This document shows, piece after piece, positions 1 through 64,000 of a stretch of 64,000 bases of DNA. The position numbers and the translations under genes were made by a program. Under the pieces are notes generated by a model that saw only the letters and a program-made list of their open reading frames with translations, was not told the origin of the DNA and made no database searches. The stretch is from Elsinoe ampelina (lineage: Eukaryota): the NCBI GenBank assembly GCA_010093995.1, contig ML992505.1, positions 932,273 to 996,272 on the forward strand, in the 5' to 3' direction. Numbering within the stretch: position 1 is the first letter of the stretch; the number at the start of each line of letters is the position of its first letter.

Positions 1-661
1 CAGCGGTTGGCGTCATGCCGATCATGCCCTGTGGCGAATCTGATGTTGGAGTCGGCACAAGTGTCGACTGATCAGAAGGAGCAGGCGCTGGAGTATCGGT
101 GACGGTGAGAGATGGCGTCTCAGCCGAAGACGAACTTGAAGAGCTGCTCGCCGAAGAAGAAGAAGAAGAAGACGACGGCGTTGTGCTTGGTTCATGCTCG
201 GTTGTGATTGCTACTTCAGTGACAGGCACTACAGCTGTAGGCGTAGAGGGAAGCTCGACAGGTGCGGTACCAGGAAACGTCCAGGTGATTGGGGTAAGGG
301 ACCCATCCCCACCAACTACGACCGAGACTGATATTATAGGCTGTGGTGTGGTGGTAGGAGTCGGAGTTGGCGCAGGCGTCGTCAACGACGAATCTGTGGC
401 AGCTCCAGTTTCACCAGTCTGTCTCCGGTGCATAGCTCTATGCAAGTTGTGTGCCTCGAGCACATCGTGGGACCTTTTGCTGGCTTGATATCTCCGAACC
501 CGAGCATGAATCTCATCGATCTTTGGGGGCGTCCGTTGATCTTCTTGAGATAGCGCAGCGACCTCTTGGTGTCCATGTGTCATTGGTCCAACTGGTGCGT
601 TCGCCGGTGAATCCTGCTCATCGTCGTTTGATATTCTCCGTCTCTTTACTGAATATGCCAT
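1..661 (-). CDS. Ser/Thr/Pro-rich hypothetical protein, 3'-truncated by the window edge
   Basis: Manual translation of the minus strand from ATG 661 (MAYSVKRRRISNDDEQ...HNLHRAMHRRQTGETGAATDSSLTTPAPTPTPTTTPQP...SSSSSSSSASSSS) stays open to base 1. It is absent from the ORF track because the stop lies outside the window. The + ORF 99..488 is its antisense shadow. Confidence 0.65.
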   Translation of the reverse strand, partial: MAYSVKRRRISNDDEQDSPANAPVGPMTHGHQEVAALSQEDQRTPPKIDEIHARVRRYQASKRSHDVLEAHNLHRAMHRRQTGETGAATDSSLTTPAPTPTPTTTPQPIISVSVVVGGDGSLTPITWTFPGTAPVELPSTPTAVVPVTEVAITTEHEPSTTPSSSSSSSSASSSSSSSSAETPSLTVTDTPAPAPSDQSTLVPTPTSDSPQGMIGMTPTA

Positions 662-2732
662 CTTGTGTGGTGGAAAAGATGAGAAATGGTCGCGACAGAT
701 TGTTCAATTTTTGTTGGTTGGTATATTCGTTTTGCCGGGCACCGATTATGCAGCGCTGGTTGATTGAAGCGAGAGGACAGCTTCACTAGGAAGACCGAGT
801 GGGAAACGAGTGGACGCTGGTGGTCAAACCAGCATGTGATCTTTAGGTGATTGTCGAGAAAAGAGGAGTCGTGCCGATCAACGGTGTGTGGTCGATCACA
901 CCTTTGACAGGATATGCGAGACTTTCAGATATGCACATGCGTCGATACAATATGTACGTCGGGCCAGAGCAGTAGTAGAAAAGTAAACGAATGTCGATTA
1001 TGTCCTGCGAGCCTTGTTCCCAGCCTGTGATCCGTATCCTTGTCGGTCCAGCTCCGAGACGCAATCACCAGCTGACTGTCGAGGTCGTTGTGGTATTTGC
1101 CGTGGGGACTTGACAGCGACCGTGACGTAGCGAGGGAGAAAACCCGCGACGGTTGCGAGATAGACGTTGTGAAGAGGGACAAACGACGAACGACGGTCGA
1201 CGGACGAGGGCGCAGAAACGGCGATGATGCGGAGTGCGAGCCCTGGAGCTGTGGTCTCCCAGCGTTGGTCTCTGTGCCAGAATGGCCTCCCGCTAATAAG
1301 CTCTCACAGTCTCTGCTTCTGGCAGCGAGTCAAGCCGTGGAAAGTCAAAGCGAAAGACTGGCACGGCACAGACCAGCCCGCAGGGGAAACTAAAGAGAAA
1401 CAAGCAAAGCGCATCCAGCCTGCCAGACGCTAGGCCGCAAACCACCCAGTCGCACTGCTAGTCCTCTCGTTTCTCAATCTTCTAACATTAATTCTCATTT
1501 CCGAGACACAGGCTACTGACCACCAAGGCGCCGAATTGTTTTTTTTCCCACATGGTCCCACGGAAGAATATCTGGATCGGAGCACGGCGTACAAGGGACA
1601 GGGTCGCGACCCATGGCCACAGGTCGATGCCCATCGAACAAAACCGTCGAGAGCCGACATCCGGATAGCAACGACATGATACGAACGAGCTTCCTGCAGG
1701 TACTTTTGGGCGGCCATCATTCACCCTCGGACAAGGGCAGTGTAGCCGGACTCGTTCCTGCAGCGAGAGAACAGCCGTCCGCTCGTCGAGGTCGCAGAGA
1801 CGGACGACGATGGGGTACTGTATTACTCGTGCTGACACTCTGGCGCCGAAATTCTCAATAGCGCTACCATCCATGAATGCTCAGGAGGTGGTAGACACTC
1901 TACTGTATATGTACTGTACCCACCTGCCCACACTGGGCGTCTAGCTAGATGGCTTGTCTGCAGCACATGAAACTCTGACAGCTCAACCCCCTGCGCCCGA
2001 CTGACGTCTCTCGCGCGAGCATGTCCGTAATTTTGACCCTCCCCATTGTGTCGTCTGCCGTTGCCAGTTGAGATCGCAGCCCGTGTGATTGGGCAATAAT
2101 CTATCCTTGTCGTGCAGACCGGCTGGTCTTTCTCACTCTGGACACTACAGTACTGCTCAGCTCCACCTTCGTCGTCGTCGTCGTCGCGGCTTTTGTGCGA
2201 TCGCAGACGTCTGTGAGCCAGTCGTCCGACGATCGATGCACTCCGGCTGATTTGTCCGAGTCAGATGCTGACTCGTGGCTGAAATGAAGATGGAGTCGAA
2301 TTTACTTACCATGGATTCGCCATCACGCAAAAAATAATCAATCTTTATTCTACTGCTGTCTGCATCGATGCTCGCTTGACCTGTCAAAATTTGGGATTGG
2401 CTACGTCGTTTGTCGATTCTTCCGCTGGTTCGCTGGTGAATCTTGGATGGTACAGTAGAGGTTGTGGATGGTTGCTAATTTACCACGTTTAGGAGATGAG
2501 GCTCTTCGCTTTGGCGAAAGTCAATTCCGTTGCCACAGTCGTGAACTCCACCGCTCCATTGACATGCTTGGGATTAAGCGAGGTGAAGTGTTTACTGCAG
2601 AATAACAGAGAATGCTCGAGGTCAAGGACCACATAGAAAGGCAACTAGACATTAGCAGGAATGTATACATAATGAAGCTTGCTATAGGGTATCTTCGCTG
2701 TGGTAGTCGAGAGTGCTTCGTCAATCTTGTCA

Positions 2733-4578
2733 TCAGTATTCATACTGAGCATCCAATTCTCTGGCAACCCGCTCGCTCTCAGCGTCCTGCACCCACTCCT
2801 TGACCCTCTCAGCGACATCGCTCACCAGACTAGGGTATGCTGGCGCGCTCTCAACAAAAAGCCCGCAGTGGGCAGCTACTTCGTCGACGTCTTTCATGAA
2901 TACTCGAACCCAGACAGGATCTCTGTTGCCTTGTGAATCCTTAGGTGGCAAAGCACAAAACTTTCGATCTTTCTTCGGCTTCACAGGTGCATCTTTGCTT
3001 TGGGTTTCGTTTGTTTGTACTGACGTATTTGACTTGTAGCGAGAAAGGTCGGGACTGCTGGGGCCTGGCGACGAATCTCGTGATCTGGGCACTGTAGCTT
3101 CCATTGCTTGTCGTTGCTCTGCGGTCGGAGCCTGATCGCTGCCAATTGTCGCGGATCCGTCTGCTGGTGGCATCGTAGGAGTGTCATTTCGTCCTTCGAC
3201 CGGCGAGTCATCCAAGTTGAGCTCTTTGATATCCTTCTCTATCACGCCATCGTTAGTGTGCTCATTCAACGATATCCGAGGACTGGCCGCGGCTGATGGT
3301 GCCCGAGAAGATACTGCCGAGCTAGGCTTCAGCGAGACATTGTCATCCTTCAAGCGGCCTCTGGATGCATCTCCAGGGTCTAAAGAGTGACGCGATGATC
3401 CTGCTGGTGAGACCTTTTGACTCTGTTCGGTGTTCTCCACCTTGGCTGGCAATTTCTCTCGCTTCGGTCGCCCAGTGCTCGCGGTGTAGTAATTGACAAA
3501 TCGTTTGCGTGGAGGAACGAACTTGTTTCCAACGATTGAGGCGCGCACTTGATCGTCAGCCACATCGAGAGACCTGATCTTTGCGTATCGAGCACGCAGG
3601 GAACTGTAATCAGCCATGCCCCCAGCAAACTCGACGTGAGACTTGATAAGCTGTTTGGTGCCTTTGAACAGATTGTCCGAATGCTTGTTGACAAAATGCC
3701 AGGCATTCATCCACCCTTTCCTCATTGGCAAAATCACATCATTCTCGAAGGCCGGATTGAAGTTCGGGTCTGAACTCTGGAGGGGATTCGATGTGTTTGT
3801 GGCAGCAGGAGAAGTAGGCTGGCTGGCTGCATGAACTCCAGGAATGCTTGCCTCACTAGCGTTGGGGCTTGTCAAGTAGATCTGCCCGGTGTCTGCTGAC
3901 TCTGCTGGTGTATCTGGTGATGGGGCGAAGATACTTGATAGTCCAGCCTTGATTACACCCGGATGCATGCCCAAGAATGGTACGTCGAAGTTGATGGTGC
4001 CCAAGATTCTATGTCTCATCGATCTGCCGTCGTCTGCTGGCATGACAGCCACTTCTGCTGAAAGAAGACCACCCATGCTGTGACCAAATAAGATGACATC
4101 AGTCTTTTCGTCCTCGTGAGGAGCAAGCCTGGCTAAATCAGAACCATTCTCATCGATGCTGATAGAGGACTCACCATCGGCTGAAGTCATCCCTCGCCAC
4201 TGTGATATGCTTCTTCGATCTATACCGAGGATAGATCTTGGAGTGTACCACGTGTGACTCAGACAGGAGCATGGTCACGACATTGTGTACATGAGCTGGA
4301 AAGCTCTGAAACGATCTCTCATTGCCTTGGAAGCCATGTATATACACGAGCAGTAGTCTGCGTCGGGCATGCTGCTCCTCAGGTCCAGGTGGTCGCAGCG
4401 AGTCTGTCGATCGGCGTCTCAAGTCCTTGCCAGCAAACGGGATGTCCAGTGCATGCTTTGTGAATGTGTCTGTCTCGAAGGAAGAATATGGAGGTGGTGC
4501 ATCCTGGGCCGTGTATGAGCCCTGGCCGCCAGCATGCCTTGGGGGGACTTTGGGTGGTGGTCGGCTCGGGCCCGCCAT
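2733..4578 (-). CDS. Alpha/beta-hydrolase (DUF676/lipase-like), 2 exons
   Basis: ATG 4578 (MAGPSRPPP). Oxyanion region LLVYIHGFQG, nucleophile elbow LFGHSMGG, FDVPFLGMHPG, C-terminal DEVAAHCGLF. Intron 4174..4129 (GTGAGT...CCAG) joins FSRW-LAPHE in frame. Confidence 0.85.
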
Positions 4579-5031
4579 GATTGCCGCCTGACTGAAGCTA
4601 CCAGTGGCTTGGTTGTGAGATACCGCCCAATTCACGAGGTCATCTACAACATGTTGCTTGGATGTAGATTTCAGGTCGTCTTCTTACCGTATAGGATGAC
4701 TGAAAGAGAGAATATGAACATCGAGTCTAGTTCCTGGTAGCTAAGGTGTGACGTCGCCCTGCACGTGCCGACCAATCACGACAGCCGCCAGGTCGATCAC
4801 CTTCGGCCATGTTTTTAGATGTGACCATTGTGACAATCATGCCTGATGAGATACAGGCTTTTAAGCATGGCATTCACAATCACTCAGACTTCCAAAGAGA
4901 CAAGGTCCTTTTGGTCGCACCTCTCACACCCAAACTCTCCTGCGATCCTGCATGGCATGCCCCTTTACCTGGGGCCTCGTCCGTAATGGGTAGGTATGGC
5001 TTTCTCGAAGATGCGAGCAGTACGCAGACAT

Positions 5032-6552
5032 CTATCTCTGTCCCAACTTATCCTTGAACCCCTCCCAAAACCTCCAACACCCAGTATGCAGGTTCGTCCC
5101 TTCGATCCACCACTCCCCGAAACTGTCCTCCACCCCTTCATCAACCTTCTGCACCCTCTCCTCCCTCTTCATCCCACAAAGCCCACAAGGCTGCGTACTG
5201 ACCACTGCCCCTTCCCCTCGCAACGCCGTTCTGACCGGCATCGCGTCGACAATATCCGGCACCGACGGGAGGACCCTCCTCCTCTGCTCGACCGCAGACG
5301 TCTTGTCCCTCTTACTGTCTCGGCCATCTCCAAATGACATCAACTCCGCTAAGTCACCCATGCCTCCGGGCTTCTTCTCCTCCTTGACTGCGGCAGGGTT
5401 CATGGCAGCATTGACCTGCCCTACCACGCCCCTGACGACCCCGACATGTGCTTTGAACGCTCTTACCACCTCTCGAACCTCGACTTCTTCTCGTCCCTGC
5501 TCGCCCTTGTCTAGGCCGGTGAGCTTCATTCCGCCACTTCGTCCACTCACGGAGGGCCCGATGGACATGCTTTGCGCTAAGCGCTTGTCTCTTCGCCACC
5601 GTAACTTGCGGGCGGCAATGACGTGAGCGATGGTTTGAAGGAGAGAGATGTGGGCGGATAGAAGTAAATGTAGCTCAGTTGTCAGAAGATGGGACTGTCT
5701 CTCATTAGGGCTCAGGGCGAGGAGACTTGATAGGATAGTAGCGATTTGTGTCAAGATTGGCGGAAAGAGGGGAAGCAGGACCGACGGTGGTGGGATGTTG
5801 GCTGGTGGCAGTGGAGATGGCGAAGGGGGCGGAAGACGCATGCTAGGGAGAAGGTTCGGTATAGAAAGAGAAGAGGTATCGTCCGACGTCAGTGCAGGTG
5901 AGGCTGGAGTGGTGACAGTAAAGTCGTCCCATGATTCTGTCGCTGAAGGAAGCGCAGGTGATTTTGGTGGTGGCGGCTTCTTGGTTTGGACCATCGGCTT
6001 CTTCACCACTCTCGTTGGCGGTATGCTCGATGTTATGGTAGGCTTACTAGCTTTTGGCTTTGGTGGTGTCGGTGGTGCTTCATTAAGGCTGAGAAGGTCC
6101 AAGTCATCCACTAACGCCGTACTCTGGGCTTTCGATTGCCCACTGGCTACAGATGTTTTCGCAGGAGTAGCTGCGGTGACTCCAGAGCTCTCGAAGTCGC
6201 CAAAGTCCTCGTCATTAAAGGTGTCCGTCTGATCTGGTTCATCGGCATCGAAAAGCACATCAGAGTCCTTTGCCACCAGGTCGGCGGGTTTGCTAGTCCA
6301 CTGTGACTCGTCGATTGTGTTCAGAGCTGAGCGCTCTTGTGTTTGAGCGGCACTGCTCCCATAATCTTCGTTCCATGGGTTGGTGCCTTCAAAGTCGCCA
6401 AAGTCATCCTCCTCATCCGCAGATACCGGAGCCTGTTGAGCTGCTTGCCATCCTTGGTGCTGGACTGGAGTCTGAGGGGTAGTCGTGCTCGAATTTGATC
6501 CCCACTTTTGTTGCTCGGTCTCTCCGAATGCCTCAAAGAGATCAGCAGACAT
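5032..6552 (-). CDS. Hypothetical protein, 506 aa, with acidic DFGDF motifs and a C-terminal Cys/His cluster
   Basis: Single long ORF. DFGDF occurs twice, plus SWDDF, a Pro-rich linker, a helical region and C-terminal CGLC...HTGCWRFW. Confidence 0.8.
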   Translation of the reverse strand: MSADLFEAFGETEQQKWGSNSSTTTPQTPVQHQGWQAAQQAPVSADEEDDFGDFEGTNPWNEDYGSSAAQTQERSALNTIDESQWTSKPADLVAKDSDVLFDADEPDQTDTFNDEDFGDFESSGVTAATPAKTSVASGQSKAQSTALVDDLDLLSLNEAPPTPPKPKASKPTITSSIPPTRVVKKPMVQTKKPPPPKSPALPSATESWDDFTVTTPASPALTSDDTSSLSIPNLLPSMRLPPPSPSPLPPANIPPPSVLLPLFPPILTQIATILSSLLALSPNERQSHLLTTELHLLLSAHISLLQTIAHVIAARKLRWRRDKRLAQSMSIGPSVSGRSGGMKLTGLDKGEQGREEVEVREVVRAFKAHVGVVRGVVGQVNAAMNPAAVKEEKKPGGMGDLAELMSFGDGRDSKRDKTSAVEQRRRVLPSVPDIVDAMPVRTALRGEGAVVSTQPCGLCGMKREERVQKVDEGVEDSFGEWWIEGTNLHTGCWRFWEGFKDKLGQR

Positions 6553-6891
6553 TGTGAAGGACTATGCACTGCATAAGGAGTTGGGGCTCGATAGGCATCT
6601 CTCCAGTGATCAGACCCCGAGGCTACTCGAGTGACCACTCTCCAGCGAAAGCTGTCCGCACCTAAATACTGATGTGTCTGTAGTCCATATATCTCTGAAA
6701 AATCTCACCACCTCGGTCGATTCGACGTTCAGTTCAGTATAAGCCAAGGACTAAGTTGAAGATTGTCATTGCATCTTCACAGGATGCTGATGTCGCTGGC
6801 CAATCACGTCACAGCCTGCCAACCACCCGCTATTGTTCAACTATACGTTCATCATCCTTCAACGCATTCACTACAATGAAAGGCATATGCT

Positions 6892-9120
6892 ATGAGGACC
6901 TTAGAGCAGGCTAGAAACAGCTGGCAAGAATTGCAGTCAATCGATGATATTGTAGGATTTAGGAGACGACTACGTACGGCCGACACAGATGGCGGTATCA
7001 CCTCTCGCTCCATCTACTGGAAGGTATGTTATATGGGTACAAACTAGAAACCAATATTCTGACCCAGACAGCTCTTCTTGTTGTTTGAAAAAGTCGATCA
7101 CACCAATTGGCTTCGGAAATTGGGCGATTCACGCTCAGCATATGTTTCGTTACGAGGCCATCTGCTTCGGGCGATAGATCACCCTGACGAGGTCGAGGGT
7201 GGCGAAGATCCTTTGAGCGAGGATACCTCTGTATGTACATAATACGACAGATCTGTCAGTCACTGACTGTCTTAGTCACCATGGAGCACGATCCGGCAAG
7301 ACGAGGAGATGCGTGTCGAGATCATGCAGGATGTAGACCGATGCATGCCCGACAACACCTACTTCCGGCTGGAACGGACACACGCCGTTATGCTGGACGT
7401 TCTATTCATCTTTTGTAAGCTCAATCCCGACGTAGGGTACCGTCAAGGTATGCATGAACTGCTGGCTCCTATTTTATGGGTCATCGAATGCGACGCGATA
7501 CAGAATGGTACTCATGGAAGTGACGACTTCATGATTTCTCAACTATGCGACGCTCGCTTTATCGAGCATGATGCATTCACTCTCTTCAGCCTCGTCATGC
7601 AGAATGCAAAGCACTTCTACGAGCAGAAGGCACATCGACGACAACCTTCGAACAGCAAGCAATCATCCGGCAAGCTCGAGAACCCCATCATCACTGTCAT
7701 CAGTCGCATCTTCGACGACTACCTACCAAGACTCGACCCGGAACTCGCCGCACATCTCCGCGACGTGGAGCTCCTCCCCCAAGTGTTCCTCATGCGCTGG
7801 GTTCGTCTTCTCTTCGGCCGCGAATTCCCCTTTGACGACGTCCTCCCACTCTGGGACGTCCTTTTCTCCCAAGACCCCAACCTCGACCTCATTGAGACCA
7901 TCTGTCTCGTCATGCTCCTCAGGATCCGCTACGACCTCCTTCTCTCAGACCACAACGAATGCCTCGCCCTCCTCCTCCGCTACCCTTCACTACCCCAAGG
8001 CTTCCTCCCCCGCGACCTCGCCCTCGACGCCATCACCCTCCGCCAGACCTTCACCCCCAGCACCGCCCGCTCCATCACCCAAAAATACACCGGCCGGCTC
8101 CCCAGCACCTCCCTTCCGGATCCCGACGACTTCGCCTTCCCCGACGGCCCCGACGACCCCACCCGACCCCCCATCACCACCCAACGCTCCCCCCGCAACT
8201 TCGAATCCCTCCTCCAGAACGCCGCCAAAGACGTCCTCTCCCGCGGCGAAAAATGGGGCATCAACAAAGCCGTCCGCGACGCCGTGGAAGAAGTCCGCAA
8301 GGGCGTCCGCGATATACAGACCATGCAGACGCCCACGCCGCCCCGGCGGCACAGTCGGGTGCAGTCGCGCGGGGGCATCGCGCCGCCGATGTTCGGGGGC
8401 GGGGCGAGGTTGCCGGATGTGGAGCGGAAATTGAGCGCGTTGCAGAGACGGAATGAGCAGTTGGCTGCTATGCTGAAGGAGGCGACGGATGAGTTGTGGG
8501 AGTTTCAGAGGGTGGCGAGCGAGGGGGAGCAAGGGGTGGGCGAGGAGAAGGTGAGTGGGTTGGGGATGAGTATTGCCCGGGTGGGGTTTGTGCAGGTGTA
8601 CCTTGAGGATCCGAGTATTCCTCTGCCCGTGGAGGAGGAGAAGCGGGCGGAGGTGATGGGTGGGGTGGAGGGTGTCAAGGAGGGTAAGGCGGAGGGGAAG
8701 GAGAGTGAGGCAGGGGTGCAGATCCAGTCGTCGCCGCCGAAGCTGGAGATACCGGAGCCGGAACCGGCAGTCAGGCGACAGGTGGTAGAGGTGCCAAAGC
8801 CGGCAACGCCTTCGCTTGATCCGAACGTGTCGAGGCCGACACTGGCGCAGTCTTCCTTTTCGTGGATGCTGGGGCAAGAGGAGCGGTCTTCGCCGTTTAT
8901 GGAGTCTGGTTCGTCATCGGCGAGTCGGCCCCGGAGTCGAGGTTTCTTGTTTGGTGACGAGGAGGAGGAAGGGGCCGATGAGACTCCCACCGGGGGAGGG
9001 ACGCCGACGAGGAAGAAGAGGGAGAGGAAGCTAGTGAGGAAGAGCGGGGCAGCGGGTGGCAAGCAGGAGGGAGGAGAGGAGGAGGATGGATTTGATTTGA
9101 ATGATCTGAAGAGTAGATGA
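6892..9120 (+). CDS. TBC-domain Rab GTPase-activating protein (TBC1D5-like), 3 exons
   Basis: ATG 6892 (MRTLEQAR...RSIYWK), introns 7024..7071 and 7231..7275. TBC catalytic motifs IMQDVDR (Arg finger) and YRQGMHELLAP (Gln finger), also RWVRLLFGREF. Confidence 0.9.
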
Positions 9121-9388
9121 AGTGCTAGAGCTGATACCAATGTCGCTTGACCCTGTCCTTCGTGGTATATGCTTCTTGGGGAAATGCTTGCTGTCGTGGT
9201 GCAGATGCACTGTGTTCATGATGCTCTCAGCGCGTGTCTGGGCTTCCGATTTTAGCTTGAGCCTCTGCGCCATGTCATCTTACTGCTTTACGCTTTGATA
9301 CTGGCTAGTGCGTGAAGTCCATGGTTGTGCATTGCAGCTGAGATTGTAGTACAGTGTACCTGATACACTGTACACGCTACGAGGCTGC

Positions 9389-10591
9389 TCACTTTGACTT
9401 CTTGGTCTGCTTTGCCGCGGGTGTCCCATTTGTCTTGCCCTTCTTCTCTTGCGCGATGGCGTACTTTTCCCACTGACCGAGGGTAGCCAAGGAAGGAATG
9501 AATCGCCCGACACGAGCCTTATACTCCTTGTACTCTGGGTACTTGCCAGCAGTAATCCGTTCCGTGAGTGGTGTGCTGCCCTGGAAAATAAGCAGATAGC
9601 TGAAAGCTCCTGCAAAGGTCCAGTTGATCAAGCTCTCGGTATCGAAGCATGCCCATTGATATAGCGCGACCCAGATGGCTTGCTCAGCTGCGAAATTGGG
9701 ATGGCGCGAGTAATTCCATAGACCGTTTGTGACAAAGCCACGCTCGAGTTCGGTAGCCGTGAAACCATCTGGTATCTTTGCCGTCTTCTGATAGTCCTTC
9801 TTCGCGTTCTGGTAAGCTGCGACTGTCAGTCTCTTTGTTACTGGTAATTCGAGGTCATAAAATCTTACTCCATTGCTGATTGTCTGCAAAGAACTCGATT
9901 ATCAGTAGCAGACCCAGCGCTTGTGGGAAGATAGTATCAGCCAGAGAAAGGGCCTTGTCGACCCTCGAAGTGAGGAGCATGATGTATGTTGGTGTTGCAA
10001 CAGCCGCCAGGAGGATACTTTGAATAAAGGCGATAAAGACGAAGTTGAAGATTGTCCACACTAGTGTATTGTTCACCTGCTTCTTGATGATGGCCCATCT
10101 GTAGTCCTCCGAGCCCACATCATACCCACCCTTTCGCCAGTAATTGAATGTCAAACGAGCCTAGCCATCTGGTCAGACATTTCACGCTGAGCTTGTTGCC
10201 ATTTACTCACCGACCAGCATACGCTGAACAGTGCGACCGCATTCAAACGCTGAGACTCAATGCCATTCAGCTTTCCCCAGTACCAGTAATGAACATTGTA
10301 GAGAGCAGGCAGTATACTCCAGACGCGGTCGATCTGCGAGTAGTTTCTGTTGATCTCCGAAACAATGAAAGCGACCGCACCAACGAAGAGAGAAAAGGCA
10401 CCAGCGGATATGACTGGATTGATCGAGGTGTAGGCGGTTTGCAGGGACTCCAGAGAGGAGATCTGCAGTAGTCGCTGAGGGAGCTCAAAGAATTGCGGAA
10501 TGAATGGTCGTACAGTCTTGTCAAAGTCGGCGCATTCAGCTAGTGTCTTCACCGTTGGCAGCGCCATATGGTAGAGCGGAGTCGCTGGCAT
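9389..10591 (-). CDS. DUF1295 / steroid 5-alpha-reductase-family membrane protein, 3 exons
   Basis: NYSQIDRVWS, RLTFNYWRKGGY, EDYRW, ADNQQW, GLWNYSRHPN, E...KYPEYKEY. Introns 10210..10161 and 9868..9817. The C-terminus KKSK fits a dilysine ER-retrieval signal. The start may instead be the second Met (MALPTV). Confidence 0.9.
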
Positions 10592-10934
10592 TGTAGCGGT
10601 TGGTTTGGAGGAAGAGAAGTGCTCGCGGCTCGAGATTGATCAGAGTTGGATCTCGCTTGCAAGAGATCGGATCCAAGCTCGGTGCACGGTGACGACACCT
10701 CATCTACCATAACCCCAATGCGTTTTGAGACTGACGACTGATGATTGGCTAATTGCTCCACCCCTACAAAGGCGGCAACCTCCGAATTACCCCACCTTCA
10801 ACACGCGACGCGACAAAGTGCTATGAGACGCTTTTGAAGTGTTGTGTGTCGAGTGTTTCTGCTCTGCCTGTTCTTGCTCGCAATCCTCGATCTTGCGTGA
10901 GGTCCGGCGACAATGTCAATCTACACCGAGCATA

Positions 10935-13107
10935 ATGGTAATGAAGGTCCTCTGCGTGGCAGAGAAACCTTCGATCGCTAAAGCAGTTGCCCAGCATCTG
11001 GGAGGTGGGCAGGTCAGAAACGCAAGTATCCATGCATTATGGTTCGAAAGACATGGCTGATTGGAACAGAATCTCGCAAGCCGTCGAGAGGGTGAACACT
11101 ACATACGCAACTACGAGTTCAGCTTCGAGTTTCCAAGATGGGGACACTGCGAGGTTGTCATGACCTCGGTCACTGGCCATCTTGAGAGCCAGGACTTTGA
11201 ATCTCGTTATAGATCCTGGAACAGCTGTACCCCTGATGCTCTCTTTGAGGCCGGTATCGCAGTCTACATAGATGATGGACGGAAATTCATTGCCGAGAAT
11301 ATCGAGCGGCAAGCCCGCTACTCGCAGAAGCTTTTCATCTGGACAGATTGTGATCGCGAAGGCGAATATATTGGCACAGAAATCAGGTCTGTCGCAAGCA
11401 AATCCAATCCCCGACTTCTCCAGGCTGGAAACATTGCTCGAGCAAAATTCTCGAACATAGAGCGGCAGCATGTCATCAACGCCGCACGTAATCCTGTTGA
11501 GCTCGATGACCGGCAAGCCAACGCAGTCGGGGCGCGTATGGAGCTCGATCTTCGGATTGGCGCTTGCTTCACTCGTTTGCTCACGTTGAATCTGAAGTCA
11601 ATGATTCAACACATCTCAGAGGATGTCAAGGTCATCAGCTATGGCAGCTGTCAATTCCCAACCTTGGGCTTTGTTGTCGATCGTTACTTTCAGGTCCGAA
11701 ATTTCGTACCCGAGCCATTCTGGTCCATCAAGGTCATGCACACCAAGGACAAGATCAGAGTCAACTTTTCATGGGCTCGGAGTCGACTCTTCGATCGAAT
11801 GACCGTGGTGATCCTGTTCGAGCGATGTCTGGCTGCGAAATACGCCTCTGTGACTCGAGTGCAGCAAAAGCCAGCATCGAAGTGGCGACCGCTGCCACTC
11901 ACGACTGTCGAGCTGCAAAAGATGGGCAGTAGATATCTCCGCATCGACAGTCAGCGAATCATGACCGTGGCCGAAAAGCTTTACAACAAAGGTTTCATCA
12001 GCTACCCTCGTACGGAAACAGATCGATTCGACAGGAATGCTGATCTCCAACGACTGATTCAGAACCAAACCCAGTCAGCGACATGGGGCACGTACGCTCA
12101 GAGGTAAGCCGCGCAGAATCTCTCCTATGTCCATTGCCTGACCAAGTACAGTCTACTCGATGGGGGCTACAGATTCCCTAAAGAGGGTAGAAATGATGAC
12201 AAAGCTCACCCACCGATTCACCCAGTCACTTTTGTCACGCCGGCCAATCTCGAAAGCGACGACGAACGCAAGGTCTTGGAATTTGTTGTACGACGATTCT
12301 TAGCTTGCTGCTCGGAAGACGCACGGGGATCACGAAGCGAAGTGGAGATACTGTATGGCAGCGAGATCTTCAAGGCATCAGGCCTGACAGTCCTGGAAAA
12401 GAATTATCTCGACATCTACGTGTATGAGAAATGGACGAGCACGGAGGAACTACCTCACTTCGAAGTTGGAGAGACTTTCGAGCCTGATGAAGCCCGCATT
12501 CACGACGGTAAAACAGCAAAGCCAGGGTATCTGACTGAACCGGAATTGATCGCTCTCATGGATGCCAACGGAATCGGGACCGATGCTACCATGGCTGAGC
12601 ATATCGCAAAGATCAAAGATAGACAGTATGTGAAGGTGCAGGCTGGGACAGCTAGGCGTACTTTTGGAGACGAAGAAGAGAATGAAGGCCAGCCTGTTGC
12701 CAGGGCTGCTGGCGGAGGTCGAGGAAGACCGCCGCCGCCCATGGGCGAATTCATACCGACCACGCTCGGAGTGGCTCTATATCAAGGATATGAAAATATG
12801 GGGTTCGAGACGAGCTTGACCAAGCCGCATCTGCGCAAGGAGGTAAGCCTGGAATATGGTGGCTCATCATGACCGCTTGGCTGACATGGCATAGATGGAG
12901 CTCAAAATGAAAGAGATATGCAACGGCCGTGCAACCAAAGCGGAGGTCGTGTACGAAAGTTTGAACATGCACCGGGAGGTTTACCTACGAACGAATCAAA
13001 GGATGGAAGTCCTGCGGAGTGTATGTCTACCCGACGTCGTGTCATGGGCTATAGCTGATGAAGAATCTCAGTCCTTCAGAAGATATGTCCTCGGGGACGC
13101 TGGATGA
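10935..13107 (+). CDS. TOP3: DNA topoisomerase III (type IA), 5 exons
   Basis: TOPRIM start KVLCVAEKPSIAK, WTDCDREGE, SYGSCQFPTLGF, catalytic GFISYPRTET, AHPPIHP, GIGTDAT. Introns ~11022..11069, 12104..12151, 12843..12894, 13021..13071. Confidence 0.96.
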
Positions 13108-13836
13108 AGTACCAAGTCGCGTCCAGCTTGAGCTACTTCGCTCCGACGGAACGACGATAAACGAATGGCGGGCATGATTTTGGCAGGGATGGAGGAGCCG
13201 CGAGGCGGGCCGGTGGCTTTATGGGGTACCATTTGGCGAACCTGCGACTGGGGACTCGGAGAGGCTTGATTGGCTTGCCCATCCAGATGCAGTGTCGCCG
13301 AAGTGGGGCGCACGGCTAAAGTGAGGATGGTATTCTTCACTATCACGGCCCGACGTTGACACGCACGTGGGACTGAGTAGAGATTAGGACGAAGTCCCCT
13401 TCAAGTATGAAACGAGCATGTATAGAAGTCAGGAAATGGTCGGACCAAAAGACTGCCAACTTGTCAAACGGTGGTCTTCCCCACTGTCCTAAATTTTTGC
13501 TCAGACGGAGGCGCGTCTGTCTGCCCTCGGTCCTCCAAATCTCGTTGAAGTCGATCTCAAGGGCCCAGAACTTTGATCTTCACTCCCGACGTTCAAAAGT
13601 GTCTCTGAAGAAAATCAGTCGTTGGGGAGCTCGAATACGATCACTGCTGCTGCTGGTAGAGGTTGACCGAATTGATTATTGACAGGCAGCGAGGCTCTGT
13701 GGCTCGCCCTCGAAGCATTTGCCAGCTGACACAACCTGCAACGCCTTTCCGCACCCTTCTTTCATGTTGACTTGAGACATCTCCAGACTTCAGACTCGCC
13801 GCCCCGTCACGTCCACAGACACGCGTGACGCTGAGC

Positions 13837-16800
13837 ATGAGTTCGTCCCCAAATCCGCCTGATGGTATGCCTCTGCAAATAGGAAGGAAGAGTAGCCGTC
13901 AATACTTACACACCCCTGTAGCCGGTCAATCACATGCGCAACCCCTCCATGCCGAGTCCTCCCCCCATGAGCCTTTCTCAAGGGCTCAGAGCACAACCAG
14001 TCTCATGTCATATTCGACCTCACCGAATGAGCTGTCACGGAGTAGAACATATGATTCACCCACGGAACACTCGTCCATGACAGCGTATGTCCACAAGAGC
14101 AAAATCTCCACCTCGGTGTAGCAAAATGACAATTTGCTAACTTCTGTTCCGAACAGTTTGGAGCGTGATAATGGTTTACGACGCATCCGGCAGGCACCCT
14201 CAACTTCACGAAAGGCATCTGATCCAAATCCTAAGCTACCTCGAAACTCGTCCTTCACTTTGAACCTCTCACAATCTCAAAACCCCTCGCGAAGACCATC
14301 AGTGACAAACCCTTCAGGACCGCCTTCACCAGTCCTACAATTCAGCGAAGACCTCGCCCGCTTCCCGCAAGAGTCCTTGCACTCCTTCTCCTTCGCCCAA
14401 CAAGCCGACACATCACTGCATAGCCGGCAAAATGTTTTAAAGAGGTCGATAGATTTTATGAGAGATAGGGTCGGATGGGCAGCAGGGAACCCAGGCATAC
14501 TAGACGCTCACGCTCGGGTAACCGGAGACGAGGAGGTACAAATGATGTTGGATCTGCTAAAGCGAGCAAACCTTGTAGGACCAGGGGGTTCGGATACAGG
14601 AGGCATGGCTATCGGCCCGCTGACGGGACCGGCTATTCAAGGACAGGAGAACTTGTTTGAGAGGAGCTTTGCGCCAATATCAGAAAGTCCAACAGAGGAT
14701 ATTGATATGAACGGCAAGCTGGCGCCGGCTCATCCAAGCTTTCCGTCAAATTCGACCGAGCAAATCTCACCTACCACTGCTGCGGTCCAGGACACTGCTG
14801 AAAGTTTGACGGGAACAGCAGGGATCAAGCAGAACTCGGGCATACCGAAAATTGATACCCAAAACGTGCCTTCACGAGACGCTGCTGCTGCTGCCGCTGA
14901 AGATCCTTCGCCACTGCTTGCTCGGCGATCACAGCTGAAACGAACTTTCACTGACATTGCTGGGTATAGTTTACAAGATCGGCTATCGACAGCGCTCGCA
15001 AAACCGTATTTGGCAACAAGTCAAGCGAATAGACAGGCAGAGACACTCATCTCACCAAGATTCCCGCCCAACCAGCAAATCGAGCAACCCAAGAGAAACA
15101 TGACAATTGCATCAAACGGAGCAGCGCATACACATGGCACTCGACAGAACGCAGCAGCTCAGGCCATTTTTACTACCGACATTAACTCGCCATGGACGAT
15201 TACTGCCGCCAACGATCTTGCCTGTCTTGTCTTTGGAGTGACTCGAGCCGAGGTCCGCAAGATGGGCATCATGGAAGTCATTCGACCCGAGAGACGAAGA
15301 TGGCTGGAGAGCAAATTGAGACCATCAGAGCCGGAACCAACGTTGCGGAGATCATCTTCGAAAAAGCAACCAGAACGAAGCAGCCCGAGTCCTTCGCCAG
15401 CCACAACGAGCGCCATGGGTAATGGCGTCACCGCAAAATTGCTCAGTAAGCCTCCTGCGAGGCAGACGTATCAAAGTAGACGGGCAAGAACAGCGGACGG
15501 AGCGGGAGTCGACACGTCCACGGCAAAGTTGCAGAGATCAAACAGCTTCAAGGACAAGTCACGTGGTGTTTTACTCTGCGGCGACGTCATTCCGATACAG
15601 AAACGAAATGGTGCTACTGGGTCAGCGACGTTGTGGGTTAAGGAGAAACAAGGTGGTCTGATATGGGTGCTGGAAGAAATTGCCGAGGATGTAGCAAATC
15701 TGTCACTTGACGACATAGGTTGCGTCACAAAAGGAGAGGGTGCTATCGAGGCCATCTTCGGTCTGGAACGAGTGCGGCGAGGCATGGATGTTCAGAAGCT
15801 TGTGCCGAAACTACCAAAGCAACGAGGGACTCATACCGGAGCTCTGGATTGGGACGAGATACAGATGACCAGGCGATACACTGCACGGACGGCGAACAAC
15901 ACGAATATCCCGGTCACGGTCGATTTGATACCCGACGAGCCTACCATCAGAGTCTCCAGCTTCCCTCATATCGCCGGTATCATGGTACTCTCGTCACAAA
16001 CTCTGGAAATCACAAGCTCAAATTCCGTCTTTTCTGCTGCACTGTTTGGGCATGAGAACCCCGATGGCCTTCACATCACGAAGCTGGTTCCGCAGTTTGA
16101 CAAGCTCTTGAGCTTGATATCGGATGAGGACTCCATCGAGCTCAAGGACGGTATTGTCATACCCGAGCATAGTTTTCGAAGGGCAAGGGCATTGCTAGCA
16201 GTCAAAGACGGTCGCGCAGATGCTGCCGCATTCTTCTTACATCCGACTGGCTTACCAGCAATCCATCGCGACGGCACAGAAATCATGGTCGATGTACAGA
16301 TGCGAGTGGTCAAGTCAGAACCAAAGCCAGAGAGGCCACGGGACACCATTGTCGAAGAGCAAGACTCGGAGCCTGCCACACCCACCCAGTCGACGCCAAC
16401 GGTGTCGTTCGCCCTCTGGATCACCTACTCGAAGCAATTGCATGCTGTGAATCACACAATGACCCCAGTGACTCCGCTCATGATCTCTCGTCCAGGAACA
16501 CCTCCGCGGCAGCTGTCGCCAGGGCAGCCATCTCCAGACAACGAGAAGGCCTCAGAGCAGGAGGATTCGGGCTACGAAGGTCCTAACAAGGCCGACGCCC
16601 AATACATGTCTGCTCCCCCGACTCCAACGCCTTTGTCGCTACAACTACAAGAGGCTTCTTCGTCTCCCTTGGCCCCTGCACTCGAGACTGAGCTTTTCGA
16701 GCACCCGTCGCCTGCTGCCCTGGCTGCAGGTGCAAAGCTTACAAAGAAGAAACTCATTTCAGACTTTGTCATCCTCGAGGAAATGGGCAAAGGTGCATAT

Positions 16801-17655
16801 GGAGAGGTCAAGCTGGTACGGTATAAGAAGGCTAATGCGCAGAAAATGGTGATCAAGTATGTTACGAAGCGACGAATCTTGGTTGACACATGGACGAGAG
16901 ATCGTAAGCTCGGAACAGTGCCTCTCGAGATTCACGTCCTGGACTACCTGCGCAAAGATGGACTTCAACATGACAACATCGTTGAGATGGCCGACTTCTT
17001 CGAGGACGACATCAACTACTATATCGAGATGATTCCCCACGGTCTACCCGGTGTGGATCTGTTTGACTACATCGAGTTGAGAGTAAACATGGAGGAAAGA
17101 GAATGCCGCAGCATTTTCGTTCAAGTGGCTGCAGCGCTGCATCATCTCCATATCAAGGCGAGGGTGGTGCACAGAGACATCAAAGACGAGAACGTGATTC
17201 TTGATGGTGAAGGTCGAGTCAAGTTGGCCGACTTTGGCAGTGCGGCCTACATCAAGAGCGGTCCTTTTGATGTCTTTGTTGGGACCATTGGTGAGTGATT
17301 CCATTCTACTCATTTCGTGATGCGACACTAATGCTTTACAGATTACGCGGCACCGGAGGTTCTCCGCGGCTCACCCTACCGTGGCAAAGAACAAGACGTG
17401 TGGGCCCTGGGCATCTTGCTGTACACCATCGTCTACAAGGAAAATCCGTTCTACAGCATTGATGAAATTATGGACCACGATCTACGGGTGCCGTACGTCA
17501 TGAGCGAGGACTGCCTCGATCTCATCAGAAAGATGCTGGACCGGGACGTGGAAAGGAGGATCGGTATTCAGGACGTAGTAAACCATCCCTGGTGCATTGC
17601 TTCTGACGAGGGAGGACCAGGTGATGGAAGGGTGGAATTAGAGGCCGAGTCGTGA
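13837..17655 (+). CDS. PAS-domain Ser/Thr protein kinase (Psk1/Psk2, Ppk6 family), 3 exons
   Basis: PAS-like segment AIFTT...AANDLACLVFG. Kinase motifs GKGAYG, RILVDTWTRDRKLGTVPLEIHVL, HRDIKDEN, DFG, GTIDYAAPE. Introns 14085..14156 and 17291..17341. Confidence 0.93.
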
Positions 17656-17890
17656 TTGCTAATACCTTGGTTGATGATGGCTCAACGTTCAATCCATGAA
17701 AGGAGTGTATAAAGGGTCAATTTTCCTGCACAAAAGCGGCATGGGACGGTCACTAGACGGCAATGTAGAAGCAGCATGGACGGGATCAATGAACAACCAT
17801 GACATGATACCAAATTGCCGCTCTCTCCAAACATAAAGACCATGTCCCTCCTCCCGCGCATAGTTACCATCCATCGCCTCGATCTCGCCC

Positions 17891-18990
17891 TCACAACTTC
17901 GCCTTCCTCCCACTCTTCGCATCCTTGGGCACCATATCCTCCCCCAGCACAATCTCCGGATACCCCCTCCCCCCCGTCATCGTCGCCAGACCCCCAGGCA
18001 ACCTCCACGCCGCCCCATCGACGACCAAGACATGCCCACTAACATAATCCCCAGTGTCGGCCAACAAAAACACCGTCGCGTCCGCAATCTCCTTGACCCT
18101 CCCCAACCTCCCCAACGGAATCGGCCTGGCCACGCTCCCCGCCTCCCGATCCGCTTTGCTGCTCAACCGCTCCATGCCTTCGGTCCCCTCGATGCCGCCG
18201 GGGGAAATGACGTTGGAAGTGACGCCGCGGGGGCCGTACTCGAGGGCGACGGAGGCGGAGAGGGCGTCGACGCCGGCTTTGGCGGAGGCGACGTGCGATT
18301 GGAATGGCATGCCGGTGAAGTGGAACGTGGCGGAGATGAAGATGATGCGGCCGCCTGTGCGGGGGGAGGGGGAGGGGGAGGAGCGGGCGGCGGAGGTGAG
18401 GAGGTGGGGGAGGGTGGCTTTGAGGGTGTTGTAGGAGCCGAGCAGGTCGATCTCGAGGACGGTGCGGAAGGCGTTGGAGCTGAGGGTGGAGATGGGGGAG
18501 AGGAAGTTGCCGGCTGCTCCGGCGCTGGGAAGGGGGTTTAGATGGGTTCAGGGGAAGCGGTGGGTGTCAGGGAATGATGTGGTGAGAGAATGGGGAGAGG
18601 TGTTAAGGGGAGGGGGAAGGGGGACGTACATCACGTAGTCTATTTGTCCGAGCTCGGAGATGCAGGAGGCGACGGCGGAGGTGAGGCTGTCGAGGGAGCG
18701 CACGTCGATGTTGCCGATGCCGAGGACTTTTGCTCCTGAGCGGGCGGTGGCGATGTCTGCGGCCATGCGTTTGGTCTTTTCTTCGTTGCGGCCGATGATG
18801 CAGGCATTTGCGCCGAGGTGGACTAGGGCTCGTACCTGGGCGGAGCAGATGGTGCCGGCACCACCGGTGCAGAAGACGACTCGGTCATCTAGAATTGTCA
18901 GTTGCTTTATACGAAGATGATTAGGGATGACACACTGAAAATGCCTTCTTTCCATATGCTGGACACAAAGGTGGAGGGGGCTTGAGGCAT
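17891..18990 (-). CDS. SPS19: Peroxisomal 2,4-dienoyl-CoA reductase (SDR), 3 exons
   Basis: ATG 18990. TGGAGTICSAQ nucleotide-binding motif, IAGAAGNF, QSHVASAKAGVDAL. C-terminal PTS1 -AKL. Introns 18935..18889 and 18629..18525. Confidence 0.92.
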
Positions 18991-19437
18991 AGCAGAAAGG
19001 AACTTCTTGGTATTCCACGGCCAAGTAATTATTACTGAAGCGAAATTGAGATACTTGAAAGAGATGTAGCTATACTTGACACATTTTACTGTCGTTACAA
19101 TTGCTTGTGGTGGTTGTTGTGATGACTATACAGCTTGAACCTCGGTGATGTCGTTGCCAAGCAAGTTGCCCTACAGAGCGTCAAAAATGGAGATGCAATG
19201 AACCATGAAATCATTAGGGGTATCCTGATAAGAGTCGGCGTAGTAGTTGCAGTAGGTCCATGGCTTTCTACTGATCGGGCCGATGTGGTTGTACAAGCCA
19301 ACGTGGGACGCTGATAGCAAGTTTGTCTTGCACGACAGTGGGCATCAAGTCATGCACATATATGTCGGCCACTCGTCACTTTGCAAGGATTAATCTCATC
19401 CATTTGTTCCCGGTGTCATCAACCTTGATACGTTCCC

Positions 19438-20014
19438 ATGGCAGACTCGGCGACCATACGTTTCGCTCGCAAAAGTGGTAAGCATATCTCTGTCTGATTT
19501 GCGTTCACGCTCTGAATATCCAGATGCCCATACCATCTACTCTCTCATTGAAGCCTCGGGCAAAGACCAAGGCGAAACCAGCATGGATGTCACGGAAGAG
19601 AGAGTAGCGCGCACAATCCACTTTGAGGACGAAGACCTACCACTTTCACTCCTCCCGAAGCGGTTTGCTTGGTGCCTGCTCATTGTAGCGCCAGAGGGCG
19701 ATGTCGCCGGACTTGCCATCTTCCTGTACAATTACGCAGCTTGGAGTGGTGAACCTGGTCTATACTTGGAAGAACTCTACGTTGTGCCAAAGTACAGATC
19801 TCGTGGGTATGCCATGCAGTTGATCGAAGCTATGGCAAAGGAAGGGCAAAAAGCCGGATGCGTCAAGATTGAATGGGTATGCTTGAAGAGAAATGCGAGA
19901 GCCCTTGCCTTCTATTCGAAGATGGGAGGACAAGTCAGGGAGGATTGGGCTTTGCTGTATGTCGATGAAGCTGGCATACAAAAGCTTGCGGCCTCGAGTA
20001 AAGGGTCTCAATAG
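19438..20014 (+). CDS. GNAT N-acetyltransferase (diamine/SSAT-like), 2 exons
   Basis: ATG 19438 MADSATIRFARKS, intron 19478..19524, LYLEELYVVPKYRSRGYA acetyl-CoA motif, NARALAFY. Confidence 0.85.
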
Positions 20015-21081
20015 AAGTGTTTTACAGGCCGGTTGATGAATCGCATCGATATTTGGACATGGTCATGGCCTGGCAGTTCCCCTTGAGCAAAAGCACGTGG
20101 TAGCCGAGGATCAACCTCTGGCAGTTCCCAACGGAGTGATAGGTCCCGCGACACGAATTGATCTGCTCAGCCGCAACAGGGTCACGTCGGTCACGCCAGA
20201 CCCTGCAGGATCGACGAGTTCGACATAAGCAAAACGAGGGCGGCGATTGGGGGAAGATTGGGCGCACAGAGTCTCTTGACTGCGGGAACGGCAGATCTCG
20301 GGGTGGCTTGAGTTGGAGTCCTTGGAGAGAGGCACGCGGCCATTCCTCGACTCGAGAGCATACAATGTCGTTATCTTGCAGCATATCTAAAGACAGCACG
20401 AGGACTTTTGACGGTGACGGATCTGTCTCGTGACGATATGACGGCCATGCAAAATTGGTTGCTCACTCTTCTCGTGAGACGACGAATGGCCAAGTTCTAT
20501 TACCGTGCAGGGAAGGTTTCTGATTGCCCCCCACCAAAACGCACAGACTTCCCCACCATTTGGACCCAAAAGGCAAGAGCGGGCCCTGAGAAGCGATAAA
20601 CCGAATGCAAGTGGGCGGCGTGACTGCTGCCACCGAAAGAGGCCATCCTCAGCTCCACGACTCGGCCAGATCCCGCCATAAGACCACGCAAAAGCACGCG
20701 AGGCCTCGTATGTTGTTGTCCTTGGTCTTTCCGTCCTCTTTCCTTTCCCATCTCGCCAGACATTGGTGTTTCTGCGTTCGAATGGACCCGAAAAGACCAA
20801 CCGCCGTTAACGCCGAATAAGCCTAAACCTGGCCCACTACCTCGACCGCTCCCACTATCGCTTCCTCCAACTGTCACTACACCGGCGGGCCCGAGAGACC
20901 ACTGCTGGCCCAGACTGTCCATATTCTTCTTATTCAGTGTGGAAATCTGCCATGACCTGAACTCCGTCAAACTCACGCTCGCTGGCCGATTGCTCCACTG
21001 CGGCGTATTTGCTCGCTCCGCCTCCCCCGAACAGACACTGTAAATCCCGCAGTATCTCAAGCCCCGACTACGACGACCACA

Positions 21082-23358
21082 ATGGCGGCACTGGAAATTC
21101 GAATCCTTCCAGAGGAGGACTCTTCCACCCCCCCCTCGCCGGAACCACAATCTCCAATCTCTCCGACCACTCCTACACATCTCGAGGGTCCACCGCAGAA
21201 CCTCAAAGGCCGGAGGCGATTGCTCAATGGCTTCCAACGCATGTCTTCTTCTCCTTCCCTCGCCCGGATGGGCAGGACTTCCTCCTCGGGCTATAAGAAT
21301 GGCAAGGCCTCAGTGTCTTGTATCTCTTTGTCCTCCGCCGGTAACACACCCTACGGCTCGCCCTTTGGGTCCAGCCTAAGTGCTGAGCTATCCTCGGGTG
21401 TCAATACGCCCAACTCTACAGCCTCAACCCCTGGTATTCAGATTCCTGCCTTTGACGAACGAGCTCGCCTTCGCTACCTCGAGAAGCTGAAGACGAACGG
21501 CACTGCTGCCATTCCTCGGTCTGTAGCACGTGTGGCCAATACCCCGGGCATTGCCGAAGAGGAGGACTATTTCTCCAGCAAGGCGATTACAAAAACCAGA
21601 CAGCGTCGGCCAAACTTTAACTTCTGGCAAGAGCTTCCGTCAGAGATCAGAACTGAAATCCTGTCCTACCTTGACCCCAAGGAAGTGGTCCGCTGCTCAG
21701 CAGTCTCAAAAGCATGGAACAAGCACTGTTTCGATGGTCAGCTCTGGGCAGTGCTGGATACTTGCGAGTTTTACCAGCGAATCCCCGCCGATGCTTTGGT
21801 TACGATAATCACATCTGCCGGACCATTCGTCCGCGACCTCAACCTGCGAGGTTGCGTTCAGCTTAGGGAGAAATGGCACTCTGGCGGCTTCGCAGACGCT
21901 TGCAGGAACTTGGAGTACTTCTCTCTCGAGGGCTGTAGAATCGACAGGACTTCGATTCACTGCTTTCTCCTGCAGAACCCGCGACTGGTACACATCAATC
22001 TATCTGGTCTAGCAGGTGTCACCAACCAGGCAATGAAAATCATTGCTCAGAGGTGCCCTCGTCTCGAGCATCTGAATGTGTCTTGGTGCAACAATGTGGA
22101 CACCCGAGGCTTGCGAAAGGTTGTCGAGTCTTGTCCTCGCCTGTCAGACCTGCGAGCTGGCGAGATACGTGGTTGGGACGACCTAGATTTCCTCCAGCTC
22201 CTCTTTGAGAACAATTCTCTCGAGCGTCTGATTTTGATGAATTGTGACTCCTTCACTGATGAGTCGCTGAAAGTTCTGATCAGAGGGAAAGAGCCCGAGG
22301 TCGACCTGCTCACTGGAAGACCTATGGTCCCACCTCGTCGCCTCAAGCACCTGGATCTCAGTCGATGTCGGGGTGTGACAGACATTGGTCTTCGCGTGTG
22401 CGTCAACAACTTGGAGAACATTGAGGGTCTCCAGCTCTCGAAATGCTCGACACTTACTGATGCGTCTCTGGATGACCTAATTCCTACGATGCCGAATCTC
22501 ACTCATCTTGATCTAGAAGAGCTGGACCAATTGACAAATGGCTCGTTGCAGACGCTCGCCAACTCACCATGTGCACCACATCTTCGGCACCTGTCTATCT
22601 CGTACTGCGAGAATCTAGGCGATACTGGAATGCTGCCAGTTCTGAAATCTTGCACTGCTCTCGAATCTCTCGACATGGACAACACGCGCATCTCCGATCT
22701 CGTACTCGCTGCGGCTGCGTCCATGGTCCGTAGTCGTTCTTCACGCACGACTGACGCGCATTCCAAGCCAGTCCCATCACTGCGTTTGGTGGCATACGAT
22801 TGCCAGAATGTGACTTGGACCGGTGTTCGTGAGATCATGTCCCGCAACGCCGAGGTTGTCACAGCTCGTAGAATGGTGCCGTCAACTGCGCGTGTGCCTG
22901 TACGCGTTGCGACACCAGAGCCTTTGTCTTCTTCATCAAGCTCGACTTCGCTCTCCAAGGGCTCACCGAGGCATTCGACAGACTATGCATCGCGACCTGT
23001 AGCGGCGCCAGCTCCTCCGACCGTCACTACCGAGACTGTCCAGCTGGTCAGGACATACCCGACCGAGATCATCGCTCTAAAGTGCTTCTACAATTATCAG
23101 CCAACCGTGCACGAGCACACGAAGCGTGTCCTGCGTGGGGACTTTGCTAGCGCCAACAGATTAGAGAGGAAGTGGGCCGAATTCATGATCGCTAATGAAG
23201 AGGCTGGTGCTGGGGGTGCCGGCGCCAGGAGAAGACGGCGGAGAGCGAGGGAAGCTCAGATGATGCATGCTGACGAGGAGAGCGAGGCGGGCGGTAACGG
23301 AGGTGTTGGTGGTGGACGAAGGCGAAGAGCTAGAAGCGGCGGGTGTGTGATGATGTGA
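21082..23358 (+). CDS. F-box/leucine-rich-repeat protein (FBXL2/20-like) with C-terminal CaaX
   Basis: F-box LPSEIRTEILSYL...RCSAVSKAW. Multiple cysteine-containing LRRs (LNLRGC, LNVSWC, LDLSRC, LSISYC). Ends RRRRARSGGCVMM. Confidence 0.92.
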   Translation: MAALEIRILPEEDSSTPPSPEPQSPISPTTPTHLEGPPQNLKGRRRLLNGFQRMSSSPSLARMGRTSSSGYKNGKASVSCISLSSAGNTPYGSPFGSSLSAELSSGVNTPNSTASTPGIQIPAFDERARLRYLEKLKTNGTAAIPRSVARVANTPGIAEEEDYFSSKAITKTRQRRPNFNFWQELPSEIRTEILSYLDPKEVVRCSAVSKAWNKHCFDGQLWAVLDTCEFYQRIPADALVTIITSAGPFVRDLNLRGCVQLREKWHSGGFADACRNLEYFSLEGCRIDRTSIHCFLLQNPRLVHINLSGLAGVTNQAMKIIAQRCPRLEHLNVSWCNNVDTRGLRKVVESCPRLSDLRAGEIRGWDDLDFLQLLFENNSLERLILMNCDSFTDESLKVLIRGKEPEVDLLTGRPMVPPRRLKHLDLSRCRGVTDIGLRVCVNNLENIEGLQLSKCSTLTDASLDDLIPTMPNLTHLDLEELDQLTNGSLQTLANSPCAPHLRHLSISYCENLGDTGMLPVLKSCTALESLDMDNTRISDLVLAAAASMVRSRSSRTTDAHSKPVPSLRLVAYDCQNVTWTGVREIMSRNAEVVTARRMVPSTARVPVRVATPEPLSSSSSSTSLSKGSPRHSTDYASRPVAAPAPPTVTTETVQLVRTYPTEIIALKCFYNYQPTVHEHTKRVLRGDFASANRLERKWAEFMIANEEAGAGGAGARRRRRRAREAQMMHADEESEAGGNGGVGGGRRRRARSGGCVMM

Positions 23359-23712
23359 ATATGATGAAGGAACTTATGAATTGAACGGCAAGAGAGGGGT
23401 TCTGGGATACATATGAACGGGCATGATTATGGTCAGGGCATTGAACGCTAACATGCACAAGATGGATTCAAGGAGCTGGAAGGATATACATGGCGTTTTG
23501 GATGATGGGCATTCCAGCTGGCGCGAGCCATGCACGATTCATGGACGGTGTTGCTTGACTTGCTGGAGTTCAGTCGGGGGATTGTCGGGGGATTGGCTTG
23601 GTCTGTGTTTCAGAGAATGTTCTCAGTGTTCAGTGTCATGTCAGACAGTCTGCATTGTTTTGGCAGTACTTTTATGAATCGCATTCAAACAAAGTCCTGC
23701 TTGACCGGAGGT

Positions 23713-23774
23713 GATCTCCGCAAATGGGAGCAGATCGATCGGATCTCATCAGATCGGACCGCTTTGACCAGATC
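23713..23774. promoter_or_regulatory. GATC cluster, candidate light-response element upstream of the photolyase
   Basis: GATC at 23713, 23733, 23737, 23742, 23752 and 23771, including GATCGATC and GATCGGACCGCT, about 390-450 bp upstream of ATG 24160. Confidence 0.5.
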
Positions 23775-24159
23775 TGAGCTCCACAAATGTCATCACTCGG
23801 CCAGGAACCAGATTCCAAAACGCCCTCCCACAATCTGCCATAGCTATCTCAGCTTCCTACATCTGCTTCATACGACTTCTGAGTCTACAGGTCGAGGCGC
23901 CTGATTTCCAAGATACTGCTGTACATCGCTCGCTCCTCGGTGATGTCCTGAACGACCACAATTGGAACTGGCGCAAACGATCGTATTTGGTCGCAACACT
24001 GTTCTGCTCGTCGCAAGTAGTTTGGAAGCTCCATTTCGTTTCAATTCGACCATTGGAAGCATTCTATATGGTCGTATAGCTGTACGGTCTCCTCAGCATC
24101 TGCTACTTTTCGCCAAAACACTACACTCTTTGAGACATCCCTCTTCCAATAGCTTCACA

Positions 24160-26166
24160 ATGGCACCGAAGAAAGCGGCGACCAATGGCGCCAGCAAAGG
24201 GGCCAGGGTCTTGTACTGGTTCAGGACCGATCTACGCCTTCACGACTCCCCTGCGTTACATGCAGCTTTGGACCTCAAGCCTGAAGTGCTGTATCCCGTC
24301 TGGACCTGGGATCCTCACTACGTCTACCATGCTCGCGTTGGACCAAACCGCTTCCAATTCCTCATAGACTGCCAGAATGATCTGTCAAAGTCCCTGACAA
24401 AGATCAACAAGAAGCAAAAGCTGCTTGTCATAAGAGAAGCTCCGCAGACTCTCATCAAGAAGTTGATCAAAGAGTGGAAGATCACGCATCTTGTGTTTGA
24501 GAAGGATACAGATGCGTATGCGAAGGACCGCGACGCAGAAGTTATGAGGCAGGCAAAAGAGGCGGGAATAGAAGTCATCGTCAAGATGGGACGGACACTC
24601 TGGGATCCGGAAGAGTTGGTCAAGAAGAATGGCGGCAAACCAACCATGAGCATCAACCAGCTCGAATCTGCGGGAAACAAGATTGGAGAGATTGCAAAGC
24701 CCTTGCCGACTCCTGAATCGCTTCCAGATCCAGGTCCAACAGATCTCGCCTTCGATCAGGAGCAACCCAAACCAGAGCCCGACTTCAACGCCCCATTCCG
24801 TGAGAAAGACTGCAAGACATATGCCCATGGCCTCTCCGGGCCTAATAAGGACTTCTCTCCTCCAACGCTTGAAGAGCTCGGGCTTCCTCCCGCCACCACT
24901 CCTCACAAAGGCGGCGAGACCCTCGCCCTAAAAATCCTCGACGACGTCTGCTCAAACACCCACTTCACCGCCAACTTTGAGAAACCAAAGACCTCCCCCG
25001 CCGCCTTCTCCCCTCAATCCACCTGCCTCACCTCCCCCTACCTGCACTTCGGCGCCCTCTCCGTCCGCGAATTCTGGTGGCGCGTGCAATTCGTCCTCTC
25101 CAAATCCAAATCACACTCCCACCCCCCCGTCTCCCTCCACGGCCAACTCCTCTTCCGCGACATGTACTTCGCCGCCCAATCCGCCCTAGGCTACACCTTC
25201 TCCCAAACCCACAACAACCCCACCGTCCGCTTCGTCCCCTGGCACCTCCCCTCCACCATCTCCCCGACCACCAATCTCATCACAGGCACCTACCAAATCG
25301 ACTCCCCCGTCGCCGAAGCCCGCTTCCAACGCTGGCGATCCGGCACCACCGGCTTCCCCTGGATCGACGCCCTAATGCGCCAACTACGACAAGAAGGCTG
25401 GATCCACCACCTGGGCCGGCACAGCGTAGCCTGCTTCCTGACCCGCGGGGGTTGCTACATCTCGTGGGAACGCGGGGCCGAAGTCTTCGAGGAGCTCCTC
25501 CTGGACCACGAAACCGCCTGCAACGCGGGGAATTGGCAATGGTTGTCCTGCACGGCCTTTTTCGCCCAGTTCTACCGCTGCTACTCCCCCGTCGCTTTCG
25601 GGCAGAAGTGGGACAAGCGCGGCGCGTTGGTCAGGCGGTACGTGCCTGAGCTGCGGGATGTCCCGGATAAGTACATCTACGAGCCGTGGAAGATGCCCGT
25701 TGCCGACGCCAAGAAGGCCGGCGTCGTCGTCAGGGGGGACGGCACGGGGGCCAAGGAGGAGGATGGGAGGAAGGTCTACCCCCGTCCCATGCTGGATTTC
25801 GCCGAGATGCGGACGAGGTGTATCGATGGTCTCAAGGAGGCGTATGATAAGAAGCTGTACGGGGATAGTCCGGCGGTCAAGGATGGGTCGTGGAGAAAGT
25901 TGTTCGATGATGGCGGGGAGGGGTTGACGGAGGGGGAGAAGGGGGGCATGGCGGGGACGGGGAATGAGGGTGAGGAGTTTGAGGAGGCGATGGGGCATGA
26001 GGAGGGGGGGAGTCCGGCGCCGAGGACACCGAGGACGCCGAAGAGGGGTGGGGAGGTGAAAGAGGAGGCGGAGGGGAGTCCGAAGACGACGAGGTCGACG
26101 AGGGGGAAGAAGAGGGAGGCAGGGCAGGGGACGTTGGATGCGAGTGTGAAGCGAACGAAGAAGTAG
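24160..26166 (+). CDS. (6-4) photolyase / animal-type cryptochrome family protein
   Basis: YWFRTDLRLHDSPAL, SPYLHFGALS, TGFPWIDALMRQL, WIHHLGRHSVACFLTRG (His pair of 6-4 photolyases), NAGNWQWLS. Basic C-terminal tail. Confidence 0.95.
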   Translation: MAPKKAATNGASKGARVLYWFRTDLRLHDSPALHAALDLKPEVLYPVWTWDPHYVYHARVGPNRFQFLIDCQNDLSKSLTKINKKQKLLVIREAPQTLIKKLIKEWKITHLVFEKDTDAYAKDRDAEVMRQAKEAGIEVIVKMGRTLWDPEELVKKNGGKPTMSINQLESAGNKIGEIAKPLPTPESLPDPGPTDLAFDQEQPKPEPDFNAPFREKDCKTYAHGLSGPNKDFSPPTLEELGLPPATTPHKGGETLALKILDDVCSNTHFTANFEKPKTSPAAFSPQSTCLTSPYLHFGALSVREFWWRVQFVLSKSKSHSHPPVSLHGQLLFRDMYFAAQSALGYTFSQTHNNPTVRFVPWHLPSTISPTTNLITGTYQIDSPVAEARFQRWRSGTTGFPWIDALMRQLRQEGWIHHLGRHSVACFLTRGGCYISWERGAEVFEELLLDHETACNAGNWQWLSCTAFFAQFYRCYSPVAFGQKWDKRGALVRRYVPELRDVPDKYIYEPWKMPVADAKKAGVVVRGDGTGAKEEDGRKVYPRPMLDFAEMRTRCIDGLKEAYDKKLYGDSPAVKDGSWRKLFDDGGEGLTEGEKGGMAGTGNEGEEFEEAMGHEEGGSPAPRTPRTPKRGGEVKEEAEGSPKTTRSTRGKKREAGQGTLDASVKRTKK

Positions 26167-26359
26167 AGGTCACGGAGAGCATGCACGGAATGATGGAAGA
26201 GCGGAACATGAAATGAAATTTTTGGAATTCCAGGCCTCAAAACAGATACTAAGCGAGGCAGTCGAGCTTCGTAAAGCGGACCGAATGTGCAGCGAAACGC
26301 CAAAGAAGAAAACCAGCTGACCAGCATCATAGACCTCATAATGCGCGCGTGCAATGTCT

Positions 26360-26395
26360 AAAATACTACCAGGCGCCGCCAAAATACTACCAGGC
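26360..26395. repeat. 15-bp direct repeat AAAATACTACCAGGC x2 (period 21)
   Basis: Exact copies at 26360-26374 and 26381-26395, between the convergent photolyase and pacC stops. Confidence 0.85.
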
Positions 26396-26423
26396 ATCCT
26401 CAGATCCTACCAGAACGATCCTT

Positions 26424-28391
26424 CTAAGCTTCCAACTTGAGAGTAGGATAGGCGATTGGGGCAACATCCTCCTCCTCCTTGGAATCCTCCTTGGACATCT
26501 GGTGATCAGCAGCAGGCTCCGGTGTGGAGTCTTCGCTCTTGTCGAAATCGCCTGACGAGAGACGATCCCTGATCCAGTTGCGGAGCTGCTCGATAACGCG
26601 GACGTTCTCGACCCAAGCTTCCTGAGCCTTGTCGTCGGCGCTGTCTGACTGTGGCGACGAGACGGCACTCTCTCCAGGCGGTGTCGACCTTAGTGCTGGG
26701 TCGACGTTGGATGATGAGGTTGGTCTCTTCTCAGTGACGGACATCTTGCGAGGAGTGCGTTGACCCTCGGAGTCAATGTCCATGGCATCTGATCCACGGC
26801 GGGCAGGAGCCTCGCGTTGAAGACGACCTCCGCTGTAACGACGGCTGTCATATCCGTCAAAGCCGGAAGCGAGACCCGAAGCAGGAGCAGAGCTGTAACC
26901 AGAGCCCATATCGGACATGCTGGTGACGGAAGGAAGTTGAGGGTACATGGATGCACCATCGCCAGAGGAGCGAGAGTGGCTTGACATCGGCGAGTGACCG
27001 GATGAGGCGTATGAGGAGACGGAGGCGGGAGTGAGTGCTGGAGTGTCCATACCCTGGGCAGACGCAGTCATGCTGGCCATCTGAGCGACAGAGCTCAAAG
27101 GCTGCATGCCACCAGCGGAAGAGACGGAGCCAGAGTGCTGGGTCTGAGGAGGGCTGTGACTGCTGCGGTGGTAGCCACCGCCGAGGTTGTAACCTGGTAG
27201 TTGAGTGTGGACACCTGGCTGCTGCACGCCAGCAGCGGCTGACTGGCCGGAGCTCTCGTAGACAGTGGCAGAGAGCTGCTCGAGGAAGCGGTCGATATCG
27301 AGGAGATCACCCTTGGTGCGTGCGTTGGAAAGAGGCAGCTGGTAGTTTTGGGCAAGAGCACCTTGAGCAACGGCACTGCTGCCATTGTTCATGGAGACAC
27401 CGCTGCTACCGTTGAAGCTCTCGAGCATGCTGCTGACAGAGTTGAAGTTGTTACCATGCCCGTTACCGTTGCCAGCTCCGTTGTACCCACTACCGATCGA
27501 GTAGCCAGCACCAATGCTGACAGGTAGAGGAAGAGACTGGGTGTTGAGACGGGAGCCAACGTCGTAGTAGTTGTGCGGGTCGAGAGCACGACGCTTGACG
27601 TCGCCGAGGAAGTCGTTGAGGGCCTCGATGGCACGGCGGCGGGTATCCATGCTCTGCTGGTCGGCGAGGGAAGTGCCTGGGTAGTTGACCTGGCCGTAAC
27701 CAGAGTAGGCAGGGGGGTTCGGGTACGAGTTGAAGTTGTTACCGCCAACATGCTGGCCGGGGGGAGGTGGGTATGAACCGTTAATGTCATGCCCAGGGTA
27801 GTAAGCTGCGATAGACGTCAGCCTCGAGTTCTTCATGATGCTGAACGGGCGCGTCAAGCGTACCCTTGTTGTCAGCGGGGAAGCCATTCTGACCATTTTG
27901 ATTGTTGTTCATGTTCGACTCCGGCGAGCGGAGCAGAACGGAATCGTCGGCATGTGTCTTTACGTGCTTCTTCAAATCTTGAGGTCGCTTGAACGACTTG
28001 CCGCAGAACTCGCACTTGTGCGGCTTGAGGGGGACATGAACGCGCATATGGGAGGTGATGTGGTCGCGCTTGACGGTCGTGGTCCTACACGCGCCCCACT
28101 GGCAGGTGAGGTTGAGGTTGTTGGTAGACTTGCGGCCAACATGACGTTCGCAAACGTGCTCCTGGTGGTTTTGTCAGTATTAAAAAGTGACAGACGTCTA
28201 GGGGGTGACCTTACGTAGAGCTGTTCGGCGTTGGGGCATCGCTCACCGCAGCCTAGCCATTGGCATGTCAGTGTCTCTGCAGCAGGATCACGAGCCGGTT
28301 GTGCTGGTAGTTGTAGACTGGTCTCTGTCGTGTTGTTGGTGGTGGTTGTTGATGCTGGCGCAGTCTGCGCCTGTACTTCTTCAGCAGCCAT
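26424..28391 (-). CDS. pacC: pH-response C2H2 zinc-finger transcription factor PacC/Rim101, 3 exons
   Basis: Three zinc fingers: CQWLGC...[24 protein letters not shown]...[44 protein letters not shown] and YPTL PalA-type motifs, [12 protein letters not shown] signalling-protease region. Introns near 28214..28163 and 27863..27811. Confidence 0.96.
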
Positions 28392-31087
28392 GGAGAGGGC
28401 GTGAGGGATGTGGTAGGAGGTCGATGGATGAGAACTACCAGCTTGGCATGCGCGGGGACAAAGGGATGTTGGAAAAAAGATTGCAGAGTGCAAAGTCTTC
28501 AACAAAAGCTGAGGGTGGCAGGACAATTTAAGGAGGCAGTGTAACACAACTTGTAATTGTCGTGATTTCCAGGAAGAGCGACCAAAAACGAGAAGGTCGT
28601 CGGAGATGGGAAGGAACAACTGGACGGCGGAAAACCTGGGCAAGTCTTGCTGGGCAAGTCTTGGAGCCTTTCACGCCGCTCGGTGGTCAAGTTTTAACGG
28701 CACAACACGTTTTGCAATAGACTCCACGCTAGACTCCTTTCATATGCTTCGGTTGACGCGTGATTTTCATCTTGCGGACGTGAGCAGAAGGCTTGATTCT
28801 GGGTGTTACTGCGAGGAAGGGGATGTGTCTTCCTTCACCGGCCTGAGGCCTTCCCTTTCAGCAGCAGAGTGAGTGGCCTTCTTCTCCTTCACGAGGGATC
28901 ACAACCCTTCCAATGTCTCACAGTAGCATCCGATTGCACATTCTCGCAGAAGCGCCTCTCCTTGCAATTAACCCTTTTCACGGCAGATTCGGCAAGCATG
29001 GGGGCAGATAGCGGATTTGTGGCGTATCCGGGATCATCGCACACCTTCCACTCGAGCTCTCGTCAAAGCGAGGGCGCAACAAGGAGTGGGAGCCCTCGAG
29101 CTCTGGCTGGCCAACCACACTTCGTGCTTGATGTACACCCTCGGTTGTCACTCAAGGTGCTCCACCAACCGTTTCACGCCGGCTGGAAGCCAGTGTCTCT
29201 CCTCGAGTCTCAGGATCGGTTTCCGCTCTTGGTGAAATGCGGTGAAATGACGCCAATGTCGCCTAGATTCCCGCTCCGCTGACCATCTCGCCATTTCCTG
29301 GTCCAAGGCTGTTCATCGCTCGCCCCGATTTGATGAGCTCAACGCACGGCGAGCGTTTCCAACACAGCCCCCTTCAGAACCCTGACCCATTTCTCCCCAG
29401 GATCGAAGACGGATCCAGAGTGTCCGACGAATCGAAGCCTTCAATGGTCGTCACTCTCGTCAGCCGTTTTGTTTTGCCTGTATTGCAAACTTGCCTCCGT
29501 TCATCCTCTGCAGCGCTCGTTCATCTCCCGCTGTACAATTCCGTCACATCTGGTTGTTTATAATTTGCTCCGAGTGCAGCCACCTCTCACACATTTGGCA
29601 GAATGTGTTCGCTTAACGATCAATCTCGTCCTCTTTCCACGAGGTCGGAAACGGCCCTGTTACATCTAGGAAAACGCGTCCCTTCTAATCTGCTCAGCGT
29701 TTAATCTCCAGTACCATGCTCAACTTGAGATTACAACCCCCAAACGCTCGTTTACAACATCCACACGTTGACGACCAGTGCACCACGGCGGAATACCTTG
29801 GCAATCACAGCCTTCAGTTCCACGTTGCCTGCCTCAACTCAAAGCCCTACGTCACTCCTCCCAAAGGTCCTTCATATTGCACGTCTTATACCCTGCCCTA
29901 ACTGCAGCTCTACCCGCGAGCAGGATCCAGCTTGTGCAGCTCGTTCACACACTCGATGCATGCTGATTTTCCTGATCGATACTTGCATTCATGTACTGCA
30001 GTCGAGCGGAGAAAAATGCCACAGCATCATCATCCAAGCCTCGCGTCTGTTTTTGTCAATGAATCAACGTAAGCAACCAGTGTAATAAGCACACGAGTAC
30101 CTCACCAGCACGATCATCTCCACAGCCCCACCGGCAGTGTCAGGGAATGACTTGCTTGACTTGCCGATCCACCGCATGCTACCAGACTTCAGCACGTGCG
30201 CGAGACTGCCATGGACATCAACTTGTACGTTCAAGCATGGTGGGTACCTTGGATATCCACGCCTTCAGCAAGTCTCAAGATCAATTCATTCCATTTCGTC
30301 AGTATCTAACCCCGCTGCTGCTATTCCGCATTACAGACTGCGGCTGCGATTTCCCTCACCGAGATAGTACGAAATAGACGACATGTTACCACGCATCAAG
30401 CTCAACATCCCGTCAACGACCTAGGAAATACCAGAACGGTAGGACCATGTTCATAACGATCAAGGCGGAAAACAGTACATGCTCCCCATCTTCCTGCACG
30501 TACGCCTGCGCGTCCCCCCCTCCCCCGCCCGGATCGGTCAAAAGTACTCGCCAGATAGCCCATCGATGGCTGCAGTTCGATGTGTTTCTTGATCTGTGCC
30601 GAGCGTGATGCCGGCAGGGGTACAACTCAGCATGCTTGTCTCCCGCTGGGCTGTGCTTGTCTCGTGCTTGAGGGCTGAGGTTACGTTTCTTGATGGTTGC
30701 TGCACGTGGTGTGGACCTGACGTAGGTGTTGAGCAGCGCTTGACATGGTACCGGTCATGGCGGTAGCGATAGTAATGTGGCATATTATATGACGACGATG
30801 TTTTGCTGCAGTGGAGGCTACTACTGATGTGAGTTGCGTGACAGACTATGCGTAGACAATGTAGCATGCTGAGGATCATGTCCATGGGCGAGCACGATCA
30901 ATACTATCAATAATGCACACAAGGCAAATACGTTTGATGTGTTTATTTCGTGTGTGGCCACTACATGGTCAACTTGACTTCATCTACATGGCCAGCGGCT
31001 CAGCATCGTCAATCCCGTGAACACAGCACGGCAATCCTCAGGGACAGCGGGAACTTAAGCAGCATTTCCCGCCCTGCTCAGGCTAGG

Positions 31088-34000
31088 TTAGTCAATAACC
31101 ACCTCGACCTTGGTCATCCCTCTGATAGCCGCCAAATGACCATCACTGCACCTCCCGTCCCCCTCCTTGAGCCCACGGCCAATACTCTTTCTCAACTCCT
31201 CATCCACGACCAACACCGGCGTGCCAGGCGAAGGCGGCACGAACCTACCCGCTCCCGGGGTCCCGATGCGCGGCGACTCGGTCTTGACAACCACGGCCCC
31301 GAACGGCCTGTCGTCGAGGCAGGCGTCGAGCGCGATCTCGAGCGCGGGAAGGTGCTGCAGGTGCGGGTAGGAGTCCGCGCGGTTCGCCTGCAGGTCAGCC
31401 TTGGCGGAGAGGAAGTCCTTGACGTTGATCCAGGAGAGGGGCTCCATGGCGAGGAATTTGGTGGTGTCGATCTGGATCTTGCTGCGGAGAGATTTCATGG
31501 CGTTGATTTTGGCTTTGATGTCGGAGCTGCTCACGGAGGGGTCGCAGAGTTCGGGGGTGTCGCTGGAGAGATTGGCCGAGCCGAGGACCACTAGAAGGCT
31601 GTTCCGGTGTGAGGGGAGAACTGGATGTCCCTGAATGCTGTTGAGAGAGTGGTTGAGCAGTGGTGTAGAAGTCGGTAGCTGTAGGAGCGCGTCTGCAGCT
31701 CCACCGCGCAAGATGGCTGCAGCTTGACAATTAAGCATCCACAGGCTGTCTCGCGCTTCTCCTTCGAGGTCCAAGGCAGTCCCTGATACCGCCTGAAGGG
31801 GCAAGAATTTTCGCGAAATGAAAGACGCACTCTGGATGGGAGTGCTAATGCCATGGTCCAGAACATGCTTGAGTGCACTGGGTAGGAGGTCTAATTTCTC
31901 CAGCCGAAGTGCCTCCAGCTCTTCCTTCGCCTTGCGCTCCTTCTCGAGTCTCTCTGCTTCCTCTTGTTTCCGTGCAAGTTCTGCCGCTTCTTTGCGTGCT
32001 GCTTCGGCCTTCTGGTCTTGCTCCTCCTTGATATCTGTGATCTTCGTGTCTTCATCTGCGTCGTCGTGATCGTTAGATTTCTTGGTGTTTTCAGACACCT
32101 GCTTGAGCGGCTTGCTACCATCCTCTGATTTACGCTTCTTCGCAGGCGGACCTGCAGCGAACAGAGCAACGGCCTCCCGTGCCGACGTCTGAACGCGTTT
32201 CGTCTTGACATCATTCGTCTGTGACGACAGGCTCTGTGTCCGGGGCCGACCAGGTTTCCTTCGCGGCAGCTTGAACTCGTCTGGCTTCATAACAGCTTCG
32301 GGCGAAGAAGCAGCTCTTGACGATTCGGTGGAAGGTGATTTTCGGCTAGCAGCCGCCCTCATGTCCTTCCTCGAGACCAGTCTCCTCTTTGTCTTTGCAG
32401 CGTCAGGAGATTCCGCATCGTCCATCTCAGCATCGGATAGGTCTGGGCTTCGAAAGCGGTCTGCTCGTCTTGTTACCGGACTAGAGCTGAGTCGACTCTT
32501 CTTCGCTTTGGCTTCGCTGTAAAGTCGGAAAAGTAGATCGCGTTCCTTCTCCCAGTGCGGCCCGCTCTTTGCTTCTGCTATCTCATACCACGTGTTGCCA
32601 GATGCTCGATCTCGGTAGAGTGGGTCGAATTGGTCCAGCTCCGTCAAAGTTTTCACCATGTCAAAATGTGATGTTCCAAGGGCAGCCTTCATTGGTCGCT
32701 CCGGTCTACTGTTGGCCTTCTTAGGGCTCATTTCAGCCAGCAGCATGTTGACAAGGTAGACGTCGCCTGTACGCGCTGCAGCTGCCACAATGTCGTTGTT
32801 GACGGGTACACGGGCATCCAAGAATTCGATGACACCTTCTCGGTCGTTGTTAACAACCAGCTTCAACAGATTCTCCGGGTTTCGAGCCATAAAGTGTAGC
32901 GCCTGTCGTGGTCCAGGACGAGGCGCGGACGAAGCCGTCGGGAGTACCTCATCATTCTCCTCAGCTCCCCTTGCTTTCCAATCGTCAATGGCAGTCCTTA
33001 AAAGTGCACGAATTTCCGACGCAGTCTCTGTGTTCTCCCCTACCAGATCCAAGGCTTGCTGACCCTTGACGTTCTGTTTGAGAGGATTGACGCCAGCTTC
33101 CAGGAGTAGCTTGACAACATCGGGATGCTCGTTTTCGACAGCATCGATGAGCGGTGTATCCTTATCGCTGTTGGAGCAGTGGATGTTGCATTTCTCCTCA
33201 AGCAGATATTTGACAATCTCGGTATTGCCATTAAGAGCTGCGACCTGAAGAGGAGTATTGCCAGCAAATTCCGGGTGTTCCAGCTGTTCGGGATCCTTCT
33301 CGCGCCATTCTTTGACCAAGTCGAGGTCTCCGGTCTCGCAGGCTTCAGCAAGCCGAGTAAAGCCATACTTGTTGACATGCCGTTTATGGTCTCGCCCCAT
33401 AGGTCTGCCCGGTGTTGATACTGATCTATTGATACTGCGTGTATTTCTGCTTTGAGCATGTTTGGCAGAAACCTCGGATTCACTACCAGAGTCCCACGTG
33501 TTCTTAAACACTTTTTGGTCGCGTACTGGCAGGTGCGAAGCAGCGCGTCGGGACCGCCCTGCTTGAACTGCTTCGTTTGCCTCGTCCTTGGTTTGTCCCG
33601 AAGATGTGCGCTTGTGACGACGCAGGCGCGGTGGAGGTGACAGCTCTTCCGAGCTTCGATCTGAAGTTTTTGTATTTGCAACACTGCTTCGTCGTTGTCT
33701 TTTCGCAGAATCTGTATTCGATTGACGATGGCCCGCCGACGATTCCCGATGTTTTCGTTTCCTTGGATTGTTGGAACCACGACTATTTGTCAGAGGTTCG
33801 CTCCCTTCTCTTCTCTCTGGCGATCCAGAAGCAGTCCTCGAATCAGCATCTGACGATCGGACGCTTCTTGCATCAATCTCGTCATCGACGCTGGCAGTCT
33901 CGGACCTGTCGTGTTTGCTAGACCGGACACTCTTCTTGCTTGAGGTTGGTGATGTCGATTGTGCCTTGGTCTCTTTATTTAGCGCGCTGGCAGTGTCGAC

Positions 34001-34273
34001 CTTGACGCCGTTCGCTTTGCGCAGCGCTTCCCGTCTCTTGACTGGGGACGAGAGAACTGTCTCTGCCTCGGAATCATCTCGATCGTCTTCTGCATGAGCA
34101 TCTTGGGCAATTTCCTTTTGATGTCCGTTCACAGTTGGCAATTCTTCAGCAGCTTTGGCTTCAGCACTCGACGGAGCAGCATCGGAAGCCGAAAGACTCT
34201 CTAAAGTCTCTTGTGGAGGTGATGGATCCTTTTTGGGAGCGTCCTCTGAAGAGGGTTTACCAGTGTCACTCAT
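31088..34273 (-). CDS. Ankyrin-repeat protein, probable Hos4-like Set3 histone-deacetylase complex subunit
   Basis: Ankyrin repeats GFTRLAEAC, GNTPLQVAALNGN, KDTPLIDAVENEH, flanked by long charged low-complexity regions and a coiled coil. First ATG in the ORF is 34273 (MSDTGKP). The Hos4 assignment is from recalled architecture only. Confidence 0.8.
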   Translation of the reverse strand: MSDTGKPSSEDAPKKDPSPPQETLESLSASDAAPSSAEAKAAEELPTVNGHQKEIAQDAHAEDDRDDSEAETVLSSPVKRREALRKANGVKVDTASALNKETKAQSTSPTSSKKSVRSSKHDRSETASVDDEIDARSVRSSDADSRTASGSPERREGSEPLTNSRGSNNPRKRKHRESSAGHRQSNTDSAKRQRRSSVANTKTSDRSSEELSPPPRLRRHKRTSSGQTKDEANEAVQAGRSRRAASHLPVRDQKVFKNTWDSGSESEVSAKHAQSRNTRSINRSVSTPGRPMGRDHKRHVNKYGFTRLAEACETGDLDLVKEWREKDPEQLEHPEFAGNTPLQVAALNGNTEIVKYLLEEKCNIHCSNSDKDTPLIDAVENEHPDVVKLLLEAGVNPLKQNVKGQQALDLVGENTETASEIRALLRTAIDDWKARGAEENDEVLPTASSAPRPGPRQALHFMARNPENLLKLVVNNDREGVIEFLDARVPVNNDIVAAAARTGDVYLVNMLLAEMSPKKANSRPERPMKAALGTSHFDMVKTLTELDQFDPLYRDRASGNTWYEIAEAKSGPHWEKERDLLFRLYSEAKAKKSRLSSSPVTRRADRFRSPDLSDAEMDDAESPDAAKTKRRLVSRKDMRAAASRKSPSTESSRAASSPEAVMKPDEFKLPRRKPGRPRTQSLSSQTNDVKTKRVQTSAREAVALFAAGPPAKKRKSEDGSKPLKQVSENTKKSNDHDDADEDTKITDIKEEQDQKAEAARKEAAELARKQEEAERLEKERKAKEELEALRLEKLDLLPSALKHVLDHGISTPIQSASFISRKFLPLQAVSGTALDLEGEARDSLWMLNCQAAAILRGGAADALLQLPTSTPLLNHSLNSIQGHPVLPSHRNSLLVVLGSANLSSDTPELCDPSVSSSDIKAKINAMKSLRSKIQIDTTKFLAMEPLSWINVKDFLSAKADLQANRADSYPHLQHLPALEIALDACLDDRPFGAVVVKTESPRIGTPGAGRFVPPSPGTPVLVVDEELRKSIGRGLKEGDGRCSDGHLAAIRGMTKVEVVID

Positions 34274-34807
34274 GCCGCCGCATTTGAAAGAGATGCCCGC
34301 ATTGCCTGCATGCGACCAAACAACACACTTTGCTGGTGTCTTTGCTCCGCTGAGCCTAGTGGCTGTCGTGCAGGACAAGTCGCAAGTGTCGTCGAATCGC
34401 GTTTGTAATAAACCTGGAGACGCGCGAAGCAAAATGTGGGATTATGGTAGGCGAATGTCGAAAGTTGCAACGGCTTTGAAGACGAAGAGAATCACTGGAG
34501 AATTGAAGGTCAGGACAAAAGGCAAAGGATGCGATAAAGTTCGGTGCAACACAAGCCGACCAATCAACGAGCAGGGGGCTTTGCTTTTTGACTCGTCTCC
34601 GCAGCTGGAAATTTGACCAAACAAGGCAGCCGTAAAGGATGGCTACCTTTGAGTGGTCTAGGTCAAACCCAAAACACGTGATGATCACACCAAGTCTGAT
34701 CCTCATTTCTTTTCCGTTGTGCGAGATTGACAAACACGACACATTTGCAACAGCGTTCATCGCCAGCGCACAACACACAGCCTACGTGGCTGTCAGCAAA
34801 CACAACC

Positions 34808-35911
34808 ATGACTACTGTAGACGCGGCGACTGCAATTCAGGCATCCTATATTTCAGCCGCAGCTGCGGTGCGTGAAGACACTTTGGGCATCATTGACGGT
34901 AAGTTGACAATCATCAGATCCTGGTAATCAGGGCTGTCCCATCCTTGAGAGATCGTTTCCTAGCGTATGGATCACGTGCGAGTGATGCTCCCTCGACCGT
35001 CGACTTCAAAGCAGGTAGCGTCAATGCCCAATCTGCAGGCGACAATCATCAGAGCGGCGCAGAGACGAGCAGCACCAAAGTCGACAGGAAGGATGTCGCA
35101 CCAGAGACTTCAATGCTGGGGAAGCTGCTTGATCGTGTAGCGTCAATACAGGTACCACATAGCTGGTTCGCCTCTTTCTATGTCATCTCGACGCTTTCGT
35201 CGGCATTTTGGGCCTACCAGATTGTATTCAAGGGTACTGCCTTGAATATCATCGCCGACCTGTCACCAGATACCGATCGCTCTATGACTCTCCGGCAAAT
35301 AGTCGTGGTGTCAGCCATGATGTTCGCGCAAGGTGCAAGACGACTCTATGAAAGTATTGAATTCGCCAAACCGTCTTCTTCCAAGATGTTTGTCGGTCAC
35401 TGGATCATGGGTCTCTGGTTCTACGTAACGATCGGTGTGGCGGTCTGGATAGAAGGTGTTTGTGAGTACTAGGCATTACATTAGGAGATAGCATATCTAA
35501 CGAAGCCATCAAGCAACGCTCCGACAAGCAGATATCGAAATGAAGCACTTTCAATTCGTTCCGCCGACGCCTCGAACCTTCGTTGCATCCGTCATCTTCA
35601 TCCTGGCATCTGGCACACAGGTCGACTGCCATGGCTATCTGTCATCCTTGAAACGATATGGAGTACCTCAGCATCCGACATTCCAGTCTTTTGTGTGCCC
35701 GCATTACTTTGCTGAATGCCTCATCTATCTTTCCATGGCAATTCAGGCAGCACCAAAAGGAGCCTTGGTCAACCGTACGATACTGTGTGCGCTCGTGTTC
35801 GTCGGCGTCAACCTCGGAGTGACAGCAGATGGGACGAAGAAGTGGTACGAAAAAAGGTTCGGACCTCAAAGTGTCGAAGGGAAATGGCGCATGATCCCGT
35901 ACCTGTTCTGA
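34808..35911 (+). CDS. DFG10: Polyprenol reductase (SRD5A3/Dfg10 family), 3 exons
   Basis: RFLAYG, VPHSWFASFY, QGARRLYES, CHGYLSSL, CPHYFAECLIY, KWRMIPYLF. Introns 34868..34917 and 35462..35513. Confidence 0.88.
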
Positions 35912-36069
35912 GGTGCCCTAACCCCTACGCCGAGGACAACCGCTGGACTGCGCAGGTCGCCGACCTCGAAAACGCCGACCCGGAGAAAACAAACATGTGA
36001 AACGCCGACCTCCTGTCTCCATGGTCCGAGTGCTATGCAATGCTAGAACGCCTGGCGAAGTACGCTGGA

Positions 36070-36793
36070 TCAAGAAAGAGTCGACATTGCGTATTTGGCC
36101 CCGGGAACGTGACTTCGACGCCCGGTCTTGGGATCGTAGATGTGGTATCCGTAATCTGCAGCATTTGGTGGTGTGTACACTATTGATGCAGTCAGCGACA
36201 GGTCGCGTTGTAGACTCGGGACCGACTCACAATGCAACGATACTGCAATCTCCTCTGGGCCTTCATTGTGGACCTCATGCAGACCAATCTGGTCGGAGAT
36301 GTGTGCGACCTCACCAGCACGGTAGTCCGTCTCTTTCTTCACACATAGCGAGCTCGGCGAGTCGACCGAGGGCTTCTCATAAATGGTCTCCTTCAAAGAA
36401 CCGTGGATGATCTTCATCACACAGTGTGAATCGGCATGGTCGTGGACTGGGGAGCCTTTCCTAGGATTCCAGACAATGAAGAGCTGGGTATGGTTGTCAG
36501 AAGCAGGTGCAGAGCATCACGAAGTGTCGACCTACCAGGTTACTCCGACCATTGATGCTATCGACGAGCAAACGAGTGTATGCTCTGCTAGGATCTGCCG
36601 GGCCAAAGTCCTCCCATTCGCCATGTCGAGGTTCGTACTCGTCCAGGAGTCCTTTCAGGGTATCGACATCTACATCGTTGGAGCTGATCCCGGAGTTGGG
36701 TCCCAGATAGTCTCTCAGCTTAGCCACCAGATTATCCAAAGAAGAAGGTTCGTGGATAGAATCCGCACGTTCTCGAATGCAAGTATCAGCCAT
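36070..36793 (-). CDS. CDO1: Cysteine dioxygenase type I, 3 exons
   Basis: YTRLLVD, WNPRKGSPVHDHADSHCVMK (iron-binding His pair and Cys), GLHEV, AVSLHLYTPP. Introns 36535..36484 and 36230..36180. Confidence 0.92.
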
Positions 36794-37364
36794 GTCGAAC
36801 AAGGATATTTTTTCTTGGTTTAGCTGCAAATCACGCAAGCGGTCACAAGGGTATATACGAGTAAGACCAGCGAGCAATTGTTTGTGTTATCATTTCGTGA
36901 TAGAGACTTAAATCTCGTGATAGGGCCCGGACCCATGTCGTCAAAACCTGTCCTGAACGGCGAAAGGGCCACATGCCCGGCCGGCCCTAGCCGTGAAACT
37001 TTCTGACCCTATGGATCGCATGTTTTGAAGGTGGGCGAACCGGTATGCAGGCCCCCCGGGCAGAGATGCAGGAGGTGGCGCCCTGAGCAGGTCATGCGGG
37101 ACCTGTCATCTTCGAGACAGGTACGGTTCTCATTTCCCCTACCGCAATGGTGGTGCCCGAGGTGCCCGTGTGTGATCTTGGTGATCGGAGGTGAATCAGG
37201 GGTGTTCGTCTTATCTGCTGGAGCGGTTTGCCGGGAGAACTTCGGAGGACGGGTTTGCCCCTCCAAAAGACATCATCGCCGACCTGGGAAAAGTTGCAAC
37301 CAGCGAACATAGCATAGCAAAGGAGACGCTGTATAGGACCACAGGCGGCTGAAACTTCATCAAG

Positions 37365-38831
37365 ATGGCGACTACAGTGGATAAGATCAAGGAGATCGAG
37401 ACCGAGGTCGGTATAGCACCCCGTGCGAGGCAGGGACGGAAATTGACAGTGTGCAGATGGCTCGGACTCAAAAGAACAAGGCCACATCCTACCATCTCGG
37501 TACGCATCTCGATAAGATTACAACTCATCAACCGACTCACATGCCATGCAGGTCAACTCAAAGCCAAACTCGCCAAGTTGAAAAAAGAACTCCTCACCCC
37601 TTCCTCCAGCGGCGGTGGCGGCGGCGTCGGCTTCGATGTCGCAAGAACCGGTGTGGCCAGTGTGTAAGTGGCATCATCCAACGGCTTATACCAAACCCGA
37701 CACTCACAATCTCCAGAGGCTTCATCGGGTTCCCGTCAGTGGGCAAATCGACGCTCATGAGCCGTCTGACTGGTCAACATTCTGAGGCTGCCGCTTACGA
37801 GTTCACAACGGTAGGGATGCATTATCAGATGAGCTTAGATTGCGACTGATAGCACGTCAGCTCACGACCGTTCCTGGTCAGGTGCAGTATAACGGGGCGA
37901 AGATTCAGATCTTGGATTTGCCTGGTATCATTCAGGGAGCAAAGGATGGTAAAGGTCGTGGTCGGCAGGTTATTGCCGTGGCCAAGACTTGTCATTTGAT
38001 CTTTATTGTGTTGGATGTCAACAAGCCGCTTACTGATAAGAGGATTATCGAGAATGAGCTCGAGGGGTTTGGGATCAGGATCAACAAGCAGCCGCCGAAC
38101 ATTACCTTCAAGAAGAAGGACAAAGGAGGACTAGCTATTACCAGCACTGTGCCGCTGACACACATTGACCATGATGTGAGTAGCACAGAACCTGTTTGGT
38201 AGCTTGGACTAATGTCGTCGTAGGAAATCAAGGCAGTCATGTCCGAGTACCGCATCTCGTCGGCGGACATTGCCATTCGGTGCGACGCGACCATCGACGA
38301 CCTGATCGACGTGATAGAAGCCAAGAGCCGAAGCTATATCCCCGTCATCTACGCCTTGAACAAGATCGACGCCATCTCAATCGAAGAGCTCGACCTGCTC
38401 TACCGTATCCCCAACGCTTGCCCCATCAGCTCCGAGCACGGCTGGAACATCGACGAGCTACTCGAGCAGATGTGGGAAAAGCTGAACCTTCGCCGGGTGT
38501 ACACAAAACCCAAAGGCAAGCTCCCAGACTACACAGCCCCTGTTGTGTTACGAGCCAATGCGTGCACGGTGGAGGATTTTGTGAGACCCATCCATGATTG
38601 TCGCGCGGTTCGGTGAGGCTGACTTGGTTCGATAGTGTAATTCTATTCACAAGACGATCGTGGAACAGTTCAGGGTGGCTATTGTCTACGGCAAATCTGT
38701 ACGACATCAACCGCAACGAGTCGGCCTGACACACGAGCTTGCCGACGAAGACATCAGTAAGTGACGAGCAGACGCAACATGTTTTGCATAGACGCTGACC
38801 GAGGTCCAAAGTCACCATCATCAAGCGATAG
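37365..38831 (+). CDS. RBG1: DRG-family ribosome-binding GTPase, 8 exons
   Basis: [39 protein letters not shown]1 [23 protein letters not shown]-terminal TGS domain ending ITIIKR. Seven short introns. Confidence 0.95.
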
Positions 38832-41666
38832 AGTTCGCATCCTTTACGGCGTTTTGGCGCCTGTGCATCGTCGTACAGCTGAATCGAGGGCAATTCGGCT
38901 CGCATTGTGCGATGGACCATTTTTGACAGCTCTCGGCGTTTATTTCGGTGGTACAGGATTCAGAAAACGAGGCAATGAATTGCCATGTCCGGTGGTCGAG
39001 GTGTCGAGGTCAGATGTCACAGGCACGCGACATGCGACGTTTCACTGCATGACGGCTTCCTGCATCTGCGAGAGGTCATGTGGGTGGGTTTGGCATCGGG
39101 TATCTCCGGCGTCAAGAGGGACGAATTCGTTCCCTTTGTTAACAAATGGCTCAGACAAAAGCCGAATCTATCCAGTCCATGTTCGTTTCGGATCGGGGAG
39201 ATGCAGCCTCGGTTGTGGGTCTTGCAGACGACACGTGAAGCATTCTGAAGGCGAAGGAGGGCAGTGAAATGGTCGGCAAGCTAGAGAGTCGGACTTGGGC
39301 ATCCCCACTCGATCAAGGCCGCCAGGTGGTCAGACGATGCGACGGGGTATGGTTCGCCAATGGATTTGGGTTGAAAGGAAGAGAGAGATTGTGTCGATTC
39401 CAACTTTGTCTCCACAGAGATGCTTTGAAGTGTACGAGGTGTTCTCCCACCGGAGCTGATTATCAATTACGTGGACCGAGTGACATGTCGAGTAGTAGCC
39501 TGCACTGCAAGCCATGGTATTTTTCATCAACGTATAGCACCCATGGATAATCCATTAGCCTAAGAAGCTATGTACTCCCAGTCGCACAAGTCCTGCCCTC
39601 GTCTTCATGGGGAAGTAATTACGGGTTGTAAAGACAAGCATTATTTTTTCGAATTAATCCGCACAGGGACCCATCGGAATTGATGATTGGCCAAGGCAGC
39701 AATGCATGCATGCACTTTACTTGCGGCAGCCACGTCTTCTGAGGTCAATCCAACCACGTCGGGCATAGACGCAGCGAGGCATGACGCAGTGCCTGGTAAC
39801 ATTGCAGTATGCAAGTGATCATGGACGGGAGATGATGGTGTAGCAGCAGAAGCGTCAGTCGGAGACGGGTCATGTCCGAAAGAGAGGTGGGGGCTGTGGG
39901 AGAAGGAGTTCCCAATTCTCCATGCGTACAGTGTCCAAATCACCATGCCGTGCATGCGTACCTGCTCGGATCTGTAATATAGATGCCTGTTTCGGCAAGG
40001 CCTGATGGGCAGATCGTCACGACGGATACTGCACCGGTCTTTGATCGAGGACAAGGAAGCATGATCGTCTTGGTCTTTGCTGAAACGCGAGAGGGATGCT
40101 TGTTGACTCTTTGGATGGCCCACAGAGCTGCCGCCCGGAGCAAATAAGATGTAGGGTCTCGAGAGTGTGCATGCCATTGGGCAAAGCCAAAATTGCGGAG
40201 AGGTCAGCCTGTTCGGCCGAGCTGCAGCCCGCTCCGCATCTTGAGAAAAGACCGTGACCCTTGCCTCGCACGACTTTTGGTCGCGAACATGCGAGTCCGT
40301 TTCGCATGGGCATGGGAATGGATGCCGGGCTGCAGCTTCAACCACATTGGCCCAATTGGAACAACCAGTGGTGCCTAATGAAAGCCACCGTCAATCTCAT
40401 GCAAGCCCGACGCCCACCTCGACCACCACATCTCGCGGCCTCCTCCTCACTCTACATTCCCGCGGGAGAATTGGCCAGACCTGTAAAAGCAAATGGCAGA
40501 CCTTGCCGGAGCTGGGCACCGAAGAGTTCATCAAAGCCACAACGCGAGTCGGACGAACGAATTGCGAATAGCTCCACCTTCTTCACCTCTATTTGCCCAT
40601 GGTCCGCAAATGGCCTGCTTTTTAGCAGCACCCAGTCCCTCGCCGAGCTTGCCCAAAATACCTCGATCTCACATGCACCTCTCGATGCGATGCCGGCTTT
40701 TCTCTTTTCTCGACAGCCCATGCAGAAGCCCTCGGCAAGAATAGCAGCATCCTGTCCTGCAGCCTTCCTGGCTCTGCTGTAGAGCTAGCTGCCTGTCTAC
40801 CCACAGGCTCTTCCAATATAGGGTTGGCTTCGTCCTTTCTACCCCAACTAATCCATACAACGTCGACTCAGGTAGGCCCAAGTGTGGCTGCCCGTCGTGA
40901 GTCCGTCGATGCTTGTCCCGGCCCTCTCCCTCTATCCTTCGTTCCTGGCATCCGACCTTCTTACCCTCCCACGCAGGAGACCGTGCCATTGTCGTTGGGA
41001 TCAGGAGGCGTCCATCGTCCCGCCTTTGTCCCTCTCCGTCGGGTCTCTCTGTGGTCGTGCCAGTCATCTCCTCAAAGCGTGGGCAATCTACCCAAGCGCT
41101 CGTGCTTGACCTTTCGATCTTGCCAAGTACGACTCTGTTTTGACCCCCCAGTCGGGACATACTTGTACTTGATCTCTTCCGGGGGTGGGCCATGATTCAC
41201 GACCTGCCAATTGCTCTACCGTTTCCTTCCGCAGCAGACTGCGAAGGGCCATTGCTCCGTCCAGTAGTAGGCCAGAACAGACTAAACCCATTCGCTGGCA
41301 GTCGAGGTCATTCCTCCATCCTTGCTCACGTTTACTATCCCCACGGCATCTGACTCTCCATCTTAGCATCCTGCTCAGCTGCACACGCAACAACACCCTT
41401 TCGTCATTTCACCTCTTGTGCAACCCGCTCTAAAGCGCGCCTACCCTGCTCGGATGTCGTGCCTCGCCTGTATCTTAACAGACCTGCATGTGCCTGACTG
41501 GTTGCCGCCCTCGAGCATCCGCCAGTCTACGCTATCTCAACGCCAGGAGTTCGTTCCAGCACATCACCACTGAACACCAACACCTGTGTACCACAACCGC
41601 GCCTCAACCTGGCTAATAGCAAACTCCCATCACCCGAGCAGCGCCGCATGTCGCTTACCATCGAGC

Positions 41667-43380
41667 ATGGAACATGGACGAGATTACCGCCGGAGTCAGT
41701 CGCACACGAGTCCCCCTTGGCCCGATCAGCACTTATATCCCCATTCACATCATGGTACGCCTGCGACAGAGTACTCGGATTACGGGTGGGGACAGCCCGC
41801 CATGCCCAACCCGACCATACCATATCCTTACCAGCCCGTTGATGCCCAATACCAGATCCCTTTTGAGCAGAGACTTGATCCTCCAGCAATGCCACAGTGG
41901 CCGAGCCAGCTCACAGGTGATCACTCGAGCATGTACAAGACCATGGGAGTGCCTGCCCAACCGACCATGTTGGGTAACGAAATGTTTCCCCAGGGAATCA
42001 TGGCCACGGCGAGTGCGGCTGCTACTTCGAGCACACCCAACCCGAGACGAACACTTACGGATGACGATAGGAGGGAGATGTGTGTCTTTGCAGAGGAGAA
42101 TCCGACTCTCAAGCAGATCGAGATAGGAGGTGAGTTGACCCTTCCAGTTGCTGATCCATGTTTGACATTGTCCTAGCACGCTTCAAGGTCGATAGAAGGT
42201 ATATGCCGCATAGCGAGATATCAGGAACGACTCTCTAACACGTCACAGTACCGTCTCGAAAGTGCTTCGGCAGAAAGAAAAGTACCTCGCGGGTCGATCT
42301 CAACGCAGACCTTCAATAGCAAAGCGAGAGAAATCTCATCGGAACGAAGTCGAGCTAGCTCTGCAGAACTGGGCGAAAAAACAACGAAAGCTCAAGATGC
42401 CGCTCACCGAGGACAGCATCCGTGCCAAAGCGCTGGGATTCTCGAACGCTGCAGGCGGAGGAGAAGCCAGCAACCCAGCCACAAATCCTGGATGGGTGTC
42501 CACTTTCAAGCGAAGCTATTCTTACTCTGGATCAAGTCGAAAACCATCAGTACCAGGAGACGAATCCGAGGCCATGAGCTACACAGGCTCAAACGGCTCC
42601 AGGTCCTCGTCAGTAGCACTCTCTCCAGCCGTGAGAAACCTACGAATGATCACCAGCAACGACGACCTCCGAAGCGGCCACGGCTCCGACAGCAACTCCT
42701 CCGCCCGAAGCCCCTCCCGAGGACCAAGCATGTCCCTCTCCTCCGCAATGAACCAAGACCAACCTCCCTTCCCCAACGACTTCTTCCAAGACTCGTCCCC
42801 CTTCTTCTCCACCCCTTCCTTCACCTCCCGCGCCCACCCCCGCCCCTCCAACAAACCCCTCCGCACCGCCCCCGACCGCCCCCGCCGCAGCACCTTCCCC
42901 CGAGGCGACCCCAACCCCTACGACCCCAACCCCTACGACCCCAAACCCCCCTCCTCAAGCACCACGCTCGACTCCCCAATGGACGACTACACCACCCTCC
43001 TCGAATCCCCAGAAGAGCAGCAATACTACCCTACCTTCCCCACCCCGCACCTCTCCCACGGGCCCGCCCCCGGCATAGAACCCGACACCGTCTCCCCGAC
43101 CGACACGATGAACCCGCCCGCCCTGCCGGCGAGCAAAACCGGCATCCCGTTACCGCCCGGCGCCCCTGAACCAGCGTGGTTCAAGGAGGTCGATGACGCG
43201 AGGAGGGAGCAGCGCAGACGCAAGGCGTCGCTGCCGAGTCGGGAGCAGGCGAGGGAGGGGTTCGAGACGGCCATGAAGTATTTGAGGAAACAGACGGGGG
43301 GGTTGGGGGGGAGTGAGGAGGCGAGGGTTTTGGAGGGGGTGCAGAGGAGGTTGATGAGGGGGGGTGGTGGGGGGGTGTGA
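41667..43380 (+). CDS. CENP-B-type tandem HTH DNA-binding protein without a DDE domain, 3 coding exons
   Basis: Spliced HTH TLTDDDRREMC...KQIEIGARFKVDRSTVSKVLRQKEKY, using introns 42130..42176 and 42199..42248. Second HTH ELALQNW...IRAKA...GWVSTFK, then a Ser/Pro-rich tail. The start codon is uncertain. Confidence 0.8.
42907..42943 (+). repeat. Coding tandem repeat GACCCCAACCCCTAC x2.5 (DPNPY)
   Basis: Read directly from the sequence; encodes DPNPYDPNPYDP. Confidence 0.85.
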
Positions 43381-43970
43381 GGTTGATTGCTCGCACCATC
43401 AACAGCTGGAGGGAACGGGGAGGATTTTCGGATTTGTACAGGTGTTTTTTTTTTGGGGGATCTTTCTCTTTTGTCGAGTCTGGATCTTCTTGGATCGTTC
43501 ATCGTACGGGCATAGCAGGATCTTTGCATGGGGTACTCTCACTCGTTGGAGCCGAGACATGGCGTAGGGAACCGGGTCGGGGAGGGAGTTGTAGGGAACG
43601 AAGGAGATAGACAACCATCGGACCAGATCCATCGTCGGCGTCCGTCAATGTGAGTGTACAGGCTACACTTACCTTGGCGCTGGGGATCGGGCAGACTGTA
43701 CATACTCGCGCAAGCGAAAAGTCCGGGAACGCAGACATCAGGGAGGAGTATGGCTTGGACCGCGAACGGGGAGAGTCTCTTTTGTAGCACGGACACGAGA
43801 GGATTCGCTTTGTCTGGTCTGCACGTGCGGTACACATAAGCTGGAAGCTGGACTTGGGGTTTCTCGACGATTGTTGATGTAGGGAAATCTAGCAGCTTCC
43901 GTTACCCTCTTCTCCAACCCCTCCATTCTTTTCCTTGCTCCTTGTGTGGTACCTACCCTCCCATCACATA

Positions 43971-46900
43971 CTACGATGATTCACTCCACATCATCTCAGG
44001 AAACACCCTACAAACCACCACCTCCACCACCCCAAAGAGGAAATGCTTATTACAATACCCCTCTCCAAGCAACCCCAACATCTCCTCCACGCGCTGCACC
44101 TCCCATTCTTCCCTCCCCAAACCGCCTCTTGTTGGGCCGAAATACAACCCCCTCACGGCCCCGGGGATCAGAGAGCGTATCTCCTCTGCGCAACGCCTTC
44201 TGATGGCTACGATCTCCTCCGGGGTGGTGGGAGGGGGTTTACCTGCTCCGAGGGCGTTGTTGGGGAAGAGGTTCGTGCGCAGGGTACGCAAGAGGGAGGG
44301 TAGGCGGGAAGGTGTGAAGAGGTGGGTTGTTAGGAGGTGGGAGAGGAGTCTGTTTGGGGTTGTCAGTGGTGAGGTCTCAAGGGTGAAACGAGCACTAGGT
44401 GAAATGGGTAAAGAGAGGCACAGAAGGGGCCGACGGTGATGCGGAGGCAGAGGGGTGAATGAGCGGTCTGTTTAGGTCATCTTCGATGACGCTTGTGCTT
44501 CTGGCGGTGAGGAGTCATGATGGCTGGGTGCCGTCTTGTCGTTCTTCTCTCCTGGCGGTGAAGCTATACTGGTACGCTTGCTATGCAGCTTGCCCCCGGT
44601 ATCGGAGCAGGAGAACCAGAGTTGATGTCGGTGAGGCCCGGAGTACGTCCCATGCTTTCGTCCTCGACCTCCCCACGCTTTGCGATACATAGACGCCGGC
44701 GGATTGACCTTTGGCATTGCTTTTCGCATTACGCAGAGCATCTTCACTATCGCGATGACGCGTGCTTGCGTGGGATGCAACCCGTGCAAAAGTAGCACGT
44801 GCATTGTTTATTGTGACGCTGACAACACAGCAGACATATGCACTGCCCTGGCCTGAATTGCTCAGGTGATGTTGCGACTTTCATGGTCGACTGGTCAGGA
44901 CGGCCTGGGCTCCCCTTGACGAGACGTGGACTATCGACTGGGATTGTTGCGATCCTAGCCCGATCATTCGTGCGATACCCTCGTCAATTTGGACAGCCAT
45001 CGGTCGTTGATTGGTCGATTGCGGCCCGATGCCGTCCAGCGACAGACGTCGGTCGTCCAGGTGGGGTGTACAAAAAGTCAAGTGACTTGTACACCATGCG
45101 CGGTTGGCTGCATTAGCGTCTTGCGCGGACAGAGGCATGGCAGCCTCGTTGCATCAGCCTCTGGTCGTGCATAAGGCAGGATTTGGGGGAAAGACGGTCC
45201 CGTGTATGCATGTGTGTGCAGGTTGCAGCATGGTGGCTCTGTCCATGCGGCCGGAAGAGTACATGCAAGGCCGGCGGCAGGAGGTGCGCAATGATTCGAA
45301 GCTCGGAATGGATGTGTGGGGAAAGCTGCAAGTCCAGTCATCGCTGATTCGTCCATGCGAATCAAATTTGGTCGAATAGAAGAGCCAATTTTCCGGATCT
45401 TTTCCGCGGGGAAGAGCCTTTGACTTGGTTGAAAATGAGAAGAAGCCTTGACCAGGACCGTGAACCACTCAGACTCCATCGGATGCAGGCTTTGCTCGCC
45501 TCGGATTGCCAGATGCACCGCTGGAGAGCCCAAACAACGACGTGCATATCAAGGAAGAAGAAAATACCATGCTCCAGTGGACTAGCAGGGTGTCGCTTCG
45601 CAAAACAGGCCTCGAGTACATAGGGACATGCTTGTGTAACAGCGGAAATGATGACAAGGATTCGCAATGGGAAAAAGTGGGAAATCGACGTACCTGTCCA
45701 ATCTCGCATCAACGCCGCCGACTTGACCAGGCCCGTGGACGGCATAGTGCTGTATCAAAGCGAGCGCCCCAGTGAGCCACGGCATGCTAGTACTGAGACC
45801 CAAGATCGTAAACGGCACGCGCCAGGCTGACATTCGAATGATCGGCGTTCGGGATGGCTTGGTTGCAGAATCCTGTACGACATCGCTTCTGCTCGACGCA
45901 TTCGGGTTGGGCGAACTGGTAAATGAAGAGGAGGGTGACCAAGTGACCGAATTGCCGCTTGACGTAGGCTCATGTTCCACACGGCGCGCAGGTAGGTATA
46001 CAGCGTCCGACAGAGCAATAAAGACAGCCCGGATGACTCCATGTATCAAGATACCGATGCGAAGCAATTCCCATCCTGCGTTGATGATCATGGCGTATAC
46101 GCTTCTTGCACGTTGTCTGGCCCGATCCGGTGCCCTGGTCGGTGCCTCCGCCGAGAGAAGACCAAATTGTTCTAGACGTGCTGCTTTCTTTGGATTAAGA
46201 TTGTCCGGAACAGCAGTCCCGTCGGTCCGCACTGCTTGGATCGCTTTGGTGATACCTTCCCACAGGAACCACCCTTCGCTGACCTTGCCGCCCAATACAT
46301 TGCCAATGATCATCTCTGAGAATATCTCGTTGACCAAGACTTTTAGACAAGGGTTCTGGAGATCTTCGGGGGGAAGTAGTAGCTCGAGGACGCCTTCGAT
46401 TAGTAGCTGTCGCCATGCCGCCTCGTTGCTTTGTTGTGCAACCACGGTTTCAGGGTCTGATTCTGTTGGGACTGGTGAAAGCGCCGGACGAGGGTGTAGC
46501 GAATGATAGACTGTCCGAGTATTGGCCCCTAGTAATGATGATGTCGGATCTTGGGATGAAGAGGTTGCGATTCGATATGCTTGAACGGCGTCAAAATAGA
46601 TTACAAGGATAGACTAGGATTCCCTTACCTTTGGCGTGTTGGTTCAATAGCTCTGGAATCTCATCAAGTAGTAACGCCTCCAAATCCACTCTTCGTAACC
46701 GCTGCTCGAATCCACGGGTGCAATGCGCAATGATCTGTACGATCTCATCGACGAATTCATGGTCGGGAGTGATCTTCGAATACCAGGTCTGCACGAATTG
46801 CTTGATGATGACGGCTATGATTCCGTAGAGCTGTAGATCGACCTCATTTGAACTGGTCAGAGGCGGAAGCAGCTCATCCAACGATTGCGAGTTGCTCAGG

Positions 46901-47115
46901 TCTGCTCCAGGCTTGAGATGTCCTCCACAAAGAGTCCTGCGGACAAAGGTGGCTGTTGCCGCATCGTTCCTTTCGTTCTCTGTCGCCTTTTTATCGTTTC
47001 GTCTAACGCGAACATCTCTGTCGCTCTGACTGTCATTGCCCCGAGTGGTCCTTGACGACGACTTTTGCCGTAGATGTGCTGGTCGCGCGGGACCTTTGAT
47101 GCCGAGTGCACTCAT
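43971..47115 (-). CDS. PXA-domain protein with a nexin C-terminal-like region, 3 exons (47115..46629, 46579..45694, 44349..43971)
   Basis: PXA motifs LLPPLTSSNEVDLQLY...WYSKITPD and LLPPEDLQNPC. The last exon ends YCNKHFLFGVVEVVVCRVFPEM. A 1344-nt intron (GTACGT at 45693; CTGAC...CAG at 44350) joins RLD-R-LLSHLL in frame. Confidence 0.85.
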
Positions 47116-47276
47116 CGCTGCACATGTTTGGCGTGACAATCGCAAGAGACACTCCTCGTCTTCACATGTCGAATCGCAATTTGAGATGCATGGTCCCTCC
47201 AGTGTTTTGAACAAGGCCAAGTTCCCGAGACATGATGGGAAATTAGGCTTTTGATGCCAAGCCCACACCATCAGCA

Positions 47277-47305
47277 CCACCTCTTCCACCTCTTCCACCT
47301 CTTCC
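47277..47305. repeat. (CCACCTCTT)x3 tandem repeat between the divergent PXA and MED10 starts
   Basis: Read directly: ccacctcttccacctcttccacctcttcc. Confidence 0.8.
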
Positions 47306-47333
47306 TTTCACATCACTCTTCAATATCATCAAA

Positions 47334-47805
47334 ATGGCCGAATCGACATTAGATGAAGTAGATGGCAAGTTCTTCATATGGAATACCCAATGTAATACCC
47401 TAACACTCCCCAGTCCAACTCAAAGAAGTCATCAACCGCCTCCACTTCCTCCTCATCCAAACCCACGACTACCACGGCCCCAACACCTCGCAATCCATGA
47501 TCGAAGAAATCCGCGGCCTGCTCAAATCCCTCGAATCGCTCGCCCAAAGAGCCCGCAGACTCCCCGTCGGTCTCCCCGCCGAAGTCATCAGCGACTTTGT
47601 CGAAAAGTCCCGCAACCCAGACATCTACACGCGCGAGTTCATCGAGCATGTCCAGAAGATGAACCAGCAGCTCAGTGGGCGGAGTCAGGCCTATGCGGAT
47701 TTTAGAGATGCGTTGGCGAGGGAGTTGGCCGGGGCGGTGCCGGAGTTGAGGGGGGAGGTGGCGAGGGTGGTGGAGAGTACGGGGGGGAGGTTGGGGGGTG
47801 TTTGA
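47334..47805 (+). CDS. MED10: Mediator subunit 10, 2 exons with a GC-AG intron
   Basis: LPAEVISDFVEKSRNPDIYTREFIE motif. Intron 47365..47413 (GCAAGT...CTAAC...CAG) gives MAESTLDEVDVQLKEVI in frame. Confidence 0.88.
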
Positions 47806-48046
47806 CGTTGATGGTTGTGGCATCGCGGGCAACGATATCCACGATGATTTCTTTGAAGGGTGCTCTGGGGCTGGGGATCAAGGTCGAGGCTAAATAGCAT
47901 GTTCTAGGCGTTTCCGGCAGGATCTTGAACACAGCGAGTACGGGAAGGTTCATTTCATCTATGATGCAGCAAATGGGTATCTGGCTACTTTGAACGCCAT
48001 CTAATGCGACCGTACCCGAGCCGTGCGTTCAATCATCCCTTCGTGA

Positions 48047-50689
48047 CTACTTCTTGATCCCCCATGCCTCGCCCCGCATCTCGACCTTGCCATCAGTCTC
48101 CAAACCCTTCAACAGCCAAACGACCTCTTCGTTACCATATCCGAACCCATTCGGCATGGCCATGTTGAGCATCATACCAATCCTGGCTGGATCCATCGCA
48201 CCACCATTCGTGAGCATACCGACAATGAACATCTCGTACAGCTGCTTGTTCTCCTCTAGCACTGCAGTCTTGCTCTTGAGCGCCGACACTGCTTCTTCCT
48301 TTTGTGGAGCCGGCACCGCCATGTCTTCTTCCTCTTCCTCCGAGGGCAGCGCCTCCAAGACCTCATACATGTCTCTTTCGACTTCTTTCAGCACTCTCTG
48401 TCCGACCCAGAACGATACAGCGTTGCGGACCAGCAAATCGTCCATCTCCAGCTCCTCCTCGAGCTGTGAGATAGACTTCCTCACCGCATGATCTCCATCT
48501 TCGACATCCATCCCACCACTCTCCTGACCGTCCTGGAAGGCATAAACCACCGAAGCCACCCACGTCTTCACCCCATCTACCTTGATAGTCCTATCCTTGA
48601 ACTCCAGCTCCACACTCACCCGTCCCAGCGCCGACAACCACTCCAGCTTCCTCTGCCTCTTGACAGCCACAAATTCCCGCTCAAAGTCCTTGAGCTTTCT
48701 ATCTACCTGTGGCGGAACCTTGAACTGATCATCGCGAAGCTTAGGCCAGAAGAAAGCACTCAGCACCTTGGCCTCGAAAGTACCGCTACCTCGCTCGGTC
48801 TCGACACCATTGTCCGTTGGTGGCTTGTAGTCAGGGTTACGATACAGCAGACTGCGTTCACCGTTGAACTTGGCCACGGCTGCCTCTTTGAAGACCTCGG
48901 CAAAGCGGCCTTTGAGTATCGGGTTTGCAGGGATGAGAAGCCTCATGCTGTTGACCAGGTCACCGAAAGAGATCCCCTCGTCTGGGATGGCGTCATACAC
49001 ATCTTGGACCTTGGGGAGCTTCGCGCGGATGCTGTTGATGTGTGCGCCGATACGGACTGAGTCTCGCATGTCTCGGAGCATGACGTCGGCGGCCTGTAAT
49101 CGATCGTCGCCGAGGCGGCTCTTGAGCATGTCGACAAGACGGGTTTCGATCGCTAGTGTTTCGTCTTCGGATCGGAGCAGTCGTTCTCCGAGGATAGCCT
49201 CGATCTCCTTGATGAAGGCGTCACGTTCAAAGAGGGAGAGTGTGAAATGTACAATGTCGTTGTGACGGGTCAGGCGGTGGTCGGGACCTGCGTCGATTGG
49301 ATCCGGCTGCCAGTTCATGTCGGCCCAATCGAGCGGCGGCTTCGGCGCAGCAAGGATGGACTCTGAGCGTTGAACTTCGTAGGTGATTGCCGTGCAGACC
49401 TCTTCTGGGTTAGTGGCACCGTTGGGGAGGAGAGCATTATTCTCATCCAGCTCAGCTAGGAATGAGGAGGCGATGACTTTGACGGTATCTGTTCGCTCTC
49501 GCAGCAGCCCGCGAAGAGGAGGAGCTACACGTTCTAGCAAGACGCCTTGGGGTGATAACGTAAAGCAGACATGGATCAATTTCACATATATGCCGAGTAA
49601 TTCGGCTGTGGTAGCTCCGGCATGAAGTAGTCGATTCTCCATCTGATGCACAAGTGCGGACCGGATAGCGTCTTTGTTCTCCCGAGATGCTTCACCGTAT
49701 TCCTTGAGCTCTGAGATTGCACCGGTCGACTCAGGCCACTGCTGTACATAATCGAGCAGATTTGGCAGACGTGCTCGACCAAGCACGTTGCGCGCCAATT
49801 TCTGATAGTAGGAGATTGTGTTGGTATCATCGCTAGAACGAATGGCTGGATAGAGCTGAGTCTCGACCCATGTGTCCAATGCGACAGTTCGGCTGGTCCG
49901 CGATAGCCAATCTACACGCATCTGAGAGCTCTGGCTGACGTGTGTCGATATGACGGATTGAACTGCTCGAGCCAAAGCACGATCTGTGACCACAGAGCCG
50001 AATGTGTATCTCAAAGAAGCGACGTTAGTACCACTATGACCGTGAACACCGCCTGTAGTCCGTGTAGGGTCGTTCTCGCTAGCTGTGGAAGTCACCCGGT
50101 GCAGCTCGTTGTAGAGGGAATAGGCAAGGACAGCTTCTAGTCGATCTTGAGGGATGAAACGTAGAGCGGAGGACCTGAAAGACTCCTCCGCAGTCTTGTG
50201 CAGTATATTGACCGCCGATAGATCCGAGTCTAGCTCAGACTGCAGGGATTTAGTGACTTGAGCAAGTCCCGACTGTAAATGCATGGCCGACTGACCCAGT
50301 GCAGTCGCTGCATTTGTCCTTGCGATTGGACCTTTCCAAAGCTTCTCCAGCAGAGGTCTGATTTCCCGATTGACATACAATCGGATGTGATGATTGAACC
50401 AATCGATGACTCTCGGAAGTCCTTGGTCCCCAGTCTCTGTCGCGAGGAAGTCAAGTGCTTGATGAAGCTGTGGCGATTTGGTACCATTTGGAAGTAGCCA
50501 CTCCGTAACGATTCTGAAAGCAGCCTGATGATCATTGAATGTGACCGATGGTACAGGCTCGGAGATCTGCTGTGATTGAGGTGATGTTGGCGCGCCTATA
50601 TAAGGCGACGCAGTAGGCGTTGGCAGCGCGTAGTCCTGAGGTGGGAAGACATGCTCGAAAGCTCGTCTTGAGCTGGCAGTGAGAGCCAT
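48047..50689 (-). CDS. APC2: Anaphase-promoting complex subunit 2 (cullin-like)
   Basis: RLLHAGATT, NWQPDPIDA, LGERLL, ADVMLRDM, LSAFFWP, RKLEWLSALG, C-terminal WHB FIVGMLTNGGAM. Intronless, 880 aa. Confidence 0.93.
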   Translation of the reverse strand: MALTASSRRAFEHVFPPQDYALPTPTASPYIGAPTSPQSQQISEPVPSVTFNDHQAAFRIVTEWLLPNGTKSPQLHQALDFLATETGDQGLPRVIDWFNHHIRLYVNREIRPLLEKLWKGPIARTNAATALGQSAMHLQSGLAQVTKSLQSELDSDLSAVNILHKTAEESFRSSALRFIPQDRLEAVLAYSLYNELHRVTSTASENDPTRTTGGVHGHSGTNVASLRYTFGSVVTDRALARAVQSVISTHVSQSSQMRVDWLSRTSRTVALDTWVETQLYPAIRSSDDTNTISYYQKLARNVLGRARLPNLLDYVQQWPESTGAISELKEYGEASRENKDAIRSALVHQMENRLLHAGATTAELLGIYVKLIHVCFTLSPQGVLLERVAPPLRGLLRERTDTVKVIASSFLAELDENNALLPNGATNPEEVCTAITYEVQRSESILAAPKPPLDWADMNWQPDPIDAGPDHRLTRHNDIVHFTLSLFERDAFIKEIEAILGERLLRSEDETLAIETRLVDMLKSRLGDDRLQAADVMLRDMRDSVRIGAHINSIRAKLPKVQDVYDAIPDEGISFGDLVNSMRLLIPANPILKGRFAEVFKEAAVAKFNGERSLLYRNPDYKPPTDNGVETERGSGTFEAKVLSAFFWPKLRDDQFKVPPQVDRKLKDFEREFVAVKRQRKLEWLSALGRVSVELEFKDRTIKVDGVKTWVASVVYAFQDGQESGGMDVEDGDHAVRKSISQLEEELEMDDLLVRNAVSFWVGQRVLKEVERDMYEVLEALPSEEEEEDMAVPAPQKEEAVSALKSKTAVLEENKQLYEMFIVGMLTNGGAMDPARIGMMLNMAMPNGFGYGNEEVVWLLKGLETDGKVEMRGEAWGIKK

Positions 50690-51250
50690 TGTCTACATCG
50701 ATGATCATCTACGACCCTTCTATTGCTCTCATGGTATTGCAAATGCGATCATCGTACGTTCGCGGCTGAGAGTGTGAATGATGGGCCAAGGTGAGTTGTT
50801 TGTCTACCTCCGTCGTTCAAGCGGCAATTCGACCACCTTGACTTCTCCGCAACCACCTCCGTCTTGACCTCCTACGTCTCTGTCGACATCATCCTAGATC
50901 AGGTGCTTCCCGAGGACGACAAAACACGAATGGACCTGTGGACTTGATCTGATATTATGCGCACATTCCTCGCAGGATCCGCATTGCCTTCGACGTATCG
51001 TTGCCTTCAGACCTAAGAGTCACCATCGCCTCACATTTGATCAAGCAAATCCTCTCAGCAGCACTGATCAAAGCAATACATCTTCCAATCCGATCTTGTC
51101 CCTTGTCGTCTATAGACCTTCGTGCGAGCATTACGACAAAGGACCGCCTGCTTGAACCCCGACTTCCGAGCTACGCTTGCTTCCTCGAGATCAGCGACCT
51201 GCTAGACTTTGTTCTTCCGTAAACAGCTCCGCTCCGATGCTGGAATAAGC

Positions 51251-53992
51251 ATGGAAGTTGATGGAGAGGAGCTACTTCTTCCCGTCAGGACAGTGCCGCC
51301 GATACACAATGCCCACCCAAGCACGCCACGCCGGTTGCGACTCTTGGACCTGCCAGTGGACGTGCTAAACCAGATCGTGAAGCACGTAGGTATCATCTCC
51401 TTATCTCCGTCACCTCGCTAACAATATCAGATCACGCATACGAACGACTTGACCTCGACAGCGCTGGTCCATTCTGCCCTTCACGCTCTGGCCATTCCTC
51501 AAATCTACAATCGCTTCGACATTGTCTGGCCCGATGGATCGACCGCGGGAGAGCCAAGAGGAGGTGTGGATGCACTCACATATGGTTTGGCGACGCTGAA
51601 TATGGCTGAAGATGTGTTTGGTGAGGCAGATTGGCAAAGAGAAAAGAGACAGATCGGGAACGTCGCAAATCAGGGCCATCCGGAAAGACAAACACGAAGA
51701 CGGAGGGGGAACTACTATGCACGATACATTCGCAAATTTTCACTTGGAAACGGACCTCCAGACTGGGTAGAGGAGTATCTCACGAATAAAGAAGCTGGGA
51801 AAATGCTGGGCACGCTGGTGGCACTCGCAATTGCTCGAATGAAGAGCCTGGAGACCTTTGTATGGGATATGCCGACCGGGGTCATATGCGATGTCTGGAC
51901 GTCGCTGTCATATCTTGGAGATCGCGAAGACGGAGAACAGTGTCGATTGGAGAAGATCTGGATCAGGTGGCATCGCAACACGCATCTATACCCGCAGATT
52001 CCTCTCCCTGCTCAGGACCCGAACGTGCCTCTGCTAAGGATCGACCAGTCAAGTGCGCTTGCGCGGACAGAGCACCCTTCTTTCTCCATCCTACCGCCTT
52101 TGAAGAGCCTGAGCGTTTTGGACATTGACGAGATGCAATACTTGGACGAGATGAGTGTCTTGATTGGCCGCTCTTTGGACAAGCTCAGAGAGCTTCGCGT
52201 GGGCATTGCCGTCGACTGCAGACGTGATGATTGGACAGCAGATTGGACCGGCGATGACCATGAGCAGATCGATTTGTCGAATCCGGTACGGTCGACCGTC
52301 ACGATTGGAGGTCGACGGCGCGGTGGCATCCTCGGGGTACTGACATCTGCATTCCTGGATCTGAAGCAGAGAGATTCTCCTCGAAATTCAATACACCGAC
52401 TACGGCGACGATCAGGAGCAGTACCACTTGTGCCTTCACCGTCAAGGGCACCAAATTTGGCCACTGTTCCGGTGCTACTTCCAGCTCAACATCAGACCAC
52501 AGCCCCATCACACATCCAAGCTGACACAAGTGGACGAGTTGAGCCTGCTATTGGCCTCAAGCTGCCACAAGAAAGCATCAGCGGCATAGTTCTGGAGCAG
52601 CAGAGTGACCCTTTTGTGCAGACCGAACCTGAACAGCCATCCCCAAACCAGGACCAGGGCGGTGATGCGAATGACATTGCGCAAGGAGATGGAGCTCATG
52701 ACGAGATCGCAAGTCTTTCGAGTTCTGCTTCACAATCGATGGACGTGGCGCATTCCACTCCTATGGCAGAGAATCATTCAACGCCGGGACCGACTAGGTC
52801 GCCTGCCGTCGCTCCGTCTTTGACTAAGCATGACAGTGAAAACGACGACAAGGAAGAGGTTCTACCACGTAAGCTTGCACTGGAAACGCTAGAGCTAGAA
52901 TGGGTACCTCTATCTATTCCCGTGCTTCAAGCTGCTCTGGATTGGTCAAAGCTCACTTCAATCACGCTGCTCGACTGTGAGCATCACGATGAGTTGTGGA
53001 CAGCCCTGCACGAAGAGTACGCAAAGGATCTACGAGCGGCACGAGGGGCTCTACTAGGTAGCCCGCGACCACGACGCCAGAGTGTCAGCATACCTCACCC
53101 TTCAGCCGTACGTCTCCGGCTCAAGCACATCCACGTCAACACAGTCACCCTCCCCCTCATTCGCTTCATCAACGAATGTCTCGCCCCCAACACCCTCGAA
53201 TCCCTCTACCTCCAAGACTTCTCTGGATCCGCCCCCATTGTCACCCTCGACACCATCTTCAACGCCGTCATCAAGTTGCACCGCCTCAGCCTCCGCAGCC
53301 TGCTCCTCGACAGCTGCAAACGCCGCAAAAACGGCGCCTTCGGCCGCGGCTCCTCCTGGCGACGCTGGGCCCTCACCCAAGACCAAATCAGATACATCAC
53401 CACCCCCGGCAAACTCCCCTCGCTCTGCGAACTCGGCTTCTGCATCGACTACGCCAAAGACTGGTCCTTGTTCAAACAACGCCTCCCCTCCCTCCCCCGC
53501 CTCCGCTCCCTCTACATGCCCCGCTACACCGTCCCCTACGACCACCCCGACCCTTCCCCGAAAGACCTCGCGAACCAACTCCTCGACGCGGTCCTGTACA
53601 ACGAAGCCATGGACCTCTGCTACATGGGCATCTACGACAAGTGCTTCGAGATCATGGAGGGAGACCCGGACCGCCACCGCGACGGGGCGGCGGCGGGGTC
53701 GAGTAGTCGGCCCGGCGCCGTCGCGGGGACGGGCCACGGACACGCGGAGGAGTCTTCGGAGGAAGACGAGGATGAGGACGACGAAGACGACGAGGACGAC
53801 GAGGATGAGGAGGAGCATTTGCCTAATGCTGGATGGGAGGGGAGGGGGGCTGGCGCCGAGGGCGACTTCGAGTATGTCGGGAGTGAGAGTGAGGGGGAGA
53901 GTGAGGTGGGCAAGGCAAAGTTGCATATCAGGGAGATTTTGTTTTATGATGACAAGGTGCCGATTTTTAGGGTTAGGCATGGGAAGTTGTGA
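51251..53992 (+). CDS. F-box protein with LRR-like region and acidic tail, 2 exons
   Basis: ATG 51251. F-box LLDLPVDVLNQIVKH-ITHTNDL spliced across intron 51386..51430. Long ORF ends REILFYDDKVPIFRVRHGKL. Confidence 0.85.
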
Positions 53993-54250
53993 GGGCGGAA
54001 ACAGGGAAGTAGGATGATAGGGGTGTTGATATGGGTTGGAGGTCTGATTTGGTCGCTTTTTTTGCCCGAGATACCACGGCTGTTGTGACGCACGGGGCTG
54101 AGGGTATTCACTAGATGTAGTATATCTCGCATCTCATGATATATGGATCACGTTTACGGTTGCGAATCATCTGCCATTCTGCGTACTATGCTGAATGGTG
54201 GTGCAGCGTTGCATCAAAGACTGTATTACATGCTTCAATTCCTGCTGCAC

Positions 54251-57200
54251 TTATGCAGTGACTTTCCTCGTACCCTTCTTCTCCACTGTTTCCTTGAGCG
54301 CATCCAATATCTTCTTCCTGCGCTTCTGTTTTTCCTGGTAGAGCCAGACCTCCTCATCCGTCACATTGGCCATCTTCTTCCTTTCTTGAGAGCCTATCAT
54401 ACTCTCTACAAGCATGCTCTGGCTCGGACTTACCGTGGATCCAGAGAGTATCAAGCTCCTTCGCATACTGCTTCCGGGCGGGGTGCGGAAACGACTGCCG
54501 AGCATACCTGACATGCCCATCTTCTCGCCACCATTGATGACGCTACGTCTGTTTGCTTGCCGGAGTGGCGCTGGAGTGGCGAGCGCATTCATGCTCCTGC
54601 TGGGAGGCAGACCGCGACGACTGCTGCGGAGGCTGGAAACGCTACTGCGCATAAGATCTTGCTCGTCGTCATCAAGGGACAGACCGGCAAGACCAGTAGG
54701 CAGGCGACGAATCTGTGCTTCCAGTACGTCAACGTCGCCGGACTTTTGCTCGATCATGGCCGTCATCTTCATGATGGTGTTGGTGACTGCTTCTACAGTA
54801 GGCACGGCCGTAGAGTTGCCAGACCCGATAGAAGCAAGCTCAGCGCGGAGAACGCTGAGTTGTTCTTCGGCGTCCTGCAGTAGGGTTTGGACCTTTGTGT
54901 AGGACTGACGGAGCGAGCTCTGTTGGATCTCTGTCTCTGTCGACAGCGGTGCGTTGCGTTGTGCTGCACGCTTCTCCGGATCGGCGTGAAGCGCTAGCTG
55001 GCGACGGACTTCAGAAGCACGGGTTCGGAGTCGCAGGGTGTCCGTATTAAGTGACGAGAGATCAGCAAGGAGCGAGTCGAGATTGTCGACCTTGGTAGCT
55101 TCGACTTGACCGTCGAGCTTGTTCTCCAGCTTATCCAGGTCGTCGATCTCCACAAGACACCAGTCCTCGTCATCCAAGTCATCGAGTGTACGACCGCCTT
55201 TCTTCCTGAACTGTTCGTGCCCTTGTACAAACGCTTGTAGTGCTCGCACATTGAGACCGAGAGTGTCGATCATGCTGTTGATATCCCTATACACATTCTC
55301 GATTTGTCCGCCTAGACCAGCTGTGTCGCCAGGGCTCACGTAATCTTGATGAGCGATGAAGGGGTCTAAGATCTTAGTCGGCTCGATAGGTAATTCGAGA
55401 AGCGCTTTGATCCTTGCATCCTCGTCGTCAGTCAAGTTGGTCGTTTCCGGCTCTTGTGCTTGCGGAGCAGGTGCTTTCGATGGCCGCAGCGATGAAGATG
55501 GTCTTGCAGCCGAGTTCGCTTGCGGTCTTGGGGGAAGATTTATAGGCTGGGTTGGTACTTGTCTGGTCGCTGGACGACCTGCCGGTGTAGCTGTCGATCG
55601 AATGGGTGATGGTGATCGAGGAGATTCCTTCTGGGGAGGTGCAAAGATGGGACCGCGAGGCAAACCCGCAGGTGTTGTTGATGGAAGGGGAGAATTCTCC
55701 GGCTTTTCTGTGCTTGCAGCGGTCGATGGAAACTGCAAGCGGGAGCCAAAAGGCGTTGACGAAGCTTTGTCAATGGACTGCTGTGTAACTTGGGGCGTCT
55801 CCACGTCTTCTCCAGAACCTTCCTCGCCAGTCTCATCTTCCCATTCTCCTTCCTCAACCTCCTCATCATCCTCTTCTTCATCGCCCTCTTCGCCCTCTCC
55901 ACCGGATTCGCCCTCCTCGCCCTCCTCGTCCAGATCATCATCAAGTCCCTCTTCGGATGCGGCGGGCGACAAGTCGGAGGAATGAGCGTCTGCTAGATCA
56001 ACAGGAGGGCTGCCCGCGATCGGTGGCAAGTCATCGTTCTCGACAGACGTTTTGGGTGCTGCGGTGAAGTCAGGTGGCAAAGGAGCGTCCTCTGGCTCTT
56101 CTTGCTTGATCTTCGGGGTGGGGTCAGGCGGCAGAGGGATGTCGTCGAACCTATCGGCAGCTGATTTTGCACTGGGTTTAGTGAAGTCGGGCGGCAAAGG
56201 AGCATCGTCGGGTGCAGCAGCCTTTGAATCTTCCTTGGGCTTCGAACCGAACAGCGAAGCAGCTGGCTTAGGTGGCGATGCAGGTGTAGATGACTGCAGC
56301 GGGGCTTTCTGCGATGCCTTGTCGGGTGTCGCTGGCTGCTTCGCGGTCTCACCAAGTATGTTACCGAAGGAATTCCCAAACAATGACGCGCCAGCATTTT
56401 GGGATCTCGGGAGGTCGTCCTTCGCGGTGCCATCACCCTTGAAGCCACTAACCATTTTGAACCCGCCCAGGCCACCCTTGCTTTCCGGCTTCGGTGCATT
56501 TGACGCAGGCTCGTCCTCGGTCATGGTGGCCTCTCTGGAGACTGCTGTACTCTGCGGCGCAGACGGCTTACCAAAGGAGAAGCCGCTAGATGGCTGTCCG
56601 AATGAGCCGCCGGTCGTCGACGGTAACGTGACCGTTGACCCAAAGCTTGGCTGTGCATCCTTATTCGTTTGCCCAAACGAAGCAAAGGGAGACTGCTTGG
56701 GTTGCGTGTTGTTACCAAATGCAGCAAATGGGGATGCGGACGGCTTCTCGCTTGACCCGAGGGACCCAAATGGCGATGGGGCTGGTTTGTCTCCTCCTGA
56801 GGCCCCGAAAGGAGATGTGGTAGAGCTTCCTGTATTTGCAAAAGGCGAAGGCTTATCGGCCCCTGTGCTGCTCCCAAATGGTGACGCGGTAGGCTTGCTG
56901 GCACTAGCAAAGCTTCCGAATGGCGATGCTTTCGGTGCTTCATTATTAGCCCCTCCAAATGCGGATCCTGAACTCTGACCAAATTTGGCGAAGCCTGAGG
57001 AGCCACCAGCAGCAGCCCCGAAGGCTGATGCTTGTCCAAAAGCTGGCGCATTCGATTGCGCTGGGGTGTTAGAGGTCCATGGGGACGCTTTGCTGCCCAG
57101 TCCACCAGCTGAGCCGAAAGCTGGGCCTGCTGCTGTGCTCCCTGGCGTCGAAGTCGTTCCAAATGCCGGCTTACCGAAAGCTGGGGTCGCCGAAGAAGTC

Positions 57201-58852
57201 CCAGGCGTTGATGCTGTACCGAATGCTGGCTTTCCAAAAGCTGGTGCTGCTTGTCCAGACGATGGTTGACCACTTGAGCCCCATGGCGATGCCTGGCCAC
57301 CTAAGGCAGAGGAGCCACCAAATGCTGGAGTACTTGTAGATCCAAAAGCTGGCTTGGAAGGCTGCCCGAATGTGCTAGATCCGAAGGCGGGAGTGGTCTG
57401 TGCTTGAGCAGCTGAAGGAGCTGGTGTGGATTGAGATGCGCTCAATTGGCTCGCCGCCGGAGTCTGAGCCGCCACACTGGTCAGTTCTGGATACGCGGTT
57501 CGCTGCCGGATGGACTCGGTGTACATGATCCACCAAGACGAGAGTTTGCCCTCGTTGTCCAGAATCATAAGCGCGGGAACGGGTGAAGCCGTCTCTTCCA
57601 TGTCATCCGAGGTCAGGGGTCGCTTAATTAAGTCTTTGCTTGAAAGATCCAGAGCCTGACCAATGGGTGATGTGTCACCCATTCCATCTGAGCTCATTGG
57701 CATCTGTGCTCGCCGAGAATCATTTGCCATGTTCGTGGTTGTGTACTTGTCCACAATCAAGTTCGAAGCAACGTCGGCAGAAAGTGGTGCGCTAGATTTT
57801 GTGATGACACCTATATCCGTCCCTGCTGATGACGAGATGACCAATGCATCCTCCAAGCTTGGTTTCCAGCCCTTGAGTCGTGAGATGAAGTGGTTGGCAG
57901 GATGTCGCAGGCCAAACCCTGGTACTGGATCGCCAGTGAATTTGGAGGATGTGAATGAGTTTGAAGCCTTGTCGCGATGTAGGACGTGATATGTAGAGTC
58001 GGTGCTGCCGCTAGTCGGGGTGTGTATGGTCAAAAAGTCGTCGTTCGCCAGCCAGTATACCGATGTCATTGGCACTTGACCCTGAAGCTGTGCCGGCGCA
58101 GGTATTGATGCTTTTTGGCTACCAATATGGTCAAATTGAGCAGCCGTACCATCCTCGAGCCCAGCAACCATCTGCTTGCCTTTGGCACTCCAAGATACGC
58201 AGCTGACGCCCTCTTTGAAGTAGGCTCCGGATGGACCCGAAACCAGCTTTCGTTCTTTGAGGTCAGCGATCAGAAGCTGTCCGCCTCCCAGTACCACTGC
58301 GAAGAGGTGCGAGAACTCTGGTGCAGGATTCGCAGCTAGAGCTCGCACAGGTATTCCGCTTGTCGCAAGTTGAAAGGCAGCCTGTTGCTGACCTTGTTGC
58401 ACTGCTTGGGTATCGTACACAGCGAGTCCACCGCCCTCTTCGGCGGCGATAACCAAGCAGCTTCCATCAGAGGAGAAGGATACCTGCGAGACTCTTGGTA
58501 TCTGAATTTTTGCCAGTGGATTGAATGGTTTCGTATTATTATCAGCCGGCGCATCGGAAGTGTACGCCTGTCTGACGGAGTCTGTTGTTGCAATGATAAG
58601 GCTCTCAGGACCAGCAGCTGCGAGCAATCCTTTCGCGGAAGAGACGCTCAACAGTGATGCGGTCGGAGGTGGCAGCCTCTCTGAAGGCCATGCCTGCGGC
58701 AGAAGCTGAACTTTTGTCTCTCCAGCTATCGCAAGAAAACCAAGCCCATCAGTCTGGATGTCCTCAAGGTCGGGACCCTGAGTAACTTGCCCATTGCCTG
58801 TCGCGGAGGATGCTGTGCTCGCTGCGCCCACGTTGCCGAAGCTCCAGGACAT
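54251..58852 (-). CDS. NUP159: FG nucleoporin Nup159/NUP214
   Basis: N-terminal beta-propeller-like region (LPPPTASLLS, VSWSAKGKQ), PAFG/SPFG repeats, APLPPDF repeats, acidic tract, C-terminal coiled coil (YRDINSMIDTLGLN). 1533 aa. Confidence 0.93.
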   Translation of the reverse strand: MSWSFGNVGAASTASSATGNGQVTQGPDLEDIQTDGLGFLAIAGETKVQLLPQAWPSERLPPPTASLLSVSSAKGLLAAAGPESLIIATTDSVRQAYTSDAPADNNTKPFNPLAKIQIPRVSQVSFSSDGSCLVIAAEEGGGLAVYDTQAVQQGQQQAAFQLATSGIPVRALAANPAPEFSHLFAVVLGGGQLLIADLKERKLVSGPSGAYFKEGVSCVSWSAKGKQMVAGLEDGTAAQFDHIGSQKASIPAPAQLQGQVPMTSVYWLANDDFLTIHTPTSGSTDSTYHVLHRDKASNSFTSSKFTGDPVPGFGLRHPANHFISRLKGWKPSLEDALVISSSAGTDIGVITKSSAPLSADVASNLIVDKYTTTNMANDSRRAQMPMSSDGMGDTSPIGQALDLSSKDLIKRPLTSDDMEETASPVPALMILDNEGKLSSWWIMYTESIRQRTAYPELTSVAAQTPAASQLSASQSTPAPSAAQAQTTPAFGSSTFGQPSKPAFGSTSTPAFGGSSALGGQASPWGSSGQPSSGQAAPAFGKPAFGTASTPGTSSATPAFGKPAFGTTSTPGSTAAGPAFGSAGGLGSKASPWTSNTPAQSNAPAFGQASAFGAAAGGSSGFAKFGQSSGSAFGGANNEAPKASPFGSFASASKPTASPFGSSTGADKPSPFANTGSSTTSPFGASGGDKPAPSPFGSLGSSEKPSASPFAAFGNNTQPKQSPFASFGQTNKDAQPSFGSTVTLPSTTGGSFGQPSSGFSFGKPSAPQSTAVSREATMTEDEPASNAPKPESKGGLGGFKMVSGFKGDGTAKDDLPRSQNAGASLFGNSFGNILGETAKQPATPDKASQKAPLQSSTPASPPKPAASLFGSKPKEDSKAAAPDDAPLPPDFTKPSAKSAADRFDDIPLPPDPTPKIKQEEPEDAPLPPDFTAAPKTSVENDDLPPIAGSPPVDLADAHSSDLSPAASEEGLDDDLDEEGEEGESGGEGEEGDEEEDDEEVEEGEWEDETGEEGSGEDVETPQVTQQSIDKASSTPFGSRLQFPSTAASTEKPENSPLPSTTPAGLPRGPIFAPPQKESPRSPSPIRSTATPAGRPATRQVPTQPINLPPRPQANSAARPSSSLRPSKAPAPQAQEPETTNLTDDEDARIKALLELPIEPTKILDPFIAHQDYVSPGDTAGLGGQIENVYRDINSMIDTLGLNVRALQAFVQGHEQFRKKGGRTLDDLDDEDWCLVEIDDLDKLENKLDGQVEATKVDNLDSLLADLSSLNTDTLRLRTRASEVRRQLALHADPEKRAAQRNAPLSTETEIQQSSLRQSYTKVQTLLQDAEEQLSVLRAELASIGSGNSTAVPTVEAVTNTIMKMTAMIEQKSGDVDVLEAQIRRLPTGLAGLSLDDDEQDLMRSSVSSLRSSRRGLPPSRSMNALATPAPLRQANRRSVINGGEKMGMSGMLGSRFRTPPGSSMRRSLILSGSTVSPSQSMLVESMIGSQERKKMANVTDEEVWLYQEKQKRRKKILDALKETVEKKGTRKVTA

Positions 58853-59291
58853 TGTGGAACGCGCTTCAAGAGCTGTGAGTGATATTCCAGAGCAGTCCTT
58901 CCTCCGCGTCTCCTCCGCAGAGTATAGAACGTGTCTTCGCCACTCAGATCATCAGCAGATTGATGTGTCAGTACAGTTTTGGGGTTCTTGTAATAGTATC
59001 CTTATTGGCGTCTTCCTGCTGATCTCGGTTCGCATATATTAATGTGTTGTGGTGAATTCAACGTGATTCTCGATTTTAATGCAGATTACACGCGACAAGA
59101 GTAGAGCTTTGGTGCACGGACCCGGCAAGCTCCAGGCAGAGCAGGACGCCGTCACCAACAGCTGCCTGTCTTGCATCCGCACATCGCATCTCATCACCGC
59201 CGACAATCACTTCATTTCTGTCAGGCTCCAGGCTCTGTCCAGTATCGCCTTCTCAAACCACACGCCGACCGCACTACAGGTTGCTTCCGCC

Positions 59292-60175
59292 ATGCCTGGC
59301 TTCGACTTCTCAAATCACGACCGCAATGTCGCCCTGCACGCACGAGGTGTCCCATTACCCAAAGCGACTAGCACAGGTACGACGATCGTAGGATGCTTGT
59401 ATGATGGAGGCGTGGTCATCGCGGCAGACACAAGAGCAACCAGCGGACCCATAGTAGCAGACAAGGTCAGCTTTCTTCGCATAAAACAATGGAAGCATCT
59501 AACACGAATCCGCAGAATTGCGAGAAGCTTCACTACATCTCCCCTCAGATCTGGTGCGCAGGTGCCGGCACCGCCGCAGACACAGAATTCACCACAGCCC
59601 TCATCTCCTCGAATCTCGAACTCCACGCTCTCTCCACAGGCCGCAAGCCCCGTGTCGCAACATGCATGACCATGCTCAAGCAGCATCTCTTCCGCTACCA
59701 AGGACACATCGGAGCCTACCTCGTCGTGGCTGGGGTTGATCCTAATGGTGCACACCTCTTCACTGTTCACGCCCACGGCAGCACGGATAAACTTCCTTAC
59801 GTGACGATGGGATCTGGTTCATTGGCGGCGATGAGCGTGTTCGAGACACAGTGGCAGCCAAAGCTCACAAGGGATGACGCGGTGAAGCTGACATCAGATG
59901 CCATCTTGGCTGGTATTTTCAACGATCTTGGGTCGGGAAGCAACGTCGATGTTGCCGTCATCACATCAGAGAAGACCACGCTTCTCAGGAACTACACTCA
60001 GCCAAACCAGAGGGAGAAGAAGATGAGGAACTACAAGTTCCAGAAGGGGACAACCGCGGTACTGAACGAGAAGATCATCACGAGGGAGGATATCACAAAG
60101 TACGTCACCGTTCACGAGATCGGGGAGGAAGAAGGCGCCGGCCAAGTGGCAGAGAAGATGGAAGTCGATTCATAG
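59292..60175 (+). CDS. PUP1: 20S proteasome beta-2 subunit, 2 exons
   Basis: Propeptide MPGFDFSN...ATSTG then catalytic [41 protein letters not shown]. Intron 59466..59515. Confidence 0.96.
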
Positions 60176-60323
60176 ATGCCGTAGCATCGCGAGCACCAGC
60201 TCATGTACTTTTTTAACCCCCACCCCAACCAAAGCAATCGAATCCGCCAGTCATGAAACTGATATTCTATCCATACCGACCCACCACTCCATACTCCTCA
60301 CTTTCCCTCAATCGCATGCATCA

Positions 60324-61967
60324 CTACTTACACCTCTTATCCACAATACTCGCCCCATGCTCCTCATACTCCTTCTTACTAATCCACATCTGATGAAACG
60401 TCCCCAAACTGGCCAGCACACTGCCCCCAATCCACGCCCCAAACTTCTTATCCGTCACCGCCCCGGACGCATGCACCCTCACCCTCGGATTCGGGTACAT
60501 GACCGACAACTCGGCCTGAATCCTCTCGGGCAACCGCTCGATCAAACTCCCCGCCCCCGTGAGCACAATCTGATTCAGCAGCTGCGCGCGACTGTCCACG
60601 TCGACCCCGTTCAACGCCGCCTTGACCAGCTCGGGGATCGTCTGCTTCTCCTCCGGCGCCGGCGAGTTCGGGTCGCGCAACGCGGCCTTGGCGTCGAACA
60701 GACCCTCGACGACGCGGAAGCGTTCCACGCCAAACACCTGGTTCCAGCCGTCGGGCATCTCGAAGGGGCGAGGGGGGAGAGAGCGCGCGGCTTCGAGGTT
60801 CTGGTGCACGCCTGCGGGGTCGGTGGCGTCGAGACGGCCGGGGCCGGACCAGACTTGGACCATGGATTCTTTGAAGGAGGTGAGGACGCGGTCTTCTTGG
60901 AGGCGGCGGAAGGAGGGGGACGGGGGGTGGGTGAATTGGATGAGGGTGGCTTTGGAGTCTTGGCCTGCGTCGACTTGGGTTTTGGATTTGACGAGGTAGT
61001 GGGGTGTGAGAGGGACGGGCGGGTTCATTTGGGAGAACTGGAGGCGGAGTTGGTTGGAGATCCAGTTGGAGCCGAGGGGGGAGCGTTGGGTTGCTGGGAG
61101 GGGGTCAGTAATGGGTGTATGAATGGGGTAGACGAAGCTCAGATAGATGGGGGCGCAGTGAGACCACGTGCTCTTTGGCCAAACCAGAAGCCGTCGCTGG
61201 TGAGAAAGAGCGCATTGGAGGGAATTCCGGCTGCTTGAGAGATATTTACTGACCTTTCTTGGTAAAAAAGCCATCCAGTACCGGCGTGACCGAGACCTGA
61301 TTCGCACCCACATCTATCACCAGCGCATTTGGCTTCCCCGAAGCAAACCTATGCCTCTGTCAGCTCTCTCCTATACCACACTCCCGACCAGAACCCACGC
61401 AGCAAGCATCCCGGTCCTCCCCATCCAAAACGCCGGCACCCCCCAATTCTCAAACGCAATCTCCATCGTCTTCTCCCTCGACTTTGACGGATTCCACGCC
61501 GGCTCCGTCATCAGCAACGGATTCTCCTCCATCGGTTTCTCCGCCTGCTCCACCACCTTATCCATGTCCACATCCCCCTCCCCATCTCCATTCGTGTCGT
61601 TTAGCCCGTTCTTGCTCGGCGCCGTCGGCGCTGGCCCCGTCAACCGTGACGTTATGGAGTACTCGAATAGTTTGGCCGCCACGTCCCAGTCGTCTATTAA
61701 GCTTTCTTCGTTGAAGGGGTTCTTGATGTCCATGTGCGCGAGGGGGTTGTGTATCGAGTTGTCCCCGAAGAGGAGCTTGGAGCCGCCATCTGGTGGGTTG
61801 TGCGCGCCGTAGAATGAGGGGACGACGGATTTGGGTATGTCTTCTCCTGCGAAACCTGCTCGTATCGTGTGCGACCCGGGGTCGAGGACGAGGGCATTGA
61901 TTTCGTCTCCGGCGTACTCTTGCGCCCCGGGAGGTACGGAGGGATTGAGGGTCGGGTGGCCAGACAT
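60324..61967 (-). CDS. ARP4: Actin-related protein 4 (NuA4/INO80/SWR1), 3 exons
   Basis: [72 protein letters not shown]. Introns 61398..61349 and 61253..61094. Confidence 0.93.
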
Positions 61968-62366
61968 GATTGCGCGTCCCTGATCGCAAAGGTGTTTCGG
62001 AGCGATTGAAACGTTGGCGAAGAATGCGAGAAGCTCAAATTGTTGCTGGGGCGTGGAGGTCAAAAGTGAACTCGCGAAGCTTGAGGTCAGAACGCGCCAA
62101 GAACTTCATTCAAACTGGCGTGGTATAGATACGCACTGAAAGGGGTTGATATCACGCGCTAGAAAAAATGGTCAGGAATTCTGAACAAAAATCTGGCATG
62201 ACTCTCTATGCTACTCCGACTCCATCGCTTGCCCATGTCGCGTTGAAGCGCCTGCAGTCATGAGTATATCATCCCTTTTGTGGTATCTTCCCATAACGAC
62301 ATTGACACCAGCAATCCTCCATATTATCTTGCGGTATGTTCGCAAAGTCTGGCCCAGATTCATTTC

Positions 62367-64000
62367 TCATCCCTGCGATCCCTGCCTGCCTTGATCCTGC
62401 CTTTCGAGCTCCTTCAAGAAGTCCTCCCACACATTCGCGCTCTCATGGAAGAACTCCAAGTGCTTGTCGGCGAGACCTCCTAGAGTGTCCCTGAACTCGT
62501 CCGCTTTGATCCTCTCGAAATCCTGAACCTCCTTCACCACCTCTTCGTCGAACAGCTCGCTCAATTTCTTCGCTCCTTCTACTTCATCGTGGAGTCTCCT
62601 AATCTGGACTTCCAGCTTCCTGACCTTGTCTCTTCTGCTCGCTTCATGATCGACACCCCTGACATCTTCTACTTTCTGTCTGATGAATGCTGTGGCCGCT
62701 GAAGGACCAATGCCATGTGTGGCGATTGCTGAATTGTTACTCGCAAGGTTGTCTCGTTCGCTTGTCGCTTTGGCGGCATAGTCTGTGAGTCCCTCGAAGT
62801 CAAGCTGTTTCTGCTCCCTAGTCTTGAGAAGTCCTTTGACGCTTCCGCAATAAGCCTCCATATCCTTGAGACTGCTGAGATAGTTGTTGTCGGTGTGGTC
62901 ACGTAAATTCTTCCACAAGGCACTCTGCTGTTCTGTCGTCGCAACAAAAGCGTGTAACTCGTTCTGAACACCGGGTTCTAGTAGCGCTAATTTGCGCATT
63001 TGGTTGGCGAGATCACCGAAATCGTTCTCAAGATCTGATTCGCGACGTGCAACGCGAGCAACATTCTTTGAGACGTGTGAGAGGTCATCATCGAGCTTAT
63101 CGCAACGCTCGCGGACTTCGAGGAAACGGCGGTCGGTCTTGTGAGGTTTGGAGAATGCGTTGAGGAATGAGTCTGTCCATGTCTCAAGGACACCAGGCTG
63201 CGCTTCTGATTGCGACATACCGCGAGCGGGACGAGTCTTCATAGTGGCATTCCAGTCGTTGGATTCGAGGAAGATGGCGAAAAGAGCTGCACGGCGTAGT
63301 ACGGGATGCATGGCGATCCTTTTTAGGAAACGCTCCAGTGATGATGCGCGACGTGATGTGAAGTCGTTGCTGAAGCGGTCTCCACGTACATACTCCATCT
63401 TGTGCTTGTCCGGAAGTGGCGGTACAGCACATTGTGGATATTCGCGGGAGAGTGTTTTGTAAAGGAATACGAAGTCGGTGAAGCGGCGGCGTACGCTGAT
63501 GTGAGAGCTCGCAAAGGATTTGAAGTCGGTCTGTGAGAATTAGGTGCCTGCGATCGCACATAGATCATGGGGCTTACGTCTGTGGTGATGAGGTATGATA
63601 TGAACTGATTTTGAGTCCCTTCGTTCTCTTTTTGAGGCTTGCCTACTTTGCACTCAAGGCGACCGTGTGTGCCTGGTCCTGCCAGGTCTTGTGGAGCAGC
63701 ATCTTCACCAGCCTGCTGCCAATCATCTCCGTGATATCCGCCGTCGTCCTCCATCTTGATCTTTCTGCCCTGAGTGGCCGCTAGTCTCACCTTACGCAAT
63801 CTGTTCGCTTTCACCAGGCGCCAGTCCAAGGGATTACCAGAAGGTGTCGCACCGTGTGAGTCGCTATGCTCGATGAGTTCCGCAGGTAGATCGTCCTCTC
63901 CAGCGCCAGATCCAGCAGTGTGCTGATCGTCCAGGTAGTCCCAGGTGTGGATGTCGTCGTTGGAGTCGTCAGCCCCACATTCACTTTTCAGGCCGCGGAG
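62367..64000 (-). CDS. SNX4: PX-BAR sorting nexin Snx4/Atg24; 5' end uncertain
   Basis: PQKENEGTQNQFISYLITTD-TDF...VRRRFTDF, VPPLPDKHKMEYVRGDRFS, BAR region REQKQLDFEGL. Intron 63577..63531. The frame is open to the window edge; the nearest ATG is 63754. Confidence 0.92.

Follow-up and report, generated by a model that had tools for sequence, protein, structure and literature searches.

Long and structured introns of fungi

Introns of filamentous fungi are usually near 50-100 nt in length. Long regulated introns are known from yeast, including the autoregulated intron of YRA1 and introns whose 'zipper' stems shorten an otherwise long intron. In fungal thiamine genes, the TPP riboswitch is a conserved intronic RNA element that decides the splice outcome. 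Introner-like elements (ILEs) have been described in Dothideomycetes as recent gains that occur as numerous near-identical copies and show lower folding energy (Collemare et al. 2013; PMC3609843). Conserved intron elements of Pezizomycotina, among them the 'H/ACA snoRNA intronic' element and the intron structures of the metacaspase 1B and lysyl-tRNA synthetase genes, have been described by Gao, Jones and Rivas (2021; PMC8216456).

A PXA/Nexin_C gene of Elsinoe ampelina contains an intron of 1344 nt, which we read as the seat of a conserved, putatively cis-acting or hosted, non-coding element. Positions given here refer to the window, which is the whole 64,000-nt stretch of E. ampelina DNA that was analysed and which a 100% protein match assigns to this species. 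An earlier inspection of the letters (the sequence-only reading) had placed in this intron a structured domain of about 585 nt, seen either as a nested antisense non-coding RNA or as a folding element that controls splicing. An intron of kilobase size that keeps its codon position from class to class and contains invariant non-coding blocks marks something under selection.

The host gene and its long intron

The 1344-nt intron is real and spliceosomal. It is intron 2 of the PXA/Nexin_C gene (44350..45693, minus strand, phase 2, GT..AG) and begins with the 5' splice site GTACGT (45688..45693, minus strand, read from 45693 to 45688). The branch motif CTGAC and the 3' splice site CAG are located at 44350..44366 (minus strand), where the branch A at 44363 lies 13 nt upstream of the G of the terminal AG (44351-44350). 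The joint 44349->45694, which skips 1344 letters and reads CT..AC on the plus strand, was found with 255 flanking letters to either side of it in X3 and X7 contigs, and also in a contig of X4 in which the short side has only 26 letters. X3, X4 and X7 are RNA-like runs from three studies, taken as RNA by guess and by the spliced contigs that they contain. The junction ..ARLDR|LLSH.. is uninterrupted in the orthologous proteins P0001-P0005. The ends, the branch motif, the spliced joint and a reading frame that continues as in the orthologs are those of a U2-type GT-AG spliceosomal intron, and the earlier view that this is a true, exceptionally long intron with a joint from 45694 to 44349 is borne out.

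Intron 2 separates the PXA-containing part of the protein from the C-terminal Nexin_C-like part. Exon 2 (45694..46579, minus strand), which is covered by contigs of the RNA-like runs, encodes the second half of the PXA domain (Pfam PF02194, E 1.8e-20) and a linker. Exon 3 (43971..44349, minus strand) encodes the final 126 codons and the stop; its product aligns with the C-termini of the orthologs and is weakly Nexin_C-like in a Pfam search (PF08628, E 0.012, under the curated cut-off). Intron 1 of the same gene (46580..46628, minus strand) is an ordinary short intron of 49 nt, with the joint 46579->46629 present in X3 and X4 (255 letters on each side), and the corresponding gaps in related loci such as L059, L063 and L069 are about 45-60 nt. 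The sequence-only reading gave intron 2 at least 8 times the length of any other intron modelled in the window; the comparison made here is within this gene, against the 49 nt of intron 1.

The claim that intron 2 is free of coding and transposon content agrees with the searches made. None of the 18 intron open reading frames of at least 50 aa has a Pfam match, and tblastx comparison of divergent introns gives only short matches over the nucleotide blocks and no coding signal. The ortholog of the sister species, organism C, has frame-breaking indels in the intron. An open reading frame of 156 aa (45081-45548, minus strand) was considered and rejected, having no homolog at E<=0.01.

If intron 2 is retained, the reading frame runs into a stop within 0-36 codons. 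The public record P0040, with 494 aa, is truncated in this way and corresponds exactly to exon 1, exon 2 and 36 read-through codons past the donor site, and the Alternaria protein records P0048 and P0093 terminate at ..LDR. Gene predictors often stop at intron 2, in E. ampelina as in many Pleosporales records truncated at ..LDR, and many public proteomes therefore lack the C-terminal Nexin_C-like part. The RNA-like runs that show the spliced joint also yielded contigs of intron sequence, at 44334-45608 in X3, at 44324-44739, 44764-45001 and 44948-45203 in X4, and at 44365-44799 in X7. These contigs enter exon 3 by just 16 and 26 letters, under the 31 letters that the rule for an overlap requires, and the runs are RNA by guess, so intron retention falls short of demonstration. 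Within the intron, X3 leaves 45609-45693 uncovered, X4 ends at 45203 and X7 at 44799, and nothing was drawn from these gaps. An internal transcript start near 45608 was considered and dropped because a single run stops there.

Conservation of the intron across fungi

Both flanking exons were present in 45 related loci from metagenomes, and 44 of these contain an intron of 539-1888 nt at the same codon position. In searches with P0001 by tblastn, the match breaks at residue 453 and resumes 539-1888 nt further on, and the donor and branch/acceptor contexts are recognisable in the long-intron loci. Locus L016 is the exception, with just 49 nt at the position of intron 2. Four further loci (L003, L005, L014 and L066) show no gap at the junction and are cDNA-like. 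The long phase-2 intron occurs in distantly related filamentous ascomycetes with best protein matches that are Pleosporales-, Helotiales-, Xylariales- and Capnodiales-like, and in more distant lineages as well. A shared position and a long length across classes mean that the intron was not recently gained; it is no recent insertion, and its position and length are deeply conserved.

Between E. ampelina and organism C, the intron diverges more slowly than the third codon positions of exon 3. Where the intron could be aligned, 71 of 889 sites (8.0%) are changed, compared with 25 of 120 third positions (20.8%; p 4.5e-5). The best-conserved part, 44922..45327, has 23 differences in 406 nt (5.7%), for which the same comparison gives a Fisher p of 5e-6. 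By part, the divergence of the intron ranges from 5.7 to 10.5% vs 21% at the third positions, a comparison that covers 120 third positions and the alignable intron parts, three segments being replaced in organism C. Of the replaced segments, 44608..44693 corresponds to 9 letters in that species and 45328..45380, which holds the GATTCG/CGAATC hairpin, to 4 letters.

Covariation in the orthologous introns is weak and not convincing. In the alignment of Pleosporales-like introns, the RNAalifold covariation term is +0.25, and five pairs with double changes were counted vs 2.4 +/- 1.2 in shuffles (22 of 500 shuffles reach 5).

The conserved motif and the second box

A motif on the sense strand is common to the introns. 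It reads CCGCAT-N8-AGTCACTTGACTT, with the general form CCGCAT-N8-RRTCA-NN-TGAYYT and fixed internal spacing, and its core is able to fold into a hairpin of 4 bp closed by an ANNU loop. The motif was found in 28 of 34 introns from outside the window at E<=0.02 (six lack it at this threshold), always on the sense strand and at a distance of 64-205 nt from the donor. Because 25 of the 28 matching introns had served to build the profile, only L010, L041 and L049 are independent matches. The same relative place and orientation in 28 of 34 introns from distant lineages mark a conserved non-coding element at the level of sequence. Among 80 loci (507 kb), the motif is present once in 41 and twice in none. 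A composite pattern matches 49 of the 80 loci and gives 30 distinct sequences, in which stem pairs 3 and 4 are invariant, pair 1 is AU, GU or GC, and pair 2 is GC, GU or AU, with A-C mismatches in addition.

In E. ampelina the motif is represented by block A, CGCATG-N8-AGTCACTTGACTT (45075..45100, minus strand), with the core AGTC-ACTT-GACT at 45087-45076. Block A was detected by nhmmer with three class-specific profiles (E 0.004, 0.025 and 0.0019), gives the motif profile its best match anywhere in the 64-kb window (E 0.0018) and matches L012 at 20 of 24 bases. It is located 594 nt from the donor vs 64-205 nt elsewhere, and a strict rule of distance from the 5' splice site thus fails in E. 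ampelina. Its core may resemble part of a spliceosomal snRNA. Block A was also considered as an alternative acceptor with a coding exon and rejected, since the blocks lack a third-position pattern and have no tblastx matches. The conserved sequence as such fits action on either strand and as RNA or DNA, the core being nearly palindromic.

Block A sits at the tip of the hairpin GGTGTACAA/TTGTACACC (45065..45095), which encloses its core and which had been noticed in the sequence-only reading and appears in the MFE fold. Its flanking stem is stronger than shuffled flanks in the window (z -2.57, p 0.013) but not in relatives, where the motif lacks a conserved extended stem.

A second box, YTTACGCGCC, occurs in many lineages. 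The pattern TACGCG[CT]C is present in 18 of 34 introns, including those of the Xylariales-like loci L018 and L024, and was not found in the window. By eye, the second box could pair with the donor site in 17 of these 18 introns; this pairing is uninformative, since the consensus sequences almost guarantee it. For a conserved TGGTTGG block, no pairing partner was found.

The large fold proposed for the plus strand

The sequence-only reading had described a structured RNA of about 585 nt (44880-45464) on the plus strand, antisense to the host, closed by a helix of 18 bp. All of its quoted motifs lie where it had placed them. The closing helix, formed by the arms 44880..44899 and 45447..45464 (plus strand), does have 18 bp with 2 nt bulged out, and the plus strand alone allows its two G-U pairs. 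Six of the seven named helices are present in the plus-strand MFE fold, the missing one being GGACAGAG/CTCTGTCC, and the domain overlaps the best-conserved part of the intron.

The closing helix is no better than chance. Under a single helix score used for every sequence, it reaches 32 and is the fourth-best helix within the intron, whereas the best helix scores 35.1 on average (sd 3.7) in 200 dinucleotide shuffles and 36.0 in 90 real 1344-nt tiles of the window; a score of 32 is below the mean best of the shuffles. The 3' arm is identical at 17 of 19 positions to the exon sequence 45722-45740. In comparison with shuffles, the 585-nt domain is borderline low on the plus strand (z -3.13 and -3.16, vs -1.74 on the minus strand), and the whole intron folds no better than they do (z -0.51 on plus and +0.94 on minus, 25 shuffles each). 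The value of the domain has also to be read against 26 control domains taken elsewhere in the window by the same recipe, in which the best long-range helix is found and the enclosed sequence is then folded. The controls have a mean z of about -1.05, one being lower (-4.09) and one equal (-3.01) to the proposed domain, which ranks second among the 27.

Comparison with other genomes also argues against the fold. In organism C, 43 foreign letters break the TTGACGAG arm and a deletion has removed the GATTCG/CGAATC hairpin; this comparison concerns indels, which disrupt two of the named helices. In related fungi, only the short motif is common, in every case oriented like the sense strand of the host gene, and the surrounding fold is not. 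The large plus-strand fold is mostly what any sequence of such composition gives, and a 585-nt antisense structured RNA is extremely unlikely. In the orthologous introns, what has held up is the position, the length and the short motif, whereas the fold and convincing covariation have not. The expectation of something non-coding and functional inside the marked domain fares better, since the best-conserved part (44922-45327) and the motif (45075-45100) both lie there and together point to a probable function.

Possible functions of the conserved blocks

The two functional readings offered earlier were an antisense RNA and an element that influences splicing, and the latter, with a putative effect on splicing, is the most likely reading. 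We tentatively favour, at a level that falls somewhat short of probable, a reading in which the conserved blocks act in cis on the pre-mRNA. The blocks would be putative protein-binding sites that set the removal efficiency of a slow, long intron, and this efficiency may in turn set how much full-length protein is made relative to a product cut off immediately after ..LDR. That the blocks work as RNA, and that they influence splicing at all, is inferred.

A rather unlikely alternative is that the intron hosts an independent sense-strand non-coding RNA, such as a stable intron-derived RNA, a snoRNA-like RNA or a scaffold-type lncRNA, whose protein-binding boxes are the conserved blocks and whose host-gene arrangement would be preserved as for intronic snoRNAs. 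Such a hosted RNA would account for short invariant blocks with variable spacers over about 570 nt in Pleosporales-like introns and for the long length kept in 44 of 45 loci, which a single 30-nt cis site would not need. The intron-sequence contigs in the RNA-like runs and the prevalence of sense-strand G-U pairs in two predicted helices are in keeping with it, and the intron-resident elements described by Gao et al. (2021; PMC8216456) indicate that such host arrangements exist. However, the Rfam scan proposed earlier gave no match to any Rfam 15 family, either across 43500-46500 of the window (threshold E<=10) or among 10 related loci (threshold E<=1), the families of C/D snoRNA, RNase P/MRP, SRP, snRNA and TPP riboswitch included. 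By eye, no conserved H or ACA box was seen at the ends of the conserved domains (just 4-5 of 11 sequences have an ACA behind the domain), the box motifs of snR30 are scattered in 7 and 3 of 35 introns, the covariation is unconvincing, and block A alone is recognisable in E. ampelina. Telomerase RNA was considered as a candidate and rejected, a template-like 7-mer being present in just 4 of 35 introns and absent from the window. Action as DNA, with the blocks as factor-binding sites of an intronic enhancer or internal promoter and with the TCA-NN-TGA near-palindrome and CCGCAT binding a dimeric factor, is quite improbable. The core is indeed an inverted repeat, nearly perfect, around a centre of 2 bp that varies (CT, GA, TA, TC, TG), the spacing from CCGCAT is fixed at 8 bp in 30 of 30 sequences, and unilateral changes would produce RNA mismatches, such as the A-C found at pair 2 of 4 among the 30 distinct sequences. 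This reading would also fit the lack of a conserved extended RNA stem and the CCAAT-like block that Pleosporales-like introns have some 60-70 nt ahead of the acceptor. Yet 28 lineages show hardly any change in donor distance and orientation, although elsewhere the intron varies by more than 1 kb, which makes action at the RNA level an easier explanation than action as DNA; moreover, no internal exon or alternative joint was seen in the three RNA-like runs, and the frame of exon 3 has no upstream in-frame start.

It is very improbable that the intron is a neutral one without function, for example an old insertion or an introner-like element in decay. Its length, its non-coding nature and its place in a Dothideomycete, the class in which ILEs have been described (PMC3609843), would fit this, and nothing in other classes corresponds to the first 590 nt of the Elsinoe intron. 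These features are outweighed by the position and length common across classes, which exclude a recent gain, by the conserved motif and by a divergence slower than that of third codon positions. No second copy was found in the window, and the DNA contigs of organism C contain, at a likeness of at least 80%, the ortholog and one 53-nt piece only.

If the favoured cis-acting element controls the removal of the intron, the locus would be a simple fungal example of isoform control by a long intron; if the intron hosts an RNA, that RNA would be a new family. It is possible, though doubtful, that the blocks form a new non-coding RNA module, a CCGCAU-N8-hairpin with a UUACGCGCC box in most lineages, that has stayed for hundreds of millions of years in a position-locked kilobase PXA/Nexin_C intron and serves as a new hosted RNA or as a switch between full-length and PXA-only products. 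The motif element is not mentioned in Rfam or in the searched text of two fungal RNA-motif surveys, and literature searches on the motif letters, on intron retention in fungal PXA-domain genes and on conserved long Pezizomycotina introns with non-coding RNA found nothing relevant.

Comparison with known systems

Like the long introns of yeast, the PXA intron is unusually long in a short-intron genome, and its slow removal could set the level of the product. Unlike for YRA1, we know of no autoregulatory protein for the PXA intron. The candidate zipper helix differs from the yeast zipper stems in having two A-C mismatches on the pre-mRNA strand and in being of chance quality. The comparison with TPP riboswitch introns fails on the lack of an Rfam TPP match in the regions scanned and on a PXA host gene without a thiamine link.

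The ILEs described by Collemare et al. (2013; PMC3609843) resemble the PXA intron in being longer than regular introns, in their canonical splice signals and in their Dothideomycete host. The PXA intron differs from them in being single copy where this can be judged (the 64-kb window and the DNA contigs of the sister species), in its ancient position, with a long intron in 44 of 45 loci, and in a whole-intron fold that is no better than shuffles (z -0.51/+0.94).

The conserved intron elements of Gao et al. (2021; PMC8216456) differ from the present element in their definition by significant covariation and, for the snoRNA, also by H and ACA boxes, whereas here the covariation is weak and no H/ACA layout was found by eye or with the Rfam models. 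The main text of that study does not contain the words PXA, phox or nexin, and its 'vacuolar sorting protein' may or may not be this gene, so that the PXA gene may or may not be the host of its snoRNA. The two are alike in that each element is non-coding, holds a fixed place in one host-gene intron across ascomycete classes and is present in single copy, which for the PXA intron was counted per locus.

Splicing of the long intron

The minus-strand PXA gene is modelled with three exons (exon 1, 47115-46630; exon 2, 46579-45694; exon 3, 44349-43971), which are separated by a first intron of 49 nt and a long intron of 1344 nt (45693-44350). The window is fungal, as exon 1 is 100% identical to the protein record P0040, 'PXA domain-containing protein [Elsinoe ampelina]'. 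The Pfam PXA domain is split into two halves over exons 1 and 2 (E 1.8e-25 and 1.8e-20), and a Nexin_C match in the last exon is weak (E 0.012, under the Pfam cut-off). A convergent neighbour (42214-43380, plus strand) has a 388-codon open frame with a very proline-rich second half; the G+C content there is 62-69% and the GC skew is strong.

The predicted joining of 45694 to 44349 was borne out when four sequencing runs were aligned to 43900-47200. The two positions are joined in contigs of X3 and X7 with 255 letters on either side, and an X4 contig makes the same joint, where its shorter side has 26 letters. Read on the plus strand, the skipped piece ends CT..AC, hence GT..AG for the gene, and the first intron is also skipped in X3 and X4 contigs. 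X3, X4 and X7 come from three studies and had been called RNA by guess; their spliced contigs show that RNA is present in them. The reading ..ARLDR|LLSH.. is gapless at the junction in the orthologs of Elsinoe australis, Sphaceloma murrayae and Myriangium duriaei and in two further proteins. The 1344-nt intron is real.

Intron sequence was also found in contigs of X3 (44334-45608), X4 (three pieces within 44324-45203) and X7 (44365-44799). They carry no strand and overlap exon 3 by just 16 and 26 letters, so that intron retention is at most suggested; a retained intron would bring a stop codon within 0-36 codons. At two positions the strains differ and the window has the rarer letter: 44474 (intron; A in the window, G in contigs of X4, X7 and organism C, a sister species) and 46489 (exon 2; C in the window, T in the same contigs).

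The same intron in distant relatives

When metagenome contigs were scanned with an alignment of 30 orthologs, 80 fungal loci emerged, which by best protein match were Pleosporales-, Helotiales-, Xylariales- and Capnodiales-like or belonged to more distant lineages. In the 45 loci holding both flanking exons, tblastn of the protein record P0001 breaks at residue 453 (the ..DR|LL.. junction), and in 44 of these the match resumes 539-1888 nt on, with GTRAGT-type donors and branch and acceptor contexts. The sole exception, L016, has a 49-nt intron at this position (6222-6270 of a 303-kb contig) and provides a natural intron-shortened comparison. Four loci read continuously across the junction and are cDNA-like. 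The first intron is about 45-60 nt wherever visible.

The protein record P0040 (494 aa) ends ..ARLDRYVDFPL..ATPC, matching the frame read through the donor site (45582-47115, minus strand); the record therefore overlooks this intron and lacks the last 126 codons. Among the public records of the family, many proteins have a length of 456-464 aa; P0048 and P0093, the two that were read, terminate at ..LDR. These short records fit a failure of gene predictors at the same intron, and the C-terminal Nexin_C-like exon appears to be widely missed.

The proposed fold

The sequence-only reading placed a structured domain of about 585 nt (44880-45464) in the intron, closed by a helix of 44880-44899 with 45447-45464 (18 bp, a 2-nt bulge and two G-U pairs). 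Every motif it quoted was located where it had been placed, and the two wobble pairs form on the plus strand only. In the plus-strand minimum free energy structure of the domain, the closing helix is present along with all but one of the six inner helices. By a single helix score applied throughout, the closing helix reaches 32 and ranks fourth in its own intron; the best helix in 200 shuffles averages higher (35.1), as does that in 90 real tiles (36.0). The whole intron folds no more stably than its shuffled versions (z -0.51 on the plus strand, +0.94 on the minus strand). The domain z of -3.1 was computed after its ends had been set at a helix. Of 26 control domains picked elsewhere in the window by the same procedure, with a mean of about -1.05, one reaches -4.09 and one -3.01. 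Taken as a whole, the fold is borderline at best.

The lowest control (-4.09) is a 433-nt helix-delimited domain in 10753-12096, minus strand. Tile 60481-61824 holds a long-range helix scoring 67 (mean of other tiles, 36), probably a strong inverted repeat, and folding the enclosed domain gives z -3.01. In exon 2, about 30 nt before the donor, 45722-45740 is 17/19 identical to the 3' arm of the closing helix (45447-45465), so that the 5' arm (44891-44904) is also 86% complementary to that stretch; blastn rates this repeat as no larger than expected by chance (E 0.87).

In organism C, a single 103,658-letter contig of the DNA run X12 carries the whole gene with its intron at 90-95% likeness, aligned in the pieces 43989-44607, 44694-44918, 44922-45327 and 45381-47175. 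Nine letters replace 44608-44693, 43 letters replace 44919-44921 within the TTGACGAG arm, and four letters replace 45328-45380. The named helices are thus not all kept: the TTGACGAG arm is interrupted and the GATTCG/CGAATC hairpin is lost. No convincing covariation came out of RNAalifold for either the Pleosporales-like 5' domain or the domain of a second conserved box.

Known elements and coding capacity

No Rfam 15 match was obtained in the window region (E<=10) or in ten related loci (E<=1). A telomerase RNA template check and an snR30 box check were negative, and no conserved H/ACA or C/D layout was seen by eye. The absence of a convincing open reading frame held: coding conservation is absent, the longest intron frame has no homolog, and all long intron frames are broken in organism C by one- and two-base indels. 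The absence of transposon-like copying also held, with no second copy in the window and, at 80% or more, one 53-nt piece besides the ortholog in the organism C DNA contigs. An introner-like element in the sense of PMC3609843 was rejected because no second copy was found in the window or, beyond that piece, in those contigs. The 53-nt piece (45310-45362) recurs on the other strand of a second organism C contig with four differences and unrelated surroundings, and 45328-45380 is missing from organism C's own orthologous intron; it may be a small dispersed repeat.

Conserved blocks

Compared with organism C, exon 3 has 36 listed differences, 25 of them on the 120 third codon positions (20.8%), whereas 27/258, 21/225 and 23/406 sites are changed in the aligned intron parts (8.0% in total; Fisher p 4.5e-5, and 5e-6 for 44922-45327). 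On these 120 reference sites, and counting alignable parts only, most of the alignable intron changes more slowly than adjoining third codon positions; 170 further differences lie beyond those listed.

All-against-all blastn of 35 introns revealed a block of 25-35 nt common to classes, reading CCGCAT, eight bases (often GAGATTTC) and AGTCACTTGACTT; a longer stem around it is not conserved. Its profile matches 28 of the 34 non-window introns (E<=0.02), every time on the sense strand, with the donor 64-205 nt away; 25 of these introns went into building the profile, L010, L041 and L049 being the only independent matches. Across 507 kb, 41 of the 80 loci have a single match and none has two. The core can form AGUC-ANNU-GACU with a variable loop centre (CT, GA, TA, TC, TG); pairs 3 and 4 are invariant, and pairs 1 and 2 are AU/GU/GC and GC/GU/AU, also A-C.

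In the window, 45100-45075 is the top match of the motif profile across 64 kb (E 0.0018), and three class-specific profiles each match the minus strand at 45072-45103 (E 0.004, 0.025 and 0.0019). This copy shares 20/24 bases with locus L012, lies 594 nt from the donor and forms the tip of the proposed hairpin 45065-45095, its flanks adding 8-9 bp (z -2.57 versus shuffled flanks).

A second box, YTTACGCGCC, occurs 280-590 nt into 18 of the 34 introns, Xylariales-like ones included; a profile search did not find it in the window. In the Pleosporales-like group, conserved blocks span about 570 nt, some close to the acceptor. The last 130 nt of Pleosporales-like introns (L001, L062, L064, L069, L070 and others) share CCGCGGAYT, and a CCAAT-like GCGCCAATCA lies about 60-70 nt ahead of the AG.

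Possible functions

The very long intron of this gene is spliced out, holds both its place and its length from class to class, changes more slowly than synonymous sites within Elsinoe, and carries a single-copy sense motif of fixed internal spacing. A tentative explanation, the leading one though somewhat short of even odds, is that proteins bind the blocks on the pre-mRNA and would thereby govern removal of the intron, which in turn would set how much full-length product is made relative to the PXA-only one. A non-coding RNA hosted in the intron, which is possible and carries perhaps a quarter of the weight, and an element acting at the DNA level, which is less probable still, would also account for much of this evidence.

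A neutral relic fits the evidence poorly and is improbable; the antisense 585-nt fold fits it poorly too and is the least credible reading. The observations behind that fold were partly confirmed and their interpretation partly supported.

The main text of Gao, Jones and Rivas 2021 (PMC8216456), a survey of Pezizomycotina intron-resident RNA elements, does not name PXA, though an intron reported there might be the same one. PXA, phox and sorting nexin are not mentioned in the searched passages of Li and Breaker 2017 (PMC5640933), and literature searches with the motif letters and related phrases gave nothing relevant. Rather than a large fold, the object of interest is a long intron of ancient origin that carries a conserved non-coding motif and is commonly mis-annotated and apparently undescribed.
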